Positions 1 to 64,000 of a DNA stretch of 64,000 nt are shown here, piece by piece. The stretch spans positions 64,001 through 128,000 of the forward strand of contig CAWBOS010000011.1 of assembly GCA_963790475.1 (NCBI GenBank). The letters run 5' to 3'. Made by a program: the position numbers and the translations under genes. This DNA is from an uncultured delta proteobacterium. Lineage in GTDB: Bacteria; Desulfobacterota; RBG-13-43-22. Numbering within the stretch: the first letter of the stretch is position 1; each line of letters opens with the position of its first letter. Under the pieces are notes generated by a model, which saw only the letters and a list, made by a program, of their open reading frames with translations, was not told the DNA's origin and made no database searches.

Positions 1-2
1 TG

Positions 3-974
3 GAAAGGATTTTCACCGAAGAGGAAGCGGAGATGTTCCTTGGTTTGAATTTACAACTTGAGACAGCGGAAGAAATAGCCCGACGATTAGGAACCAAAAT
101 TGATGTTGTGGGTCCTTTGCTGCAACAGATGAAGGAAAAGGGGAATGTTTTTTCCTGGCACAGGGGCGATACAGTCAAATTTGGGGCGGTTCCTTTTGTG
201 TTGGGGCTCTATGAATTCCAGCTTAATAAAATGGACAAGGAATTCGCCGGACTGTGCGAGAAGTATTTTAAAGAGGTCTTTCTAAAAAGTATCGCTTCAG
301 TCGACCCCCTGATGCGCGCCATCCCCATCAACCGTTCTCTGGAAGTCTCTCATCCTATTGCCACTTACGAAGATTCCCGGCGGGTTATCGAGAACAAGAA
401 AATTATATCCCTGGCCAGATGTATCTGCCGGGTTCAGCAAGGACTAATTGACCAGGGTTGCGGCAAACCGGTTGAGGTCTGTCTGTCCTTCGGGGCATCG
501 GCCCAGCATTATATTGATCAGGGGTTGGGACGCCAAATAACGGTAGAGGAGGCCCTAAAGGTCCTGGATGTGGCCGAAGAGGCCGGACTGGTGATTCAAA
601 ATTCCAACTCTCAGAATCCAGGAGGGATGTGCTGTTGCTGCGGCGATTGTTGCGCCCTGCTTCGTGCCTTAAATCAGATGCCCCGTCCGGCGAAAGCGGT
701 GGCCTCCAAATATTTCGCCGTCGCGGACACCGACCTTTGCACCGGATGTGAAATCTGTCTTGAGCGTTGTCAAATGGGGGCGATTTCCTTAACGGATGAA
801 AGTCTGGCCAAGATCAACTTGGATCGGTGCATCGGCTGCGGCCTTTGTGTGACTCAATGTCCGGCCGGGGCTCTTGAGCTTGGAATCAAACCGGAATCCC
901 AATGGATCGAGCCTCCGGAAAACGCTATGGCGGCCCTGACGATGCTGGCTCAGAAACGCGGGAAAGCGGCCTGA
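3..974 (+). CDS. 4Fe-4S dicluster protein (N-terminal HTH-like region, CxCR and CCCCGDCC motifs); 5' end lies outside the window
   Basis: Frame is open from base 3 (ERIFTEEEAEM...). Two CxxCxxCxxxC motifs at the C-terminus. Paralog of 61791..62792. Confidence 0.85.
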   Translation, partial: ERIFTEEEAEMFLGLNLQLETAEEIARRLGTKIDVVGPLLQQMKEKGNVFSWHRGDTVKFGAVPFVLGLYEFQLNKMDKEFAGLCEKYFKEVFLKSIASVDPLMRAIPINRSLEVSHPIATYEDSRRVIENKKIISLARCICRVQQGLIDQGCGKPVEVCLSFGASAQHYIDQGLGRQITVEEALKVLDVAEEAGLVIQNSNSQNPGGMCCCCGDCCALLRALNQMPRPAKAVASKYFAVADTDLCTGCEICLERCQMGAISLTDESLAKINLDRCIGCGLCVTQCPAGALELGIKPESQWIEPPENAMAALTMLAQKRGKAA

Positions 975-1000
975 AGGCAGAGGAACGCAAGGATAAGGAA

Positions 1001-2002
1001 ATGGAATATCGTCCATTCGGCCAGACGGGTCTGAAAGTATCAGAACTGGTCTTCGGCGGTGGCGCCGTCGGGGGCCTCCTAATTAATCAGGATGAAACTA
1101 CCAGGCGGGTGGCTATCCGGCGGGCCATGGAAGCCGGAATCAATTGGATCGATACCGCCCCCTCTTATGGAATGGGCAAGTCTGAAGAAGCCTTGGGGTG
1201 GCTTCTTAAAGAGATCGACGATACCCCCTACCTCTCCACCAAGGTTACCATTGATACCCGAGACCTGAGTGATATCCCCGGGCAAGTTGAAAGGAGCCTA
1301 ACGGCCAGCCTGGAGCGCCTCAAACGCGATTCGGTTACCTTGCTTCAACTGCACAACCGGATCGGTTCTGTGACCAAGGGGTATACGATCGCCGCCTCCG
1401 ATATTTTACGGAATTACGGTGTCCTTGATGGTCTCCAAAGGATGAAGGAACAGGGGCTTACCCAATATTTCGGGATCACGGCCTTGGGTGAGACGCCGAG
1501 CATAATCCAAGTGATTGAGAGCGGTAGGATTGCTTCCGCTCAGGTCTATTATAATCTCCTCAACCCCAGTGCCGGCTTCCGCCTGCCCCGCGTCTGGGAG
1601 GCCTTTGATTTCTCCGGTATCCTCGATGCCTGTGAGAAGTTTGGTGTGGCCGCCATGGGGATACGGGTTTTTTCCGCGGGGGTCATCGCCACCGATGATA
1701 GAACCGGCCGCGAAAGGCCTCTTACCGAGGGAGACACGGTTGAAAGTGAAACAATGAAAGCCAGGGCGGTTTTTGAAGAAATCGGAACCGAGTATGGGAC
1801 CAGGGCCCAAACGGCCATACGCTTCGTCCTGGGCCAGAAGAAGCTCTCTTGTGTCATTTTCGGTCTGGCCCAACTGGACCATCTGCAAGAGGTGATCGCG
1901 GCCCAGATCAAAGGGCCCCTGCCCCAAAAGGGCATTGACCGTTTGATGGCGGTCTATGAAAAAGGGGGAGTCCGACGGCCTTCAGGAAAGGGATCGGATT
2001 AA
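1001..2002 (+). CDS. Aldo/keto reductase
   Basis: MEYRPFGQTGLKVS start, IDTAPSYG, STKV, LLQLH motifs. AAGGA RBS before ATG 1001. Confidence 0.9.
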   Translation: MEYRPFGQTGLKVSELVFGGGAVGGLLINQDETTRRVAIRRAMEAGINWIDTAPSYGMGKSEEALGWLLKEIDDTPYLSTKVTIDTRDLSDIPGQVERSLTASLERLKRDSVTLLQLHNRIGSVTKGYTIAASDILRNYGVLDGLQRMKEQGLTQYFGITALGETPSIIQVIESGRIASAQVYYNLLNPSAGFRLPRVWEAFDFSGILDACEKFGVAAMGIRVFSAGVIATDDRTGRERPLTEGDTVESETMKARAVFEEIGTEYGTRAQTAIRFVLGQKKLSCVIFGLAQLDHLQEVIAAQIKGPLPQKGIDRLMAVYEKGGVRRPSGKGSD

Positions 2003-2150
2003 TTTCCCCAAGCCCGCTCCCGAGTCGTGAGATAATTTTCAAGATCACCGGTTCTTTCGGTAGGGTAATACACGCGTTCGGGCAATGGGTTTGCCCCGCC
2101 GTTAATTTACGAAACAGACTCGATCCGGCGCTCACAAGGAAGGAAATGAT

Positions 2151-3728
2151 ATGAACATCCCGCTCACCCCGATACGATTCCTGGAAAGAACTCTGAAACT
2201 TCATGGGGGAAAAACCGGCGTCGTCTGCGGAGACAGCCGTTTCACGTACGCCGCATTTGGGGAACGGGTCCATCGGCTTGCCAACGGTCTGCGCGGTCTC
2301 GGCGTGCAAAAGGGAGACCGGATTTCATACCTGGGATACAACTGTCACCGGCTCCTGGAGGCCTTTTTCGGCATTCCGCAGATCGGCGCCATTCTCATGC
2401 CGCTCAATATCCGGCTGGCCCCTGACGACTTTGACTATATCATCAATGAATCCGAGCCCAGGATTCTGTTCCTGGACCGGGACTTCATCCCTCAGATCGA
2501 ATCGATACGAGGGCATATCCCTTCCGTGAAAAGATTCATTCTCCTGGGTGAGGGCGGCGACACTTGCAACTGGATCAGCGGCACGTACGACGAGATGCTG
2601 GAAGGGTCCTCCCCGAAACCGCCTTATTCTCCCGGGGCCTATCCCTTTGAAGAGGACGACACGGCGGAGATCTTCTATACCAGCGGGACCACTGGCCGGC
2701 CCAAGGGAGTCATGCTGACTCATCGCAACCTATACCTGCATGCCCTGTCACTCCTGGCCTCCTCCCCCATGGATGAGACCGACATCCAGATACATTTGAT
2801 CCCGCTTTTTCATGTCAACGGCTGGGGCACACCCCATTACCTGACGGCCAGGGGCGGGACCCATGTCATGCTCCAGAAATTCGACCCTTCCGAGACCTTG
2901 AAGATCATCCAAAGGGAGAGGGTGACGCGGTTCTACATCATCCCCACCATGGCCAACGCCATCCTGGGGGTGCCCGATCTTGAGAAATATGACCTATCCA
3001 GCATGAGAAGGATCCTTATCGGCGGTGCGCCGCCCCCCACCGGCATGATTGACCGGGTTGAGGAGGTCTTCGGCGCGCTCACTTCCACCGCCTTCGGCAT
3101 GACCGAGACCTGCCCTTTGATCGCTTGGCCCGAACTGAGTCCGTACCTGGATGAGGAGACACGAACCTTCCGTGCCAAGCGCACCTGGGGGTTTCCCATG
3201 GTGGGCGTGGAGTACCGGATCGTGGGCCCCAATGGAAACGACCTCCCCTGGGACGGCGTGTCAGTGGGCGAACTCCTGGTGCGCGGCGACATGGTCATGA
3301 AAGGGTATTACAAGAGCCCCAAGGAAACGGCTGAAACCCTTAAGGATGGCTGGTATCACAGCGGAGACCTGTGCGCCATGGGAGCTGATGGGTCTCTCTA
3401 TATAAAGGACCGGCAGAAAGACATTATCATCAGCGGGGGGGAAAATATCTCGTCCCTGGAAGTGGAGGCGGTTCTCTATTCCCACCCGGACATTCTGGAG
3501 TGCGCGGTTATCGCCAAACCGGACGAAAAGTGGGGGGAAATCCCTCTGGCCTTGGTGGTGCCCAAACCGGGATCCAAAATTTCGCCCGAGGAAGTGATCG
3601 AGTTCGCCAGAAAGAACCTGGCCCATTTCAAGGCCCCAAGAGAAGTGCGCCTGATCAGCGAGTTTCCCAGAGGGGGCACCGGAAAAATCCTCAAATCGGT
3701 GCTGCGAAAGAACCTGCAAACCGATTGA
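2151..3728 (+). CDS. Acyl-CoA synthetase / long-chain fatty acid-CoA ligase
   Basis: YTSGTTGRPKG, FGMTE, SGD, IISGGENI, GKILK motifs. Confidence 0.93.
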   Translation: MNIPLTPIRFLERTLKLHGGKTGVVCGDSRFTYAAFGERVHRLANGLRGLGVQKGDRISYLGYNCHRLLEAFFGIPQIGAILMPLNIRLAPDDFDYIINESEPRILFLDRDFIPQIESIRGHIPSVKRFILLGEGGDTCNWISGTYDEMLEGSSPKPPYSPGAYPFEEDDTAEIFYTSGTTGRPKGVMLTHRNLYLHALSLLASSPMDETDIQIHLIPLFHVNGWGTPHYLTARGGTHVMLQKFDPSETLKIIQRERVTRFYIIPTMANAILGVPDLEKYDLSSMRRILIGGAPPPTGMIDRVEEVFGALTSTAFGMTETCPLIAWPELSPYLDEETRTFRAKRTWGFPMVGVEYRIVGPNGNDLPWDGVSVGELLVRGDMVMKGYYKSPKETAETLKDGWYHSGDLCAMGADGSLYIKDRQKDIIISGGENISSLEVEAVLYSHPDILECAVIAKPDEKWGEIPLALVVPKPGSKISPEEVIEFARKNLAHFKAPREVRLISEFPRGGTGKILKSVLRKNLQTD

Positions 3729-3810
3729 CAACCTTTGAAATAAATTTTGTTATATAATAATTCAAACATTTTTGATTTGAATTCTCAAAAGGTTTGAAGC
3801 TGGATAAAAA

Positions 3811-4107
3811 ATGAGAACCAGGCCTTTGTTCAAGTGTGTTATTGGATTATATGGGCTGCCGCGCGAAATAGCAGGTGCGCCTGAGGTGGAGATAGAACTA
3901 GCGGATGGGGCGTGCCTGAGGGAGGTTGTTGCAACGCTTCGGCGTGAAATTCCTAAACTGGTCGGGCGGGTTATTCGTATCGAACAAGATAAGCTCACAA
4001 GTTATTACGCCTTTAATATCAATGGGCGCCTTTATAATGATGACAAGGAAATTCGAATCCGAAAAGGCGATAAAGTATCGCTGCTGGCCATCGTTTCCGG
4101 GGGATGA
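3811..4107 (+). CDS. MoaD/ThiS-family sulfur carrier
   Basis: About 98 aa beta-grasp size; ends ...GDKVSLLAIVSGG with the C-terminal GG. Confidence 0.85.
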   Translation: MRTRPLFKCVIGLYGLPREIAGAPEVEIELADGACLREVVATLRREIPKLVGRVIRIEQDKLTSYYAFNINGRLYNDDKEIRIRKGDKVSLLAIVSGG

Positions 4108-4266
4108 TTCCCATGGGTTTATGGGGACGCGTTATAATTGGATATGCCGTGCCTATTACCTCATGACCAACAGGGTTGGAGGTTATCACCATGATAAAAG
4201 ATCTGTTATTTTTTGATTAATTGTTTTAACATCAATGAAAATTTTTTAAGAAGAAAGGTCAGTTCA

Positions 4267-4563
4267 ATGCCGCCAGCCTGGTTCTCCGGTCTCCCAAAAA
4301 AATTAAAGGGGTTTCTTAAATTCATTCGGGAATTCCTTTACGGGTTGCTGATCCACGAAATGGACTTAGAAATGAAGAAGGAAAGAGGGCATTTGGACAA
4401 CCTTTTCATGGCAATCGTCTTTGGAGATCTGATAGGCATACCCCTCTTGCCGCCTTATTATTCGATGAGGCTTCTGCCCTATCTGGTTCCTTCCATAGAA
4501 ACATGGAAGCGAAGAATTCTCCGGGAAAAGGATCTGACGGATTTTGTGGCCGGGGACCTTTAG
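4267..4563 (+). CDS. Small CstA/ArsA-associated membrane protein, paralog 2
   Basis: Core LF..I.FGDLIGIPLLPPYYSMRLLPYLVP.I.TWKRRILREKDLTD closely matches 7810..8085. Confidence 0.75.
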   Translation: MPPAWFSGLPKKLKGFLKFIREFLYGLLIHEMDLEMKKERGHLDNLFMAIVFGDLIGIPLLPPYYSMRLLPYLVPSIETWKRRILREKDLTDFVAGDL

Positions 4564-4735
4564 GAGCAGGGAACCGATACTACTCCGGCAATTCGAAATC
4601 AAGATAGGCATCGATGATTGCAGAATCCTGCTTCCCCTTCGAGGATTCACCTTCCTTAACATCCCTGGTATTATTGAACACAATTAAAAAAGGGAAGACT
4701 CGCCAAGAGTGAGAGCAACCTAAGAGGCCCTGTTT

Positions 4736-5113
4736 TTATACCCGTGCTCTTTGTATATGTGCGTCGAGAATGTCGTAGAGCTTCTCCCGATCCCAACCGG
4801 CTAGGACATCCTCCCTGTTGACAATAAAGGCAGGATATTTACGGAAACGGTACCTGAGGGATTTGTAAATCCCCATAAGGGATTTGGCGTCGATAATTAT
4901 GATTCTGACGCGGTGCTTATAAAGGCGGGTAATTTCATGAATCCAATCAGAAAGCTGATGGAGTTCTTCTCGGAACTCTTTCGGATATTCAGCGAGGGCT
5001 TCATTATTCACCTTGCTTTCGAATCCGCTCTCGGTAAATATAGGTCTACATCGGTTACAGTAACTGAATACGGTGAGTAAATTTGTTACAACTTCTATAG
5101 AAATCGGCTTCAT
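4736..5113 (-). CDS. Thioredoxin-like CxxC protein of unknown function
   Basis: Likely start MKPISIEV at 5113; CNRC near the N-terminus; YPAFIVN resembles the cis-Pro strand of a Trx fold. Confidence 0.6.
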   Translation of the reverse strand: MKPISIEVVTNLLTVFSYCNRCRPIFTESGFESKVNNEALAEYPKEFREELHQLSDWIHEITRLYKHRVRIIIIDAKSLMGIYKSLRYRFRKYPAFIVNREDVLAGWDREKLYDILDAHIQRARV

Positions 5114-5709
5114 AACAATTCTAATATAATACCTGCATTCTTTTCTTTCAACCCCTATGCGCTTACAACCGCTGCACCACTGTCGCGCCCCCGTGAACTG
5201 CACCGCTATCTGAGACAGTAAGCTGTGCGATTTACAAATAAATCTAAAAAGTTGACTCATAAATTGTAATTCCAAGGACGTCCCGTTTCCTTCACCGCTG
5301 GTTCGGCGATGGGGATCGAAGAAATCGTACTCGGCTTTGAGCAAACCGGTCCTTGTCTTGATCTCCTCCCCCAACTCCAGTTGGGTATCGTTTTCCAGGG
5401 TGTATGCCGGCCAGGTGCGGGCTTTCGATAAAAGGGGGCGTTTGACCTGTCTTTTTAGGTCAAACCCCTGAATTCTCTGTTGGAGAGCACGGGGATGAAA
5501 GGGCTACCTACTCTATGAGGACTTGGTAAAATATGAAGCACGGGCATAAAAAAAACCACCTCCAGATATAAAGAAAAAAATCTTAGGCAGTTAGATTGAT
5601 TTTTAATGTCCCGTGCAGAAGCACGAGGTTATTTATTTTAATGGAACGAGAATCATAAAAGCAACAAGATAGGATAATAAATCGGGTAACGGCCCAACAA
5701 AAGAAAATC

Positions 5710-6690
5710 CTATACAAACATATGGTCGATCATCCGGTTCAACATAGGTGTTCCTCTAACCTCGGTTTCAAAGAGGGGTATGGTGGCCCTCACCTTGCCT
5801 CCAAAGATTTTCCAGATTTCTTCCATGTGCCCTTCCTGCATTTCAACCCGGTTACGCACGAATTCCGCTGAATCTATTCCCACCTGGTCTTTCTGGATGA
5901 TGCCGTTGACCAACACACCCCCTACAGGTATTCCGAATTCATAAAACCAATTGATGAAACGGGTGATAACCGCGATCGGAAGGGCCTCGGGCAGGGTGGC
6001 AAAAAAGAAGGCGGTCAGGCTTTCGTCGGTAAGGAGACTCTGGGCCTTAGCCATTCGGTCTTTAAAGCTTAAGAGATACTCCATCAGGGGGTCCTTCTCT
6101 TTTTTCTTGGAAAAGGAGAGGGCTTCTCTCAACGTTTTTGCCTCATCTCTGCTTTTCAGCATCTTCTCAACCCAGAGGGAATAGACCTTGGACATCCCTA
6201 ATAGACGCCTGGCGTTGGCCGTGGGGGCGGTGTCGAAAACATAAAATTCATATTCGTCTTTGAACATAAGGTCGGTCATGTTTTCAAACATGGCCGATTC
6301 TTCAAAGGCCGGGTTCATCGTGGCCGATTCCACAAAATCATCCGCCTTTGTGGAAAGATCTGCAAATCTCAAAAACCAATTGATCTTTTCACGGATCTCT
6401 TTCTTGGACCGCTCAATAGTATCGCGTGTGTCTATTTCAAAGGCATAACAGAATTTTTCATCACACACGGTGACCGCTTTTCCGAAGACGTCCTGTTCAA
6501 AGAGATTGGAGAGACTGTGAACGGGGTTGGTGGAGGTAAGCAGTGTTTTTCTTCCTTGTTTGGCTGACCAAAGGGCCGCAGCCCCGGCCATAACCGTTTT
6601 CCCCACCCCCCCTTTCCCGCCAAAAAAGATATATTTGAGATTAGGATGGTTTTTCATATATTGAGTCATGCTTAGGGTGATGTGATCCAT
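5710..6690 (-). CDS. ArsA/Get3-family ATPase, single domain, switch-I Asp replaced by Asn
   Basis: GGKGGVGKT, STNPVHSL, FDTAPTAN. GGAG RBS before ATG 6690. Confidence 0.92.
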   Translation of the reverse strand: MDHITLSMTQYMKNHPNLKYIFFGGKGGVGKTVMAGAAALWSAKQGRKTLLTSTNPVHSLSNLFEQDVFGKAVTVCDEKFCYAFEIDTRDTIERSKKEIREKINWFLRFADLSTKADDFVESATMNPAFEESAMFENMTDLMFKDEYEFYVFDTAPTANARRLLGMSKVYSLWVEKMLKSRDEAKTLREALSFSKKKEKDPLMEYLLSFKDRMAKAQSLLTDESLTAFFFATLPEALPIAVITRFINWFYEFGIPVGGVLVNGIIQKDQVGIDSAEFVRNRVEMQEGHMEEIWKIFGGKVRATIPLFETEVRGTPMLNRMIDHMFV

Positions 6691-6725
6691 AGTGAAGCTC
6701 CTTGATGCTTCCTGTTGGAGATTTT

Positions 6726-7715
6726 TCAAAACATCCGTGCCGCCAGTTTTTCAATCATCTCCAGGCCCGTCACATCTCGTTCCATCTCGGGCACATAGGC
6801 CAGGATCTGATCTTTAAAGGTATCATTAATGACCTTCAAATATTTCTCCTGCATGACCAGACGATTTTTAAGGTACTCGGGAATCTGTTGACGGCTCAGC
6901 TCTTCCGGCAAAACCCGGTTGACGATATAACCGCTTAAAGGCACATCGAATTTAGCGAAAAGTCCGGCGGCCTTCAGGGTATCGTCAATCACCATTTCTT
7001 CGGCCGTTACCACGAAAAAAAAGGCGGTCTTTTCTTTATCGGTCAGTATACTGGAGGATTTGTTGATCCGATCCTTGATATAAAGCAGCTCATTTAAAAT
7101 GGCGTCTTCATCCAACTCTTTTTCGCGACGTATCACGGCTGCCGCCTGGTCATATTCCCGCATCTGCTGACGGAGATTGGTAATCTTATCGATCCATTCA
7201 TCATAGACGGAAGCCATGCTGAGATAATACAGGGCATGCCCCAAGGGCACAAGGTCATAAATGTAGTAGTCGTACCCGCCTTTGACCACGATATCGACAA
7301 CTTCATCGAAGATGGCGCTTTCTTCCATGGCCGGTTCGGCTGCGGCGGCCTGAATGTAACTTTCGATCTCTTCCGGGATCTGGTCCATTCCGTAGCGGTC
7401 GAGTATCTTCTGCCGGATTTCCTGCTGATACTCCTTGACCCGGCGGTCGGCATCGATCTCCTGGGCATAAAGATTGGGAATGATCTCCGTGGGACCTTTT
7501 CCAAAAATATCTTTTTTGAAGATATCGCTCAAGGATGCCTGCGGGTCAACGGAAAAAACCAGGACGCGCTTGCCTTGCTTGGCCAGATAATAGGCGGTTG
7601 CCGCCGAAAAAGTGGTCTTGCCGAGGCCGCCCTTCCCGCCGAACATGATGTAGCGTCTCTCCGGATATCGTTCAAATATTTTTGTTAGTGAAATGGTAAT
7701 CACCTCCCTATTCAT
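6726..7715 (-). CDS. ArsA/Get3-family ATPase, single domain
   Basis: GGKGGLGKTT, SVDPQASL, YDLVPLGH, IVNRV. Confidence 0.92.
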   Translation of the reverse strand: MNREVITISLTKIFERYPERRYIMFGGKGGLGKTTFSAATAYYLAKQGKRVLVFSVDPQASLSDIFKKDIFGKGPTEIIPNLYAQEIDADRRVKEYQQEIRQKILDRYGMDQIPEEIESYIQAAAAEPAMEESAIFDEVVDIVVKGGYDYYIYDLVPLGHALYYLSMASVYDEWIDKITNLRQQMREYDQAAAVIRREKELDEDAILNELLYIKDRINKSSSILTDKEKTAFFFVVTAEEMVIDDTLKAAGLFAKFDVPLSGYIVNRVLPEELSRQQIPEYLKNRLVMQEKYLKVINDTFKDQILAYVPEMERDVTGLEMIEKLAARMF

Positions 7716-7809
7716 TTTTAGATTTCGGAGTTGGGAAGGGTGAGCTCGAAATACAGGTAATCATTCTTATTTTTTCTCTCAACCCCGAATTCCTCGCTCC
7801 GAACTTCGT

Positions 7810-8085
7810 TTAGGCCAAAGCGTCAGTAAAATCCTTTTCCCTCAGCATTCTCCTCTTCCAGGTGGAGATCTGGGGAACCACATAAGGCAGCAACCTAAGC
7901 GAGTAATAGGGGGGTAGGATAGGAACGCCGAGCATATCTCCCATGGTAATGAGGATAAAAAGGTGCTCCATGCTCGCTCGGGTCTTCATAGCAAACCGAG
8001 CTGAATCATGAGCGGCCACTCCATAAACAATTTCCTTAACCGCCTGTAGAAATCCCCCTTTTTTCTTTTTCTCCTCTTCGGTCAT
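7810..8085 (-). CDS. Small CstA/ArsA-associated membrane protein, paralog 1
   Basis: Lies between cstA and the ArsA pair. LFILITMGDMLGVPILPPYYSLRLLPY..W.RRM resembles, from recall, small proteins of cstA-arsA operons. Confidence 0.8.
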   Translation of the reverse strand: MTEEEKKKKGGFLQAVKEIVYGVAAHDSARFAMKTRASMEHLFILITMGDMLGVPILPPYYSLRLLPYVVPQISTWKRRMLREKDFTDALA

Positions 8086-8126
8086 AAATACCCTTTCTTT
8101 AAATTTAATCACTTATCATTATAATC

Positions 8127-8158
8127 CCCCTACCCCTTTTACTATGGAGGGGTAGGGG
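8127..8158 (-). terminator. Intercistronic hairpin downstream of cstA
   Basis: CCCCTACCCCT / AGGGGTAGGGG perfect 11-bp stem; no U-tract on the minus strand, so it may be a stabiliser or partial terminator. Confidence 0.5.
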
Positions 8159-8197
8159 TTCGCCTTACTCCTCGCAACTAACCTCTTTCAGAATAAA

Positions 8198-9883
8198 TTA
8201 CGCCTTTGCCGGCGCTCCTTCTGCCCGTATAACTTTATAACGGTTAAAGGCCTTCAGTCCTTCCACCGCCAGAATGACTGCGCAAATGACCAGGAAGATC
8301 GCAACCAAAATCATCAGACTGTTTCCATATATGGCCCCGCCTTTAACCTTTCCCAAATAAATTTGATTAAAAAGCCTCCAGGCAGTAACTAAGAGAGCAG
8401 CCGTGGTAGTGAAAAACATAAAAATCATCGGGTAAAAAGTCCATCCATATCGTTTCCCCTGAGACATCAACCAGGCTGTCATCAGCAACAAGGCCAGGGA
8501 GGCCATCAATTGGTTGGCTCCTCCAAAAAGGATCCAGAGGTATTGCCACCATCCGGTCAAGATCAGAAACAGGGTGAGAAGGCTGGCAATGACAGTCCCA
8601 ATATGGGCATTTTTGAAGACGGGGCTGATATCGCCCAACAATTCCGATGTGGCAACTCGCATAAACCGGATGACGAGTTGCAGGATGGTGACTGCCAGGA
8701 TGATTAACATCACGCCACCATAGGACTTTCCTATAGCAGCGGGCATTCCCAACGCACCCAGGAATTTGGAAACCCCTCCTGCGAAGACGCCGACTGCTCC
8801 CTTGCCCACGGCTGCCGAATATTCGGCCGAGGACGCAAAAATGGTCCCGGCAATGACCAGGGCGAATACACCAAGCATCATTTCTACAAACATTACGCCG
8901 CCCCCTACCGGACGGGCATCCATTTCGCTTTCCAGTTGGCGCGCCGTCCCTGAACTGGAAACGATACTGTGCCATCCGGAGACAGCCCCGCAACCAATGG
9001 TCACAAACATGATGGGCCAGAGAGGCCCGATTCCGATATTAAAAGAAGTGTAAGCCGGAAGTGTAAATTGAGGATGAAGAATAAATACTCCTATGATACC
9101 GAAGAACAACCCCAGGAAGACAATGTAAGAGGCAACGTAGTTGATTGGAAGGGCGAACCTCCAGATGGGTAAAACCGCCGCGAAGTAGCAGAAGACCAGC
9201 GCAGCAATCGCCCATACCACTCTGCTATTAGCAATACCGGCTCCAAGGATGCTGTCAGAGGGAGCAACTGATCCAAGGTATATCCCAAACAACATAATGA
9301 GCACGGTGACAACCGTGGTCAGAATAATATCCTTTTTCCAGCGAAAGATCATCTGCCCGGCAAGAATTCCACCAAAGGTGAGAAAGAGCCAGGCTATGGG
9401 AGAGCTTTTTTGCCCTATGGCGGCATCAACGACGATATTCCCAAAAGCACCAGCGACCAGAAGCAGAAAGAAATAGATAAAACAGAGAAGAATGATCCGA
9501 GCTTTCGGTGAAATCAATTTGTAACTTAATCCACCGAAGGAAGCCCCCTCATTTCGCATGGCCACCACTGCGCTGGAATAGTCATGGATCCAGCCGATTA
9601 ATAACGCACCAAGCAAGAGCCACAGCAAGGCAGGGAGCCATCCCCATTGGATAGCAATGATAGGCCCGATAACCGGAGCTGCGCCGGCAATGGATTTGAA
9701 TTGGTATCCGAAGAGGATGTTCTTACTGGTAGGCATGAACTCAACGCCGTCCATGTACATCTTGGCCGGGGTAGCTCTGTTGGGGTCGGACTTGATGATC
9801 TTGGTATCGATATACTTGGAATAAAAACGATAGCCGATAAACGCGACAATAAAACCCAAAACAAGGACAATAACTGAATTCAT
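8198..9883 (-). CDS. cstA: Carbon starvation protein A family transporter
   Basis: TPA..MDG.EF.PT, F.SIAGAAPVIGP, IGCGAVSGWHS, W.LFGGANQLMA motifs; many TM segments. Confidence 0.93.
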   Translation of the reverse strand: MNSVIVLVLGFIVAFIGYRFYSKYIDTKIIKSDPNRATPAKMYMDGVEFMPTSKNILFGYQFKSIAGAAPVIGPIIAIQWGWLPALLWLLLGALLIGWIHDYSSAVVAMRNEGASFGGLSYKLISPKARIILLCFIYFFLLLVAGAFGNIVVDAAIGQKSSPIAWLFLTFGGILAGQMIFRWKKDIILTTVVTVLIMLFGIYLGSVAPSDSILGAGIANSRVVWAIAALVFCYFAAVLPIWRFALPINYVASYIVFLGLFFGIIGVFILHPQFTLPAYTSFNIGIGPLWPIMFVTIGCGAVSGWHSIVSSSGTARQLESEMDARPVGGGVMFVEMMLGVFALVIAGTIFASSAEYSAAVGKGAVGVFAGGVSKFLGALGMPAAIGKSYGGVMLIILAVTILQLVIRFMRVATSELLGDISPVFKNAHIGTVIASLLTLFLILTGWWQYLWILFGGANQLMASLALLLMTAWLMSQGKRYGWTFYPMIFMFFTTTAALLVTAWRLFNQIYLGKVKGGAIYGNSLMILVAIFLVICAVILAVEGLKAFNRYKVIRAEGAPAKA

Positions 9884-10309
9884 AATTACCTCCTCACTTT
9901 TAAAGGGTTAGAACGCTTATTTTGTGTATCGCTTAAATCCTCCTTGAAATTAATAAGTTATTTCTATAATTAGGAAAATGAAAAGTCAATAGAAATATCA
10001 AGCAAAGCTTGTTTCACTTCGAAGGAATAACGTAATTGGGGATTGTTGGCAAGTCCTTTATAGGAGGGGCAACTGTCCCTCAACCCAACTACTGCTCAGG
10101 TCAACCAGAACAACTTAAGGCTTGTCTTGAATTCTGACTTTTAATTTCCAAGGGCATCTAATCGGGCTGGCCTTGGCCTGCTTTTTTTCTTCTCTTTTAT
10201 ATCTCTATTTGTAAAGTTGTCTTTGGCCCAGCGTTCGCCTTTTTCCGGCCGGTCCGTTTGCTATTTGGCGTCCGCGGACAACGCAGACAAAAACAGACTG
10301 AAATATAGG

Positions 10310-10341
10310 TTTTCCCCCGGCGTTGGTCCGCCGGGGGAAAA
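10310..10341 (-). terminator. Rho-independent terminator after thiolase
   Basis: TTTTCCCCCGGCG-ttggtc-CGCCGGGGGAAAA perfect stem. Confidence 0.65.
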
Positions 10342-10399
10342 GTCTAGTGGTCGTCTGTGTGGGTCCGTGGCAAAATGGGTTTTATTCGGCCCTTCAGGG

Positions 10400-11635
10400 T
10401 CAAACCGCCTCCACCACGGTGGCGATGCCGACTCCGCCGCCGCCGCAGATCATCTGGAGGCCGGCCCTCCCCTTGGTGCGCTTGAGGTGATGGGCCATTT
10501 CCCCGAAGTAGATGACTCCGGATGCCCCAATGGGATGACCCAGGGCAATGGCCCCACCTGTCGGATTCACCCGGGGATCGAAACGGTCGTAGCCCAGATC
10601 ATCGGCAAACTGGAGCAAGGGGGAGGCGAAGGCTTCGTTGGGCTCGATGATGTCCATATCCGCGATGGTTTTGCCGGCCCGCTTGAGGGCTTTTCTCGCC
10701 GCCGGGATAGGCGCCAGGAGCATGGGCACCGGCTCCCCTCCGGCCACGGCACAGGCTGAAATCTTACAAAGAGGTTCAAGTCCCAGGGCCTCGGCCTTGT
10801 CGGCACTCATCAGCAGGACCGCAGCCGCCCCATCCACGATCTGCGAGGAATTGCCGGCACTGACCCGCCCTTTTTCCTTAAAAGGTGTGGGAAGGCCCAT
10901 AAGATCCTGGAGGTAGGCCTCAGGATCCTCCACCGCCTTGGCCCGAAGGACCTCGTCTTTTTCAACCTTTCGGGTCACTCCTTCATAGGTGAACTCGAAG
11001 GGAACAATATGTTCCGCAAACCAGCCCTTCCTCTGGGCCTCGATGGCCTTCTGCATACTCCACCTGCCAAAACGCTCCAGGTCCTCCCGGGTGTGCTTCT
11101 GGTCCTCGGAGATCATTTCGGCGCAAAGCCCCTGGGGCACGGACAGGCCGCCCTCCGCCAGGCGTTCCGACAACCGAACGGGATATTTGGCATCGATGGC
11201 CACCTGAATATCCGACATCATGCCGTAGTGGGACATGATCTCCACGCCCCCGCAGACAAAGATGTCTCCCTCCCCGGCCATGATTTCATGGGCAGCGATA
11301 TTGATGGCCTTGAGTCCGGCATTGCAATACTGGTTCACTGTGCAACCTGCCGCCTCGTTGGGGATACCGGCCAGGAGAGAGGCCACGCGCGCAATATTGG
11401 CCCCTTGTTCCCCGATCTGGCTCAGACAACCAATGATCACGTTTTCGATTTCCGATTCGTCGAATTTGGGGCTTCGGGAGTGAACCCTGTCCAACAATCC
11501 CCGGAGAATCCTGGCCAGGAAATCCTGAGCCGATGCCTGGCAAAGCTGGCCGCCTTTTTCCATTCCCTTGCGCCCCGATTTGCCGATAGCCGACCGTACC
11601 GCATCCACGACAACCACTTCTTTCAAACTTTTCAT
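10400..11635 (-). CDS. Thiolase (acetyl-CoA C-acyltransferase)
   Basis: NQYCNAG, NEAF, GHPIGASG, CGGGG. GGAGAGG RBS before ATG 11635. Confidence 0.93.
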   Translation of the reverse strand: MKSLKEVVVVDAVRSAIGKSGRKGMEKGGQLCQASAQDFLARILRGLLDRVHSRSPKFDESEIENVIIGCLSQIGEQGANIARVASLLAGIPNEAAGCTVNQYCNAGLKAINIAAHEIMAGEGDIFVCGGVEIMSHYGMMSDIQVAIDAKYPVRLSERLAEGGLSVPQGLCAEMISEDQKHTREDLERFGRWSMQKAIEAQRKGWFAEHIVPFEFTYEGVTRKVEKDEVLRAKAVEDPEAYLQDLMGLPTPFKEKGRVSAGNSSQIVDGAAAVLLMSADKAEALGLEPLCKISACAVAGGEPVPMLLAPIPAARKALKRAGKTIADMDIIEPNEAFASPLLQFADDLGYDRFDPRVNPTGGAIALGHPIGASGVIYFGEMAHHLKRTKGRAGLQMICGGGGVGIATVVEAV

Positions 11636-11779
11636 GTTTACCTCTCCTTCTTTTAAGGTTCTCTCCGCTGCCCTGCCGAGGCAAACCCACAAGGACATTC
11701 GGTATTCTTCTCGGCAAAGGCTTCTGTCAGGCCACACCATTAAATTTAAATAATCAAGAATATATTCTCAATTGTGGGG

Positions 11780-11809
11780 ATTATAGAATAGAGAGAAAAT
11801 AAGAGTCAA
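11780..11809 (-). promoter_or_regulatory. Sigma70-type promoter for thiolase
   Basis: Minus strand TTGACT-N18-TATAAT. Confidence 0.55.
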
Positions 11810-12019
11810 TGAATATTAAATCCGACTCCCAACGACGATATATTCCGAAAAATCCAAGCCAAAATGCCGTCCTGCGATCCGTCCTTTTGACACGGCCTTC
11901 TTTATTCATTGACAAAAACTATTTAAACTTGAAATAGTTAAACAGGTCGTAGTATACTTCTATAGTTGTAACTGAAAAAATAATCCTCTGTAAATTGGAA
12001 AAAGTGAGGGAGGTAAAGC

Positions 12020-13054
12020 ATGAAAGCAGCGATTTTAGAGAAAGGCATATTAGAAATAAGAGAGGTCCCCAAGCCCAGCCCAAAAAACGAAGAAGCCCTG
12101 GTCCGAATGATCACTGCCGGGGTTTGTCACTCGGATTTACATTTGGTCAGGGGGGATTGGCCACGGTTCGCCGTACCTTTTGCTATTCCCCTCGGTCATG
12201 AAGGAATCGGGATAGTCGAGGAATTGGGACCCGGGGCGGAAAAATTCGTCCAAAAAGGAGACCGGGTAATATTGGGCCTGGGCGGCGCCGGAGGAGGGTA
12301 TTGGTGCGGGGCCTGTGAGTATTGCCTCAGTGGGAGGCCGAGGCTTTGTAAAGAGACCAAGGGCATTATGGGGACTTATGCCGAGTACATTTCACTATGG
12401 GCAAAATCATTGGTGAAACTCCCGGATGAGGTGAGCAACCAGGAAGTGCCCCTGGCCTGCGGCGGATTAACCGCTTACAGCGCCGTTAAAAAACTTCTCA
12501 AGTATGAAATCCTTCCGGGAAAGCCGATAGCCATTGTCGGGGCCGGGGGTGGACTTGGCCACTATGCGGTACAAGTTGCCAAGGCTTTTGGATATAAAGT
12601 TATCGGGGTGGATGTTGGCCGGGAAAAACTGGATTTCATAAAAAGTTTGGGGGCCGATTATGCCCTGGATGCCGGGGAAGCCGCCCAATTCGTCAAAGAA
12701 AAATTCAAAGGGGTCTATGCCAGCATTGTCTTTTCTTCCAAGTTAGCCGGTTTTGAACTCGGATTAAAATTGATGAAACGTGGCGGGGTCTTTATTAGTG
12801 TAGGAATGCCGGCCGCCAGCGAAGGCTCCCTGTCTTTATCCCCGCTGGATCTGTTGGCCCGGGATCCCCTGATCATGTCCTCCGCTGTGGGTAACGTTGA
12901 GGAAATGAGGGAATTGGTTCAATTGGCGGCAGAGGGTAAAGTCAAAACGCACATCAGCCGGGAGGCTTGCCTCACAGAACTACCTCAGGTATTCGAGGAA
13001 TTGGAAAAAGGGGCCTATCCCGGCCGGGCGTTGATTAATGATATGACCCAATAA
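12020..13054 (+). CDS. Zn-dependent alcohol dehydrogenase
   Basis: GVCHSD, GHEG, CGACEYC..C, GAGGGLG. Confidence 0.93.
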   Translation: MKAAILEKGILEIREVPKPSPKNEEALVRMITAGVCHSDLHLVRGDWPRFAVPFAIPLGHEGIGIVEELGPGAEKFVQKGDRVILGLGGAGGGYWCGACEYCLSGRPRLCKETKGIMGTYAEYISLWAKSLVKLPDEVSNQEVPLACGGLTAYSAVKKLLKYEILPGKPIAIVGAGGGLGHYAVQVAKAFGYKVIGVDVGREKLDFIKSLGADYALDAGEAAQFVKEKFKGVYASIVFSSKLAGFELGLKLMKRGGVFISVGMPAASEGSLSLSPLDLLARDPLIMSSAVGNVEEMRELVQLAAEGKVKTHISREACLTELPQVFEELEKGAYPGRALINDMTQ

Positions 13055-13079
13055 CGCTCGAGGGCGTAAGAGGACATAT

Positions 13080-13616
13080 ATGACACCCAAACAATTTTAC
13101 GACTGGCAAACCTCCGGCGGGACCGATGATGTCATGCGTCTAGTGGATTGCCTGGAAAGGGCGGATATTGTCTGGTGTGCCATCGGCGGAATCGCCGTTA
13201 ATCATTGGGCCGAAGAGCCGATGGTCACCCAGGATGTGGATCTGGTGATTGCCGTCGAATCCGTGGAACGGGCTGTCTGCCTTTTGGAAGAAAGCGGCTT
13301 CAAGGCGGAACGCTTTCCCTGGTCCGTTAATCTGAGGGGTCGATCCAGGTTAACCATTCAAATAAGCACCGGGGAGTTCTACCGGGATTTCCCTGGCCGA
13401 TCAGTCCCGGCGGATGTTCATGGGATATTAATGCGGGTGGCCTCACTCGAAGATACATTGCATGGGAAAATGAAAGCCTGGGAAGATACGGAACGAAGGC
13501 AGAGCAAGAAAATCAAAGACCTGGGCGATATCGCCCGGCTGGTGGAAAGCCACCCCCATTTATGGCCGATGCTTAATAAAGAACTTAAAACTCTGATTCA
13601 ACGGCCTTCCATTTAA
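13080..13616 (+). CDS. Nucleotidyltransferase-fold protein
   Basis: IGGIAV, TQDVDL, R..K..KD..D pattern. Confidence 0.65.
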   Translation: MTPKQFYDWQTSGGTDDVMRLVDCLERADIVWCAIGGIAVNHWAEEPMVTQDVDLVIAVESVERAVCLLEESGFKAERFPWSVNLRGRSRLTIQISTGEFYRDFPGRSVPADVHGILMRVASLEDTLHGKMKAWEDTERRQSKKIKDLGDIARLVESHPHLWPMLNKELKTLIQRPSI

Positions 13617-13716
13617 CCAAATATCGGCTTCTCAACCTATTACTGAGGACTTTTCCTTTGCTGTATCCGTTGAGGTCTTTCCCGATATTTTACCCTTTAG
13701 AGGCCTTATCAATTCC

Positions 13717-16212
13717 ATGACAGACCCCCCAGACAATCCTCAGCTCCAGTTGGCCTTCGAATATGTGCAGTACACCGGCCGGAACCTATTTCTAACCGGG
13801 AAAGCCGGGACCGGCAAAACGACTTTTTTGCACACCTTGAAAACGCAGTCGCCCAAGCGGATGGTTGTCGTGGCGCCTACGGGGGTGGCGGCCATCAATG
13901 CCGGCGGGGTCACCATTCACTCCTTCTTCCAGTTACCCTTCGGTCCCCTGGTACCGGATATGGAATCCGGCGGCGACAAACCAGGAGGCCATTACCGCTT
14001 CAGCCGGCAAAAAATAGATATTATCCGCAGTCTTGACCTGCTGGTCATCGACGAGATCAGCATGGTGCGCGCCGACCTGCTGGACGGCATTGACGCGGTC
14101 CTGCGCCGCTTCCGCGGAGGCAGCCGGCCTTTTGGCGGTGTGCAATTGCTGATGATCGGCGATTTGCAGCAACTGGCCCCGGTGGTCAAAGACGACGAAT
14201 GGGAAATCCTGCGCAGCCATTATCAGACGGTGTTCTTTTTCAGCAGCCAGGCCTTGGCCCGGACCCGGTTCGTAAGTATCGAGCTGCAACATATCTACCG
14301 GCAAAGCGATGCCCGGTTCATCGATCTGCTGGCCAAGGTCCGCGAAAACCGGATGAATGAGTCCGACCTGATCGCCCTTAATAAACGCTGCCATCCGGTC
14401 TTGGCCGAAGAAGCGCCTGAAGGCACCATTACCCTGACCACCCACAATTTTCAGGCCCGGAAAATCAACGAAGCCCGGCTGGCCGCCTTGCCCGGCAAAG
14501 AGAAACGGTTCGAGGCCCGGGTGGAAGGTGAATTTCCCCCCTACGCCTTTCCGACGGATTCTGAATTAGTGCTCAAGCCCGGGGCCCAGGTGATGTTCGT
14601 CAAGAACGACAGCTCTCCTGAAAAGTTGTTTTTCAACGGCAAGATCGGCCGGCTTAAACGGATCTCCGAAAACGGGCTGGTGGTCGAGTGCCCCGGTGAT
14701 CCCAAACCAATCCTGGTTGAACCCGCCGAATGGAAAAACATCAAATACACACTGAACGAAGAGACCAAGGCGATTGAAGAAACCGAGTCCGGGAAATTCA
14801 TTCAGTTTCCCCTCAAACTGGCCTGGGCGATCACGATTCATAAGAGCCAGGGACTTACCTTTGATAAAGTCATCATCGATGCCCGGACCGCTTTTGCTGA
14901 CGGCCAGGTTTATGTGGCCCTGAGCCGTTGCCGGACCCTCGAGGGACTGGTGCTCAGCACCCCTATCGAAAACCGCAGCATCAAAAGCAGCGCCGTCGTC
15001 GGGGAATTCACCCGCATCCTCGAACAAAATGCCCCGGATCAAGACCAACTCCAGGAAGCCAAACGGGATTATCAGATAATGCTTCTCGATGAGCTGTTCG
15101 ATTTTTCAAACCTGTTGCGTTGTCTGTTCTCCTGCCTGAAAATCACCAGCGAGTACAAAAGCATATTGGCAGGGGTCACTCCTGCCTTTTTCGGGGGAAT
15201 TATTGATGCTGCCAAGGCGGAAATAACCGGAGTGGCCGACAAGTTCACCCTTCAGCGCGGGCAGATCGTCAAAGAGACTGGTGATCTGGAAACCAGTCCG
15301 TTGCTCCAGGAACGGGTGGGCAAGGCCGCCGAATATTTTTTCGGGAAAATCGAATCACTGGTGGCCCAACCCCTGCAAGCCGTTTCGTTTGAAACCGACA
15401 ACCGCGAAGCCCGCCAGGACCTGCAAAAGGTCCTGGAGGCCGTGCTCAAGGAAGCGGCGGGGAATTTGTACTGCCTCAATGCCTGCCGATCAGGCATCGT
15501 CTTTGCTGATTTTCTCAAAGTGCGCGCACAATCCTTATTCCAGGAACCGGCTACCAAACCGGTTCCTCGGAAAGAAGACCAGGGGGCGATATCCGACACC
15601 TTCAGCCACCCGGAGCTTTTTGACAGACTTAAACAATGGCGCGCGGCCAAAGCTAAGAAAGCCGGGCGGCCTGCATTTTGGGTGCTTCACAACACGGCCC
15701 TGGCTGAGATTTCCGAAAGGCTGCCGGCTTCAAGTGAAGAACTCTGCGTAATCAAGGGGTTGAAAGGCAAGAAAGGTAAAGCCCTGGGATCTGAAATCCT
15801 GGAGCTGGTCGGCGAATACCGATTGGAACACAACTTGCCTAAGTCTCAAGCGGTGCAGGAAATCGAGAGCGGCCGGCCGGCAAGAGAAAAATCCAAAAAG
15901 CCAAAAACCAAAGAAGAATCCCTGAGACTCTTTCTTGAAGGACGGAGTACAACCGAAGTGGCAGCGCTGCGGGGTCTGACCTTGACGACGGTCGAAGGTC
16001 ATCTGGCTCATTTTGTCGGTACCGGGAAACTGAGTCTGGACCGGCTCATGGAACCGGAAAAAGCGGCCCGTATCGCCGCCTATTTCCAGGGCAATCCCTA
16101 CCAGGGCCTGACTCCGGCCAAAGAAATCCTGGGGAAAGACGTATCCTACGGCGACCTTCGGTTCGTTTTGAAAGATCTCGAGCGCCAGAGTAAACTCAAA
16201 ACCGGCTTTTAG
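13717..16212 (+). CDS. Pif1/RecD-like helicase with HRDC and C-terminal HTH domains
   Basis: GKAGTGKT, APTGVAA, DEISM, GDLQQL, AWAITIHKSQG, YVALSR. HRDC-like L.QWR..A...PAF.V. Confidence 0.9.
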   Translation: MTDPPDNPQLQLAFEYVQYTGRNLFLTGKAGTGKTTFLHTLKTQSPKRMVVVAPTGVAAINAGGVTIHSFFQLPFGPLVPDMESGGDKPGGHYRFSRQKIDIIRSLDLLVIDEISMVRADLLDGIDAVLRRFRGGSRPFGGVQLLMIGDLQQLAPVVKDDEWEILRSHYQTVFFFSSQALARTRFVSIELQHIYRQSDARFIDLLAKVRENRMNESDLIALNKRCHPVLAEEAPEGTITLTTHNFQARKINEARLAALPGKEKRFEARVEGEFPPYAFPTDSELVLKPGAQVMFVKNDSSPEKLFFNGKIGRLKRISENGLVVECPGDPKPILVEPAEWKNIKYTLNEETKAIEETESGKFIQFPLKLAWAITIHKSQGLTFDKVIIDARTAFADGQVYVALSRCRTLEGLVLSTPIENRSIKSSAVVGEFTRILEQNAPDQDQLQEAKRDYQIMLLDELFDFSNLLRCLFSCLKITSEYKSILAGVTPAFFGGIIDAAKAEITGVADKFTLQRGQIVKETGDLETSPLLQERVGKAAEYFFGKIESLVAQPLQAVSFETDNREARQDLQKVLEAVLKEAAGNLYCLNACRSGIVFADFLKVRAQSLFQEPATKPVPRKEDQGAISDTFSHPELFDRLKQWRAAKAKKAGRPAFWVLHNTALAEISERLPASSEELCVIKGLKGKKGKALGSEILELVGEYRLEHNLPKSQAVQEIESGRPAREKSKKPKTKEESLRLFLEGRSTTEVAALRGLTLTTVEGHLAHFVGTGKLSLDRLMEPEKAARIAAYFQGNPYQGLTPAKEILGKDVSYGDLRFVLKDLERQSKLKTGF

Positions 16213-16222
16213 TGCTTTAAAT

Positions 16223-16939
16223 ATGGAAAGGTTTATCCCTCCCGACATGAATACAATCTCGGCCATAAAAGTAATCAGCACCGATCTATTCCGTACGCTG
16301 GTCAAGGTGGACGAAAATCGAGGTTTTATCTGGCGGACCTTGATGGGAGAAAACTATAACGATAAACTCGCGCAGAAGTATTGGGAAAGGGCCACCGAGA
16401 TTCTATTCAATAATCTGGATGCCGCGGCGGCCCAGTTAGACCCCTTCAAAAACATCCGGGACATTTTTATCGAAAGCTATACCCTGCTTTTTGAAGAAAT
16501 AAACTTCCAGTATGACCCCCGCTTAGCGGCGGAGACCTTGTTTCAAGGTCATAAACTGGATCATCTCTTTGAAGACACCCGTCCTTTTTTGCAGGCTGCC
16601 GGATCCCGATTTCCAATTTGTCTGTCCACGGATTGCGACAGCGATATGCTGAATGGCATTGAGAATATTTATGGGTTCGACAAGATATTTGTCTCCGAAC
16701 AGATGAAAACCTATAAGGAGCATCCACTATTTTTCACCCAGGTACTGCAACATTACCGGTTAAAGCCCAAGAATATTCTACACATCGGAGATTCCAAATC
16801 CGACATCCTCACCCCTAAAAAATTGGGCCTCCAAACCTGCTGGGTAAACCGTTCCGGAGAAGAATGGAAGCACGAAATCAAGCCGGATTTCGAAGTAAAA
16901 TCCTTGCTGGACATTTTGGAAATTCTGGGTATCAAATAG
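16223..16939 (+). CDS. HAD-family hydrolase
   Basis: DLFRTL motif I variant, K.HP, HIGDS.SDI. Confidence 0.8.
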   Translation: MERFIPPDMNTISAIKVISTDLFRTLVKVDENRGFIWRTLMGENYNDKLAQKYWERATEILFNNLDAAAAQLDPFKNIRDIFIESYTLLFEEINFQYDPRLAAETLFQGHKLDHLFEDTRPFLQAAGSRFPICLSTDCDSDMLNGIENIYGFDKIFVSEQMKTYKEHPLFFTQVLQHYRLKPKNILHIGDSKSDILTPKKLGLQTCWVNRSGEEWKHEIKPDFEVKSLLDILEILGIK

Positions 16940-17030
16940 TTTCCGATCTCCCACCTCGGATTATTGGAACTACGAGATGAAAGGTTATTTTTTCCGGAAT
17001 CACTAACTCTTTCCATAGGAGCATCAAGCC

Positions 17031-18374
17031 ATGTCGAAACCCAGAGATGTTGAAGAAGAGGGGCCGGCCGGAAAAAATCATAGCGGCAAACGGGCGATAA
17101 TCATTATGTCCTTCGCCCAATTCTTTGATTTTACCGAACCGCAGATCTTGAATACCATGTATGTTTCCATCCAATCGGCACTCAATCTGGCCGACAGCGC
17201 ACTGGGTTATTTAACCGCCGTCAAACGGGGTGTCGAAACGGTTAGCGTTTTTATCTGGGGTATGCTCTCCGATCGTTTTCGGCGCCGGGAGATACTGGCC
17301 GCCTCGACCCTGCTGGCTGCCGTCGGAGCGATACTGACGGGCTTTTCACAGAAGTTCGCCTTTTTTTTCGTGGTAACCATGATCGCCAATGTGGGCGCCT
17401 GTGCGATGGAAGGGCAGACCAACTCCGTCTTGTCCGATTTATATCCGGTCAAGGAACGGGGCAAGGCCTTCGGTTTTTTACGCGGTCTGGCCTATTCAGG
17501 ACTTATATTTGCTTTAGTGGCTTTCAGTCTTCTTTCCGATCATGCGCCGTCAATGGGGTGGCGTATGGCCTATTGGGGTTTTGGTGTTTTGGGAATAGGG
17601 GCCAGTCTGGCCATTTGGAAGTGGCTTGAAGAACCGATACGAGGGCAGACTGAGGCAGCCCTTGAAGGTGTCTCCTTGGATATCATAGAAGAAAGGGAAT
17701 CCCGTGCTTTTAGTATTCGGGAGGCGATGAACCAATTCCGCGTGCCGACGATCATGGTGGATATCGTCAACCTGATTCTACTGGGTTTTCCGAAAATCAT
17801 GCTGGTCAATTTTTCGGTCACCTTCTTTGTCAAGGTTAGAAACATCCGGGAAGGATTGGCCATATTGATCACTCTGTTGGGATTGATCGGTTTTATTGTC
17901 GGAAGCATAACCGGCGGTCTGCTCGGCGATCGAATGGGGCGGCGTATGGGCGAAAAAATGCGTCTGGTGACCGGCCATTGTGTGCTGGCTATCCTGGTCG
18001 TTATGACTTTTCTGGTCTTCGGCGTCCCTTTCCATTCCCTGACCCTGTATATGATCGTGGCCTTCTTCACGGCCTTCTGCGTTGAATTTATGTACAGTAT
18101 CACCCGTGTGGTGGTTTCGGCGGCCCTGTTACCGGAAGTTCGAACGGTTGGTTTCTCGATCGGCCGAATGGCTGACTCCTGCGGTTCAATAATAGCCAGC
18201 CTGATTTACGCCTTTGTCGTGGCGGATTATGGGATTGGAGATTCGGTACTTTGGCTGAGCGTCGGCGGCGCCCTACTGGCATTTTTTCAATACTTTGGGT
18301 ATTATTTTACTTTTTCCCGGGATGCTGATCGGATGCAAAAACAACTGGCTGTGCGTATCCAAGGGCGGCCATAG
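17031..18374 (+). CDS. MFS transporter
   Basis: GMLSDRFRRR motif A, GLLGDRMGR, about 12 TM segments. Confidence 0.9.
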   Translation: MSKPRDVEEEGPAGKNHSGKRAIIIMSFAQFFDFTEPQILNTMYVSIQSALNLADSALGYLTAVKRGVETVSVFIWGMLSDRFRRREILAASTLLAAVGAILTGFSQKFAFFFVVTMIANVGACAMEGQTNSVLSDLYPVKERGKAFGFLRGLAYSGLIFALVAFSLLSDHAPSMGWRMAYWGFGVLGIGASLAIWKWLEEPIRGQTEAALEGVSLDIIEERESRAFSIREAMNQFRVPTIMVDIVNLILLGFPKIMLVNFSVTFFVKVRNIREGLAILITLLGLIGFIVGSITGGLLGDRMGRRMGEKMRLVTGHCVLAILVVMTFLVFGVPFHSLTLYMIVAFFTAFCVEFMYSITRVVVSAALLPEVRTVGFSIGRMADSCGSIIASLIYAFVVADYGIGDSVLWLSVGGALLAFFQYFGYYFTFSRDADRMQKQLAVRIQGRP

Positions 18375-18446
18375 CCGGTGGATCTATTGGGAAATAAAGA
18401 GTAACCCCCCCAACAAAAAGAAGCAGAAGGCATGATGGTTTGGGGC

Positions 18447-18614
18447 CTACTTGATCATCAGGGCCAGACCGCTGAGTAGCAAAGCCAGGTAGGTCAAAAC
18501 CTGGGAAAACCGGGCTTTAACGTGAATGAGACTGGCCGCGATGATATCGATTACCAGCCCCGGCAGCCCCCAAGCGGTCACGGTCAGTATTTCCGCGTTA
18601 ACCAGGGCGTTCAA
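18447..18614 (-). pseudogene. C-terminal remnant of a membrane protein (possibly TauE/SafE-like)
   Basis: LNALVNAEILTVTAWGLPGLVIDIIAASLIHVKARFSQVLTYLALLLSGLALMIK*; no N-terminal part visible. Confidence 0.35.
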
Positions 18615-18732
18615 CCGCCTAATATCAAGGCCAGTCGTCTTGCTTAAATTTAATATGCCCCCGATTGCATAGGGATATGGATTTTTTGGGTAGAGGAGGA
18701 AAAAGAAAGTACGGGGTGGGGAAGGTAACTTT

Positions 18733-19383
18733 TTATCCCACCAGTATCAATCCGGCAACCCAGGACAAAGGGTCGGCGGTCGCTTCGGCTTTATTGATCT
18801 TGATATTCGCCGGCCACTCGCAGACCATCATCAGTTCGGAAACATTGATGCCGAAACCGGACATGGAAGGTCGGGCCTGCTCCGGATTGCGGCATTCCCC
18901 TTCTTCCGATAATACCTGGCAGGCCCCATATTCATAACAAAAAATTTGTTTACAGGATCCCCCGGCAAAGGCCCTTGAATTTGAAAAACCCATTTTGACG
19001 GCCTCCTGTTCGATGCCGGCAACTATTTCATGGAGCAACCGCATTATTCCTCTGCGTTCCTCAGAGAAAAGGGCTGCCGAAGGAACAACCAATCTTACGA
19101 TAACGGCGTATTCAAGGTTTTTCTGTAATTGGCGAAATTCTGCCGGTCCGCCCACGTGGGGTGGGCAGCTCGGAGACAATCCGAAATTTTCGCATTTGGG
19201 TTCCCTGCAAAGATTGGCCAGACTATCTTCCACGGAAATGTCCTTGGAAGATATAAGTCGGGCATCGCTGGCCCCAAATGCTTTGGCCGAGCGAACCAGC
19301 TCTTCTAAATTCGGATCCACTTCATCTTTTTTTAGAATGTGTTTGCGAGCCAGGGCTGGTAAGTTTATTGGATTTTTTTCCAT
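18733..19383 (-). CDS. DUF2284-like predicted metal-binding protein
   Basis: C..PKC.NFG..PSCPP, AGGSCK.IFC, C.NP..ARPSM...GINV. Confidence 0.75.
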   Translation of the reverse strand: MEKNPINLPALARKHILKKDEVDPNLEELVRSAKAFGASDARLISSKDISVEDSLANLCREPKCENFGLSPSCPPHVGGPAEFRQLQKNLEYAVIVRLVVPSAALFSEERRGIMRLLHEIVAGIEQEAVKMGFSNSRAFAGGSCKQIFCYEYGACQVLSEEGECRNPEQARPSMSGFGINVSELMMVCEWPANIKINKAEATADPLSWVAGLILVG

Positions 19384-19649
19384 AATAGCCTTTAAAAAAA
19401 AGGGACACTTCCCTGTTAGATCGACCTTTTTCAAGGCAAAAACAATTCGGGAAGTATCCCTGAATGAGTATCGCGATCAGGAGTGAGTCTGCCGGTTTAT
19501 CTCTTCAATATCACCACACCGCTGTTAGATCTGGACTCCCCTCCCGGGAAAAGAGGTCCTTGTCAATTTAGATAATCGGCCCTTCCCCAGGCCAGGACTT
19601 AATCGTCCTCAGCCTGCTGACCGATTTTTTACGGGTCCGTCAGTTGAAT

Positions 19650-20813
19650 CTATGCTCTTTTAAGGATCGTAAAGACAGCATTGGGACCGGCGCCGCTGCT
19701 ATGGCATAGGCCGATCCTGGCTCCTTCAACCTGCCTTGGCCCGGCTGCCTCACGCAATTGTGTGATAACCTCGGCGATCTGCCGGGCTCCCGTAGCTCCC
19801 AGGGGGTGTCCACATCCCACGAGGCCTCCGTCGGTGTTGGCCGGGAGCTTCCCACCGATGTCAAAGGTGCCTTCCTGCAACAGCCGCGGCGACTCGCCGG
19901 GTTTGCAAAAACCCATGTCTTCGATGTCTGTAAGAAACGCCGGTGCCATTGCCTCATAGACCTGAATAAGGTCCATATCCTCCGGCCCATAGCCGGAGAT
20001 TTCCCAGGCCTGTTTCACGCCTTCCTTGACCAGGTTAGTGGTCGCTTTGAACTTTACGCTCCCCTCCCCATAAATTCCGGTCGTATGCACGGAGGCCGCT
20101 ACCTCGACCTTTTTTGTCCGGGCAATGCCGGATTTGAGTTTGTCCCCGCTGCAGAGAATGATAGCCACCGCTCCGTCCACCATGGCTGCGGCATGCATCA
20201 GGCGTACCGGAGCGGCCACGACACGGGATTTGATGACATCCTCGACGGTTACCTCTCCACCCTGATACCACCGGGCATAGGGATTCAGATTGGCGTTTTT
20301 GCGCTCCAGTACCACCACCCGGGCTAAATCCTCCTCCGTGGCCCCATAGTTTTCCATGTACCGCACCACCCCTTGGGCATAGTTGGCCGGCTGCACGTTG
20401 AACCCCAGCGCTAATTCCCAGGGTTTGAACGCGGTGCTGGCCAGCAGGCCGCGGCCCATTTTTTCAAAACCCAACACCGCGACCACATCATAAATTTCGG
20501 TGGCCACCATCAGATAGGCCATCCGAAAGGCAGCAGAAGAACTCGAGCAGGCCTGCTCCATATTGATGATTGGGATCCCGGTAAGCCCCACCTCGGCGAT
20601 CACCTGATGGCCCTTACCGGTTCCGGCGTAGACGTTTCCGCAAAAAGCCGCCTGGACATCCTTCCATTCCATCTCCGATTCATCTAAGCAGTTTAAGAGG
20701 GCTTGGCTGGCAAAGTCATAATATTCCTGGTCTTCATAGCGCTGAAAGCGGACGCGGCCGAGCCCTCCGATATATACCTTCCTCATTGCTCTTAATTCGC
20801 TTATGGATTTCAT
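19650..20813 (-). CDS. SCP2/Ltp2-like thiolase-family protein
   Basis: QACSSS, NTDGG, GHPLGATG; lacks the C-terminal CxGGG; adjacent to a DUF35 partner. Confidence 0.88.
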   Translation of the reverse strand: MKSISELRAMRKVYIGGLGRVRFQRYEDQEYYDFASQALLNCLDESEMEWKDVQAAFCGNVYAGTGKGHQVIAEVGLTGIPIINMEQACSSSSAAFRMAYLMVATEIYDVVAVLGFEKMGRGLLASTAFKPWELALGFNVQPANYAQGVVRYMENYGATEEDLARVVVLERKNANLNPYARWYQGGEVTVEDVIKSRVVAAPVRLMHAAAMVDGAVAIILCSGDKLKSGIARTKKVEVAASVHTTGIYGEGSVKFKATTNLVKEGVKQAWEISGYGPEDMDLIQVYEAMAPAFLTDIEDMGFCKPGESPRLLQEGTFDIGGKLPANTDGGLVGCGHPLGATGARQIAEVITQLREAAGPRQVEGARIGLCHSSGAGPNAVFTILKRA

Positions 20814-20817
20814 TGGC

Positions 20818-21264
20818 TTAAACTCCTCTCTCCAATCCCTGGATCGGCCTGAATTTATGAGCCAGGACTTTGTTGCCCTCTTCATCGACCCCGAGTTCTT
20901 CAATTACCAGTTCCACGGGCATTCCGATATGCAGTTTATTGAAATCGCCTCCCGTAAACAGCGCCTGGACCCTGACGTTCGGGAGATTGATCCAGCCGTA
21001 AGCGTAGGGGACCTTGCCCAGGAAATATTTCGCGGGTTGCTGCATGATGACGCTGAAGCTGTGGATTTTACCTTTGCGGTCAAGTTTCAGGTCTTTCAGG
21101 CCCCGGTGACCGCAGCGAATGCAGACCCCCTTCTCCCTTTTGGGGAAGAACACCTCTCCGCAGGCGGTACACTCACTCCCGATCAATTGCGGCTTCTCAT
21201 CAGGAGAGGCTGGGGTGGTCCATAATCCCTCCCGGACCGGTATGGTCTTTCCGTCATTAGTCAT
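20818..21264 (-). CDS. DUF35 Zn-ribbon/OB-fold protein (thiolase partner)
   Basis: CTACG.VFFP....CIRC, GKIHSFSV, PYA.G, IGMPVEL. Confidence 0.88.
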   Translation of the reverse strand: MTNDGKTIPVREGLWTTPASPDEKPQLIGSECTACGEVFFPKREKGVCIRCGHRGLKDLKLDRKGKIHSFSVIMQQPAKYFLGKVPYAYGWINLPNVRVQALFTGGDFNKLHIGMPVELVIEELGVDEEGNKVLAHKFRPIQGLERGV

Positions 21265-21307
21265 GGATAAACTCCTTTTTGAGATTATTTATCTATTTTC
21301 ATAGATT

Positions 21308-21461
21308 GAGGCTGAAGGGATTAGACTGTTAGGCTGAAGGTAAGACGTACAAAGGCTTTTAGACTGAAGGCTGAAGGTAAAACAAAAGAAATTCTTCTTG
21401 TTTTCTACCCCTTCCTTCAGTCTAACAACCTTCAGTCTTCAGCCTATCTACCTTCAGCCTG
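21308..21461. repeat. Periodic palindromic intergenic element (GGCTGAAG/CTTCAGCC type)
   Basis: Multiple aggctgaagg/agactgaagg units, then cttcagtct/cttcagcct units. Related copies at about 22650-22788 and 24441-24470. Confidence 0.75.
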
Positions 21462-21464
21462 CTT

Positions 21465-22628
21465 TTAGTTAAACGCCCTCATCCCCAGGGTTTCCCGGCC
21501 CACGATCAATTGCTGGATCTGGGTGGTTCCATCGGGAATGGTATAACAACGGGCATCCCGGAAATAGCGCTCCACGGGATATTCCTCCGAAAGACCGTAG
21601 GCCCCGTGGATCTGAATGGCTTTGGAAGTTACCCGAACCGCGGCTTCGGTGCAGAAGGCCTTGGAAAGCGAGCATTCCTTATAGCAGCGTACTCCCTTGC
21701 CCAATAAAAAGAAAGCCCGATAAGCCAGCATTCTTCCGGCATCGATATCGGCCATCATATCGGCGATCATGGCCTGGATCAGTTGGAATTGTCCGATGGG
21801 CTTGCCGAACTGGGTCCGCTCTTTGGCATAGCGGATAGCCGCATCCAGGGCCGCCTGGGAGATACCCACCGCGGAAATCGAGGCATTGGCCCGGGCGAAG
21901 TTCAACGAATCCAAAGGTTCTCCCTGGCTGTTTTCTTTAGGCCGGAGCAGGTTTTCTTTAGGAACCCGGCAATCTTCAAAAATCATTTCGGCCGTGGGAA
22001 AGGATTTGACCCCCAGCTTATGGATCTCCCGGGATGTAAAGGGGGATTGAGACTTTTCAACTAATATCTGACCGGGTTTCTGTTTCCCGGTTGCCGGATC
22101 CACCACCTTCAGGGTCACAATGGCATAGTCGGCAATCGTGCCGTTGGAAATCCACATCTTGGTCCCGTTAATCACATAATGGTCTCCCTCAGGGACGGCC
22201 TTGGTCTCTATGGCTGCCGTGTCTGAGCCCACATTAGGTTCGGTGATGGCGCTGCAGATAATGGTATCTCCGTTCAGAAGACCGGGAAGGATTCTTTTTT
22301 TCAATTCCAGGTTTCCACAATTGGCGATCCGGCCCGTCGAGGCCGAAGTAATGCCGGTGACCCCCCCGAGCGAGGCATATCCACGCCGGAGCTCTTCAAA
22401 AAGGATGGGCCATTCCATGTGGGTCAGTCCCGGCCCGCCGTCTTCCTCGGAAACTAACGTGCCCACGTAGCCGAACTCCTTGAGGTCCTTGAGGAAGCGG
22501 TGAGCGTTTTCCTTACTCATGGGACCCTTGCGGTCCATTTCATCGGCGATGGGCATGATCTTTTCATTGATGTACCGCGTGACCGTATCCTGCAGCATCT
22601 TTTGTTCGTCGCTAAAATCAAAATTCAT
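21465..22628 (-). CDS. Acyl-CoA dehydrogenase
   Basis: AITEPNVGSD, NGTKMWISNG, R.QFGKPI..FQ, QIHGAYG, IPDGT (Asp at the usual Glu position). Confidence 0.92.
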   Translation of the reverse strand: MNFDFSDEQKMLQDTVTRYINEKIMPIADEMDRKGPMSKENAHRFLKDLKEFGYVGTLVSEEDGGPGLTHMEWPILFEELRRGYASLGGVTGITSASTGRIANCGNLELKKRILPGLLNGDTIICSAITEPNVGSDTAAIETKAVPEGDHYVINGTKMWISNGTIADYAIVTLKVVDPATGKQKPGQILVEKSQSPFTSREIHKLGVKSFPTAEMIFEDCRVPKENLLRPKENSQGEPLDSLNFARANASISAVGISQAALDAAIRYAKERTQFGKPIGQFQLIQAMIADMMADIDAGRMLAYRAFFLLGKGVRCYKECSLSKAFCTEAAVRVTSKAIQIHGAYGLSEEYPVERYFRDARCYTIPDGTTQIQQLIVGRETLGMRAFN

Positions 22629-22793
22629 GTTGGTCTCCTTTTAGGTTTTTAGGCTGAAGGCTCCTGCCCGTCGCAGGGGCCGAAGGTAAAACAAGAGAAC
22701 CCTCATTTTACGCCTCTTCCTTCAGTCTAACGGCCTTTGGTCTTCAGTCTTCCTCCCTTCAGCCTAACAGCCTTCGGTCTTCAGCCTTGTTTC

Positions 22794-24398
22794 TTAATTA
22801 ATCTTCCTCCCCTTTCCTTTCCAATAGGGCTCCTTGAGATCTTTTCTCATGATCTTGCCGTTCTGATTTTTGGGAAGTTCTTCAATAAAGTCCACCGAGG
22901 TGGGTTTCTTATATCCGGCCAGATGCTTTTTGGAGAACTCGATAATCTCCTCTTCGCTGGCAGTCATCCCTTTTTTCAAAGAGACGGCGGCCTTGACCGT
23001 TTCTCCCCATTTTTCGTGAGGGACACCGAATACGGCCGCTTCCAGCACGGCCGGATGCATATAAAGCACATCCTCCACTTCCTTCGGATAGACGTTGAAT
23101 CCCCCCGAAACAATCATGTCGTCCTTCCGGTCCACTAAAAAGACATATCCATCCTGATCCTGATAACCCATGTCCCGGGTATGGAGCCATCCGCCGCGAA
23201 AGGTCTCGGCCGTGGCCGCGGGGTTTTTCCAATATTCCCGCATCACCTGGTCGGACTGGGCCACAATCTCTCCAATTTCTCCCGGCGGCAGGAAATTTCC
23301 CCCCTCGCCCATGATCCGCACCTTGGCCACGGTCACTTCTCTACCCACTGAAGCAAGACGCTTAAGCTTCTTGTCGGAACCATCCATGAGGTGATCTTCC
23401 TTGGTGAGTAAGGTCAGGGGCATGCTTCCTTCGGTCAAGCCGTATCCCTGGATAAAGACATTTCCGAAGGCGGCGATAGCCTTTTTCAAGACCTCCGGGG
23501 CAATAGGGGAGGCTCCGTAACGAATGGTCTTGAGGCTGCTTAAATCATATTTTTTTAAGTCCGGATGGTTCAGAAGCATGATTATCGTAGTTGGCACGAG
23601 ATAGAGGGTGGTCACCCTTTCCTTTTCAATGATTTGAAGAAGTTGTTCAGGGTCGAAACCGGGAAGCACAACCACCATGGCCCCGCGGATAAAATGGGGC
23701 AGGATCATGGAACCGCTGGCATGGGTAATCGGTGAGGTGAGAGCCACGACGTCTCCTTCTTGAATATTCAAACCGTCGATGAGCACATTATACATGCTCA
23801 TCATGGCCCCTCGGTTATCCTGGACTACTCCCTTGGGCCGGCCGGTCGTACCGGAGGTATAGGAGAGGCGATGAATATCCCGGTCGTTCATTTCCACGGC
23901 CGGCTCTTCCGGGGAGGACTTTGAAATAAGTTCTTCGTAAGAAAGCATTCCGGCCGAAGGTGTGCTGGTGATGCCGATGGTCCATTTTACTGTTGAGGCC
24001 TCGGGCAATATGGGTTTGATGACCTCGAGATATTCTTCCCCTACCAACAGGGCCCGGGCCTCGGAATTGTCGAGTATATAGAGATGCTCCCGGCCTGAAT
24101 TCCTTGAGTTCATGGGCACACGGACCAGGCCGGCGCACATCAGCCCGCAAAATGATTCAACGCCCTGATGGGAATTGGTTTGAAGTGTGGCCACCCGGTC
24201 TCCTTTTTTCAGTCCCAGCCCCAGAAAGGCGTTGGCCAGGCGGAAGGAACGGTCAAGCAAGTCTTTAGCGGTAATTCTTTTTTCCGGTGTGACCAGGATC
24301 TCTCTATCCGGGAACATGATGGCTGTTTTTGTCAATACATCGCTGGGGTTCATGTCTTTCCTTTCTTGGTAAGTCGTCAGGTCTACCTGCGCTGGCAC
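22794..24398 (-). CDS. Acyl-CoA synthetase / CoA ligase
   Basis: YTSGTTGRPKG, GYGLTE, TRD, SGGFNVYP, GKIMRK. Start may be 24353 (MNPSD). Confidence 0.92.
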   Translation of the reverse strand: MPAQVDLTTYQERKDMNPSDVLTKTAIMFPDREILVTPEKRITAKDLLDRSFRLANAFLGLGLKKGDRVATLQTNSHQGVESFCGLMCAGLVRVPMNSRNSGREHLYILDNSEARALLVGEEYLEVIKPILPEASTVKWTIGITSTPSAGMLSYEELISKSSPEEPAVEMNDRDIHRLSYTSGTTGRPKGVVQDNRGAMMSMYNVLIDGLNIQEGDVVALTSPITHASGSMILPHFIRGAMVVVLPGFDPEQLLQIIEKERVTTLYLVPTTIIMLLNHPDLKKYDLSSLKTIRYGASPIAPEVLKKAIAAFGNVFIQGYGLTEGSMPLTLLTKEDHLMDGSDKKLKRLASVGREVTVAKVRIMGEGGNFLPPGEIGEIVAQSDQVMREYWKNPAATAETFRGGWLHTRDMGYQDQDGYVFLVDRKDDMIVSGGFNVYPKEVEDVLYMHPAVLEAAVFGVPHEKWGETVKAAVSLKKGMTASEEEIIEFSKKHLAGYKKPTSVDFIEELPKNQNGKIMRKDLKEPYWKGKGRKIN

Positions 24399-24475
24399 AT
24401 TTTCTGTTATTGATTCCTTTTTTCTCGTTATGATTTTTATCTTCAGTCTAATAGCCTTCAGCCTTCAGTCCGCCT

Positions 24476-25615
24476 TCAAATCGCCCCTTCTTCCCTGAAT
24501 CTATCCACATCCTCCCGTCTGTATCCGGCCTTCAGCAGCACCTCCTCCGTGTGTTCCCCTAACTCCGGAGGGGGAGACTGCATCACGGCCGGCGTCTCCG
24601 ATAATTTTATGGGGAAGGCCACCTGTTTAATAGACCCGCCGGAAGGAATGGGAATCTCCTGAATCATTTTTCTAAAAATGACCTGGGGGTCTTCCAGGGC
24701 CTGTTCCGGTGTTTTGATGGGAGCCACGGGCACATCGGCCTCGATCAAAATTTTGATCCATTCGTCCCTGGTTTTTTGGGAAAACACCTCCTCAAGTTTC
24801 CCGACCAACTCTTTTCTCCGTTGATGCCTTTCCCGGCTCGGTATGCCTATATATTCGGGCAGGCCGCAAGCCTGGCACAAACGATCCCAGAACCAGTTTT
24901 CATGGGCGATGCCCAGGGTGAAAGGCTTTCCATCTCCGGCCTTGAATACCCCGTAACCGGCATCATAGGGTCGTTCGGATGAGCCGGTATTAAAAAACAG
25001 GCCAAAGCGTATGGACATCCAGGAAAGGAGGCCGTCAAACATGGACACGTCTATGTACTGACCTTGGCCGGTCTTTTCCCTGGCCATCAGGGCGGCCATG
25101 ATCCCGATGACGGCAAACATCCCCGAAGACAGGTCTCCGATGGCCACGCCGGGAGGCACATGGTTTCCATCTTTATCCCGGATGGAGTCGAGCATTCCGG
25201 CCATGGCCATATAATTCAGGTCATGGCCCGGCAGATCCCGGTAAGGTCCATCCTGACCGTAGCCGGAAATGGAACAGTAGATCAGGCGGGGATTGATCTC
25301 CTTCAAGGTTTCGTAATCCACCCCCAACCTTTTGACCACCCCGGGCCGGAAACCTTCGGTAAAGACATCGGCCTCCCGGACCAGGCGCTTAATGATCTCT
25401 GTGGCTGAAGGTTTCTTCAGGTCCAGGGTGATACTTTTCTTACTGCGATTGATCCCTTTGAAAAAACCGGGATTGGCCCGGGCCGGATCACCAATCCCCG
25501 GTTGTTCCACCTTGATGATCTCGGCACCCAGATCCCCCAGGAGCATGGAACAATAAGGCCCCGGGTATTGATGGGCGGAGTCTAATATCTTTATGCCTTC
25601 TAATGGTAAGGTCAT
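24476..25615 (-). CDS. CaiB/BaiF class III CoA-transferase
   Basis: PLEGIKILD, LGDLGAEIIKVE, NRSKKSI.LDLK, FRPGV, GHD, PELGEHT. Confidence 0.92.
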   Translation of the reverse strand: MTLPLEGIKILDSAHQYPGPYCSMLLGDLGAEIIKVEQPGIGDPARANPGFFKGINRSKKSITLDLKKPSATEIIKRLVREADVFTEGFRPGVVKRLGVDYETLKEINPRLIYCSISGYGQDGPYRDLPGHDLNYMAMAGMLDSIRDKDGNHVPPGVAIGDLSSGMFAVIGIMAALMAREKTGQGQYIDVSMFDGLLSWMSIRFGLFFNTGSSERPYDAGYGVFKAGDGKPFTLGIAHENWFWDRLCQACGLPEYIGIPSRERHQRRKELVGKLEEVFSQKTRDEWIKILIEADVPVAPIKTPEQALEDPQVIFRKMIQEIPIPSGGSIKQVAFPIKLSETPAVMQSPPPELGEHTEEVLLKAGYRREDVDRFREEGAI

Positions 25616-25674
25616 TTTTAAAAATCCTTCGCAGCCTTGTGAAACTTTAGGTGATTGAAAAAGAGTCATTATTC

Positions 25675-25849
25675 ACCGCTGAGACGCAGAGAGCGCTGAG
25701 AAATAATTTTATCGATTGCCGGTGAGGGGCCGGCAATCGATAAGCTTCGCTACCCTCCGGGTATTTGTTGGCCAACGGCCTGAGCTGTAATGTACAATCC
25801 CGCCTCTCACGGAATTGTACATTAATAATCCTCTGCGCTCTCTGCGTCT
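25675..25849. repeat. Structured palindromic element (CGCAGAG/CTCTGCG ends) interrupted by IS110; right end continues at 27450-27456
   Basis: ACCGCTGAGACGCAGAGAGCGCTGAG is the inverted partner (24/26) of the reconstituted CTCTGCGCTCTCTGCGTCT|CTGCGGT. Two internal hairpins. Confidence 0.8.
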
Positions 25850-25911
25850 GGTTTATTGTTGTCAAGAGTTTTTTAAATATTATTAAACAAACTGGTAACT
25901 ATCTTAGAGTG

Positions 25912-26064
25912 ACACCTTGCCCAACTCTGGTAATTTGAGAGTCTCAACAGAGCTCTAACCTTGCTTTATTGGGGTTAAGGTGCAAGCGGAGAGTTATTTA
26001 AGCTCTGCGAGAAGGTCGACTTAGTCGCCTTAGATGCCGCAAACGATAATCTCTCCGCTTACAC
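25912..26064 (-). ncRNA. Predicted IS110 bridge RNA in the non-coding end downstream of the recombinase
   Basis: Two stem/internal-loop domains; loop segments match the target (GCATCT, CGCAGAG) and the donor junction (AGCAAG, ACCAG). Confidence 0.65.
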
Positions 26065-26075
26065 GCTAAGAAGGT

Positions 26076-27335
26076 CTAAGCAGCCAGTTTTAACGTTGCT
26101 CCTTTTGAATAATTTTCCATATATTCGTTATGATCACGCACCAAGGCAAAAATAACACCGAGAAGCTTCCGGGCAATGGCTACCAGGGCCTTGATCTTGG
26201 GCATTCCTTGATCCAGATGCCTTTGATAGGCCGTATGCATCACTCCCCCTTTTCGAACCGTATTGATAGCGGCAAAAAAGAGGATTTTCCTAAGAAGCGA
26301 CCGGCCTCTTTTGGATATATGACGATTCCCTTGGTGCCTTCCAGAACTGATTTCAAAGAGGTTCAGTCCGGCCAACTTCAGGACTTCAGCCAGCGTATGA
26401 AATTTACGAAAATCCCCGACTTCTCCAATCAGTCCGGCGGTGGTAACCTCTCCTATCCCTTTCAAGGACAGAATCGAATGACTATAGGGGATCTCGGGAA
26501 GAAGGGCCGCCATCTCCTGTTCCGCCTTCTCAATAAACTGGTCAGAAGATTCAATCTCAGAAAGAAGTTCTCGTATCTCAAAAAGAATCGCCTTGCGGCC
26601 TTCTTGAAGACCTACGGAATGGCCAGCGGCCGCATAAAGGGCCGGGGCTCGCTCTTTATCCAGCTTCCCTCGGCTAACCCGTCTCAGCGTGGCCCTCAAG
26701 GTCCCAAGACCACATTGGATAATATCTTCCGGGCACGGATAATGCCGCAACAGATATTGGGCACTGCGGGTTTTAATATTCTTCATCACTTGCAGAAACT
26801 CGGGGAAGACAATAAAGACCAAATCCTGAATCTGGTTCAAAAGGCCCGTTCGTCTTCGTATGGCTCTCTCCCTGGCATGGGTCAGTCGGCGAAGTTCAGC
26901 TGCCGCGCCTTCGGGAATGACCACGGTAAGGGCATGACCCAGCTCAATAATATCCGCAATGACTTTGGGATCTTTCCTATCCGTCTTATTGGGCGAGTTA
27001 CCCTGGACTTCCTTCAACTTCTTCGTATGCATAGGATTAACCTGAACCAGTGTCACCGGCCGTTTCATCAGAAAATGTTGCAAGGGTTCTCCATAAGACC
27101 CGGTGGATTCAAAACCAACCACGATTTCTTCCAAGTGATTGGCCTCTTTGGCCTCAACCATCCGATTCCAAAATTTCGTAAATCCTTGATCATTATTGAA
27201 AAACTCAAAAGGTTTGATTTCCGTCCGGTCTGGACAGCGGCCATATCCCATATTGGTCGTTTTGCCTATGTCCACGGTACCGATAAGGGTTTTTTCATTG
27301 ACCTTCTTAAGTTTTTTTGTTTCAATCTTATTCAT
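26076..27335 (-). CDS. IS110 recombinase/transposase
   Basis: DEDD residues in DIGK, FESTG, KTDRKD; GIG, SSG and ISKRG...LR in the Tnp domain; A.ARKL. Confidence 0.95.
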   Translation of the reverse strand: MNKIETKKLKKVNEKTLIGTVDIGKTTNMGYGRCPDRTEIKPFEFFNNDQGFTKFWNRMVEAKEANHLEEIVVGFESTGSYGEPLQHFLMKRPVTLVQVNPMHTKKLKEVQGNSPNKTDRKDPKVIADIIELGHALTVVIPEGAAAELRRLTHARERAIRRRTGLLNQIQDLVFIVFPEFLQVMKNIKTRSAQYLLRHYPCPEDIIQCGLGTLRATLRRVSRGKLDKERAPALYAAAGHSVGLQEGRKAILFEIRELLSEIESSDQFIEKAEQEMAALLPEIPYSHSILSLKGIGEVTTAGLIGEVGDFRKFHTLAEVLKLAGLNLFEISSGRHQGNRHISKRGRSLLRKILFFAAINTVRKGGVMHTAYQRHLDQGMPKIKALVAIARKLLGVIFALVRDHNEYMENYSKGATLKLAA

Positions 27336-27501
27336 GGCTATACTCCTTTCCTTGGTTTGGGTTTAACCAACTTGCAAATTGGACCTCAAATCAAGAAAGA
27401 GTATAGCCTTTTTTGTACGGCTTAACTACTTTCTAAAATATAGCAAGCTCTGCGGTAAAAACATTTTTTCTAATAAATATTAATACGATTTTTCAAATTT
27501 C

Positions 27502-28278
27502 CTACTCTGTTTTAAATTGGGGTTTGCGTTTTTCGCGGAAGGCAAGAAGTCCTTCCATCCGGTTTTCTACGGCCGTGGGGGTGGACATCTCCTGAACGCT
27601 GATGGCCAGGTCCAGTTTCAGGGCCGTTTGGAGATCGACCTGCATCCCCTCATTGACGCACCTTTTGGCTATCTTCAGACCATGGGGGGGAAATTCCAGC
27701 ATGGTCTGGGCTAATTTCAGGGCCTCATCCAACAGGGAAGCCTCGGGAACGATTTTATTGATCAGACCGATCCGGTAGGCTTCTTCGGCGTCGATACGAC
27801 TGGCCGTATAGAGCATCTCTTTGGCTTTGGTGATACCCACTATTCGAGGCAGTCGTTGCATGCCTCCAGCACCCGGGACAGAACCGATCCGCAATTCCAC
27901 CAACCCGAATTTGGAGGATGGGGAAGCGACGCGCAAATCACAACACAGGGCCAATTCAAGTCCTCCCCCCAAGCAAAAACCGCTGATAGCGGCTATGAAC
28001 GGCCGATCGTCATCCTCAAACTTCTTAAACTGGTCCCGAGAGCTGGGCCGGGATTGCCCCGGAGGAAACTGTTCCTTGATATCGGCCCCGGCGCTGAAAC
28101 ACTTCTCTCCCCCGGTGATGATGATGACCCGGATGCTCCGGTCCTTTTCTATCTCTTCCCAGATGGCCTTCATCTCGGCCTGCATCCTGGTATTGATGCT
28201 GTTGAGATTTTCCGGCCGATTCATCGTCAGGACAGCTATGTCATTTTTCTTGTCAAAATTTATCGTCTCATTGGCCAT
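27502..28278 (-). CDS. Enoyl-CoA hydratase/isomerase
   Basis: NRPE.LN, FSAGADI, GGGLELAL.CD, E..IG.VPG.GG.QRL. Confidence 0.93.
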   Translation of the reverse strand: MANETINFDKKNDIAVLTMNRPENLNSINTRMQAEMKAIWEEIEKDRSIRVIIITGGEKCFSAGADIKEQFPPGQSRPSSRDQFKKFEDDDRPFIAAISGFCLGGGLELALCCDLRVASPSSKFGLVELRIGSVPGAGGMQRLPRIVGITKAKEMLYTASRIDAEEAYRIGLINKIVPEASLLDEALKLAQTMLEFPPHGLKIAKRCVNEGMQVDLQTALKLDLAISVQEMSTPTAVENRMEGLLAFREKRKPQFKTE

Positions 28279-28331
28279 TAGATAGTCCTCCTTGCTCTTA
28301 AGTCCTTATTGTGAGGAACAAGTAAAAAATC

Positions 28332-28432
28332 GTCACCCCGGCGAAAGCCGGGGTCCAGGAGCATTTTAACAACTGTAAAATACTGGATTCCGGCCGGAGT
28401 CTATCCCGCACCTGATGCGGGACCGGAATGAC
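28332..28432. repeat. REP-like element GTCACCCCGGCGAAAGCCGGGGTCCAG...CTGGATTCCGGC...CCGGAATGAC
   Basis: Bipartite palindrome with an inner CCCGCA-cctga-TGCGGG hairpin. Confidence 0.7.
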
Positions 28433-28490
28433 GTGATTTGGGTTTTGGCGACTTCTTACGAATCCCTTAATCGTCACACTTTCCTTTTCT

Positions 28491-29195
28491 TCAAGAAAGG
28501 TAGCTCTCTCTCAGTTCCGGATTGTCAAGCAATTCACTGCAGGGGCCTTGCATAACCACCTGCCCATTTTGCAGCACGACCCCTCGATTAGAAATCCGTA
28601 AAGCCATTTGGGCATCCTGTTCCACCAAGATAATAGCGGTGCCCGACTGGTTGATTTTTTTTGTAACCGTACCCACTTCCTTGCGTATAATAGGGCTCAA
28701 TCCCAGGGTAGGTTCATCCAGGACCAGTAATTTGGGACCGGCCATCAACCCGCGGCCGATGGCCAGCATTTGTTGCTCGCCTCCACTCAAGTTTCCCCCC
28801 AGTTGGTTTCTTCGTTCGCTGAGCACGGGAAAAATGTCGTAAACCTGTTCCAATGATTGTTCGATTTCTTTTTTCGACGGAGTCAGGTAGGCCCCGACTT
28901 TTAAATTTTCCAATACCGTCAGGGTCCCGAAAATTTCTCTCCCTTCCGGTACCTGGGCAATTCCCAACTTAACAATGGTATGAGGAGCAAGGCCGTTGAT
29001 TTTTTTCCCTTTGAACCAGATTTCTCCCCCCTCTGGCTCCACTAATCCACAAATAGTATTGGCCAAGGTCGTTTTCCCGGCCCCGTTTCCACCTAACAGG
29101 CAGACGATTTCTCCTTCCTCTATATCCAAAGAAACGCCTTGCAGGGCCTGGACCCCGCCGTAGTGCACCTTCAAATCTTTTATTTCAAGCAACAT
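28491..29195 (-). CDS. livF: Branched-chain amino acid-type ABC transporter ATPase
   Basis: GGNGAGKT, VPEGR, LSGGEQQML, LDEP.LGL, VEQ. Confidence 0.9.
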   Translation of the reverse strand: MLLEIKDLKVHYGGVQALQGVSLDIEEGEIVCLLGGNGAGKTTLANTICGLVEPEGGEIWFKGKKINGLAPHTIVKLGIAQVPEGREIFGTLTVLENLKVGAYLTPSKKEIEQSLEQVYDIFPVLSERRNQLGGNLSGGEQQMLAIGRGLMAGPKLLVLDEPTLGLSPIIRKEVGTVTKKINQSGTAIILVEQDAQMALRISNRGVVLQNGQVVMQGPCSELLDNPELRESYLS

Positions 29196-29214
29196 ATTTG
29201 CTCTCCACTTTTTC

Positions 29215-29982
29215 TCAACCTTCTTCCGTCCCCAGGTAGGCTTTGATCACTTCGGGATCTCGCTTTATGACTTCCGGCGATCCTTCGGCGATCTTTACGC
29301 CGTACTGGATCACAACGACGCGGTCACAGACCCCCATGACCATCTTCATATTGTGTTCCACCAGCACAATCGTCTTCTTCAATTCGGTTCTAAGGCGACG
29401 AATTTCTTCGGTCATGGCCAGGGCTTCCGGAGGGTTCATGCCGGCTACCGGCTCATCCAGCATTAAAATCTGGGCATCCGTGGCCAGGGCCATGGCTATA
29501 CCCAACATCTTCTGATATCCGTAGGGAATGTCCTTGGCGGCGATATCTTTCTTGTCTTCTAATTGTAATCTTTTCAGGGTGGACAGGCTTTTCTCCCGCA
29601 CCTCCTGTTCCCTGGCGCCATAGGACTTGGTATGCAACATGGTCTTCCAAAAGCCGGAATCTTTGTAGAGATGATGGGCCAGGATAAGGTTTCCAAGACA
29701 GGAAGTGGCCGGAAAAAGACCGGCTCCCTGGAAGGAACGAACGACCCCTTTTCGAGCGATAGCATCCGGTCTCATACCGACCAGGCTTTTTCCCCGGAAA
29801 ACGATATCCCCCTGGGTCGGTTTTATAAATCCGGAAATAATATTGAAGAGGGTCGTTTTCCCCGCCCCATTAGGCCCGATGATCCCCAAGATTTCCCCTT
29901 CCCGGACTTCGATGTCGACCAGGCTCAAGGCCCTTAATCCCTTAAAATCTCGGGATACCCTTTTGATTTCTAAAATAGCCAT
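29215..29982 (-). CDS. livG: Branched-chain amino acid-type ABC transporter ATPase
   Basis: GPNGAGKTT, PYG.QK, LDEP.AGMN, EH.M, AYLG. Confidence 0.9.
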   Translation of the reverse strand: MAILEIKRVSRDFKGLRALSLVDIEVREGEILGIIGPNGAGKTTLFNIISGFIKPTQGDIVFRGKSLVGMRPDAIARKGVVRSFQGAGLFPATSCLGNLILAHHLYKDSGFWKTMLHTKSYGAREQEVREKSLSTLKRLQLEDKKDIAAKDIPYGYQKMLGIAMALATDAQILMLDEPVAGMNPPEALAMTEEIRRLRTELKKTIVLVEHNMKMVMGVCDRVVVIQYGVKIAEGSPEVIKRDPEVIKAYLGTEEG

Positions 29983-29993
29983 ACCCTTTCCCT

Positions 29994-30998
29994 TTAACCC
30001 GGAGGCCCCTGGACCGACAAGCTTTTCTCCTGCTTTTTAAAAAGGGTTTTCACCTTCGCCGGAAGGCTGAGGAGACCCTCGGGAAGGATGAAGGTAACCA
30101 GAATAATGACACCCCCGTAAAAAATGTAGACCCAGCGGGCATCGACGTTGAGCAACCAGGATTCGATCATGACCATCAAGAACCCCCCCAGCATCCCTCC
30201 CAGAGCCACTGATGCGGCTCCGCCTACGGTGGCCTGAATCTGAACAATGATGGATTGGAGAACGGAGTAACTTCCGGGATAGAGACAACCATAGTAGTGG
30301 GCGGTGAAGGCCCCGGCAACTCCGGCAAAAAAACAGGCGGTCACAAAATTGATCACTTTGTATTTTCGCGGATAGACCCCCAGGCTCTCGGCCAGGTCCT
30401 CATTTTGCGGAAGGGACTTAAAAATTCGGCCGAGAGCTGAACGATCCATACGCCACATAAATAGCCCGCTGACTAAGAGGATCAGCAGCAAGATGTAATA
30501 ATTGGAAAAAGGAGAATCGAACTGAATCCTGCCCCATCCGGGGAGAGTCAGAGGATTGAATTTGGGTATTTCCAGAATGCCTCCGTGGCCGCCGAAAAAT
30601 TCCAGACTTGAAAAAATTAAGCGGACCACTTCGGCAAAAGCAAAGGTGATGATGGATAACGATAGCCCCCGGATTTTAAGAACGACCATCCCCAGGGCCC
30701 AGGCTACCAATCCGGAGGCGACTCCTCCGCCCAGAAGCCCAATCCAGGGACTGATCCCGAGCTTCTGGCCCAAAAGAGCCGAGGTATAAGCCCCAATGGC
30801 CAAAAAGGCCACCTGCCCCAGGCTTAAACAACCGATCCGTAAGATCATCAGCCAGCCCATGGCCAGGATACTGGCTACCCCGCAACTGATAAACATACCA
30901 ATACGGGCCGGGTTGGGAAAAATAATCGGTAGGAGAATCAGTACCAGAATCAGGACGATCAGTCCCAACCCCTTTGGGTTTCTTTTAATGAAACTCAT
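29994..30998 (-). CDS. livM: Liv-type ABC permease
   Basis: LSLGQ.AF..IGAY, NE.LAESLG, PEGL; hydrophobic. Confidence 0.85.
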   Translation of the reverse strand: MSFIKRNPKGLGLIVLILVLILLPIIFPNPARIGMFISCGVASILAMGWLMILRIGCLSLGQVAFLAIGAYTSALLGQKLGISPWIGLLGGGVASGLVAWALGMVVLKIRGLSLSIITFAFAEVVRLIFSSLEFFGGHGGILEIPKFNPLTLPGWGRIQFDSPFSNYYILLLILLVSGLFMWRMDRSALGRIFKSLPQNEDLAESLGVYPRKYKVINFVTACFFAGVAGAFTAHYYGCLYPGSYSVLQSIIVQIQATVGGAASVALGGMLGGFLMVMIESWLLNVDARWVYIFYGGVIILVTFILPEGLLSLPAKVKTLFKKQEKSLSVQGPPG

Positions 30999-31851
30999 AT
31001 TCAACTCCAAATAGGCCCCGGGGCCTGAACAGAAAAACAGCAATGACCATGATAAACGAGGCCACTTCGGCGATGGGTCCTAAATAGGTCACTCCGATGG
31101 ATTCCATGAATCCGATCAGGAGACCGGCCAGAATGGACCCTTCGATACTTCCCATTCCCCCTACCGCTACAATGAGTAAAGCTTTGAAAACGAGGCTGCC
31201 TCCCATAAAAGGGTTGATATAAAAAAGAGGCGTAATAACCGCTCCGGCAAAGGCGGCCAGGAAAGAGGCTATACCCATGACCAGAAAGCGGATGGATCGA
31301 ATATTTATCCCCTGAAGACTGGCCACCTTGGGATTTTCGGCCAGAGCCCGGATGGCAATACCCTGTTTGGTTTTTTGAATCCATAGATACAGGCCTATAA
31401 CGACAATCCCGCATAAGACAACCACCATGATACGTTCCAGGGAAAGGGTGGCCCCCATCAGGGAAACGGTCCCTGTAAAATAGGAACCGATCGAAACGTC
31501 TTCCCCTTCAAAAATGAAAGCCAATATTCCTTCCAGGACCATACTCACTCCGAGTATCGCCCCCAAGGAGGCTACCTTGACCTTGTTGGTCAAGGGATAC
31601 AAGATGGCCCACTCGATTAAGATCCCCAATCCGCCTACACCCCCCATAGCCAGGAGTGTGGCCAGGAAATAATTAACGCCTGCCCATTTGGACAAGGCGT
31701 AGACGAGGTAAGCCCCACAAATATAGAGCGTTCCATGGGCAAAGTTCAGTACCCGCAAAATCCCGAAGATTAAACTGAGACCCAGAGCCAGTAAAATATA
31801 ATTAGCGGATAAAACAAGGCTGTTGAGAATGGCTTGCATCAATTCGGTCAT
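30985..31851 (-). CDS. livH: Liv-type ABC permease
   Basis: ALGLSLIFG....NFAHG, G.AIRA..EN, GGMGS, RP.GLFG. Confidence 0.88.
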   Translation of the reverse strand: MTELMQAILNSLVLSANYILLALGLSLIFGILRVLNFAHGTLYICGAYLVYALSKWAGVNYFLATLLAMGGVGGLGILIEWAILYPLTNKVKVASLGAILGVSMVLEGILAFIFEGEDVSIGSYFTGTVSLMGATLSLERIMVVVLCGIVVIGLYLWIQKTKQGIAIRALAENPKVASLQGINIRSIRFLVMGIASFLAAFAGAVITPLFYINPFMGGSLVFKALLIVAVGGMGSIEGSILAGLLIGFMESIGVTYLGPIAEVASFIMVIAVFLFRPRGLFGVEYEFH

Positions 31852-31924
31852 GATGATTCATTCCTCTATTAAGGTCATTCGAGAGAGAAAGCGAAATCTA
31901 ACCATAGAATTAGGGTGAAAGAAT

Positions 31925-33118
31925 CTAAGGGGTCACCTCCATAAAACTTTCTAAATATTTCACCTGCCCCTTCCCGACAATCTCACTGTACGGTACGGGA
32001 ACCGTCATATGGTTCTTAATCCCATAAGTTTTTTCACCGCCGGCCCGCAAAGGAGTTTTATGAAAGCTGCGAAACTCCATGGTCCGGAGTACCTTCAGGA
32101 TCGCATCCGAATCAAGGCTTTGAGCTTTCTCAATGGCCATTAAAAGGATATGGGGTCCCATAGAATAGGCCATGTCCGTGGTTTTCATATTAGGGCATTG
32201 CTTCTCATAATATTTCTCCTGCTCCACACCCAAAGGGCTATTTTCCTCCGGGGAGACCATGATGCCCACAAACCCTTTGGAGGCTTCAACTCCGGCGATA
32301 TCCTGCCATTTTTCCAGATCACCGGGCATGGAGGTTGGATAACCGATACGCCCCTTGTACCCCAGTTCCCGCGATTGTTTGACGATCAAGGCCGCCGACC
32401 CCGGAGGCACTTTCAAATGTAAATAATCCGGATTAGACTTTAAGGATTTACTTAAGAAAGGATAAAAATCCTTTGTTCCGGGAGGAACCAAAACAAAGTC
32501 TTTTATGATCAACCCCCTTTTCTTTTCATTTTTAAGGGCTCCCTCTTTGGCAAGTTTTCCCACCAGATCATCGGTAAAAATATACAAGACACTCTTGCAG
32601 CGGAACTTCTCCCTCATCAGAGAACACAAGGCTTCGCTTCTTTCCTCGTCACTGGAGGCCACTCTGAAAAGATAAGGCCACTCCGGTTTTGGGTTCCAGG
32701 TCGGCCCTCCGATAACCGCCAATTTTTTTTCTTTGGTGGACAAGGGTGCCCAACCGGAAATCGGTTCGGCCCCGAAAGAACCCACTAAAAAATCGACTTT
32801 ATCGGTATAAAGAAGTTTTTCAGCCGCCGTCCGCCCGCCGGCGACGGTATATTTGTCATCGGCAGAGATCATTTCAATCTTGTAATTTTGTCCTTTGACC
32901 GTAATCCCCCCCCGGTCATTAAAAAATTTTTGCAGGGATTCCATAGTACACTTGGTATTCAGCCCCCACTGGGCGGCCGGTCCGGTCAGAGGGTTTATCA
33001 CCCCCAATTTGAGGATCTTACTTTCAGCCTGTACGGAGTAAACGACTGCCCACCCCAAGATAAAGGTCCCAATGAACAAACCTCCCATTACCTTCAAGAA
33101 AAACTTTTTCCCTGCCAT
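31925..33118 (-). CDS. Liv-type ABC substrate-binding protein
   Basis: Signal peptide, LGVI.PLTGPAA.WG, N.RGGI, ADD.Y, DF.P.L. Confidence 0.88.
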   Translation of the reverse strand: MAGKKFFLKVMGGLFIGTFILGWAVVYSVQAESKILKLGVINPLTGPAAQWGLNTKCTMESLQKFFNDRGGITVKGQNYKIEMISADDKYTVAGGRTAAEKLLYTDKVDFLVGSFGAEPISGWAPLSTKEKKLAVIGGPTWNPKPEWPYLFRVASSDEERSEALCSLMREKFRCKSVLYIFTDDLVGKLAKEGALKNEKKRGLIIKDFVLVPPGTKDFYPFLSKSLKSNPDYLHLKVPPGSAALIVKQSRELGYKGRIGYPTSMPGDLEKWQDIAGVEASKGFVGIMVSPEENSPLGVEQEKYYEKQCPNMKTTDMAYSMGPHILLMAIEKAQSLDSDAILKVLRTMEFRSFHKTPLRAGGEKTYGIKNHMTVPVPYSEIVGKGQVKYLESFMEVTP

Positions 33119-33401
33119 GACCCCTCCTTAGAATCTTGATATAGGTTAAGGTGTAAAAACCGAAACACTTCCCAAAAAACTGACTTTGTTTCCCCTCCAC
33201 CATAGAAAACGGCTGGGTGAAATCCAGGTTGTTCCTGATTCCATAAGGTCCGTCCTCACCGAGAAAAACGATGCAACCCTCGCTATTCAAACCGGCCGGT
33301 GATTCCTATCCCCAAGACGAAAAGCATGCTCCCGAGGTTTGAATCAAGACCTTAAAACTCACCCTTAGTAAAGTAATGAAATTGAATTGGTACCTGTAAA
33401 T

Positions 33402-33891
33402 CTATTTCCAGAGCTCGGTAACAGCCCCGGAAGGGGGAGGGGTTATCACCCATAAATTCTTGGTAACCTGGTCCCCAATCACTTCCCATCGGTGGGGAAG
33501 GGTGGAAAAGAAATGGAGGGTGTCTCCTTTTTTCAAAGGATAAACCTTCCCGTCAATTTCATAGTGTATCTCCCCCTGCAGGCAGAATATGAACTCTTCT
33601 CCTGGATGGGATTCCGGTTTGGCGGAACTCATGGTTCCTTTTTTGAGATGGGTCATCAGGGCCAGCATTTTGGCCCCCTTTAAGCGAAGGGCCAGGTATT
33701 TTATCTGCGTGGTTCCTGAGGTATTTCTAAAAACTTTTCCATTTTCTCTGGGAAGGTATTCAACGTTTTCAACATAATCGAAGGAGCCATTTTTTTCTTC
33801 TAAAAAATAGCCGATCTTTTCCTCCAAAGCATCAGCGATCTTCATCAGAACGGTTACCGTCGGGGTCATCTCACTGCGTTCCAGCTTGTGG
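33402..33891 (-). pseudogene. XRE-cupin transcriptional regulator, 3' part (interrupted)
   Basis: HKLERSEMTPTVTVL.KIA.AL then cupin H.GEEF...F.S..PH. Joins in frame to 36335..36459. Confidence 0.88.
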
Positions 33892-34052
33892 TTCAAGTAA
33901 GCCGCTGTGCGGCAGAACCGTTTCTATGTAATCCTTCCTGAAAAATCTCTTCAGAAGTCCATTCGATAGGACGCATACCGTTTAGTCCAGTATGATACTT
34001 CAAACCCCCTCCTCATAGGAAGGGGAAATCCATCCTTATAAGGAGAAGTATC

Positions 34053-34940
34053 ATGATGAACAATTGGTATGACAAAACGATCCAAGCTCTTCAACTCAAC
34101 GGTAAAGGGGAACGCACCCAGGAAGCCTACGCCCGCTCCGTCCGCATGCTCACCCAGTTTTATAACAAAACTCCTGATTCCATCAGCGAACAGGAACTTC
34201 AGGATTATTTTCTTCAACGGAAAAATGTCGATAAGTGGGCCCCCAATACCATGCGGATATGCTATTGCGGCATACGCTTCTTTTTTGAAAAAGTACTCCA
34301 GCGCAACTGGCACATCCTCGGAATCCTCCGAGCCCAAACCGAACGAAGACTCCCGGCCGTCTTGAGCGTTGAAGAAGTCCGTAAACTCCTGGCCCAGGTT
34401 AAAACCTTCCAGAACTATGCCTATCTTTCCACCGTCTACTCCTGCGGTCTGAGACTTCAGGAGGGACTCTATCTCGAAGTCTCCGATATCGATAGTGACC
34501 GGATGATGATCCATATCCACCGGGGCAAAGGCGCCAAAGATCGCTATGTCCCTCTCCCCCAATCCACTCTCAGCCTGCTCCGTCGCTATTGGGTCACCCA
34601 CCGTCATCCTGCCCTCCTTTTTCCAGCCATCGGCCGAACCAGACAAGGCGTCAAGGAAGCTAAAACGCCCATGGCCAAAAGCAGTGTCCAAGGGGCCTTC
34701 CGTCGAGCCAAGTTTGCTGCCGGAATCCACAAAAAAATGGTCTCTGTTCATACCCTCCGGCACTCTTATGCCACCCATCTGCTTGAGGCCGGCGTCAACC
34801 TTCGGGTCATCCAAAGATACATGGGCCACGGCCAATTGGAAACGACCATGGTCTATTTGCATCTCACTCAAAAAGGTCAAGAGGATGCCTGCCAGTTGAT
34901 CAATCAGGTGATGGGGGGCTTAGACCATGACCACCATTAA
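34053..34940 (+). CDS. Tyrosine recombinase with N-terminal SAM-like domain
   Basis: YSCGLR, GKGAKDR, HTLRHSYATHL, MGH, TTMVY. Confidence 0.93.
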   Translation: MMNNWYDKTIQALQLNGKGERTQEAYARSVRMLTQFYNKTPDSISEQELQDYFLQRKNVDKWAPNTMRICYCGIRFFFEKVLQRNWHILGILRAQTERRLPAVLSVEEVRKLLAQVKTFQNYAYLSTVYSCGLRLQEGLYLEVSDIDSDRMMIHIHRGKGAKDRYVPLPQSTLSLLRRYWVTHRHPALLFPAIGRTRQGVKEAKTPMAKSSVQGAFRRAKFAAGIHKKMVSVHTLRHSYATHLLEAGVNLRVIQRYMGHGQLETTMVYLHLTQKGQEDACQLINQVMGGLDHDHH

Positions 34941-36027
34941 TGAGATCTTTCGAACCTTCGGCCCCCAATACCTGGGGCGCTACGGTCAGACTATGCCTAA
35001 AATACACCGCCAGGTCATCGAGGCCATCATCGGCTGCCGTACCGAAGCCTGCGGCCTCGTCCTATACCAGTGTGAAAAATGCGGCCAGTCCCATCTGATC
35101 TATCGTTCCTGCGGCAATCGCCATTGCCCCACTTGTCAACACCATAAAACCCAACAGTGGTTGGATAAACAGATAAAGCATCAACTTCCCGGACATCATT
35201 TCATGATGACCTTTACCGTCCCCGAACAACTGCGCCGCTTTATACGGAAAAATCAGAGGGTGGCTTATTCCGCCTTGTTCAAAGCCTCCTCCGAGGCCAT
35301 CAAAAAGCTGGCTCCGGACGAAAAATACATCGGCGGTGATCTTCCGGGATTCCTCGGGGTCCTTCATACCTGGGGACGTACCTTGGAGTATCACCCCCAT
35401 ATCCATTACATCGTCCCCGGCGGAGCCCTCTCCACCACTGACGGTCTCTGGCATCCCTCAAGGATCGATTTTTATCTCCCGGTCAGAGCCCTCTCCAAAA
35501 TCTTTAAGGCCAAGTTCAAAAAGGCCATGAAAGAAGTCGGTCTCTTCGAGCAAATCCCTACTGAGGTCTGGCAGATCGACTGGAACGTCAACTCTCAAGC
35601 CGTAGGTTCCTCCGAAGCCAGCCTAAAATACCTCGCCCCTTATGTCTTCAAAGTGGCGATCTCCAATTCCCGCATCCTCAAGGTGGAAAACAACACCGTC
35701 TTCTTCCGATACACCAAACCTCATAGCCATCGGTTGAGGACTATGGCCCTCGGTTCCATGGAATTCCTCCGCCGTTTCCTTCAGCATGTCCTGCCCACCG
35801 GATTCATGAAAATCCGCTATTACGGCTTCATGAACCCCAATTGCTCGGTCCCTTTCGAAAGAATATCTACCCTCATTCAAATGGCCTATTCCTTCGTCTT
35901 GAAGATGCCCGAATATCAGCAAAGCCCTTCTCCAACTCCCATCTGTCCCAACTGCGGCGGAACCCTCAGATACCTCGTATCCTTCATCCCCGGTCTCACT
36001 CCTCAATTGACCCTGGACAGTTCTTGA
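34927..36027 (+). CDS. IS91-family transposase (Zn-binding + Y2 HUH)
   Basis: CEKC...SCGNRHCPTC, LHTWG, HPHIH, YLAPYV, HVLP.GF.KIRYYG. Confidence 0.93.
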   Translation: MTTINEIFRTFGPQYLGRYGQTMPKIHRQVIEAIIGCRTEACGLVLYQCEKCGQSHLIYRSCGNRHCPTCQHHKTQQWLDKQIKHQLPGHHFMMTFTVPEQLRRFIRKNQRVAYSALFKASSEAIKKLAPDEKYIGGDLPGFLGVLHTWGRTLEYHPHIHYIVPGGALSTTDGLWHPSRIDFYLPVRALSKIFKAKFKKAMKEVGLFEQIPTEVWQIDWNVNSQAVGSSEASLKYLAPYVFKVAISNSRILKVENNTVFFRYTKPHSHRLRTMALGSMEFLRRFLQHVLPTGFMKIRYYGFMNPNCSVPFERISTLIQMAYSFVLKMPEYQQSPSPTPICPNCGGTLRYLVSFIPGLTPQLTLDSS

Positions 36028-36334
36028 ACGGTCTTCCTAAGACCCCCTTCTTAAATCCAAAATGTCAAAGAACTAAAGCGGTAGGGACTCCTATGTCCAG
36101 AGTCCTAAAAATCGATGGGTGCTTTTATCTGATCAGTGAAAAAAGGTATTGCCGTGCTTCGTAAGGTAAGTTCTTAGTCCTTTTCCTGTTCCCTGAGTCT
36201 ATTTATAAGCTTTTTATCCTCTCCTCAGTTCGTCCCCCTTCGAACCTTTACCCTTTATAGATCGTCATTATTTATCCGGGCTTCTTGAACAATGGATTGA
36301 AACGACCTTTCAGGATCGTCTCAATCCTTATTGG

Positions 36335-36459
36335 ATAGTGGTCACTGAAACCCCTGCCTTTTCAGCCAACTGATTCAAAGACAGGTCTTTTTGTTTTCGA
36401 AGATGGGCGATCTTTCCGCCGATCGATGAAACGATTTTCTCGATTAATATTTCTTTCAT
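36335..36459 (-). pseudogene. XRE-cupin regulator, 5' part (HTH start)
   Basis: MKEILIEKIVSSIGGKIAHLRKQKDLSLNQLAEKAGVSVTT. Reconstructed gene is 204 aa. Confidence 0.85.
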
Positions 36460-36751
36460 TGGTAAACTTGATTATTTGGGATTGGCCATAAAATATAGTA
36501 AATGATTTATTAAATTATAGTTTCTCTTGTCAAGAAAAAAAATGGTCAAATTCTTTGGACAGGCTATTATAGTCCCGGGAGGAAAAGGCTTTTGATTCGC
36601 ACTGAATTTAAATTTACTTTTAATTTGAGATGGTATAAAAGAATCCAGTAGTCAGGGCCAGGGGAAAGGGCGATGTGACCCTCTTCCCGGGCCGGCTCCT
36701 TTTATTCGTTCGGATTTTTTACCTGTAATAATTGACTTTCTGGAGGTTCCT

Positions 36752-38080
36752 ATGAATGGCCGATCAGTTGAAGACGTGCTCCGTCTGGTGAAGGATAAGA
36801 ATATTAGTTTTATCCAGTTCTGGTTCACCGATATCCTGGGGCTGTTAAAAAGTTTTGCCGTAACCCCTTCGGAATTAGAGGAAGGGATGACCGAGGGCAT
36901 GGGATTTGACGGCTCCTCCATTGAAGGATTCGCCCGGATTGAAGAGTCCGACATGATCGCCAAACCGGACCCGGCCACTTTCCAAATGATTCCCTGGAGG
37001 GCCGGGGAACAACCTGTAGCCCGAATGTTATGCGATATCCTCGAACCGGATGGGACCCCTTATCCCGGCGATCCCCGGTTTGCCTTTAAACGGTTGCTGG
37101 CCAAAGCCAAGGAGAAAGGATTCACCTTATTTATCGGGCCCGAGTTGGAATACTTTTACTTCCAGGACAGTAACGATACCAATTTCCTGGACCTTGGCGG
37201 ATACTTCGATGCCCGTCCCCTCGATTTGGGTGGAGACCTGAGGCGGGAGACCATCTTCGCCCTTCAGTCCATGGGTATCAAAGTCGAATACAGCCACCAT
37301 GAGGTGGCCCCCAGCCAGCATGAAATCGACCTGCGTTACGCCGAGGGGCTTTCCATGGCCGATATGACCATGACCTACCGTCTGGTCGTCAAGGAGATTG
37401 CCCGAACCAAAGGGGTGTATGCCACCTTCATGCCCAAACCGATCTTCGGACAGAACGGCAGCGGCATGCATACCCACCAGTCTTTGTTTTTAGGAGAAAA
37501 GAATGCCTTTTTCGAACCTAGCGATCCTTTCCATCTTTCTCCCATTGCCAAATGTTATATCGCCGGGCTGATGCGACATGCCCGGGAAATGACGGCCATC
37601 AACAACCAATGGGTCAATTCCTATAAACGGCTGGTGCCCGGGTACGAGGCCCCGGTCTATGTCTCCTGGGCCCGAAGGAACCGTTCCACCATGATCCGGG
37701 TACCCATGTACAAACCGGGAAAGGAAAAGGCCACCCGCATTGAATTCCGCTCCCCCGATCCGGCCTGCAATCCCTATCTTTGTTTTGCCGTCCAACTGGC
37801 CGCCGGACTGGCCGGTATTGAAGGAAACTACCCGTTGCCCGATCCGGTGGAAGAAGATATCTTTGAAATGACCCCGGCCGAACGGGAGGGCAGAGGCATC
37901 AACTCTCTTCCCGGTAACCTTTATGCCGCTGTCGAAGAGCTTAAGAAAAGCACTCTGGTCCGGGAGGCTTTGGGGGATCACATTTTTAATAAATTCATTG
38001 CCAATAAAGAGATCGAATGGGACCACTACCGGACGCATGTCAGCCGGTATGAATTGGATAAATATCTGCCGATATTATAA
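36752..38080 (+). CDS. glnA: Glutamine synthetase type I
   Basis: FDGSSI, GPELE, HHEVAPSQHE, TFMPKP, NGSGMH, SYKRLVPGYEAP, NRS, RIEFR, NPYL. Confidence 0.95.
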   Translation: MNGRSVEDVLRLVKDKNISFIQFWFTDILGLLKSFAVTPSELEEGMTEGMGFDGSSIEGFARIEESDMIAKPDPATFQMIPWRAGEQPVARMLCDILEPDGTPYPGDPRFAFKRLLAKAKEKGFTLFIGPELEYFYFQDSNDTNFLDLGGYFDARPLDLGGDLRRETIFALQSMGIKVEYSHHEVAPSQHEIDLRYAEGLSMADMTMTYRLVVKEIARTKGVYATFMPKPIFGQNGSGMHTHQSLFLGEKNAFFEPSDPFHLSPIAKCYIAGLMRHAREMTAINNQWVNSYKRLVPGYEAPVYVSWARRNRSTMIRVPMYKPGKEKATRIEFRSPDPACNPYLCFAVQLAAGLAGIEGNYPLPDPVEEDIFEMTPAEREGRGINSLPGNLYAAVEELKKSTLVREALGDHIFNKFIANKEIEWDHYRTHVSRYELDKYLPIL

Positions 38081-38636
38081 TCAGTTGATTATTAAATAGG
38101 TTCCCCTCATACCCTTTTGGTCTCCAAGAGATCTATAGGGTAAATCGGACGGTTTAGATTCCTTCAAACTAACCGAGATAGATTTTTTACATAATTGTTA
38201 TATTTTATATATTATTAGTTACAATTTTGTTAATTATTTTTTTAATTCAGCATCGTTTTCAGCTCAGCTAAAGATCGCTGGAAAATCTTATTATTACTAA
38301 TTTTCAATAAAATTAAATAGGTTGAAATATTTTTCTCTGGAAATTTTATAGAAATTCCTGTATATTTCCACATTGGTAATCTTTTTGCATTCCAAGTCTT
38401 CGGGTAGTTGTCGAACAGACCAGCCCTGAACTTTCAGAATCAACAGCCTATTAGGTGGAAAACCTCGTGTATCTGAAAATCCCATCTATGGACTTCCGTT
38501 GCCAATAGTGGGGACGGACTTGGTCTGATGGATCGTATTGAAATAATCTTTTGCAGAAACCTAAGGGCAAAAGTTCAAAGTTGTAATTCTTGCTTTCAGC
38601 CTTGAGCCTGGGGCTGTCAGCCTTAGAAAGACCGGT

Positions 38637-39056
38637 ATGAATAAAGAAAATATGGAATTAAATGTGTCCATCTTTTTTTGCCAGCAATTGGACCCGGATC
38701 AGGACAGCAATCGACGGGTCATCGAAAAAGAATTAGGACCCCGGATCAAATTTTTCCCTCTGCCCTGCAGCGGGCGGATAGAACCGCTCCACTTCCTGCG
38801 GGCCTTTGAGGCAGGAGCGGATCTGGTCTATCTGATCACCTGTCCGATAAAAGTCTGCCGGTATCAGCAGGGCAATGTACGGGCGGGGAAACGGATTGGC
38901 TATGCTAAAAAATTGATCCGTGAAATCGGACTGGATCCGGAACGGTTGATTCTAATAACCACCGATCCTCCTCTGCCCAAAAAAATTGATATACTGACCC
39001 GGGAATTATTAACCAAGGCCCCCGTTACGGGGCATTCTTTGCTGGACCGGTTGTAA
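38637..39056 (+). CDS. mvhD: MvhD/FlpD-like 2Fe-2S subunit
   Basis: FFC, LPCSGRI, GAD, C....C.Y..GN, IGL.PERL. Confidence 0.8.
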   Translation: MNKENMELNVSIFFCQQLDPDQDSNRRVIEKELGPRIKFFPLPCSGRIEPLHFLRAFEAGADLVYLITCPIKVCRYQQGNVRAGKRIGYAKKLIREIGLDPERLILITTDPPLPKKIDILTRELLTKAPVTGHSLLDRL

Positions 39057-39194
39057 CCGGGCGAGGGGCAGAAAGCAGAGGCCTGGCGTAGGGCTAAGGG
39101 CCAAAACCAAGCATGATATCGTACCTTTGTTTACTGAAAGAGGCCCTGAAAAATAAGAATGGAAGAATCGAATTAGCTGAACGGAGAAAAACCA

Positions 39195-39863
39195 ATGATA
39201 ACTGCCGAGAGAAAACCCATTGATGAGATCATTGCCATGATATCCCCTTTTAAAAAGGTGTTGATCGTCGGCTGCGCCAGTTGCGTGGGCGAGTGTGCCG
39301 CAGGGGGAGAAAAGGAGGTCGGGCTTCTCGGATCGGCCCTGCGGATGGACGCCCGAATGACCACCAGGGAACTGGAAACACGGGAAATGACCTTGGAACG
39401 TCAATGTGTTTATGAATTTATTGATCAACTGACCGGGTTGGCGGACCAATATGACGCCATCCTTTCCTTGGCCTGTGGGGCCGGAGTACAGGCCGTGGCA
39501 GAGGTCTTTCCCAATATTCCTATCCTGCCAGCCCTGAACACTTCTTTCCTGGGACAAACCAAAGAGCCGGGCCTTTGGCTGGAAAATTGCCGAGGCTGCG
39601 GGGATTGCCGACTTCATCTGTTTGCCGATATCTGTCCGGTCACCCGCTGCGCCAAGCAAATCTTTAACGGACCTTGTGGCGGTTCTCAGGACGGGAAGTG
39701 CGAAGTCAATCCGGAGACCCCTTGTGCCTGGCATCTGATCGTGACCCGGCTGGAGGAAAGGAATCAACTGGATCTTCTGGAGGAGGTTTATGCTCCGGCT
39801 GACTGGTCCAAAAAGCAAGGGGCCGGACCTCGAAAAATCATCAGGGAGGATCAACAAAATTGA
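39195..39863 (+). CDS. metV: MetV Fe-S partner of methylene-THF reductase
   Basis: GC..C...C..GG, ERQC, ACGAG.Q, C.GCG.C, CP..RC.K...NGPCGG, CEV...C.W. Confidence 0.88.
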   Translation: MITAERKPIDEIIAMISPFKKVLIVGCASCVGECAAGGEKEVGLLGSALRMDARMTTRELETREMTLERQCVYEFIDQLTGLADQYDAILSLACGAGVQAVAEVFPNIPILPALNTSFLGQTKEPGLWLENCRGCGDCRLHLFADICPVTRCAKQIFNGPCGGSQDGKCEVNPETPCAWHLIVTRLEERNQLDLLEEVYAPADWSKKQGAGPRKIIREDQQN

Positions 39864-40783
39864 AAACCGAAAGTCAACTAAGAAAGGTATTAGCCGCCGG
39901 CCGATTTGCCGTTACCGCCGAATGCGGGCCTCCCAAGGGGGCCGATCCTGAGGCTATCATTAAAAAAGGCCGCATCCTTAAAGGCTATGTGGATAGTGTC
40001 AATGTCACCGATAACCAGACCGGGGTCGTCCGCCTCTCCAGCCTGGCGGCCTGCGTTCTCCTTCTTCAGGAAGGGCTCGATCCTGTGCTCCAGATGGTGG
40101 TCCGGGACCGGAACCGCATCGCCCTCCAGTCCGACATCCTGGGGGCCTCGGCCCTGGGGATCCGGAACGTCCTTTGTTTGAGCGGCGATCATCAATGCTT
40201 CGGCAATCAATCTCAGGCCATTGGGGTGTTTGATCTGGATTCGATCCAATTCATCCAGGCAGTCCGCCGGATGCGGGATGAGGGTCAAATTATCGGCGGC
40301 GTGGCGGTCAGCCCTCCTCCGGACCTTTTTATCGGCGCGGCCGCCAACCCCTTTGCCGACCCCTTTTTCTATCGGGTGATCCGATTGGCCAAGAAGGTCA
40401 AGGCCGGCGCCGAATTTATCCAAACCCAGTGCATTTACAATCTCGACCGCTTTAAAGAGTGGATGGCTCAAGTGGAAGACCGGGGACTTCATGAAAAAGT
40501 GCATGTACTGGGCGGAATCACCCCCTTGAAATCAGCGAAGATGGCTGAATATATGAAAAGTCAGGTAGCCGGAATGGACATCCCGGAGGCATTAATCAAG
40601 CGTATGAAAGCCGCGCCGGCCAAGGGACAAAGACAGGAAGGGATCAAAATCAGCATAGAAACCATCCAGGCCCTTAAAGAACTGGAAGGGGTCCATGGGG
40701 TCCATATCATGGCCATCGAATGGGAAGAGGCCGTTCCCCAAATCGTTGAACAGGCCGGGCTGTTACCAAGGCCAACAATTTAA
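39860..40783 (+). CDS. metF: Methylenetetrahydrofolate reductase
   Basis: E..PPKG, TDNQ, RDRNRIALQSD, LSGD, KK..AGA.FIQTQ, G.H.M. Confidence 0.92.
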   Translation: MKTESQLRKVLAAGRFAVTAECGPPKGADPEAIIKKGRILKGYVDSVNVTDNQTGVVRLSSLAACVLLLQEGLDPVLQMVVRDRNRIALQSDILGASALGIRNVLCLSGDHQCFGNQSQAIGVFDLDSIQFIQAVRRMRDEGQIIGGVAVSPPPDLFIGAAANPFADPFFYRVIRLAKKVKAGAEFIQTQCIYNLDRFKEWMAQVEDRGLHEKVHVLGGITPLKSAKMAEYMKSQVAGMDIPEALIKRMKAAPAKGQRQEGIKISIETIQALKELEGVHGVHIMAIEWEEAVPQIVEQAGLLPRPTI

Positions 40784-40880
40784 AAAACGGTCCAAGGTGT
40801 AAGGTTAGGGTTTTTTCCTTTCGTGCTTTTACCTTGAACCTTGGACCTTGCACCTTAGATTTTTATACCGAGGTTTTATT

Positions 40881-42263
40881 ATGCCAGCCAAATACCATAT
40901 TCACACGGCGCCGGTACCCAATCGTTTTCCCACCGTCATCCGGTCAGGGGTCATCGCCTGGGAAGAGGGTTGTCTTAAATGTCCCAAATGCGTCAAGCGG
41001 GAATGTGTTTACGGGGTTTATGATAAGCGGGGACTCGATTCTCGTTTGATGTCCGATTCGTTGGACAGTTTATGCAAAGATTGTTTCCGCTGTGTTCAGA
41101 ATTGCCCGAATCGTTTGATCCATAAGGCCTTAAACCCGGACTATAAAAATCTTGGGGATCATTACTGGACGCCGGAGATCATCTCCAAACTCTGGTTTCA
41201 GGCCGAGACCGGTCGTATCCCGGTTTCCGGCGCCGGATACGGGGGACCTTTTTCCGGATCGGGATTTGACGCCATGTGGACCGATATGTCCGAAATCGTT
41301 CGGCCCACCCGGGATGGAATCCATGGCCGGGAGTATATCAGCACCCAGGTCGATCTGGGCCGGAAGCATCAGGCCCTGGAATTTGATGCCCAGGGGAAGC
41401 TCTTGTCTCCGGTCTATCCTTCCGTCGAGATCCCTTTACCGATCATCTTTGACATACTGCCCTGGTCTCCCCCGCGGGACCGCATCAATCACACCTTGCT
41501 TCGGGCGGCAAAAAAGATCAATACCTTCACGATCATTGCCCAGGAGGACTGGCACCCGAGCCTTCATCGCTATCTGAATCACATCATGCTCTACCTGACC
41601 GGCGATCCTGAAGGGTTTGATAGCGCAATCATTAAAAAGCTGCGTTTGATAGAAATCCCGGACGGACCCAAGGTCCTGGAAAAGCTGAAATGGCTTAAAG
41701 GCCAAAATCCCGGGGTCGTGATTAGTGTTCGGATCTCCCTGTCCCCCCAGGCAGCCGGTCGGGCTTTGGAACTCACCCAAGCCGGATTGGAAATCATCCA
41801 TTTTATGGCCGATGAATTCGGCCGCGAACAGGGAGAAGCCCCCTTATTCGTCAAAGATCGAATCAAAGAGGTCCACTTACATCTGGTTAAAAACGGGATT
41901 CGGGATCAGGTTACCATTTTAGCCGGGGGCGGTGTGGCCATGGCCGAAGACCTGGCCAAGCTGATTATTTGCGGGGCCGATGCCGTCACCGTGGACATCC
42001 CCCTCCTGGTAGCTTTGGAGTGCCGTGTTTGCCGGAGGTGCGCGGAAGAGATTCCCTGCCCGGTGAATATCGCCCAGATCTACCCGCCCCGTGGACAGGC
42101 CCGGATCAGGAACCTGATGGCCGGGTGGTACAACCAGCTTTTGGAAGTCATGGGGGCCATGGGCATCCGGGAAGCCCGGCGCCTGCGGGGCGAAATGGGA
42201 AGGGCCATGTTTTTTGAAGACCTGGAAAGGGAGATTTTTCTCCCTCTGCATAAAAGGAATTAA
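40881..42263 (+). CDS. Glutamate synthase FMN-barrel paralog with N-terminal ferredoxin (appears degenerate)
   Basis: C..C.KC...C and C..C.RCV..CP; GGG and C..C..C....CP retained, but GEGG and QGAKPG motifs not seen. Confidence 0.8.
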   Translation: MPAKYHIHTAPVPNRFPTVIRSGVIAWEEGCLKCPKCVKRECVYGVYDKRGLDSRLMSDSLDSLCKDCFRCVQNCPNRLIHKALNPDYKNLGDHYWTPEIISKLWFQAETGRIPVSGAGYGGPFSGSGFDAMWTDMSEIVRPTRDGIHGREYISTQVDLGRKHQALEFDAQGKLLSPVYPSVEIPLPIIFDILPWSPPRDRINHTLLRAAKKINTFTIIAQEDWHPSLHRYLNHIMLYLTGDPEGFDSAIIKKLRLIEIPDGPKVLEKLKWLKGQNPGVVISVRISLSPQAAGRALELTQAGLEIIHFMADEFGREQGEAPLFVKDRIKEVHLHLVKNGIRDQVTILAGGGVAMAEDLAKLIICGADAVTVDIPLLVALECRVCRRCAEEIPCPVNIAQIYPPRGQARIRNLMAGWYNQLLEVMGAMGIREARRLRGEMGRAMFFEDLEREIFLPLHKRN

Positions 42264-42272
42264 CCTATGTCT

Positions 42273-42410
42273 GACGGCTTCGTAAAAAAGCCCCTAAGTC
42301 CCGCGTTTCGCGGGATTGCACTGCGACCTTCCCCGTTTTTTAGCGGGGCAGGCTTATTGCGGCGGACTTCTCTGTACGCCTCATTCCTCAGGACTTTTTA
42401 CTGTGCCGTC
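42273..42410. mobile_element. MITE-like element (GACGGC.....GTAAAAA / TTTTTAC...GCCGTC ends)
   Basis: Imperfect terminal inverted repeats. Shares GCGGGGCAGGCTTATT...GTACGCCTCATTCCTCAGGA with 53089..53328. Confidence 0.65.
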
Positions 42411-42438
42411 CCAACTGATGGGTTTTAACGAGGGTATC

Positions 42439-43953
42439 ATGTCTGATGTTTCTCAATTTGTTCCTCCGGAGGTGAAGCCGACACCGACCCGGTTTCGCCA
42501 TGCCATAAGCAAGTATCGCATAACCATCGGAAAGAATTGTGACAATTGTGGCCTTTGTCTGAAGCTTTGCCCTTATGGGGTTTATCAACCGGGTGCCAAA
42601 CGGCCCAAACCCGGCAAGGACTTCCTTTGCCTGGGTCCGGCCTGCCAAAAAAATGATTATTTTTGCAGTACCCGCTGTCCTAAGGAAGCCATCACTATGA
42701 ACCCCAATCCGTCTTTTGAGGTGTTGGGTGATAAAAGGTGGACGGCCGATCTGCTGGCCAGTACCTGGTACATGGCCGAAACCGGAGAAGTCCCTTATCA
42801 AGATCTCAATTACAAGACCGGCGATTCGGGGGGCGGGTTTGACAAGCTTCGGCTCGTTTTTCCTCCCAACAGGGCCTTGGATTGCCGGGATGAAGATATT
42901 TCTCTTTCATTGGAACTCAATCGTACCGGAGATGAGCGGCCTTCCATTACTCTTCCGATTCCCTTTTACCTGGGGGGAATGTCCTTTGGTTCAGTAAGTA
43001 TCAATGCCATTCTCTCCCGGGTTCGGGCAGCCACCGCCTGGGGGACTTTCTGTAGTACCGGGGAAGGGGGGTTCCCTGACGACCTGATCCCCTATGAAGA
43101 TCATATTATCACCCAGGTGGCCACCGGCCTGTTCGGGGTGCGGGAAGAGACCATCCAACGGGTTCGCATTGTGGAATTTAAGTATGCCCAGGGCGCCAAA
43201 CCAGGATTGGGCGGCCATCTGTTGGGCGACAAGGTCACCCCGGAGGTGGCCCGGATGCGGGAGGCCGTGGTGGGAACTTCATTGTTTTCTCCCTTCCCCT
43301 TTCATAGTGTCTATTCCGTGGAGGACCACAAAAAACATATCGATTGGATCAAAGAGACCAATCCCCGAGCCCTGGTTTCCGTCAAGGTCTCTACCCCGAA
43401 TGATGTGGATATGGTGGCCGTCGGGAGCTATTTTGCCGGGGCCCATATACTCCAGTTGGACGGCAGTTACGGGGGCACCGGAGCGGCCCCGGATATTGCC
43501 AAAAAAAATATTGCCATGCCCCTGGAGTATGCCGTTCCCAAAGTGCATAAGTTTCTTAAGGACGAAGGTATCCGGGACAATCTGACCCTGATCGCCAGCG
43601 GCGGGATACGGACCGGGTATGACGTAGCCAAGATCATCGCCCTGGGTGCCAACGGGGTTTGCCTGGGTACCACCGACATGGTCGCTTTGGAATGCCTGCG
43701 TTGTCACAACTGCGAATCCGGCCGCGGATGCGCCCGGGGAATCGCCACCACCGATCCGGAACTGACCAATTTGATGACCCAGGATTGGGGGACCCAGCGG
43801 ATCATCAATGTCTATTCCGCCTGGATGAAACAATTGAGAACCATCCTTAAAAAGTTAGGCATTAGCCATATCCGGGATTTAGTCGGGCGCTGGGATTGCC
43901 TGGCTCATCTGGATTACATAAAGGCCGAAGAAATTGAAGGAGAGTTGGAATAG
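42439..43953 (+). CDS. Glutamate synthase FMN-binding subunit with ferredoxin domain (GltB2-like)
   Basis: GMSFG, TGEGG, QVATG.FG, K.AQGAKPG.GGHL, SP.P.H, DG..GGTGAA, SGGIR, C..C..C....C..GIAT. Confidence 0.92.
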   Translation: MSDVSQFVPPEVKPTPTRFRHAISKYRITIGKNCDNCGLCLKLCPYGVYQPGAKRPKPGKDFLCLGPACQKNDYFCSTRCPKEAITMNPNPSFEVLGDKRWTADLLASTWYMAETGEVPYQDLNYKTGDSGGGFDKLRLVFPPNRALDCRDEDISLSLELNRTGDERPSITLPIPFYLGGMSFGSVSINAILSRVRAATAWGTFCSTGEGGFPDDLIPYEDHIITQVATGLFGVREETIQRVRIVEFKYAQGAKPGLGGHLLGDKVTPEVARMREAVVGTSLFSPFPFHSVYSVEDHKKHIDWIKETNPRALVSVKVSTPNDVDMVAVGSYFAGAHILQLDGSYGGTGAAPDIAKKNIAMPLEYAVPKVHKFLKDEGIRDNLTLIASGGIRTGYDVAKIIALGANGVCLGTTDMVALECLRCHNCESGRGCARGIATTDPELTNLMTQDWGTQRIINVYSAWMKQLRTILKKLGISHIRDLVGRWDCLAHLDYIKAEEIEGELE

Positions 43954-44090
43954 TAAATAAAAAAAATAGGGTTCAAGGGTTCGAGGCCTGCGGGCAGGCA
44001 GGAGGGTTTCAAGGGTTTTAACTTCCACGCCTTTCACTTGAAACCTTGGCCCCTTGAATCCTAGAACCCATTTCTATTAAGGTTTATCGT

Positions 44091-46721
44091 ATGAATCAAA
44101 AATATATTGCTCAAGCCATTCTTGATTCCCGTGCCCGTTTACTGGAAAAAACCAAGGGGCTTCCCGTCCTCCCTTTACGCACCGAGTCCGAGGAAGGGGG
44201 CTGCGGGGTTACCGGATTTGCCTGTAATATCCCAGTGGGCGGCCGCCACATTTTCGAACCTTCGGTTCAGATGCACAATCGCGGGAATGGAAAAGGGGGC
44301 GGCATCGCCGCCGTCGGCCTGGAGGCCGGTAAATTGGGGGTGGACCAATCCACTCTGGAAACTCATTTTCTGCTCCAGATTGCCTTGTTGGACCCAACGG
44401 TGTTAAAGGAACTGGAAGATCGTTTTGTCCGCCCTTTTTTTAAAATTGCCCAGGAGGATTTTGCCCCGACCGTTGACGATTATCGGGATATCCCCGGTTT
44501 GGAAATTGAACCCCCTCAGGTTAAACGCTATTTTGTCCAGGTCCAACCAAAAGTTCTGGCCTCTTTTCAACAGGAAAGAAATCTGAATAAATTATCCCCT
44601 GAAAAGGCGGCTGAAGAATTCATCTATCAAAACACCTTCCGGTTGAACCAAAACTATTACAGTTCGTTGGGGGAGAAAAAGGCCTTTGTCCTCTCCCACG
44701 GCCGCAATATGATGATCCTGAAGATCGTTGGGTATGCCGAGAAGGTGGCCCAGTATTATCAGTTGGATGATTTCAAGGCCCATGTCTGGATCGCCCATCA
44801 GCGCTATCCAACCAAGGGGCGGGTCTGGCATCCTGGAGGGGCCCATCCCTTTATCGGGCTGGATGAAGCCCTGGTTCATAACGGAGATTTCGCCAATTAT
44901 TATTCGGTCAGCGAATACCTGTATCAGCGAAATGTGGTTCCTCTGTTTTTGACCGATACCGAGGTCTCCGTTCAGGTCTTTGATCTCCTTAACCGGGTCT
45001 ATGGTTATCCTTTGGAATACATCATCGAATCCCTGGCCCCGACCACGGAAATGGATTTTGATAAGCTGCCCCTGGAAAAACAAAGGATTTACCGCCAGAT
45101 CCAGACCACCCAGATCCACGGCTCCCCGGACGGGCCGTGGTTTTTCATCATTGCCCGTAATCTCACCGGGCAAAAAACCTATCAATTGATCGGCATCACC
45201 GATACGGCCATGCTCCGGCCGCAGGTCTTCGCCCTGCAAAAAGGAGAAGTGGAGATCGGACTGATCTGCTCGGAAAAACAGGCCATCGATGCGACCTTGC
45301 AGTCCCTGGCCAGGGAAGATTCCCGGTTCGGCACCGTTGCCGATCGCTATTGGAACGCCAGGGGCGGGAGCTATACCGACGGCGGGGCCTTTATTTTTTC
45401 GGTCAAGGAATCGGAGGCCGGAAATTGGAACCTGAGCTGTCAGGATAAATTCGGCCGGCCCATTGATATCCCGGCCGAGCGGACCCCCCATGATTTTCGC
45501 CTTGAACTTAAGACCGCGCCTTTAAAGACGGCGATGGCTAAAAAGGTCAGGCAGGCCTTGGAATCAGGGAAGATCGTTCCCTTATTTTCTTCCTTAAGGG
45601 GTTCCATCGAAAAATGGGACTATGCCCAGCTCAACAGTTTTTTAGACCACCTGCTGGTTTTGGCCCAAGAGGAAAAGTTAAAGGAAGGGGTAATCGAATT
45701 GTTGACCTTGCTTCTGGATCGCAGGTATCCCACAGGGACGAAACGCCGCCGATCCCTTCTGCAATTGGTCACCCGGTCCCTTGAAAAAATATTTAACGAG
45801 ATTCCTCTTATAAACCAGACCAAAGGAACCTCTTTTCTCAGGATCGATTATGCCCATCGTCAAACGCTTCGTGCCCCGGAAGACGGGGAAAAGGTCCTGG
45901 TCATCAATGCCGGTCAGTTTCAGCCGGAAGGGGAAGACTGCGATGCCCGCCTGGTGGTCAAGGCTTATGAGCTGGGTTGGAAAAGGTTTATCGGCTATGG
46001 GTACCGGGGGCAACGATTTCTGGGTTGCGGCCTGGGGCCGGACACCAAAGGGGTCCGCATCGATGCTTATGGGAGTAGCGGGGATTACCTGGCTTCCGGG
46101 ATCGATGGATTGGAAATTTTGGTTCATGGCAATGCCCAGGACCAATTGGGGCAGATTCTCAAAAGCGGCAAACTGGTGGTCCACGGCGATGTGGGGCAGA
46201 CCTTTTTGTACGGGGCCAAAGGCGGTGAGGTTTATGTGTTGGGTAATGCCGCCGGACGCCCGCTGATTAATGCAGTGGGCAGGCCCAAGGTAGTCATTAA
46301 TGGTACGGCCCTGGATTTTCTGGCCGAATCCTTCATGGCCGGAGACCCCCATAACGGGGGAGGATTTGTCATAGTCAACGGCCTGATTGTTGATACCCAG
46401 GGGAATATAATTCCTCAGGAAACACCTTATCCCGGATCGAACCTCTTTTCTCTGGCCTCCGGCGGGGCCATTTATATCCGGGACCCCCATCAAAAAATAG
46501 TGGCCGAACAGCTTAACGGCGGGGAGATCGTCCCCTTCTCCGAGGAAGATTGGCAACTGATCCTGCCTTATCTGAAGGAGAACGAACGCCTCTTCGGCAT
46601 TTCCATCGAGGATCACCTGTTGACTGTCGATGGTCAAAGAAGCACGCCTTCAAAAGTCTTTCGCACCGTTCAACCGGCTAAACCAACGGTCCTGGCCGAC
46701 GGGTTGGATGAATGGGAATAA
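44091..46721 (+). CDS. Glutamate synthase amidotransferase + GXGXG domain fusion (GltB1/B3-like)
   Basis: EEGGCGV (Ntn Cys), H.RG, HQRYPT, AHPF, HNG, TDTE; C-terminal G-rich GXGXG repeats. Confidence 0.9.
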   Translation: MNQKYIAQAILDSRARLLEKTKGLPVLPLRTESEEGGCGVTGFACNIPVGGRHIFEPSVQMHNRGNGKGGGIAAVGLEAGKLGVDQSTLETHFLLQIALLDPTVLKELEDRFVRPFFKIAQEDFAPTVDDYRDIPGLEIEPPQVKRYFVQVQPKVLASFQQERNLNKLSPEKAAEEFIYQNTFRLNQNYYSSLGEKKAFVLSHGRNMMILKIVGYAEKVAQYYQLDDFKAHVWIAHQRYPTKGRVWHPGGAHPFIGLDEALVHNGDFANYYSVSEYLYQRNVVPLFLTDTEVSVQVFDLLNRVYGYPLEYIIESLAPTTEMDFDKLPLEKQRIYRQIQTTQIHGSPDGPWFFIIARNLTGQKTYQLIGITDTAMLRPQVFALQKGEVEIGLICSEKQAIDATLQSLAREDSRFGTVADRYWNARGGSYTDGGAFIFSVKESEAGNWNLSCQDKFGRPIDIPAERTPHDFRLELKTAPLKTAMAKKVRQALESGKIVPLFSSLRGSIEKWDYAQLNSFLDHLLVLAQEEKLKEGVIELLTLLLDRRYPTGTKRRRSLLQLVTRSLEKIFNEIPLINQTKGTSFLRIDYAHRQTLRAPEDGEKVLVINAGQFQPEGEDCDARLVVKAYELGWKRFIGYGYRGQRFLGCGLGPDTKGVRIDAYGSSGDYLASGIDGLEILVHGNAQDQLGQILKSGKLVVHGDVGQTFLYGAKGGEVYVLGNAAGRPLINAVGRPKVVINGTALDFLAESFMAGDPHNGGGFVIVNGLIVDTQGNIIPQETPYPGSNLFSLASGGAIYIRDPHQKIVAEQLNGGEIVPFSEEDWQLILPYLKENERLFGISIEDHLLTVDGQRSTPSKVFRTVQPAKPTVLADGLDEWE

Positions 46722-46728
46722 AAAAATA

Positions 46729-46757
46729 GGGAAGGCTGATTTTTCCTCAGCCTTCCC
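46729..46757 (+). terminator. Hairpin after the glutamate synthase operon
   Basis: GGGAAGGCTGA / TCAGCCTTCCC perfect 11-bp stem right after the stop codon. Confidence 0.55.
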
Positions 46758-47124
46758 CGCCTCTACAAATCAGGCCCTTCTGAATTCTGACCTCTGAGGT
46801 ACCGATCTTTCCCCCTCGTTTTAGCTTCGAACTCCCAACCCCGAAGTTTCTTTTTCTTGGACCGCTATGATCTGATTTTTTGCACTTTTCAGCAAAAAAA
46901 GAGTTGACTTCCCCCCTTTCCCCTTCGATGATGAAATGGTCATTGCCCTATCGCCGGGTAGGGTTGGGCATGCCGTTGAAGGACTTAAGCAACTTTATGC
47001 CAGGGGGCTGAGATACCCCATGTGGTTCATTGGGATCGAATGCGACCAAAATACATCCACCGAATCCCCGCATCGGTAACAGCTCCCTTTCCCTGTATCT
47101 ATGCACCGTTGGGGGTAGATCTCT

Positions 47125-48234
47125 TTAATGCCAAGAAAATAGACCTGACCCTAGAGGGGGTACGGAACTATACGAAGTCAGGGGATAAACGATAAAAAAT
47201 TGGCAATTAAGCAATAAGTTGGATTAAGCTTTTAGATATTATTGGAGACCTAACGTGGCAGAAACGATAAAAATCACTTCTGTTTATGGTGTCAAAGATA
47301 ATGGCCAGTTGGTGAACATCGTAGTTGAAGGAAATTCCAATGAAATACCTTATATTTTGATAACTATTTGGGGCAAAAAACAAAATCGCAATATAATAAG
47401 GCAGATTTCTTCAGCAGAGTTTAACGAATCAATTGAACAAGAAATTATTAAAAGTGCTCAATGTGAGTGTGGGGACCAAATAACCATCAAGGCTTTCTGC
47501 TTAGCCAATTCAGCTATTTCCGATACATGGAAAGGAGAGCTTCAATGTATTGAAATAGGGAAGGAAGCAGCGGTTACAGTTGAGGAAGGTCCTGAGGTAG
47601 AAAAGGTTTTAGAGATAGTAGCGGCAGCAGAGGCTGAAGAAGCAGAAGAGGAAAAAGTCAGTCCTCCGGAATCATTGCCTTTGGAGACACCAACTCCCGA
47701 AAAAGAAGAGGAACCAGCGGTTACAGTTGCCGAAGATCATGAGGAAAAGGAAGAAGAGGAAAGTGTTCCGAAATCATTCTTATTCCCAACTATAGGAATC
47801 ACGACTGTTAAAGGTTTCACATATAAGGGAGACTTGGTGGATATCGTTGTTGAAGGTGCCTCCACCGGAAATAAAAGAATTTTAATAAAGATCCAATGGG
47901 GAAACATTAGATACTATAAAATTGTTTCTCCGTCTTCTTCGGGAGAATTCAAGTCATCATTTGAGCAAGATATTAGTAGAAGTGTTAAAAGCGAAGGCGG
48001 GGATCAACTAACCGTTACCGCTTTATCCTTAGCGGACTCAGCGATTTTCGATACATGGCAAGAAAAGTTTCATTGTGTTGAAAAAGTCGGCGTAGCGGCG
48101 AACACTGTTACCGGGAGTGACGGCGTGAAGGAGGATAAAGAGGGAATGGAGTCAGACTATGAAAAGTAGTTGATCCGTGAGGATCATTGGGGGTCACCTA
48201 TTAAAAGAGATCAGGTCTATTTTCTTGACATTAA
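47125..48234. repeat. 24-bp inverted repeats (23/24) flanking the duplicated-domain gene
   Basis: TTAATGCCAAGAAAATAGACCTGA (47125-47148) versus TCAGGTCTATTTTCTTGACATTAA (48211-48234). Confidence 0.75.
47255..48169 (+). CDS. Hypothetical protein: two ~95-aa beta-rich repeats joined by an acidic linker
   Basis: I.IT.V.G....G.LV.IVVEG.S...GDQ.T..A..LA.SAI.DTW.....C.E occurs twice; GGAG RBS; AT-rich. Confidence 0.75.
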   Translation: MAETIKITSVYGVKDNGQLVNIVVEGNSNEIPYILITIWGKKQNRNIIRQISSAEFNESIEQEIIKSAQCECGDQITIKAFCLANSAISDTWKGELQCIEIGKEAAVTVEEGPEVEKVLEIVAAAEAEEAEEEKVSPPESLPLETPTPEKEEEPAVTVAEDHEEKEEEESVPKSFLFPTIGITTVKGFTYKGDLVDIVVEGASTGNKRILIKIQWGNIRYYKIVSPSSSGEFKSSFEQDISRSVKSEGGDQLTVTALSLADSAIFDTWQEKFHCVEKVGVAANTVTGSDGVKEDKEGMESDYEK

Positions 48235-48329
48235 GAATGGTAACCATAGACTGAGACCTCCCATCATCCCTTATTCTAAATTCTAATGAACTGCCCTTGA
48301 TCGTCCCTCTGATCCGCTAAATCTCTCTT

Positions 48330-48794
48330 TCATCGCATATTCAAGATGCCCTTAAGTTCCTCAAGAAAGCCGATCTGACCTTTGTTTATTTTCCGGACGG
48401 CCTCGTCCTCCCCGAACCAAGCCGCCCGGTCTATTTCCGGATACTCCCTTTTTCTGCCGGACCGGGGCGGCCACTCCATGGTAAAGGTATTGCTCTTGAT
48501 CGAAGAAGGGTCGCAGTCCCCGGCAAAGGCCCAGGCGGGAACCCACTTTCCACCCGGCTGCCTGATGGTGGAAAGCGGCTTAAAAACCCCTTCGGCCCTA
48601 AACCCGGTCTCTTCAAAAAATTCCCGTTTGGCAGCTTCCAGCGGGTCCTCATTTTCAGTGTATTCGCCCTTGGGGATCGACCAGGCCCCTTCGTCCTTGC
48701 CCGCCCAGTAAGGGCCCCCGGGGTGAACCAGAAAAACCTCAAGCCCCTTATTCCCAAAACGATACATCAGCAACCCGGCACTCTGTTTAATCAT
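48330..48794 (-). CDS. NUDIX hydrolase
   Basis: HPGGP.W, WSIPKG, AA.REF.EETG, WPP.SG, PE.DRA. Confidence 0.9.
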   Translation of the reverse strand: MIKQSAGLLMYRFGNKGLEVFLVHPGGPYWAGKDEGAWSIPKGEYTENEDPLEAAKREFFEETGFRAEGVFKPLSTIRQPGGKWVPAWAFAGDCDPSSIKSNTFTMEWPPRSGRKREYPEIDRAAWFGEDEAVRKINKGQIGFLEELKGILNMR

Positions 48795-48884
48795 ATCAAT
48801 TTTTCATTCGTTGCCCGTGCCATGGTTCCAGGCAAATCGATTCTTTCATGTTTTGGTAGGGACTCCGGTAAAGAAGTAAAAAAG

Positions 48885-49352
48885 TCAGGTGTCATGCCGC
48901 GCAGGTCGATCTTTCAATTTGTCAAAATCAACAAGATCCTGTGGCTTTCCGCTCGCACGTTTATTGATCAACAAATCGTTCTTGGAGATGAAATTAATTT
49001 TTAATTCACCAAGATCTGCAATAACGCGATTTTTGTAACAGGGATTGAAAAGAACCCCGTCAATAGAAGTAAGGATCTCCAACCGCATTGGAGGAAATCC
49101 CATTCTGATGACCTTTTCTTTTTTTAAAAATAATTCCTTTCTTAATTCCGGAAGATTGAATCCAAAGGCTTTCGAGACATCAACCATTTTCAAGGCATTT
49201 CTCTCGTCGATGGCTATCCAGACATCCAGATCACCGGTTGCCCGGGGGTAACCATGAAAGCCTACGGCATATCCTCCGACTATGAGGTATTTAATTTTCT
49301 TTGAGTTCAGTAATTGTAAGAACTCTTTGAAGTCTTTCGGAAATTCGATCAT
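48885..49352 (-). CDS. Nucleotidyltransferase-like protein (TA-type)
   Basis: VGGYAV..HG.PRATGDLD, NK.A.G.PQDL.D. Confidence 0.8.
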   Translation of the reverse strand: MIEFPKDFKEFLQLLNSKKIKYLIVGGYAVGFHGYPRATGDLDVWIAIDERNALKMVDVSKAFGFNLPELRKELFLKKEKVIRMGFPPMRLEILTSIDGVLFNPCYKNRVIADLGELKINFISKNDLLINKRASGKPQDLVDFDKLKDRPARHDT

Positions 49353-49491
49353 GCCCGAACATCGCCCTTCTTAAGAATTCAATGGTTTCAATTCGTTCAA
49401 GGTAGCTGCGATCCTGCCAGCTGTCTCTATCATCCTCGTCATGCAAATTTCCAACTTCAAAAAAGTTTCTTTGAATTATTTCTTGTATCAT
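49291..49491 (-). CDS. Small partner protein of the nucleotidyltransferase
   Basis: D...W.......ERI..IE.LR......RLQRV pattern; overlaps the downstream gene by 62 bp. Confidence 0.55.
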   Translation of the reverse strand: MIQEIIQRNFFEVGNLHDEDDRDSWQDRSYLERIETIEFLRRAMFGHDRISERLQRVLTITELKEN

Positions 49492-49872
49492 TTCATCATA
49501 TTCCTAAATAATTCCCACTTAAAAAGGTGGGGATAACGTTAACACAGACTGTTAGTAAGAAGGAATCTTTGGGGATAGAATACTGGCCATTATTCTCCTC
49601 AAGATCATTGAAAAGAAGACGATAAACCTGAGGCTGTTTGGGTTAAATTAACATAACCACTTAATTTGTCAAGAAAATAGTTTTAAAAGAGGCAAATATC
49701 AGAAGGAAAGTCTGAATAAAATTACTTCTCCGAATTCCTCGGTTATACCCTTAGGCGAATCTTTGGGGGCGGCATATTCATTGTACACGATTTTGGTGGG
49801 AGGAATATATCACGCGCATGACTTGGACTACCCTCAAGTTGCATAATAGACAGGGCGAAGGAGTGATTGAAA

Positions 49873-50706
49873 CTACTGAATCAACCTGCGGACCATCAGG
49901 CGCAAGGACAGGGGCAGGGTGATGAGGCAGAAGATCAGGAGATATAGAAAGTTCCATAGCTGCTGCAGGGAAAGAATATTCAAAGCCAGGGCCCGGGTCA
50001 GCTCCACCACGTGAGTCAGGGGGAAAACCCAAGCCAGCGCTTTGGCCCAGAAAGGGAGCTGATCCAAAGGGAAAAAGGTCCCGGAAAATAAAAACATGGG
50101 AGTGATGAAAAGAAAGACCGGGAGGTTGAAGGCCTCGATGTTCGGCGTCAGAGCGGTAAAACACATACCCACTGCTCCGAAGGCCATCCCCCCGAGCAGG
50201 GAGACCAGGAGTATTCCCAAAGACCAGGGATAGCTTAAAAGTCCGAAGAAAGTAAGGATGATCATCATCAAGGCCGTGGCCATCAACGAGCGGCTGGCTC
50301 CCCAGACCATTTCGCCCAGGATAACCTCTTCCACGGTCAAGGGTGTGGCCATCAGGGCATCGAAGGTTTTTTGATAATACATCCGCACATAAGAAGCATA
50401 AGTGGTTTCAAAAAAGGCATTTTGCATGATATTTATGGCCAGTATCCCCGGGGCGATGAAGGCCGCATAACTGATCAGCCGTCCTCCGAAATTCAGTTTC
50501 CCGACCAGATAACCCAATCCCGCACCAAAAGCCAAAAGATAAAAAATCGGTTCCAAAACCGGGGGCAGAAAATTAATCCTCCAGGTCTTGATATAGACAT
50601 CCCAATTGCGCTGCCAGACCCGGATAAAACGCCAGGTAATCAATTTCGGATTTCGGATTTCGGATTGCGGATTGTCAAAGGCAGGATTTGGAGTCAGGTT
50701 GTTCAT
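49873..50706 (-). CDS. ABC-2 permease (NodJ-like)
   Basis: EP.FYL.AFG.GLG, F.APG, TPMFLFSG.FFP. Confidence 0.88.
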   Translation of the reverse strand: MNNLTPNPAFDNPQSEIRNPKLITWRFIRVWQRNWDVYIKTWRINFLPPVLEPIFYLLAFGAGLGYLVGKLNFGGRLISYAAFIAPGILAINIMQNAFFETTYASYVRMYYQKTFDALMATPLTVEEVILGEMVWGASRSLMATALMMIILTFFGLLSYPWSLGILLVSLLGGMAFGAVGMCFTALTPNIEAFNLPVFLFITPMFLFSGTFFPLDQLPFWAKALAWVFPLTHVVELTRALALNILSLQQLWNFLYLLIFCLITLPLSLRLMVRRLIQ

Positions 50707-51614
50707 TCGCGGAGCCCCCGGCCGGTGAATTTTAAGAACACATCCTCCAGGGTGGCCATACGCAGGGTACAGCCGCCGGTGCAGTATTCATCGGAGATTT
50801 GGCGGAACAATTTTTCTCCTTCCCGGGTGGGGATCAACAGACGATGGGGGAGCTGTTCAAAAGAGATTTGTCGGGTCTTTAGAAAATCTAATAAGGGAGG
50901 AGCGGGATTTTCCACCTCGATCACATTACCGCCGATATGTTGGCGTATCAGGGAAAGGGGAGTTCCCTCCACCAGGATATGCCCCTGATCCATAATCACC
51001 AGACGGTCGCAAATCTGTTCGGCCTCGTCCATATAATGGGTGGTCAAAAGGATACAAAGACCCTTGTTTTTAAGTTGCCAGACCTGCTCCCAAACCTGAT
51101 GTCGGGATTGGGGATCCAGTCCGGTGGTGGGTTCGTCCATAATCAACAACTCGGGATTGTGCATCAGGGCCCGGGCGATGACCAGGCGGCGCATGAGACC
51201 GCCGGAAAGTTCCGGGACCTTGGAATCCCGTTTATGGATCAGGCCCATAAAATTCAGCCATTCTTCAGCCCTTTCCCGGGCGATCTCTTTGGGCAGATTA
51301 AAATACCGGGCGTAGACCAGCAAATTTTCCCATACCGTGAAGTCCGGATCGAGATTGTTTTCCTGATGGCAAACCCCGGTCCTGGTCTTGATTTCCCGAA
51401 AGTGCCGGCGAATATCTTTCCCGAAGACCAGCAGACTTCCTTCCGTGATTGGGGAAAATCCATAAATCATCCGGATGGTGCTGGTTTTGCCCGCGCCGTT
51501 GGGTCCTAAAAATCCAAAGCACTGCCCGGCCTGGATCTCAAACGAGATATGATCCACAGCTACCAGATCGTGAAAACATTTAGTCAGGTTTTCAGCTTTA
51601 ATCACCGGCTGCAT
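50703..51614 (-). CDS. ABC-2 ATPase (NodI-like)
   Basis: GPNGAGKT, LSGG..RRL, DEPTTGLDPQ.R, TTHYM.EA, TLED.F. Confidence 0.9.
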   Translation of the reverse strand: MQPVIKAENLTKCFHDLVAVDHISFEIQAGQCFGFLGPNGAGKTSTIRMIYGFSPITEGSLLVFGKDIRRHFREIKTRTGVCHQENNLDPDFTVWENLLVYARYFNLPKEIARERAEEWLNFMGLIHKRDSKVPELSGGLMRRLVIARALMHNPELLIMDEPTTGLDPQSRHQVWEQVWQLKNKGLCILLTTHYMDEAEQICDRLVIMDQGHILVEGTPLSLIRQHIGGNVIEVENPAPPLLDFLKTRQISFEQLPHRLLIPTREGEKLFRQISDEYCTGGCTLRMATLEDVFLKFTGRGLRE

Positions 51615-51810
51615 TGCAAACTCACTTCGCGTCCCATGAAAAGTTTCCATACATGCAAGACAATCTCAGATGACGATCGGGGTAGTTCGAAGTATTGAGT
51701 TCGGAGTTCGGAGCAAAAAAAATTTCCATCCCTGACTCCGAACTCCGAACTCGTCTTAGAAAATTGCCGAATCCAGGAATCTTTACAATCTTTCTTGATT
51801 GTGAACAATA

Positions 51811-53163
51811 TCAATTTCCCCCTTCTTCCCTTATCGGCACCCACAGCATAAGCAGCATGGCCGGGATTGAGGCGAGGAAGGCCAAGGCAAACAGATTCAA
51901 ATAACCCATATTTTCTACCATAACTCCACCGAATCCGCCGAAAAAAGTGGAGAAGAGGGACATGATGGCCGAACCGACCGCATAGTGAGAGGCCTTGAAT
52001 TCCGGTTTACAGGTGCGCAGGATATAGACGATCAGGACCGCGTTCCCGAGACCGGCGGCCATCTGTTCATAGCAGTGGACCGCGGCAATGAGGGCCAAAC
52101 CGGAGGTTGTCGACGCGGAGGGAAGGGACCAGGCCAGCCAGACATAGGCCCAGATATTGAAGTTCATGATGATGGTCAGGGGCCAGATGGCTTTTTTCAG
52201 CCCCTTTTTCTTGATCCAAATCCCCCCGATGGAAGTCCCGGCAATAGCGCCCAAGGCCCCGAGAATCCCTCCGACCCAGGAAAGCTGGGCCTTGGTTACG
52301 CCCAGTTCCCGCATGAGGAAAGGCGTGCCCATGGAGAACAAAATTTCATCGCCGATTTTATAAGTAATGATGAAGATAATAACCAGGGCCACCCTCTCCT
52401 GATCAAAGTAGGTGCTGAAGGCCCGGGCGAACTCCCGGGTAATTTCGGACAAGGATCGCGTCCCTTGAATACGGTCCTTCTCGAATCGGGGGAGCTGCCA
52501 GACATGGAATAAGGTCAGCAGCAGCATAGTGATAGCCGCGGCCCCGAAGGCATAACCCCAGGGTTGGTATTTATCGGCCCCGCCGAGAAGGGCCGCGGCA
52601 TAAGCCGCCAGGGCCACAAAGCCGCTGCGTACCAGAATAACTGCCATCCGGTAGGCAAAAACACGATAGCCGGTATAAGCGGCCTGCTCCTTGGGATCGG
52701 TCAGACCTTCCATATAGTATCCGTCAATAGCGATGTCATTGGTCGCTGAGAGGAAGGCCAGCAGGATAAAGGTCCCCGAAATAATCGCCAGGATCAAGGC
52801 GGCATCGGCCTGCCTGGCGGCGAAAAAACAACCATAGGAAACACCGACGATTAACAGTGTGATCAGGCCTTGGATGGCGATCATCCAGGTCCTTTTCTTT
52901 CCCAGGATATCGAGAAAAGGGGCCCAAAGGAATTTCAGGTTCCAGGGTATGCCCAGAAAATTCAGATACCCGATGTAACGTTCCTTCATCCCGATGTCGG
53001 TGAAGAAGACCGAAGAAAGGATCCGGATAATCGAATAGGGCAGGCCTTCGGCCAGGTAGGTGCTGAAGACCCAAACCCCTGGTTTTTTAACAGTTTGCTG
53101 AAACCGGGAACCCACCCGAAGGGCGGGATTGAGCCGCGACGTGGGGCGAACAAAAAGGCCCAT
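51811..53163 (-). CDS. ampG: AmpG-like MFS transporter whose native 5' end is interrupted by a MITE
   Basis: Y.AEGLP, PW.LKFLWAP..D, SAT.DIAIDG, HYA. Native start is probably 53337 (MNL|KKPGVW). Confidence 0.8.
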   Translation of the reverse strand: MGLFVRPTSRLNPALRVGSRFQQTVKKPGVWVFSTYLAEGLPYSIIRILSSVFFTDIGMKERYIGYLNFLGIPWNLKFLWAPFLDILGKKRTWMIAIQGLITLLIVGVSYGCFFAARQADAALILAIISGTFILLAFLSATNDIAIDGYYMEGLTDPKEQAAYTGYRVFAYRMAVILVRSGFVALAAYAAALLGGADKYQPWGYAFGAAAITMLLLTLFHVWQLPRFEKDRIQGTRSLSEITREFARAFSTYFDQERVALVIIFIITYKIGDEILFSMGTPFLMRELGVTKAQLSWVGGILGALGAIAGTSIGGIWIKKKGLKKAIWPLTIIMNFNIWAYVWLAWSLPSASTTSGLALIAAVHCYEQMAAGLGNAVLIVYILRTCKPEFKASHYAVGSAIMSLFSTFFGGFGGVMVENMGYLNLFALAFLASIPAMLLMLWVPIREEGGN

Positions 53164-53328
53164 CTATCCCGCCAACGGCAGGATTGCCCCGCCTCCCTGC
53201 CCGCCTTTCGGCGGGGCAGGCTTATTCCGACGTACTTCTTCGTACGCCTCATTCCTCAGGATTTCGGGCGCCTCGTATCTGGACCTTTTTGAGCTACCTG
53301 TGAAAAACGAGGTTTTTCGCATCCTGTT
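53089..53328. mobile_element. 240-bp MITE inserted after codon 3 of the ampG-like gene
   Basis: Ends AACAGTTTGCTGAAA / TTTTCGCATCCTGTT. Removal gives in-frame ATG AAT CTA AAA AAA CCA. Confidence 0.7.
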
Positions 53329-53333
53329 TAGAT

Positions 53334-53957
53334 TCATAGGGAGGGTTGGATCGCTGTTATGGCCGCTGTCAATTCTTCTGAACCGGAAGAAAAGAAGTGA
53401 TCCGCTCCTTTAATAATTTTGATGGGGGGTGGTGTCGGCATGGATTGGACTAAATTCCTTATCTTGGCGACAGGGGTGTAAGGGTCTTGATCCCCGAGCA
53501 CAACCAGACGCGTTTTAGTATCCTGAGATAAAAAGGAAAAATCCATCATGCCCGCCGGAGGAGAAACCAATATCGATCCTTGAACATCCGAAAGGGTCAG
53601 GGCTGCCTGAGCATTGACCCAGGCCCCAAAGGAATAACCGGCCAGAATAATTTTTTGTTCCCCTAATTCTTTCAGATAGGTTACGGCTGCTGAAACATCT
53701 TCCTGCTCCCCCAGCCCTTGATCGAAATCCCCCTGGCTTCGGCCGGTCCCCCGAAAATTAAAACACAGGGTTGTCCAGCCCTGGTCTTCAAAAGCACCGG
53801 CTATCAAACCAACCACATGATTCTGCATGTCTCCGCCGTACAAAGGATGGGGATGGGAGACCACCACGGCCTTGGACAATTTTCCCTGGATCAGCAGACC
53901 TTCCAGAGAAAGGGACCCGGAGGGGAATATTATTTTTTCTGCTATACCGGTTGCCAT
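53334..53957 (-). CDS. Alpha/beta hydrolase
   Basis: HPHPLYGG.M.N, FNFRG.G.S.G, GYSFG, G..D, GADHFF. Confidence 0.9.
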   Translation of the reverse strand: MATGIAEKIIFPSGSLSLEGLLIQGKLSKAVVVSHPHPLYGGDMQNHVVGLIAGAFEDQGWTTLCFNFRGTGRSQGDFDQGLGEQEDVSAAVTYLKELGEQKIILAGYSFGAWVNAQAALTLSDVQGSILVSPPAGMMDFSFLSQDTKTRLVVLGDQDPYTPVAKIRNLVQSMPTPPPIKIIKGADHFFSSGSEELTAAITAIQPSL

Positions 53958-54283
53958 AATTTTTCCTTCTGAATACTTATCTTTAATTTTTATTTCTTGC
54001 GACAAGTCGGGCTTAGAAAATTAACAATTTTTAGCATCGGCCACTTGTTTTTGCAAGGACAGATTTCTCGAGGAGAGTGATTATCAAATCGAAACAAACT
54101 ACAGGTCCGGGCATGTCAAGGTCAGCCTGTTTTCAAGGGAGACAGGTCCAGCATGAAGAATCCTTCCTCTCTGTATATCATGTCATTTTAAAGGAGATAC
54201 GATATTTACCTTCGGGCAAGAAAAGTAATTTGTAAACATAATAGTCATAGACCTCCGGAAATGTTCAAGAATCCATTTGGAAT

Positions 54284-54826
54284 TTGGTAATAGGGCACTT
54301 GGATTGGGATGGAGAAGGCAGAGCTTTGGACATTGGATGCGGAAACGGTGCCCTGGCGATCAAGCTGGCTCTGAAGCACCGTAAGGCACAGATCCTCGGC
54401 ATAGACTATTGGGGAAAGAAGTGGGATTACTCCAAGAGCGTCTGTGAGCGAAACGCAGCGATTGAGGGAGTAAGTGACCGCGTTGTGTTTCAGAGAGCAA
54501 GCGCCGCGTCATTGCCCTTTGCTGACGGGTACTTCGATGCCGCGTTGGGCAATTTTGTTTTCCATGAGGTCGGCGGTGTCAAAGACAAGCGTGACGTTAT
54601 TCGTGAGGGACTAAGGGTTCTCAAGAAAGGGGGTAGGTTTGCCTTTCAAGACGAATTCCTCATCAAGAAGATGTACGGCGATCCAGAGGCATTGATTGCG
54701 ACTATTAATAGCTGGGGAATAGCCAAAGTAGAGTTCATTGAAACCAGAGACTTACCCTTTATCCCACGCTTGTTGAAAGCACCGTTTATTTTAGGAACTA
54801 TGGCGATGATACGGGGGGAAAAGTGA
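54284..54826 (+). pseudogene. Class I SAM methyltransferase, probably N-terminally truncated
   Basis: LDIGCGNG, LPF.DG.FD, RVLK.GG.F; no good RBS or start codon. Confidence 0.65.
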
Positions 54827-54930
54827 ATAAGAACAGCCCAACCAGGCCATTAGACGCCGATGGCCCTTGCTTGCCGGTCCGACCCCAATTAAAGCAAATA
54901 ACAATTAAACATGACCAGGGGGCGATCGAG

Positions 54931-55092
54931 ATGAATTTTGAAGCGAAGGCCGCCGTCACGCGGAAGCACTTTACGGAGATCGATGCCAGCGACGTCCTTT
55001 ACGCCTTCGTGCCGATGGGGTACGCGGGGATCAGCGTAGTCGAGATGTCGTACGCGTTCGCCAAGGGCAAGCGCGTCGTTGTCTCGGAGCCT
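54931..55092 (+). pseudogene. Fragment resembling a nucleoside deoxyribosyltransferase-like protein
   Basis: HF..IDASD......GY.G.S..E..YA.A.GK.V pattern; locally GC-rich patch. Confidence 0.35.
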
Positions 55093-55114
55093 TGCTCAAG
55101 GTGCAATTTAGTCC

Positions 55115-55142
55115 TTGACCTTCGGAGTCTATCGTATATACT
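55115..55142 (+). promoter_or_regulatory. Sigma70 promoter of the toxin-antitoxin pair
   Basis: TTGACC-N16-TATACT upstream of a GGGAGG RBS. Confidence 0.5.
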
Positions 55143-55174
55143 ATTGGTATTACCTGCTTGAAGGGAGGATTGTC

Positions 55175-55414
55175 ATGTCCAGGACGCTATCGCTTAAAAT
55201 GCGAGATGACATTTTTTCAGAAACCGAAGAGGTTATCGACACGATCCATACATCGAGAAATGCATACATTAACGATGCCTTGAGCTTTTACAATAAGTTT
55301 ATGAAGCGACGCATCCTGAAGAAGCTGCTAAAAAAAGAGTCTATTTTGGTATCGAAGACATCACTTGAGGCGCTACAGGAATTAGAACTTATTGAAGACA
55401 AACTGCCCAAATGA
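55175..55414 (+). CDS. RHH-type antitoxin
   Basis: TLSLKM...SRNAYI..AL; overlaps the toxin start (ATGA). Confidence 0.78.
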   Translation: MSRTLSLKMRDDIFSETEEVIDTIHTSRNAYINDALSFYNKFMKRRILKKLLKKESILVSKTSLEALQELELIEDKLPK

Positions 55415-55752
55415 AGCCGATCAAATTTCATGTATATAAAGCCGACCTCAATCCCCGCTTCGGCACTGAACCAGGCAAGATCCGGCCGGTGATCGTCGTC
55501 CAAACGAATCTCTTGAATGAGAACCATCCCAGCACCATCATTTGCCCCATCACCACAAAAATTCAAATGGGGGCAGACATTCTGCGCATTCATCTGAAAA
55601 AAGGCGAGGCGGGACTTGAGCATGATTCAGATATTATCGTCGATCAGATACGTTCGATCGACAACCGGAGGTTTCTTGATCATCTTGGAGCGATTTCGGA
55701 TAAAAACAAACGACTTTTGCTGTCCAGCCTTCAAATTGTGATCCTTGAATAG
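55411..55752 (+). CDS. PemK/MazF-family toxin
   Basis: ADLNP..G.E.GK.RPV.V.Q, CP.TT, DQIR.ID..R. Confidence 0.9.
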   Translation: MKPIKFHVYKADLNPRFGTEPGKIRPVIVVQTNLLNENHPSTIICPITTKIQMGADILRIHLKKGEAGLEHDSDIIVDQIRSIDNRRFLDHLGAISDKNKRLLLSSLQIVILE

Positions 55753-55810
55753 GAGGAGTACCTAAGGTGATCGACCCTCTGATTTGGTGATCTGAGGAAT
55801 ATATGGGTTC

Positions 55811-55858
55811 GCCCAACCAGTCGTTCAAGCGGCCATACCGCTTAAATCATCGTGCCGG
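55811..55858 (+). other. Degenerate attC-like site
   Basis: GCCCAAC-CAGTC-GTTCAAGCGG...CCGCTTAAA-TCATC-GTG; R'' and L boxes present, R' degenerate. Confidence 0.5.
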
Positions 55859-55922
55859 CAGGGCTCGAGATTAGATAAGTGATAATCAGGACGCCATACA
55901 TATTTCCGGACACTAAGAAATA

Positions 55923-57506
55923 TTAACAACTTTCAGTGAGGATTTTTATCTCCAATATCCGATCTATCCGAAAATGTCGTAAATCCTGGCGTTCATGACA
56001 GTAGGCGCGCAGGCCTTCAAAGGGTTTCCCCTTATATTCGAGCAGGGCAATGGCTTCGGGACGAATCCGGCGGCGGGATTTGGTGTCATCGGGCTTGAGA
56101 TAAACGATTTCCAGGTCCTGTCTCTCTCCCATGGCCGTTTCGATCATTCGCACCTTGTCCGCATAAGCCAGCCGCTCTTCTGATTTTTCATATTGAAAAC
56201 GGGTCAGGAATTGGATAACCCGGTAATCCATGAGAATATGCTGTTTTCTTATGGGTTGGCGAAGGACGATGCCTTGAAGACTGGTACAGCGGCTCAGGGC
56301 CACGTAAACTTGTCCATGGGCGAAGGTCCCCCGGCCGATATCAATAACCACCCGGTCGAAGGTTTTCCCCTGACTCTTATGGATGGTAATGGCCCAGGCC
56401 AGCTTTATGGGATATTGAGTAAAGGAGCCCATGGGTTCGGAATAAATTTTCCGGACTTTCTCATCAAAGCCATATCGGAAGATATTCCAGGTATAGGGGG
56501 TAACCGGCACGATAAAATTACCCGGAAGTTCGACCTTGATAATATCCTCTTCCCCTTTTTGGTGAATGATCTCGTTGACCTTGCCGATGGAACCGTTGAC
56601 CCAGCGGCCCAAAGGATCATTATTGAGCAGCATGACCTGAGCCCCGGCTTTAAGTTCCAGGTCCTTGTCTGTAGGGATGGCCGATTTTTCGAATTCTCCT
56701 TCAACGAGACCCTGATAGGTATATACCTTGCCGGGAAGATGTTTCAATTTCTCCTGGTTTTGCCGAAAAGCCTGATCGTTGGTGCTCGTCAAATAAAGGT
56801 ACAAATCTTCTTCGGGTGGGACGAAATCCGGGAGGCAATTTTGGTTGAGACGGACGATATCCGAGTCGGTTACCGAGCGGTTCCGGATGGCATTGAGCAG
56901 GGCTATGAAATCCTCTTCGGTTTGACGATAGATTTTTTACAACTCCACGAATTCCATTTTGAATTTCGGGTCCAAAAAAATTTGGGAGGAAAAGAAATAA
57001 GGAGATTCATATTGAAGGCGGAAGATATCTTTTTCGGTCGAGGTAACCACCGGAGGGAGTTGGTACAGGTCTCCGATAAAAATCATCTGGATCCCGCCGA
57101 AATGTTTTTTAGGCTGTGGCCCATTTAGACGAAGGAATTTTTCCACGCAATCCAGAAGGTCGGCCCGCACCATAGAGATTTCGTCAATGATGATGGTATC
57201 CAGCTTTTTATAAATGGAGGGGCGGTCTTTGTCTTTCTGGGCCTTTTTTTTGACTTTATCCAGGGCAATGTCCGGCCTGAAGCCGCAGAAGGAATGGATG
57301 GTCTGCCCCTGGACATTGAGGGCCGCCACCCCGGTTGGGGCCAGAACGGCGACACGCTTGCGGGTCACTTTTCGAAAATAATTAAGGAGGGTCGATTTGC
57401 CCGTACCGGCCTTCCCGGTAATGAAAACAGGGTGGTCGGTGTTCTCCATCAGGTCCAGGGCCTGCTGAAACTGTTCGTTGATTTCTATGGACAAGGTGTC
57501 GGGCAT
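55923..57506 (-). pseudogene. Pif1-like helicase with C-terminal WYL-like domain; single in-frame TAA at 56937-56939
   Basis: ...EFVEL*KIYRQ... continues in the same frame; all helicase motifs present; C-terminal I.Y......RRI.P......L.AYCH.R...R.FR.DRI. Confidence 0.85.
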
Positions 57507-57628
57507 GATAGGCCTTTGATATATCAGTAAAGCAAATATCGGTCCGGTTTGTATTATTTTTGTACCATAAACTAAAGGGATTTAAGGTCAAGGGAAAAAG
57601 AGGAAAATAATCCGGAAATAATGACGGA

Positions 57629-58621
57629 TCAGATCGATACCGGTAAAAGCAGGATCAAGGGATCGGGGCCTCTTTGGCCTGATGAAGACCGAGGGTCCGG
57701 CAAGGGAGATGAGTTGGGTGGAAAGACGAGACGGTATTTACCCTCAGACGGCAAATCTAATGATAAAAGGGATTTCTGAAAATCATCGACAGCACTTTTT
57801 GAAGCGGATCCAATAGGAAGAAATAAAACCGCATCCATCTTTTCCCGGATGAGGCCATTGATGCCCGGATTATTAAAAGCTGCCCCGGCCAGGGAACTCA
57901 AATCCGGCAAGGGAATGGAGTTAGTCCGGCCTTCTTCCGGATCCAGGCCGTAATGTTCGGCCCGGACCCACTGCTGGGTGGTAAAAAGGGTGAAGGGTTC
58001 AGGAACCAAGGTATTCTTTAATTCCCTCCAGGCGGACAGAGCCGGGGGACAGTTGATCTCCGTTTCAATCCTTTTTAATACCAGCGGGTCGGTCGATTTC
58101 CAAATCGATACCTCCTCCTGGTTTTCTTGCCAGCCCTGGACCAAAATTTTTTCCTGCTCCTCGATTTCGGCGAGGGAGTTCTCCACTTCCCGTTCCTGCA
58201 TCATCCATTCATGAATCAGACAAAGGAGAATCGGGCCGCTGACCAGAGGGGAATCGCTTTGGCGCTTTTTTAAAGGCCGCCCCATCATCAATCCGGCAAT
58301 CTCTTCTTGAGTTTCCATTTCTTCTTGAGCAGCCGCCTCCATAAGGTATTTCAGAAAACCCCTTCCGGGATTATTCGCCACATAATACTCCAACTCCCTC
58401 AACAGGATATCTTTTTCCTTGATCTCCTCCCGAGTTCGCACCGGAGACCGGGCCTGAATCAATCCCTGATCCGCCAGAGATTGGAAAGAGACCGGTAAAG
58501 GTAATGGATAAGGGTGCAGTAATAGGGCTTGCCGAAATAATAAGATGGCCCAGGCCAGGGCCTCTTCCTCCATCAGGGTATAGGGACAAATCAGGGCGGG
58601 GCGTACTACATAGGAACTCAT
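57629..58621 (-). CDS. Hypothetical protein
   Basis: 330-aa ORF with an AAGG RBS; no recognised motif. Confidence 0.6.
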   Translation of the reverse strand: MSSYVVRPALICPYTLMEEEALAWAILLFRQALLLHPYPLPLPVSFQSLADQGLIQARSPVRTREEIKEKDILLRELEYYVANNPGRGFLKYLMEAAAQEEMETQEEIAGLMMGRPLKKRQSDSPLVSGPILLCLIHEWMMQEREVENSLAEIEEQEKILVQGWQENQEEVSIWKSTDPLVLKRIETEINCPPALSAWRELKNTLVPEPFTLFTTQQWVRAEHYGLDPEEGRTNSIPLPDLSSLAGAAFNNPGINGLIREKMDAVLFLPIGSASKSAVDDFQKSLLSLDLPSEGKYRLVFPPNSSPLPDPRSSSGQRGPDPLILLLPVSI

Positions 58622-58738
58622 GATTAACCTTTATATTGTTTTAATAGAAAATTATTTTAGTTCGGAGTATTGAGTTCGGAGTGAAATCTCCTTACTCCAA
58701 ACTCCGAACTCGAAACTCAAAACTCAAAACTTTTGGTC

Positions 58739-59365
58739 TCAATCCGTAGCGGTTCTTTTCTTCACCCCGGCGGCCTCCAAAAACGCGGCTATTTTTTCAT
58801 AGGGTTGGGCACCCACCAAAAAACGTTCCTCTAAAAGAAAGGTCGGGACGGCCTGAACCCCTTTTTGACGGGAACGAACCCAGTCTGAATCCACCGCTTC
58901 TTTAAAAACCCTTTTTCGCAGCACTTCCTGAGCTTCGTCTTCGGAAAGCCCGATGTCCCCGGCCAAAGAAGTGAGTTCCGAAATTTTTCCGATGTTGATT
59001 CCGTCGACAAAATAGGCTTTAAAAACCCGGTGGTGGAATTCGGTTCCTTTGCCTTTGGACTCAGCCCATTTACCCAACTCCTGGGCCAAGCGGCTGTTAT
59101 AGGTCATCTTCCGGTCTCCGAAAGGCAGGCCCGCATCCCGGGCCGCCTGTTTCAACCGGGCCCTGATCTGATCTATATCCAGACGACCGGCGAAAAGTTC
59201 TTCAATGGATTGTCCGTCTTCCGGAGTTTCGGGATGAAGAGGAAAAGCGGTCCAGCGGATATCTATTTCAAAGGCCTTGTGCAATCGTTCAATACGCCCG
59301 GTAATGAAATAACACCAGGGTCAGACATAGTCGGAAAAAATTTCAAGAATTGGGATCTCCATCAT
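58739..59365 (-). CDS. DsbA/FrnE-like selenoprotein (UxxC), 208 aa
   Basis: MMEIPILEIFSDYV-TGA-PWCYF is in frame with the downstream ORF; F.LHPE, GV.AVPTF, GAQP. Confidence 0.85.
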
Positions 59366-59608
59366 CGGTTTCCTTTCCAATAGGCTGCGGGTTGTTGAAA
59401 CCGTCGCCGTTTTCAGAATCTAAGGCACGGACACGGCCTTAGTTCGTCAAAGTTTCGATGCAGACAACACCGATAGCTTAACATGTAAGCGGAAAAGGTG
59501 TAAAGGACAAAAGGGTTAAGGAAGGCAATCCGGACACCGGGGGGGAATAGGACTGGTCTTGATCGAAAAATTAAAATTCAACGGAATCCCGGGGGATCTT
59601 CAGGTCAA

Positions 59609-61489
59609 TTATATTATCTCTTTGGTCAGAAGAATATCGGCCTTGATATGATTCATCGTAAACACTCCGGGCAGATATCGGTTGCGGTCGATGGCTTGAT
59701 CACCCAGATAAGGTTGAAGGTACTGGAGGGTATGATCTATCATCTTTTCATAAACGGCATCATTATGGAAGTAGGAGGGAAAATCAACGATGGCATTGTT
59801 GAAGACCGAGTAAATAGGGGAGTTCTTATAATCCAAAGCCTCCAGATGACTGAAGGTGGCTATAATCTGCCCATCGAAAGTACCCCATAACTTTAAAAAG
59901 GAATTGAGGTGGGGTGCCGGGAGCTTATGGATCTCCCTGAATATGATGAGGTCGAAATAGGCAAAGTCCTTGATATACCATTGATCGCTTGAAACGTTTC
60001 GGCAAGGGACTACACATAGGGTCTTGGAATTCAAATCAAAGCTTTCCGAGTTTATCAGTTTGCCCAGTATAAAATGGGCATATCCGGCGTCCTCATAGCG
60101 CAAGACCATCCTTTTAACCTGCCCGCGGTCGAAATTTCGGAATACCTGAATCAGATATTCAAACCGGATATCCCTTCCCAGATAACTTTCAATGGGAATG
60201 AACCCATCCGGTAATAAAGGCTTGGAGAGGGTTCCTTTCAATTTCAGATTGCGTAAGATGGTTTTAGTATCAGTAACCGATTGCTCCAGAAACTGATCGA
60301 TCTTTCTATCATCCATCCCCCGCCCTTTTAACCTTTTGGAAAGGGCAAAACCGCTTTCCCGGTCTTTGTCCATAAGAAATTGAATAGCCAGGAAGGTCAG
60401 GCAGGCCAGGTAGGAAAAGATAAGCCCGTCCTTGTTCAATGTTATTTTCAAAGCTTCCGAGGCGAAATAGTGGGGATTAAGGGTGTGATGGGCCAGGATA
60501 TAACCATTGAAAAGATCCCCCAAGGTGTTAAGACCTTTTTCAAGGTAGTACTGGTTTATCTGGAGGGGGTCCACGGCGAAAAATGCCCTTTCATACATCC
60601 GGGAAAATTCTGAATACAACCGGGAGGGGGATTTGTAATAGGTGTCCAGGATACCGCTGCTCTCCTTAATCAACAGGTCGACCCCGGTGGTTTCCAGGGA
60701 AAGAAGGGTGCTGCCTTCCTGTTGAATATCCTGCAATCCGAAAAAGCGGCATAAATTTTTAAACACCACGGATTTCAGGACATTAAACGTCTCATAATTT
60801 TCAAAAAGAGGCGTGGAGGCCTCCGATTGAAAAACCCTTTTATTAATATGGTCCTGAATAATGTCGCCCACCTTGGAAAGCCCCAGAATGGTAATCGCAA
60901 AATCAACCCCCATCTCTTGGGGCTCTTCCCGCCTCTGTAAACCGATCGCCCTGGCGATTAATTCCTCTTTAAAGGTTTTTTCTTTTTCGCCTTTCTGGTC
61001 TTCCTCCCCGTCCTTTATCTCGGGCTGGATCTCCATTTCCTGCAGGCTGCTGATCTCGTCGATATATCGGCCTATCTTCCTTATATCCGGCTCAGAACTA
61101 TCTACCTCCATGAGCAGATTGATCATGCCAATCAATCCCTCGTCCTTTTTATATTGAGCCATGGCCTTATCCAGGTGGATCTTCATCTGAGCCGGGGCGA
61201 TGATTTCTTTGGCCCTTTTTATGATTTGAATAAATAATGCCGGATCATTGAAAGAGGTGGCTGATTGCAATCCAAGAAAAGTTTTGTCCTGCCAACGAAT
61301 GTTGGCCTTAATTTCCTGACCGAAGATGGGAATTGTTAGGGTGGGGTCTTCAGGGACAAAGCCGGGGGCTTTCTTTACTTTCAGGCCGTTTTTACTGATC
61401 TCAATGATGGTCCCGATCCCTTCCAGGGGGATCTCATCGATCAGATATCGATCATCCTTTCTTCGATTCAGGGGCCGCTCTCTTTCCAT
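59609..61489 (-). CDS. PilZ-domain protein with HDOD-like and degenerate AAA-like regions
   Basis: RRKDDR and EISKNG PilZ-like motifs; AITILGL..V..I; FREIHKLP. Confidence 0.65.
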   Translation of the reverse strand: MERERPLNRRKDDRYLIDEIPLEGIGTIIEISKNGLKVKKAPGFVPEDPTLTIPIFGQEIKANIRWQDKTFLGLQSATSFNDPALFIQIIKRAKEIIAPAQMKIHLDKAMAQYKKDEGLIGMINLLMEVDSSEPDIRKIGRYIDEISSLQEMEIQPEIKDGEEDQKGEKEKTFKEELIARAIGLQRREEPQEMGVDFAITILGLSKVGDIIQDHINKRVFQSEASTPLFENYETFNVLKSVVFKNLCRFFGLQDIQQEGSTLLSLETTGVDLLIKESSGILDTYYKSPSRLYSEFSRMYERAFFAVDPLQINQYYLEKGLNTLGDLFNGYILAHHTLNPHYFASEALKITLNKDGLIFSYLACLTFLAIQFLMDKDRESGFALSKRLKGRGMDDRKIDQFLEQSVTDTKTILRNLKLKGTLSKPLLPDGFIPIESYLGRDIRFEYLIQVFRNFDRGQVKRMVLRYEDAGYAHFILGKLINSESFDLNSKTLCVVPCRNVSSDQWYIKDFAYFDLIIFREIHKLPAPHLNSFLKLWGTFDGQIIATFSHLEALDYKNSPIYSVFNNAIVDFPSYFHNDAVYEKMIDHTLQYLQPYLGDQAIDRNRYLPGVFTMNHIKADILLTKEII

Positions 61490-61601
61490 GGCCGGTGCCT
61501 CCCGGTATTGAAAGGAGTTTGAAGAAAACTCGTGGAGAATGGTTACTTATTAAACAGGCTCTGTCAAGGGGAAAAAGGTCTCCTTCGGTCTTGAAGGACT
61601 A

Positions 61602-61745
61602 GAGACCTTTGAAAAACATCCCCTTTTGCGCAATCCCCGCGTCAGACTCAAATTTCAATCCTCGAAATACTAATTGTCTTCCGGTGGTTAAAATATTTGT
61701 CTTCGTTGACCTTGGGCAAAAATTGGAATATTTTTCAAAGGTCTC
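61602..61745. mobile_element. 144-bp MITE with IS5-like ends
   Basis: Perfect 15-bp TIR GAGACCTTTGAAAAA / TTTTTCAAAGGTCTC, with ACTA on both sides (4-bp target duplication). Confidence 0.85.
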
Positions 61746-61790
61746 ACTAATTAGGGTTCAATCCACTAAGGTCTTAGGACTTAACCGGTT

Positions 61791-62792
61791 CTAAGCCGGG
61801 ACAAACTCTGCCGGCCGGGCTTCCTCCAGGGAAATGGACTCTGTTGGGCAGGTCACCAGACAGAGACCACAGCCCATACACTTCTCAGGATTGACAACCG
61901 CGGTATCCCCTTCCCCCTCCATACTGATCGCCTCGAAATAACATCGATCCAGGCAGGATTCACATGAGGTGCATTCTTCAGAATCCACTTTGGCCCTGAA
62001 CCGGCTCGGCACGACGAATTTTCCCAAGCCGGTCCGGACCGAAGGCCAGTTCAGACAACAATCGCTGCAGCAGTTACAAATCACATGGCCCAAGGTCCTC
62101 TTGTTTCCGGTGACGTGGATCAGTCCCTCCTCTTCGCACATCTTCATCATCTGGAGGGCTTCCTCCTTTTCCAGCTTTCGACCGGTTCCGCGTTCTATCG
62201 AGTAATCGGCCGCCTTGTCGATCTGCACGCAGACCTCAATGGGCTTGCCGCATTCTCCGTCTATGGCCCGGCAGGAGCAGGGGGTAACTGCCAGGTTTCT
62301 GGCCTCGGCAATAATGCTCTTGACATCGTCGAAAGCCAGGATTTGAGTCTCGTTCTGGACGGACACATTGACCGGGATCACACGGATCACCGCCGAGGGC
62401 AGCATTTGCTCTAACTTCCGGCTGTATTCATCGAACTCGTTTTTCATGAAGGCTTTCCACAGGTCCAGCATCTTCCGAGGCGCATTAACAATAACTGCTG
62501 TGGAATCATGCATCTGAAGTACTTGCCTGACCCGATAATATCGGGTTCCGTCCGCTTTTTTCGACTTAAAGAGCAGACCCTTTTTGAAAAGCGGGTCAAT
62601 GGTCGCCTCAACCTCTTTCTCCTTCAGGCCGGTTTTTTGGGCGAGTTCCTGGATGGTTGCCGGTGGTGCGGCAGCCAACAGGACTTTGGCTTCTTTTTCA
62701 TCGGCTAAGGTTTCAAAAATTCCGGGAATGTATTTCGAGCCCCCGGCCCCAACTGCTTCCGCCAGTTTTTGATACAATGTTTCTTCTGCCAT
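61791..62792 (-). CDS. 4Fe-4S dicluster protein (paralog of 3..974)
   Basis: PCSCR, C..P.EVC, CNCC.DCC, two CxxCxxCxxxC motifs. Confidence 0.88.
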   Translation of the reverse strand: MAEETLYQKLAEAVGAGGSKYIPGIFETLADEKEAKVLLAAAPPATIQELAQKTGLKEKEVEATIDPLFKKGLLFKSKKADGTRYYRVRQVLQMHDSTAVIVNAPRKMLDLWKAFMKNEFDEYSRKLEQMLPSAVIRVIPVNVSVQNETQILAFDDVKSIIAEARNLAVTPCSCRAIDGECGKPIEVCVQIDKAADYSIERGTGRKLEKEEALQMMKMCEEEGLIHVTGNKRTLGHVICNCCSDCCLNWPSVRTGLGKFVVPSRFRAKVDSEECTSCESCLDRCYFEAISMEGEGDTAVVNPEKCMGCGLCLVTCPTESISLEEARPAEFVPA

Positions 62793-63300
62793 TGGATTGT
62801 TTCTCCTTCTTTTTTATAATGTTTGTTAGAGAAATTTCAAAATCGAATATTGTTAACCCAAAGTTTCTGTAAAATAGGCCTTATCCCCAAGTATCCTTTC
62901 CGGATCAGGTCCTTTTTAATCTCCGGGAAATTGGCTGGAATTTCCCTTTTTAAAAAAGACTTAGGTTTCCGGATAATGGCCGGGTGGGATTTGATATAAA
63001 CATGCCGGTGATCCGAGGCCAGCCAAAGCAGACCGGCCATTCCTCGTGAAATATTCTCCCAACTATTAATTGTTTCCAGGATAAAATCAAGATATTCTTT
63101 TTCAGGAAGAAAAAGGGGTTTTTTGTATATGAAAAATTTTGATATCGTAGTCATTTCTGGAGTGAATATCATGAATCTAAAAAGGTTTTAAGGTTTCAAC
63201 TTTCAAATTGACAAGGCATAAGATAGTAGAGTACATTTTGGCAGTATTAAATTATGGTTAAACTATTTCAAGGGGTCAAGGGATCAAAAGACGGGATGAC

Positions 63301-64000
63301 ATGAAGAACATTTTTGGACCGGTACCCTCCCGCCGGTTGGGATTTTCCCTGGGGGTGGATATCATCCCCTATAAAACCTGCTCATTTGACTGCATTTATT
63401 GTGAGTTGGGGAGAACCGACTGCAAAACCATTGAACCCGTTGAAGTGATACAACCGGATGACGTTCTGAAGGAATTGGACCAGGTATTGTCCGCCTCTCC
63501 CTTGACATTGGATTTTATCACCGTTTCGGGATCGGGGGAGCCGACCTTGCATCCCCAGCTGGGCTTGATCATCAAAGAGATCAAAAAAATGGGATCGGTG
63601 CCCGTTGCCCTGCTCACTAACGGTTCCCTGCTTTTTAACGATGAAGTCCTGGAAAGGGTTCTGGCGGCCGATGTAGTCGTCCCATCCCTGGATGCGGCGG
63701 ATCGGGTTGTTTTTCAAACCGTCAATCGCCCTCATCCGTCTTTGAGCTTTGACCAGTTGATTGACGGTTTGATCAAGCTGGGAAAATCCAAAGGTCCACG
63801 GATCTGGCTGGAAGTGCTGCTTCTTCGGGGGATTAACGATACCCCGGAACAGATTAAAGGTTTTGGACAATATATTGAAAAAATCAATCCGGAAAAAATA
63901 CACCTCAACACTGTAGTTCGCCCTCCGGTAGAAGATTACGCCGTCCCGTTGTCGGACGGGCGTTTGAAAGAGATCCAAAAAACCTGGGGACCTTGGGCTG
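63301..64000 (+). CDS. Radical SAM protein (COG0731-like); runs off the window
   Basis: MKNIFGPVPSRRLGFSLGVD..P.K.CSFDCIYC, SGSGEPTL, LTNGS, SLDA, NRP. Confidence 0.9.
   Translation, partial: MKNIFGPVPSRRLGFSLGVDIIPYKTCSFDCIYCELGRTDCKTIEPVEVIQPDDVLKELDQVLSASPLTLDFITVSGSGEPTLHPQLGLIIKEIKKMGSVPVALLTNGSLLFNDEVLERVLAADVVVPSLDAADRVVFQTVNRPHPSLSFDQLIDGLIKLGKSKGPRIWLEVLLLRGINDTPEQIKGFGQYIEKINPEKIHLNTVVRPPVEDYAVPLSDGRLKEIQKTWGPWA

Follow-up and report, generated by a model that had tools for sequence, protein, structure and literature searches.

Gene clusters that join the permease CstA, a small protein named CstX and homologues of the ATPase ArsA (cstA-cstX-arsA) were described by Castillo and Saier in 2010 (Castillo & Saier, 2010; Int J Microbiol, PMC2963123). 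In the sections of that paper drawn on here, adjacent ArsA pairs of 25-31% identity are given for two organisms and two CstX paralogues for each of two organisms, and the Asp of the SxD motif of single-domain proteins is said to be one that 'can be substituted only by N'. There, CstA was proposed to be energised by ArsA, CstX being the linker; the role in energising or gating CstA, with a small protein as adaptor, that the first-pass annotation of the present DNA gave to the ATPases is that hypothesis. A precedent for a small protein that acts with CstA comes from Escherichia coli, in which a pyruvate transporter system is formed by CstA and the small protein YbdD jointly (PMC5847655).

The region described here is a standard copy of the module, which is widespread. 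Within the window (the whole stretch of 64,000 nt that was analysed) cstA, cstX1, arsA1 and arsA2 all lie on the (-) strand. cstA (8198-9883) encodes a CstA-family permease of 561 residues, scoring 448 bits against Pfam PF02554 (cut-off 27), and is the one CstA place found in a search of the whole genome. The cstA-cstX spacer holds a perfect 11-bp inverted repeat with a 10-nt loop (8127-8158, - strand), located by a repeat search and followed by no T run. cstX1 (7810-8085) encodes 91 residues from an ATG and belongs to Pfam DUF7990 (PF25952), which is also present in its homologues; a form of 100 residues is possible from a GTG at 8112, and the orthologues begin at the ATG. The two single-domain ATPases of the Get3/ArsA type are encoded by arsA1 (6726-7715, 329 residues) and its paralogue arsA2 (5710-6690, 326 residues from an ATG), for which an alternative TTG start at 6729 would give 339 residues and overlap the arsA1 stop. 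A terminator-like stem-loop (5681-5698, - strand; a consensus match only, from a pattern scan) lies 12 nt past the arsA2 stop and likely marks the end of the operon. Downstream are a gene for a thioredoxin-fold CxxC protein (4736-5113, - strand; 125 residues from the start used by homologues), which probably has its own promoter here, a promoter-like site having been found ahead of it by pattern scan (5151-5123, - strand), and the second DUF7990 paralogue cstX2 (4267-4563, + strand; 98 residues), convergent with the module. The first-pass annotation had reported this co-directional set of cstA, a 91-residue gene and two ATPases, with the paralogue and the CxxC gene downstream, and had placed every gene that it named correctly.

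The order cstA-cstX-arsA1-arsA2, with cstA first, was kept colinear at 72 of the 80 related loci, the remaining eight being interrupted by contig ends. Within the genus the module is present or absent as a unit, CstX and CstA occurring in the same four of nine genomes. Conservation of all six genes together, for which a survey had been suggested, was found for the four genes of the core only. A second CstX lay near the module at 13 of the 80 close loci and at six of ten divergent loci, and the thioredoxin-like gene, an occasional accessory, adjoined it at 9/80 and 5/10, respectively. The AlphaFold model of the latter protein had a pLDDT of 79.5, and its best 50 Foldseek matches (lowest E 7.6e-4) were without exception thioredoxins or entries that contain one.

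ArsA1 and ArsA2 are 33% identical over 325 residues. Both pass the Get3/ArsA/TRC40 subfamily model TIGR00345 (241.5 and 199.8 bits, respectively; cut-off 135) and match the archaeal Get3 homologues 3ug6 and 3zq6 with E values of 1e-46 to 1e-58, 3ug6 being the solved structure nearest to ArsA1 (E 2.9e-58). These nearest solved relatives are chaperones rather than pump subunits, a point counted against the transport reading given below. ArsA1 keeps the catalytic Asp, D57, in its switch I (SVDPQASL) and has an altered switch II, DLVPLGH. In ArsA2 the catalytic Asp is replaced by N55 (switch I STNPVHSL), which aligns with the Asp of STDPAHSL in 3ug6, and switch II, DTAPTAN, has lost the Gly-His; all four motifs had been quoted exactly in the first-pass annotation.

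The switch-I Asn was present in 71/71 full-length ArsA2 orthologues and the Asp in 69/69 ArsA1 orthologues, all of which have identical motifs; DTAPTAN was kept in 70 of the 71. The same Asp/Asn split held, without exception, for the ten pairs of another, more divergent set, and also for one further pair found in the phylum to which genome G301 belongs. The P-loops GKGGLGKT and GKGGVGKT are invariant across orthologues of the pair. In the tree the Asn proteins group in a single clade (SH-aLRT 99), with the Asp partners as its sister, and one Asp/Asn change suffices. Judged from the alignments and the tree, the Asn is fixed and of single origin. Median identities to the window were 90% for CstX (a very strong conservation, over 79 orthologues of cstX1), 86.5% for ArsA1, 80% for ArsA2 and 74% for CstA; the value for ArsA2, beside those of the other module proteins, argues that the Asn subunit is under strong purifying selection. 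That ArsA2 is a decaying duplicate and its Asn a private lesion, a reading for which the substitution alone speaks, is refuted by this distribution, the single clade, the median identity and the invariant P-loop, and is given practically no credence.

The Zn-binding CxxC of Get3 was not found in either ATPase, as had been noted earlier and as a count of Cys columns over 36 aligned rows bore out: no Cys column of ArsA1 was common to at least 30% of the rows, and the only partly conserved Cys positions of ArsA2 were 76 (23/36) and 81 (27/36). Both proteins match the Pfam ArsA_ATPase family, and a whole-genome search found one Acr3 gene, on another contig (C13), so that an arsenite-resistance ATPase partnered with an unlinked pump was considered. 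Such a role is very improbable: the ArsA equivalog model, with a cut-off of 650 bits, gave scores of 104.9 and 93.3, both ATPases are single-domain and without the metalloid Cys triad, linkage to cstA is constant, and of the other families that the search covered, ArsB, ArsD and ArsC of family PF03960, none was found. The earlier statement that ars genes are missing thus extends from the window to the genome for these three families, with Acr3 as the exception, and sequence comparison supports the view that the ATPase pair is not an arsenic pump.

The small proteins cstX1 and cstX2 are 53% identical over 85 residues (E 6e-35), and are the only two DUF7990 copies in the genome; two CstX matches were found in 25 of the 47 CstX-bearing genomes of a phylum sample. 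Against the NCBIfam model NF041419 (cory-CC-star) cstX1 scored 36.6 bits (E 3e-9) and cstX2 36.0 bits, the cut-off of 80 not being reached. A CstX profile search in turn returned 88-residue proteins that end in Cys-Cys and lie between cstA and one canonical ArsA at 11/11 loci. These loci are single-ATPase versions of the module, in which cstA is accompanied by one ArsA with canonical motifs and by a cory-CC-star homologue of CstX that ends in Cys-Cys. By these profile matches CstX is a distant homologue of cory-CC-star.

Another reading takes the small protein and its ATPase(s) as the functional unit, which would handle thiophilic metals, metalloids or cofactors in the manner of SIMIBI metallochaperones, with CstA as no more than the usual neighbour that moves the substrate. 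It would fit the Cys-Cys ends of the cory-CC-star proteins at those 11 loci and of YbdD, an unrelated CstA partner that is likewise Cys-Cys-ended and has relatives ending in Cys-Sec (preprint 10.1101/2022.07.06.499078). Lone CstX2-type paralogues, found apart from cstA and the ATPases, adjoin FeoB, NikR and MoCF_biosynth genes, cstX2 itself comes after a MoaD/ThiS-like gene, and the thioredoxin-fold CxxC protein recurs near the module. The reading is nevertheless improbable, as no Cys occurs in the CstX of the two-ATPase module and none is conserved in ArsA1, the lone-paralogue contexts amount to seven loci from related subgroups, and the thioredoxin-like gene is absent at most loci, its CxxC being kept in 10 of 14 aligned sequences and lost in four. 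Since these lone paralogues exist and CstA was unmatched, with one CstA query, in 2/47 CstX-bearing genomes, DUF7990 is not solely a CstA subunit, a point that weighs against the coupling proposed below.

The first-pass annotation had called the small proteins membrane proteins, which could not be established. The best 19-residue Kyte-Doolittle window of CstX reached at least 1.6 in 16 of 45 family members and fell under the usual threshold in 29; in the Cys-Cys-ended homologues the stretch scored 0.87-1.24, and it contains invariant Gly, Asp and Pro residues. CstX is thus probably not a membrane protein. The model of cstX1 has three helices (pLDDT 70.6), and a structure search found no fold match for it. 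Two natural fusions bear on its position: in P0270 CstX and ArsA1 form one compact protein, and in P0174 the C-terminal end of CstA is joined to CstX. Each is a singleton and could be an assembly or gene-calling error. In three split modules (L092, L093 and L097) cstX keeps with the ATPases and cstA with the thioredoxin-like gene.

One combination, CstX against ArsA1, ArsA2 and two ATP, was submitted to complex prediction. The score was 0.39, against 0.19 for the best of three controls, with a contact agreement of at least 54% and a partner pLDDT of at least 48 over the CstX runs, and the verdict was 'weak support': the mark used was passed by 116 of 157 solved complexes and by two of 215 mismatched pairs, at scores of up to 0.60 it was reached by only 18 of the 157 and by both of these mismatches, and scores of this class are mostly wrong where the guess was not already a likely one. 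The prediction weakly supports binding of CstX to the ATPase pair.

We tentatively propose, with confidence that falls a little short of even, that the module encodes an ATPase heterodimer that has a single working site and is coupled by CstX to the permease CstA. Going by what is known of the family, the two ATPases would most likely pair as an ATP-sandwich heterodimer of the SIMIBI (Get3/ArsA) class, and its two sites would differ. The site of ArsA1 retains the catalytic Asp and would hydrolyse ATP; because the switch II of ArsA1 is unusual, this activity is assumed. The ArsA2 site may still bind ATP because its P-loop is intact, and would hold it as a structural or regulatory nucleotide because the Asn replaces the catalytic Asp and the switch-II Gly-His is lost; the Get3 mutant D57N binds ATP but leaves it uncleaved (PMC12506534). 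CstX, as a cytoplasmic three-helix protein and not a membrane anchor, would bind the pair and link it to the permease, and one cycle of ATP hydrolysis would gate or energise transport by CstA, by analogy with ArsA and the secondary carrier ArsB. What we infer is that the two ATPases pair, that ArsA2 has lost hydrolysis, that CstX bridges the pair to CstA and that transport is affected; the earlier interpretation is supported in part.

The same ATPases could instead be a dedicated chaperone or targeting factor of the Get3 kind that helps the permease to insert or assemble, the pair shielding hydrophobic helices of CstX or CstA and the Asn subunit serving as an inbuilt trap, locked by ATP, that would make the closed state, in which clients are bound, last longer. 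We regard this as unlikely, though a good deal less so than the other alternatives. It agrees with the closest solved structures, with the TIGR00345 scores and with the borderline hydrophobic stretch of CstX, and the Get3 mutant D57N binds ATP, does not hydrolyse it and is locked in a closed form (PMC12506534). Against it stand the sub-threshold values of the stretch in most of the family, its invariant residues, the lack of a CstY-like gene in the operon and the fact that no Get1/2-like receptor is known here; the fusions, moreover, would put the N-terminus of CstX behind the CstA end and the C-terminus of CstX ahead of a cytoplasmic ATPase, as suits a cytoplasmic protein and not a tail anchor.

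Among described systems the Castillo-Saier clusters are closest, sharing a CstA permease, a CstX of about 90 residues and single-domain ArsA homologues of about 330 residues without ars genes. They may include cstY, which is absent here, and their CstX is described as a single-TMS protein never found without CstA (PMC2963123), whereas here the stretch is mostly sub-threshold and lone paralogues exist; a fixed Asp/Asn couple of single origin is not stated in sections 3.2 and 3.12 or in parts of section 3.1 and of the discussion of that paper. The cory-CC-star proteins differ in that CstX scores under their cut-off, has no Cys and ends in ...DALA. YbdD/YjiX (DUF466) of E. coli resembles CstX as a small gene right after cstA, the YbdD product ending in Cys-Cys, and homology between CstX and YbdD was not detected by hhalign (probability 0.5%). 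The mycobacterial BagA and BagB (Rv3679-Rv3680) are Get3-like ATPases of adjacent genes and are described as interacting (PMC10597346). The present proteins score far below the BagA/BagB models (cut-offs 400/521; ArsA1 55/37.9 bits, ArsA2 38/33.1 bits), and the PDB entry 6bs3 matched ArsA1 with an E value of only 9.6e-8. We know of no cstA/cstX context for BagAB. The E. coli ArsA-ArsB pump shares the ATPase superfamily and the attachment of an ATPase to a secondary carrier. The A1 and A2 halves of E. coli ArsA, both of which retain the Asp, likewise supply a functional dimer with two nucleotide sites that differ from each other. E. coli ArsA is a single chain in which two domains are fused, carries a Cys triad that binds metalloids and is encoded in ars operons, and none of these traits is seen here. 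Archaeal Get3 (3ug6/3ug7 and 3zq6) gives the best sequence matches among solved structures, with the same length, P-loop and fold family; it has no cstA linkage, and no CstA match was found in the Methanocaldococcus jannaschii control genome. The Asn of ArsA2 stands at the catalytic Asp site that is changed in D57N, the standard ATP-locked mutant of Get3 (PMC12506534), and the Zn-binding CxxC of Get3/TRC40 is lacking. Whereas archaeal Get3 and eukaryotic Get3/TRC40 each come from a single gene and assemble as homodimers or tetramers in which all subunits carry the Asp, the module has two genes, one with Asp and one with Asn, linked to cstA.

The four core genes of the module lie on the reverse strand of the window: cstA (8198–9883; 561 aa; Pfam CstA PF02554, 448 bits, cut-off 27), cstX1 (7810–8085; 91 aa from the ATG that orthologues use), arsA1 (6726–7715; 329 aa) and arsA2 (5710–6690; 326 aa, with an alternative TTG start at 6729 that overlaps the arsA1 stop). 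The small gene cstX1, assigned to DUF7990 through its homologues, sits between cstA and arsA1, and a terminator-like hairpin (5698–5681, reverse strand) follows arsA2. Beyond it are a gene for a CxxC protein (4736–5113, reverse strand; 125 aa), with a promoter-like site just upstream, and cstX2 (4267–4563, forward strand), a paralog with 53% identity to cstX1. All of the genes named in the first-pass annotation were present and the motifs quoted there were exact. The window's cstA was found by a genome-wide search to be the sole CstA gene of the genome. A perfect 11-bp inverted repeat (CCCCTACCCCT/AGGGGTAGGGG, 10-nt loop; 8127–8158), located between cstA and cstX1 and without a T tract after it, could have a role in the ratio of cstA to downstream transcript. 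An Rfam scan of positions 3500–10600 (E up to 1) gave two chance-level matches and nothing else; there is therefore no known riboswitch upstream of cstA.

The ATPases, which are 33% identical to each other, both passed the cut-off of 135 bits of the Get3/TRC40/ArsA subfamily model TIGR00345 (ArsA1, 241.5 bits; ArsA2, 199.8 bits), and among solved structures both are nearest to 3ug6 and 3zq6, which are archaeal homologues of Get3. The deviant Walker A motif GKGGxGKT is invariant in 69/69 ArsA1 rows and in 69/71 ArsA2 rows, the other two being N-terminally cut. ArsA1 carries the motifs SVDPQASL and DLVPLGH and ArsA2 the motifs STNPVHSL and DTAPTAN; in an alignment with 3ug6 the switch-I Asn of ArsA2 stands opposite the Asp of STDPAHSL. 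Get3 carrying the D57N substitution binds ATP and does not hydrolyse it, according to PMC12506534. The conserved Cys pair of Get3 type (the dimer-interface Zn-binding CxxC of eukaryotic Get3) is absent from the ArsA1 and ArsA2 alignments. Archaeal Get3 homologues are not known to have it either. A Get3-like role of the pair in assembly would suit the subfamily match and the archaeal Get3 relatives; we know of no Get1/2-type membrane receptor or insertase in bacteria, and such a role is considered unlikely, though far from negligible. No Cys column is conserved in the ArsA1 alignment. In ArsA2, residues 76 and 81 form a C-x4-C motif, the two Cys being kept in 23/36 and 27/36 orthologues, respectively; in contrast to ArsA2, ArsA1 and CstX have no conserved Cys.

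The asymmetry of the pair, noticed in the first-pass annotation, proved to be real, ancient and conserved rather than private to this strain. When the count was confined to ORFs whose alignment spanned 280 residues or more, SVDPQASL(S/T) and DLVPLGH were found in all 69 ArsA1 orthologues, Asn in STNPVH(S/R)LS in 71/71 ArsA2 orthologues and DTAPTAN in 70/71, with a gap at that place in the remaining one. A divergent set of 20 loci was taken around lower-scoring CstX matches of the phylum sample. Ten of these loci hold ATPase pairs; in 10/10 the first gene has Asp and the second Asn, and their CstA proteins are 36–50% identical to that of the window. Nine of the ten pairs have motifs as in the window; the deepest (locus L100) reads STDPQASL/DMPPFGH and SLNPVHSL/DAKPFID. 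The same Asp/Asn arrangement was found in a pair (locus L127) from the sample around genome G301.

A quick maximum-likelihood tree was calculated from 82 rows, consisting of the window pair, 35 + 35 rows of the two ATPase alignments, eight single ATPases and the L127 pair. The single ATPases were eight of the eleven from loci L115–L125 (L117, L123 and L125 were left out by a filter); L118 and L100 drew a long-branch warning. All 37 Asn proteins formed one clade (SH-aLRT 99), sister (94) to 34 paired Asp proteins (98), with the single-ATPase forms outside the paired clades, and one Asp/Asn change is enough. Because the tree has a single Asn clade, sister to the paired Asp clade, the simplest history would be a single duplication, after which the catalytic Asp was lost once and the change was retained. 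Private decay of ArsA2, by which the Asn would be a fault of this strain, was rejected: with Asn in every orthologue counted and in one clade, its probability is practically nil.

Conservation of the neighbourhood was surveyed by scanning the CstX alignment against one genome per species. At least 598 stretches matched; confirmation succeeded for at least 532, and the 80 best of them were retained. These came mostly from Thermodesulfobacteriota MAGs, with single Spirochaetes, Leptospirales, Nitrospirota and Hakubella records. Among these best 80 of at least 532 loci, cstA-cstX-arsA1-arsA2 is colinear on one strand in 72; the other eight are cut by contig ends, and the genes that fit are present. 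A thioredoxin-like gene lies nearby in 9/80 and a second CstX is found in 13/80 of the same best loci. Of the six genes whose co-conservation the first-pass annotation proposed to survey, only four are core. Median identity to the window protein is 90.1% for CstX (n = 79), 86.5% for ArsA1 (n = 69), 80.2% for ArsA2 (n = 69) and 74.1% for CstA (n = 62). Clustering of all other ORFs in related loci gave no fifth conserved gene; the ORF clusters common to 13–16 loci (radical-SAM-like and others) represent the local synteny of one subclade and are absent from the window. In three loci from one family of the phylum (L092, L093 and L097) the module is split into two divergent units: one strand carries cstA and the thioredoxin-like gene, the opposite one cstX-arsA1-arsA2. 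The thioredoxin-like gene is there a short form without CxxC.

An even sample of the window's phylum (301 genomes) was also searched. CstX was found in 47 genomes, with two matches in 25 of them, and CstA in 149, about half of the sample. 45 of the 47 CstX genomes also hold CstA, and CstX is carried by 45/149 CstA genomes (about a third), linked ATPases being confirmed in the fetched loci only. Horizontal spread of the module is suggested by its low G+C content (0.44–0.51 in the region 3500–10000 versus 0.55–0.59 in the flanks), by the occurrence of CstX and CstA in the same 4/9 genomes of the window's genus, by the 80–90% identity of module proteins across families and in the Nitrospirota and Spirochaetes records, and by the Nitrospirota ArsA2, which nests among Thermodesulfobacteriota rows of the tree.

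The label PF25952 (DUF7990) is precomputed on homologues 76–98% identical to CstX, and the nearest Atlas clusters are 97–100% DUF7990. The family comprises 535 clusters at 50% identity (E up to 0.001) of stand-alone proteins, mostly of 70–140 aa. The CstX model (pLDDT 70.6) has three helices (residues 3–52, 59–74 and 76–90); a Foldseek search of the PDB found nothing similar at E ≤ 0.001, and no solved relatives were found by sequence for CstX or CstA. CstX was described as a single-TMS protein in 2010, and the small proteins were again taken for membrane proteins in the first-pass annotation. This label is doubted because the hydropathy is mostly under 1.6 and the hydrophobic stretch contains an invariant Gly, an invariant Pro and a near-invariant Asp. 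The best 19-residue Kyte–Doolittle window scores 1.49 in the window's CstX, with a median of 1.51 in 45 family members (≥1.6 in 16/45) and values of 0.87–1.24 in the Cys-Cys-ended homologues. Longer CstX-containing proteins number 18, most without another domain, four with ArsA domains and one with a CstA end. They include a compact CstX–ArsA1 fusion with a short linker (P0270, 414 aa), a second CstX–ArsA1 fusion (P0278, 421 aa) and the C-terminal end of CstA fused to CstX (P0174, 213 aa). All are singletons and serve as leads only, and the three named, which are metagenomic, may be true fusions or assembly artefacts; if P0270 and P0174 are real, both ends of CstX would be cytoplasmic.

Binding of CstX to ArsA1 + ArsA2 with two ATP was predicted with each protein given as an alignment. 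Three runs scored 0.25, 0.41 and 0.39 (median 0.39; best of three controls 0.19), a result classed as 'weak support', with at least 54% of contacts in agreement between runs and a partner pLDDT of at least 48. The mark used for these scores was reached by 116/157 solved complexes and 2/215 mismatched pairs; 18/157 solved complexes and both mismatches that passed reached it at a score of 0.60 or less. The prediction nudges the odds towards a CstX–ATPase contact.

Among the seven loci seen with lone CstX2-type paralogs, away from cstA and the ATPases, several have metal or cofactor genes beside the paralog. FeoB is directly upstream in locus L101 (548–3824), a MoCF_biosynth protein of about 350 aa is directly downstream in L101 and in L110 (1098–2445), and NikR is directly downstream in L104 (3896–4661) and L105 (1165–1863). 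In the window (3811–4563) a MoaD/ThiS-like gene is followed by cstX2. Two genomes with a lone CstX2-type paralog only (G186 and G262) gave no CstA match.

Relatives with a single ATPase were found in two samples. In three loci of the phylum sample (L106–L108) cstA-cstX is accompanied by one ATPase with the motifs SIDPAHN and DTPPTGL. A further sample was taken from the phylum of genome G301, which holds the Hakubella record (NCBI: Actinomycetota), and the CstX profile matched 17/301 genomes. In 11/11 weak-match loci cstA is followed by an 85–88-aa ORF with a Cys-Cys end (greater lengths arise solely from upstream extension by the ORF caller) and then by one ATPase with STDPAH and DTAP(T/S)GH. 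These Cys-Cys proteins are the cory-CC-star proteins, at the place of CstX. Against the cory-CC-star model NF041419 (cut-off 80) CstX1 scored 36.6 bits (E 3e-9) and CstX2 36.0 bits; despite the sub-cut-off scores, the homology is significant in both directions. CstX1 ends in DALA and CstX2 in AGDL, not in Cys-Cys, and CstX1 is without any Cys. The CstX of the two-ATPase module is a cysteine-free variety of small CstA partner. A unit of small protein and ATPase acting on a thiophilic substrate would suit the Cys-Cys ends of the single-ATPase relatives; set beside the Cys-free CstX1, it is judged improbable for the module. The E. coli gene after cstA encodes another small protein ending in Cys-Cys, YbdD, which forms a pyruvate transporter system with CstA according to PMC5847655. 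No homology between CstX and E. coli YbdD was detectable (hhalign probability 0.5%). Cory-CC-star, CstX and YbdD all lie beside cstA, and small cytoplasmic CstA partners are thus a recurring theme.

The CxxC protein had no Pfam or NCBIfam match. Its model (pLDDT 79.5) agrees with a thioredoxin fold, for which a beta-alpha-beta core, a CxxC opening helix 1 and a cis-Pro loop are characteristic; each of the 50 best Foldseek hits is a thioredoxin or a thioredoxin-containing entry (best E 7.6e-4, TM 0.51/0.59). By sequence the thioredoxin link is weak, 2/14 members matching PF00085.

The ATPase pair has nothing to do with arsenic, and the first-pass annotation had seen no arsB, acr3, arsC, arsD or arsR gene in the window. 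The genome contains one Acr3 gene, on another contig than the module, and genome-wide searches found no ArsB, ArsD or ArsC of PF03960. An arsenic pump was rejected on these absences, on the single-domain build of the ATPases and on their scores with the arsenical-pump ArsA model TIGR04291 (cut-off 650; ArsA1 104.9 bits, ArsA2 93.3 bits); a role in arsenic resistance is very improbable. The remaining ArsA-family genes of the genome are of other kinds. A two-domain ArsA homologue (695-aa open frame) lies among the GvpA/J-like, GvpF/L-like and GvpN genes of a gas-vesicle cluster (locus L113, G000:C13:76000–94000; ORF 7804–9891). The gas-vesicle cluster is the other ArsA context unrelated to arsenic that was described in 2010. 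The third kind is a NosAFP/Get3d-like gene of 416 aa (L114:354–1604, contig G000:C15), with a full-length match to NCBIfam NosAFP of the Get3/ArsA fold (123.6 bits, cut-off 325); it adjoins an ADP-forming acetyl-CoA synthetase-like gene.

Castillo and Saier (2010; PMC2963123) reported 26 associations of CstA with ArsA, CstX being present in 24. Two organisms had adjacent ArsA pairs, and two had a pair of CstX paralogs. The authors remarked that Asn alone replaces the SxD Asp of single-domain proteins, and they proposed that ArsA energises CstA with CstX as a linker. The interpretation in the first-pass annotation is thus partly supported: the asymmetric pair is upheld, and the functional idea, that the pair would energise or gate CstA, is the one proposed in 2010. 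Among the matches listed, 'CstX' in this sense occurred only in that paper and 'DUF7990' or 'PF25952' in none; no paper was found for 'cory-CC-star', and nothing experimental on the module.

CstA-family carriers are common importers of nutrients (pyruvate or peptide). The puzzle is what makes a Get3/ArsA-type ATPase necessary to a secondary carrier, and why evolution fixed a partner expected to bind ATP without splitting it. Our tentative preference, held with a little less than even confidence, is that ArsA1 and ArsA2 would form a heterodimeric ATPase with one working site, which CstX would couple to CstA. A bolder claim, which we think will probably not hold, is that the Asp/Asn pair with CstX is a one-client prokaryotic relative of the GET system or that the pair makes the secondary carrier an ATP-driven hybrid pump. 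As a GET relative, the naturally ATP-locked subunit of a Get3-like heterodimer may keep the closed state, and hydrophobic parts of CstX or CstA may be captured and the permease assembled. To our knowledge, an ATP-driven hybrid pump built on a secondary carrier has not been demonstrated outside ArsAB. If either were true, a module that occurs in both bacteria and archaea would have its first function, and a naturally occurring one-site Get3 would be known. The pair is a natural experiment on one-site SIMIBI dimers and could reveal either a GET-like route of assembly in bacteria or a second instance of a secondary carrier fitted with an ATPase.

Compared with known systems, both ATPases score far under the cut-offs of the mycobacterial BagA/BagB models NF053622 (400; ArsA1 55 bits, ArsA2 38 bits) and NF053621 (521; 37.9 and 33.1 bits). 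The ArsA arsenical pump has two fused halves and a metalloid-binding Cys triad, whereas the window ATPases are single-domain and have no such triad. The Get3 targeting factor has the catalytic switch-I Asp in every subunit, whereas the window pair has Asp57 in ArsA1 and Asn55 in ArsA2. The window copy is no new kind of system; it typifies a sort of module that is known but unexplained, and it is valuable as a clean and complete example in which both accessory genes are present. The module of Castillo and Saier consists of a CstA permease, a CstX of about 90 aa and one or more single-domain ArsA homologues of about 330 aa, in an operon free of arsenic genes, and the window has all of these features.

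Follow-up and report, generated by a model that had tools for sequence, protein, structure and literature searches.

Background

The IS91 family of insertion sequences, e.g. IS91, IS801 and IS1294, is distinguished by a Y2 HUH transposase with a zinc-binding N-terminal domain, by insertion without target duplication, and by two different ends that carry palindromes; the classical target is a four-nucleotide 5' motif, CTTG or GTTC, beside oriIS. A catalogued subgroup carries a second gene, which encodes a tyrosine recombinase (YR), and we know of no established explanation for the role of this recombinase in the two-gene elements. The IS91-borne recombinases have been placed in an "integron-like" subgroup that holds the closest homologs of the integron integrase IntI and groups it with the IS91 and IS3 recombinases (available part of bioRxiv 10.1101/542381). 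In classical IS91 the ter end closes with CTCG, yet 41-47% of the targets are GTTC; i.e. there is no first-nucleotide identity between the two (PMC13181058, in the portion available).

Integron cassettes do not move by themselves; an integron integrase acts on them in trans at an attI platform, with a crossover at G|TT. Their attC sites have boxes of the consensus RYYYAAC and GTTRRRY, and the inner stem of the folded site carries the canonical extrahelical bases. According to the accessible part of one report, IntI1, IntI2 and IntI3 also insert cassettes genome-wide at 5'-GWT-3', cleaving between positions -1 and +1 (bioRxiv 10.1101/2022.09.11.507474), and IntI1 is described as needing only an identical first nucleotide of the GTT in both partner sites (PMC2811028, in part). 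Entry into attC is orientation-specific and occurs at the R' box.

Insertion sequences of the IS1111-attC group and group IIC-attC introns use a DEDD transposase and a reverse transcriptase respectively, and to our knowledge the G|TT crossover is not their point of insertion, as it is for the element described here. They share with it the use of attC as a preferred target (PMC9229058, PMC3001079, each available in part). SEs, in turn, are integrative elements with tyrosine recombinases that form single-stranded circles by copy-out, and in this they resemble the present element; by their descriptions, so far as these were accessible, they differ in having several recombinase genes and apparently no HUH enzyme, attC-like junction or attC targeting (PMC9345347, PMC10214605).

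The element considered here, at 33892-36334 of the window (i.e. the whole 64,000-nucleotide stretch of DNA from an uncultured delta proteobacterium that was analysed), is a two-gene IS91-family element composed of a YR and a Y2 HUH transposase. With the IS91 family it shares the transposase and its zinc N-terminal domain, duplication-free insertion, and two different ends with palindromes, here 9 nt from the left tip and, as a hairpin, 7 nt from the right tip, the ori and ter roles of which are putative. It differs from the classical members in its G|WT target, with conserved bases 3' of the cut, in base pairing between the left tip and a box situated 44 nt inward from the right tip, a pairing that the classical IS91 copy does not have, and in a preference for attC sites. 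With integron cassettes it shares joined ends that read as an ...AAC box, a spacer, a hairpin, a spacer and a G|TT... box, an apparent crossover at G|TT with secondary G|WT sites and a first nucleotide common to the partners, orientation-specific entry into attC at the R' box, and a recombinase whose best solved relative is IntI4. Unlike the cassettes, it has its own recombinase and HUH enzyme and multiplies without an integron platform. Its recombinase differs from IntI in lacking the IntI insertion and scoring under the IntI model cut-off, and its junction differs from attC in the boxes CTTGAAC/GTTCAAG, in spacers of 3 and 6 nt, and in that the canonical extrahelical bases were not found.

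Boundaries and the interrupted gene

The left flank of the element ends ...CTTGTGG, where base 33891 (G) is target position -1, and the element opens with TTCAAGTAAGCC at 33892-33903; after the right tip the flank reads ATAGTGG. When the window copy is taken alone the boundary can slide over TGG, and this ambiguity shrinks to one G once a second copy, 100% identical and with other flanks in the same genome (C10:1651178-1653625), is compared. Scripted removal of exactly 2443 bp yields a 204-aa minus-strand open reading frame that aligns without gaps to intact database homologs (P0001, 200/204 identical; P0002, 196/204) and reads ...AGVSVTTIHKLERSE... across the joint, as the homologs do. The insertion was therefore precise and without target duplication. 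The features and positions given in an earlier note on this DNA are all present in the window sequence, and its proposal that excision restores an XRE-cupin gene is borne out by the gapless alignment of the restored frame. Rfam gave no match in 33000-37000. The features of the locus are collected in Table 1.

Table 1. Features of the element and of the gene that it interrupts (positions in the window)
Feature	Position	Strand	Basis or remark
Whole mobile element, TTCAAG...TTATTGG	33892..36334	+	2443 bp; second identical copy and gene restoration
XRE-cupin regulator gene, C-terminal (cupin) part	33402..33891	-	PF07883 Cupin_2, 7.8e-17; colinear with homologs after in-silico excision
XRE-cupin gene, N-terminal (helix-turn-helix) part	36335..36459	-	Target begins AT; restored-protein match
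Left terminal repeat TTCAAG-T-AAGCC	33892..33903	+	With flanking G, an R'-like box G|TTCAAG
Subterminal left palindrome GCCGC-TGT-GCGGC	33901..33913	+	Folding z about -2
Tyrosine recombinase, Xer/IntI-like, without IntI-specific insertion	34053..34940	+	PF00589, 1.9e-35; PF13495, 7.5e-21
IS91-family Y2 HUH transposase	34927..36027	+	PF04986, 2.8e-54; PF14319, 6.5e-29; NF033538, 373.8 bits (cut-off 125)
Internal right repeat GGGCTT-CTTGAAC, R''-like box	36278..36290	+	44 nt inside right tip; conserved in relatives
Spacer AAT, box to hairpin	36291..36293	+	3 nt
Subterminal hairpin GGATTGA...TCAATCC, i.e. GGATTGAAACGACC...GGATCGTCTCAATCC, L''/L'-like	36294..36327	+	Folding and covariation
Tail TTATTGG	36328..36334	+	7 nt; last G is the tip base, directly before the crossover

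The two enzymes

The start of the transposase gene and the stop of the recombinase gene overlap by 14 nt. In the transposase the HUH motif HPHIH and Y235/Y239 (Y-x3-Y) are invariant in alignment A1, and with PF14319 the protein has the zinc-binding N-terminal domain characteristic of the IS91 family; identity to the classical IS91 transposases is only ~23-25%. The recombinase scores 175.8 bits against TIGR02249, the IntI model, under its cut-off of 265, and slightly higher, 180.7 bits, against the XerA model of NCBIfam. Its best PDB match is IntI4 (2A3V) with 118 bits; XerA and XerD reach 107 and 83 bits. The alignment to IntI4 is split into two segments, query 15-172 with chain 15-173 and query 207-277 with chain 242-311, between which the recombinase is ~34 residues shorter. 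It lacks the IntI-specific insertion, as the earlier note had suspected. This insertion, the I2 helix, has been credited with the shift of the integron integrases to single-stranded recombination (PMC7790495, available in part).

Of the 111 loci with enough sequence upstream of the HUH gene to hold a recombinase gene, 97 have one immediately before it, and both genes and the ends are kept together as a unit across the relatives. The gene pair is found also in plasmid records of Herpetosiphon and Roseobacter, and in these more distant relatives a clear right end was not found. The recombinase of the Herpetosiphon relative is truncated and its right end is duplicated.

The ends and the rebuilt junction

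The ends are nearly invariant across related loci (n=143). The plan of the right end is CTTGAAC, 3 nt, a covarying hairpin, and ~7 nt ending in G; that of the left end is TTCAAG-N-AAGCC, which pairs with the CTTGAAC box. In the window copy the left repeat (33892-33903) pairs with 36279-36290, with one bulged T. The left palindrome has a conserved stem and a variable loop in the relatives. Spacer 1 measures 3 nt in every one of the 62 anchored right ends; the tail has 7 nt in 53/62, most commonly as TTATTGG or TTATGGG.

Folding of the right-end hairpin exceeds that of shuffled sequences (z = -4.3 for the top and -4.7 for the bottom strand; 0/200 shuffles as good). Across right ends, 89.7% of the alignment cells are paired, with compensatory changes in 7 of the 13 pairs and a score that 0/500 shuffles reach; covariation was scored on a hand-written structure, in which 4 rows with a one-pair insertion were misaligned and counted as unpaired. 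RNAalifold gave no consensus on 48 right ends, because MAFFT misaligned the variable loops. An A.C mismatch occupies stem position 8 in 27/62 right ends, and a single-base bulge lies outside the box. The terminal boxes covary as well, as in CTCGAAC/GTTCGAG, GTTCAAC/GTTGAAC and CTTGAAT/ATTCAAG.

When the ends are joined they form a single hairpin of about -20 kcal/mol, laid out as box CTTGAAC, 3 nt, hairpin, 6 nt and box G|TTCAAG, with the two boxes pairing with each other. The junction hairpin described in the earlier note is kept in relatives with HUH proteins 41-90% identical to that of the window, with compensatory changes in both the hairpin and the terminal boxes. The boxes CTTGAAC/GTTCAAG depart from the attC consensus RYYYAAC/GTTRRRY, and the canonical extrahelical bases of attC were not found. 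Folding energy shows no preference for one strand: of 41 junctions, 23 fold slightly better as the bottom strand and 17 as the top strand (Wilcoxon p = 0.15).

In the Logan contigs of four runs, queried with window positions 33500-36700, no contig joins the right end to the left as in a circle, a rare form that contigs cannot show; no contig of the same four runs bridges an empty site, with the same limit that rare forms are invisible in contigs. The contigs break at 33891 and 36334 and continue into other flanks.

The target rule

Insertions sit at G|TT and less often at G|AT. For the 71 distinct insertions in which both ends were available, the target continues past the joint with TT in 69 and AT in 2, a count that is no independent test of the target rule, since the end parser accepted only a G or A tip base before [T/A]T; L011, where TC comes after the right end, was left out. 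In 98 distinct left flanks, position -1 holds G 94 times and A 4 times. The combination of tip base and left -1 base is G/G for 67 insertions, A/A for 3 and G/A for one (Fisher p = 7e-5); i.e. tip and target match in 70/71, and the A-tipped elements lie at A|TT or A|AT targets in 3/3. L024 is the exception to this identity rule.

The classical IS91 tetranucleotide rule, with CTTG or GTTC abutting oriIS, does not hold here; what is conserved is G|TT or G|AT. The full CTTG abuts the element in 15/98 left flanks and GTTC in 0/98, and right-flank positions +1 to +4, the classical position beside the transposase-distal end, are CAAG or GAAC in 0/83. A modest enrichment of xTTG in the left flanks (37/98) is reminiscent of the classical CTTG target. 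The crossover at G|TT with GWT targets, anticipated in the earlier note, agrees with these junctions. That note had also named two findings that would count against it, insertion of homologs next to GTTC or CTTG independently of the recombinase and a junction hairpin that is not conserved; the outcome is split, in that the hairpin is conserved and CTTG still flanks the element in 15/98 cases, GTTC in none.

attC sites as targets

A number of rebuilt targets are hairpins of 59-133 nt closed by xxxxAAC...GTTxxxx, often GCCCAAC...G|TTAGGC (L012, L034, L065, L021, L010, L121, L124, L127, L130, L138 and others). In these attC targets the element lies exactly at the canonical G|TT crossover of the R' box, and always in one orientation. 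A strict attC-like score was passed by 12/53 sites versus 17/224 control GTT positions, and all 12 passing sites are among the 31 outside two intragenomic bursts. IntI above the TIGR02249 cut-off was present in 7 of the 8 tested host genomes with attC-located copies, and in one host genome paralogous attC sites are left uninterrupted.

A strict attC finder run on the flanks gave 6 plus-strand and 5 minus-strand matches in 141 kb; a relaxed finder matched both strands alike and was dropped as too unspecific. Repeats of the target hairpin within the same locus were seen in only 4/45 cases, on contigs that are short, and cassette arrays around most insertions could not be demonstrated. Around the two own-genome copies examined, the 6 kb to either side held no attC-like sites.

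Copies in genomes without integron integrase

The genome of the window has 2 full copies, a miniature copy and fragments, and no IntI above cut-off; a Nitrospirota genome with 10 copies and a Cloacimonadales genome with 13 likewise have none. The copies in these three genomes are near-identical and their junctions follow the same G|WT rule. The Cloacimonadales genome also has paralogous sites that are still empty, with the sequence ...ATCTTG|TTAT, and some Nitrospirota targets are palindromic around the cut, e.g. TTCAAG|TTGAA. Multiplication in three genomes without IntI above cut-off fits the autonomy that had been proposed for the element.

Alternative explanations

The main rival account, possible if doubtful, is that the HUH enzyme transposes the element alone as in classical IS91: the Y2 transposase would cut one strand at x|TTCAAG and TTATTGG|, circularise it, and insert the circle wherever a single-stranded target looks like the enzyme's ter site (hairpin, short spacer, G|), a mimicry that would explain why attC sites are struck. 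The recombinase would then be accessory and might regulate or, in the manner of Orf121, terminate transposition, resolve multimers, or excise copies from attC sites. The right end, a palindrome followed by 7 nt TTATTGG|, does resemble the classical terIS (palindrome and 7 nt CTACTCG|, active strand), and the left end, with 9 nt before the palindrome, resembles oriIS (target tetranucleotide, 7 nt, palindrome). The HUH and Y-x3-Y residues are invariant, the recombinase lacks the I2 region of IntI, and IS91 TnpA is reported to insert a single-stranded circle by itself (available part of PMC13181058). Left flanks do show a modest enrichment of xTTG (37/98, with exact CTTG in 15/98), so that this account survives. 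However, the conserved target bases lie 3' of the cut (TT/AT) with one base 5', whereas the classical motif is 4 nt on the 5' side, and neither GTTC before the element (0/98) nor CAAG or GAAC after it (0/83) occurs. The match of tip and target (70/71, with A-tips 3/3) is likewise foreign to classical IS91, which by the accessible part of the same source does not require ter and the target to end in the same base (PMC13181058), and in the classical copy the tip has no pairing repeat in the subterminal part of the opposite end (best match 8/14). Action of the HUH enzyme alone would also leave unexplained the retention of an IntI-like recombinase (97/111 loci) and the coincidence of the cut in attC with the IntI crossover.

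Two further accounts retain a recombinase and alter its substrate or its source. In the one, which seems improbable, the element's recombinase would excise and integrate a double-stranded circle in the manner of a phage or ICE, with the HUH protein only replicating (relaxase/Rep-like) or mobilising the circle. Double-stranded sites are the expected substrate of recombinases that lack the I2 helix (PMC7790495, available in part), recombination of integron attG sites is reported to take place in double-stranded form (bioRxiv 10.1101/2022.09.11.507474, likewise in part), and some of the Nitrospirota targets are palindromic at the cut (TTCAAG|TTGAA). Against this, a copy outside attC, such as the one in the XRE gene, lacks another full site on its left, which would leave conservative excision without a partner; 44 nt with a covarying hairpin separate the two binding boxes, a spacing sensible only if the DNA folds; and the junction has no inverted arms flanking a 6-8-bp overlap. 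In the other account the element would be an ordinary integron cassette that carries two mobility genes and is moved passively by the host integron integrase via its attC-like site. The presence of IntI in 7/8 tested genomes with attC-located copies and junction rules that equal those reported for IntI agree with such passive movement, which is nevertheless highly improbable given the 2, 10 and 13 near-identical copies in three genomes without IntI above cut-off, the boxes that depart from the attC consensus, the canonical extrahelical bases not found, and the conservation of both genes and the ends as a unit.

Proposed mechanism

The explanation favoured, to which we assign a probability of roughly one half, is that this autonomous two-gene IS91-family element acts as a self-mobilising integron cassette, its own IntI-like recombinase integrating the attC-like junction and the HUH enzyme being the probable source of the single-stranded circle. 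It builds on what the sequences show: the make-up of the element, a junction that is conserved and covaries, the G|WT rule, insertion into attC sites, the growth in copy number in IntI-free genomes and the match of tip and -1 base. The HUH transposase would make a circular single-stranded copy by rolling-circle copy-out, and the ends joined in this circle would rebuild one recombination site with the attC layout. The Xer/IntI-like tyrosine recombinase would exchange strands between this junction site and a G|WT target, preferably the R' box of a folded attC and otherwise a short secondary site such as the G|AT in the XRE-cupin gene, and the outcome would be a precise, duplication-free insertion. 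A copy outside attC has no upstream partner site for excision by the recombinase and so would need the HUH copy-out route. Which enzyme cuts where, the substrate's single-strandedness and the strand used are points that we infer. Evidence against recombinase-driven integration of the junction consists of the missing I2 insertion, the off-consensus boxes, the likeness of the ends to terIS and oriIS, the xTTG bias, the intact HUH motifs, folding energies that prefer neither strand, and the exception L024 to the identity rule.

A search of the literature outside subscription journals, ISfinder and TnPedia found no description of attC targeting or of an attC-like junction in IS91-type elements. 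New here are the G|WT insertion rule, the targets at the attC crossover, the multiplication without IntI, and the match of A-tips with A-targets.

A broader and unlikely, though conceivable, reading is that the two-gene IS91 elements are transposon relatives, possibly ancestors, of the integron system, with attC and IntI as their domesticated ends and recombinase, in the way that RAG derives from Transib and Cas1 from casposons. An IntI-like recombinase without the I2 helix may in that case already recombine a folded end-junction hairpin at AAC/GTT, and the present elements may be "selfish cassettes" that parasitise integron arrays.

Implications

The element may link two bacterial gene-mobility systems, integrons and IS91-type rolling-circle transposition, and the data offer a concrete, testable role for the tyrosine recombinase of two-gene IS91 elements. 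If the recombinase does integrate the folded junction at G|WT, single-stranded hairpin recombination would not be exclusive to integron integrases and would have no need of the I2 helix, which bears on the origins of integrons. Since the conserved site is short (~70 nt) and the genes are two and small, the element could be turned into a compact tool for programmable insertion. The element would likewise represent a new class of autonomous "cassettes", which enter attC sites and so can disrupt, split or reshuffle integron arrays, and which could also reach integron-free genomes and inactivate genes there, e.g. the XRE-cupin regulator.

Genes and Insertion Site

In-silico excision by script of exactly 2443 bp restores a 204-aa open reading frame whose XRE-cupin product is continuous across the joint (...AGVSVTTIHKLERSE...) and aligns without gaps to two intact database homologs of the regulator, P0001 (200/204 identical) and P0002 (196/204). 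Removal thus restores the gene, as the earlier note had seen, and the lack of gaps indicates a precise insertion that made no duplication. The recombinase and transposase genes of the element overlap (Table).

Among solved structures, the best relative of the recombinase is IntI4 (2A3V), an integron integrase of Vibrio, although the alignment is interrupted where IntI4 has ~34 extra residues, which bears out the suspicion that the IntI-specific insertion is missing. On the IntI model, whose cut-off is 265 bits, the protein reaches 175.8 bits; on an archaeal XerA model it reaches 180.7 bits. Recombinases of IS91 and IS3 elements are reported to form an "integron-like" subgroup, whose members are the nearest IntI homologues without the IntI insertion (bioRxiv 10.1101/542381). 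By the sub-cut-off score, the missing residues and this grouping, the recombinase is close kin to integron integrases without being one itself.

Table. Coordinates of the element, its neighbours and related copies (window positions unless a contig of the same genome, C, or a related locus, L, is named)
Feature	Coordinates	Remarks
Whole element, 2443 bp	33892-36334	Interrupts minus-strand XRE-cupin regulator gene
Tyrosine recombinase gene	34053-34940	PF00589 1.9e-35, PF13495 7.5e-21
IS91-family Y2 HUH transposase gene	34927-36027	PF04986 2.8e-54, PF14319 6.5e-29; NF033538 373.8 bits, cut-off 125
397-aa ORF	31925-33118	Resembles a periplasmic solute-binding protein; other side of XRE-cupin gene
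442-aa ORF	36752-38080	Glutamine synthetase-like by translation alone; divergent from XRE-cupin gene
Miniature copy, 402 bp (L004)	C10:140858-141259	~245 nt left end fused to ~100 nt right end
Solo right end, 67 bp (L005)	C12:796917-796983	Box, hairpin, tail; then TTAGCTT
Partial copy, 85% identical (L003)	C6:609743-610439, minus strand	Only HUH-gene 3' part and right end; then TTGGGTG
Tail duplication, Nitrospirota	L049:5370-5473	Last 53 nt in tandem
Second-lineage copy, Nitrospirota	L023:5629-8058	Box CTTGAAT, tip A
Distant two-gene relative, Herpetosiphon plasmid	L097:3863-4066	Right-end region with ~102 bp tandem duplication; recombinase truncated

Boundaries and Junction Structure

In the window copy alone the boundary slides over TGG, and another copy in this genome, 100% identical and flanked by ...CGAAATG and TTAGGCC..., brings the ambiguity down to one G. 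Among ten near-identical copies in a Nitrospirota genome the base before TTCAAG is G in nine and A in one (L024), and the end is ...TTTTTGG in all ten; therefore the variable preceding base belongs to the target and the last G to the element. Thirteen copies in a Cloacimonadales genome lie inside a repeated sequence whose empty paralogs read ...ATCTTG|TTAT..., with the joint at G|TT. By these three lines together the element is TTCAAG...TTATTGG and separates a G from an AT in the regulator gene, and the earlier description of both ends proves accurate to the base.

Across the family the left end consists of (G)TTCAAG-T-AAGCC and then a GC-rich palindrome. The right end comprises GGGCTT-CTTGAAC, a 3-nt spacer, a hairpin whose base is GGATTGA/TCAATCC, and a tail (e.g. 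TTATTGG); the spacer is 3 nt in 62/62 anchored right ends and the tail 7 nt in 53/62. In 48 distinct right ends, standard pairs fill 89.7% of the cells of the 13-pair hairpin stem, with compensatory changes at seven pairs (41 cells), and neither the pairing nor the covariation score was equalled in any of 500 shuffles; the window's own hairpin lies at z = -4.3 (top strand) and -4.7 (bottom strand) relative to shuffles. Covariation also links the left tip with the internal box of the right end over 71 distinct insertions: CTTGAAC/GTTCAAG in 52, GTTCAAC/GTTGAAC in 12, CTCGAAC/GTTCGAG in 1, CTTGAAT/ATTCAAG in 2, one outer mismatch in 2 and CTTGAAC/ATTCAAG in 2. One bulged base (T, A or G) is retained after the 7-bp box. 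Joined by script, the ends give a single long imperfect hairpin of ~-20 kcal/mol. From the constant ends and the covariation it follows that the attC-like hairpin first noticed in one copy is a conserved, covarying structure.

Target Sites

Junctions at G|TT with GWT targets, as anticipated, recur in the family. Of 98 distinct left flanks, 94 have G at -1 and 4 have A. Of 71 both-end insertions, the target continues after the element with TT in 69 and with AT in 2, a count in which the end parser demanded [T/A]T and which left out L011, where TC follows a right end of normal appearance. Away from the two intragenomic bursts, the right flanks are TTAGGC- or TTATGC-like, and in the left flanks T is conserved at -12, A at -9 and T at -3, a pattern explained by the rebuilt targets. 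Many of these are 59-133 nt hairpins closed by xxxxAAC...GTTxxxx (e.g. GCCCAAC...G|TTAGGC), and their inner stem carries a bulged base. Such targets are integron attC sites; the cut falls precisely on their canonical G|TT, and site and element invariably point the same way. A strict attC-like score, which misses visibly attC-like targets such as those of L010, L017 and L046, is passed by 12/53 sites versus 17/224 control GTT positions, all 12 being among the 31 sites outside the bursts. One host genome holds uninterrupted attC paralogs of the occupied site, and 7/8 tested host genomes carrying attC-located insertions have an integron integrase above the TIGR02249 cut-off. A search of the flanks did not demonstrate complete cassette arrays around most insertions.

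The Cloacimonadales copies (L052-L064 flanks; L087, L093-L095) prefer a repeated intergenic sequence, ...CATAAGATTGTATCTTG|TTAT...CCGATGGTTTGCAAC..., many copies of which are unoccupied. The Nitrospirota targets (L022-L030, L045 flanks) share a loose repeat: GGGTATTTT lies ~30 nt upstream, the cut falls at ATTCAGG or ATTCAAG, and the right side, which looks like a CRISPR-repeat-type sequence, ends in ...ATGGAAAC.

Three elements, in effect natural mutants, end in A rather than G (the second copy at L023, L031 and L184), and in all three the left -1 base is A; for the 71 insertions as a whole the tip/-1 combinations are 67 G/G, 3 A/A and 1 G/A (Fisher p = 7e-5). The internal box is CTTGAAT in two of the three, whereby pairing is kept. 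IntI1 recombination is reported to require a match between partner sites only at the first GTT nucleotide, the other two tolerating change (Frumerie et al., PMC2811028), and genome-wide cassette insertion to use 5'-GWT-3' targets, with the cut between -1 and +1 (bioRxiv 10.1101/2022.09.11.507474). As read from its junctions, the element family obeys both rules, first-nucleotide identity and GWT target. Classical IS91, in contrast, does not need tip/target identity, since its terIS ends CTCG, yet GTTC makes up 41-47% of reported targets (Table 2, PMC13181058).

Family and Resident Copies

One scan each of species-representative genomes and metagenome contigs yielded 63 and 80 related loci, respectively, with HUH proteins 41-90% identical to that of the window. 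In 97/111 loci with room for it, a recombinase gene immediately precedes the HUH gene, the remaining 14 being decayed or truncated copies, and the nearest plasmid-borne relatives (33-41% identity) likewise carry a recombinase; classical IS91-type transposases are only ~23-25% identical to the HUH protein. The window's genome contains two identical full copies, a miniature, a solo right end and a partial copy. The miniature lies between ...GGCTTG| and |TTAGGCC, and its right tail is extended to TTAGTTAGTGG through a short duplication.

In the duplicated Nitrospirota tail (L049) the second unit begins at TTGAAC within the internal box, with the joint at G|TTGAAC, and may be what an aberrant exchange at x|TT left behind. 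A second lineage in Nitrospirota genomes (L023, L031; 80-89% identical) has box CTTGAAT and tip A, so that the crossover pair is A:T, not G:C, and one member sits only ~200 bp downstream of a main-lineage copy. In L011 the left-end motif (475) and right end (5371) are ~4.9 kb apart, twice the usual length, and this locus may be a cargo-bearing element or two nested elements.

Mechanism of Movement

The reading we favor, at a probability of roughly 0.5, is that the recombinase would carry out integration at the folded end junction and the HUH enzyme would provide the circle. The cassette-like interpretation in the earlier note is borne out in part, by the integron-like structure, targets and rules, whereas we infer which enzyme does what. 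That the elements are instead passively mobilized by a host IntI is very improbable: neither the Nitrospirota genome with 10 copies nor the Cloacimonadales genome with 13 yielded an IntI, and searched with the IntI model the window's genome gave no integron integrase above cut-off, the best matches being the element's own recombinases. The element therefore moves by its own genes, and the junction rule holds unchanged at non-attC sites. Also improbable is double-strand site-specific recombination in which the HUH protein serves as a replicase.

Transposition by the HUH enzyme alone, with the recombinase as an accessory, is a more serious, if doubtful, alternative. In a classical IS91 copy, pinpointed on an E. 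coli plasmid through comparison of many records, the active strand reads CTTG|, 7 nt, palindrome, body, palindrome, 7 nt (CTACTCG|); the top strand here, xTTG|, 9 nt, palindrome, body, hairpin, 7 nt (TTATTGG|), is a real parallel. An enzyme cutting 7 nt past a hairpin could take the attC 3' half for its own end, 37/98 left flanks end in xTTG, and the HUH catalytic residues are conserved, all of which makes this route possible. However, TT is conserved on the 3' side of the cut, GTTC, CAAG and GAAC are absent from the classical positions, the tip/target identity rule holds, and an IntI-like recombinase is retained in an element that cuts attC exactly at the point used by IntI.

Full-text literature searches, with subscription journals, ISfinder and TnPedia outside their reach, found no description of such element behavior; one paper mentions in passing an IS91-like element adjoining an attC site. 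For the host, insertion in the XRE-cupin regulator may have left nitrogen-related genes derepressed or silenced.
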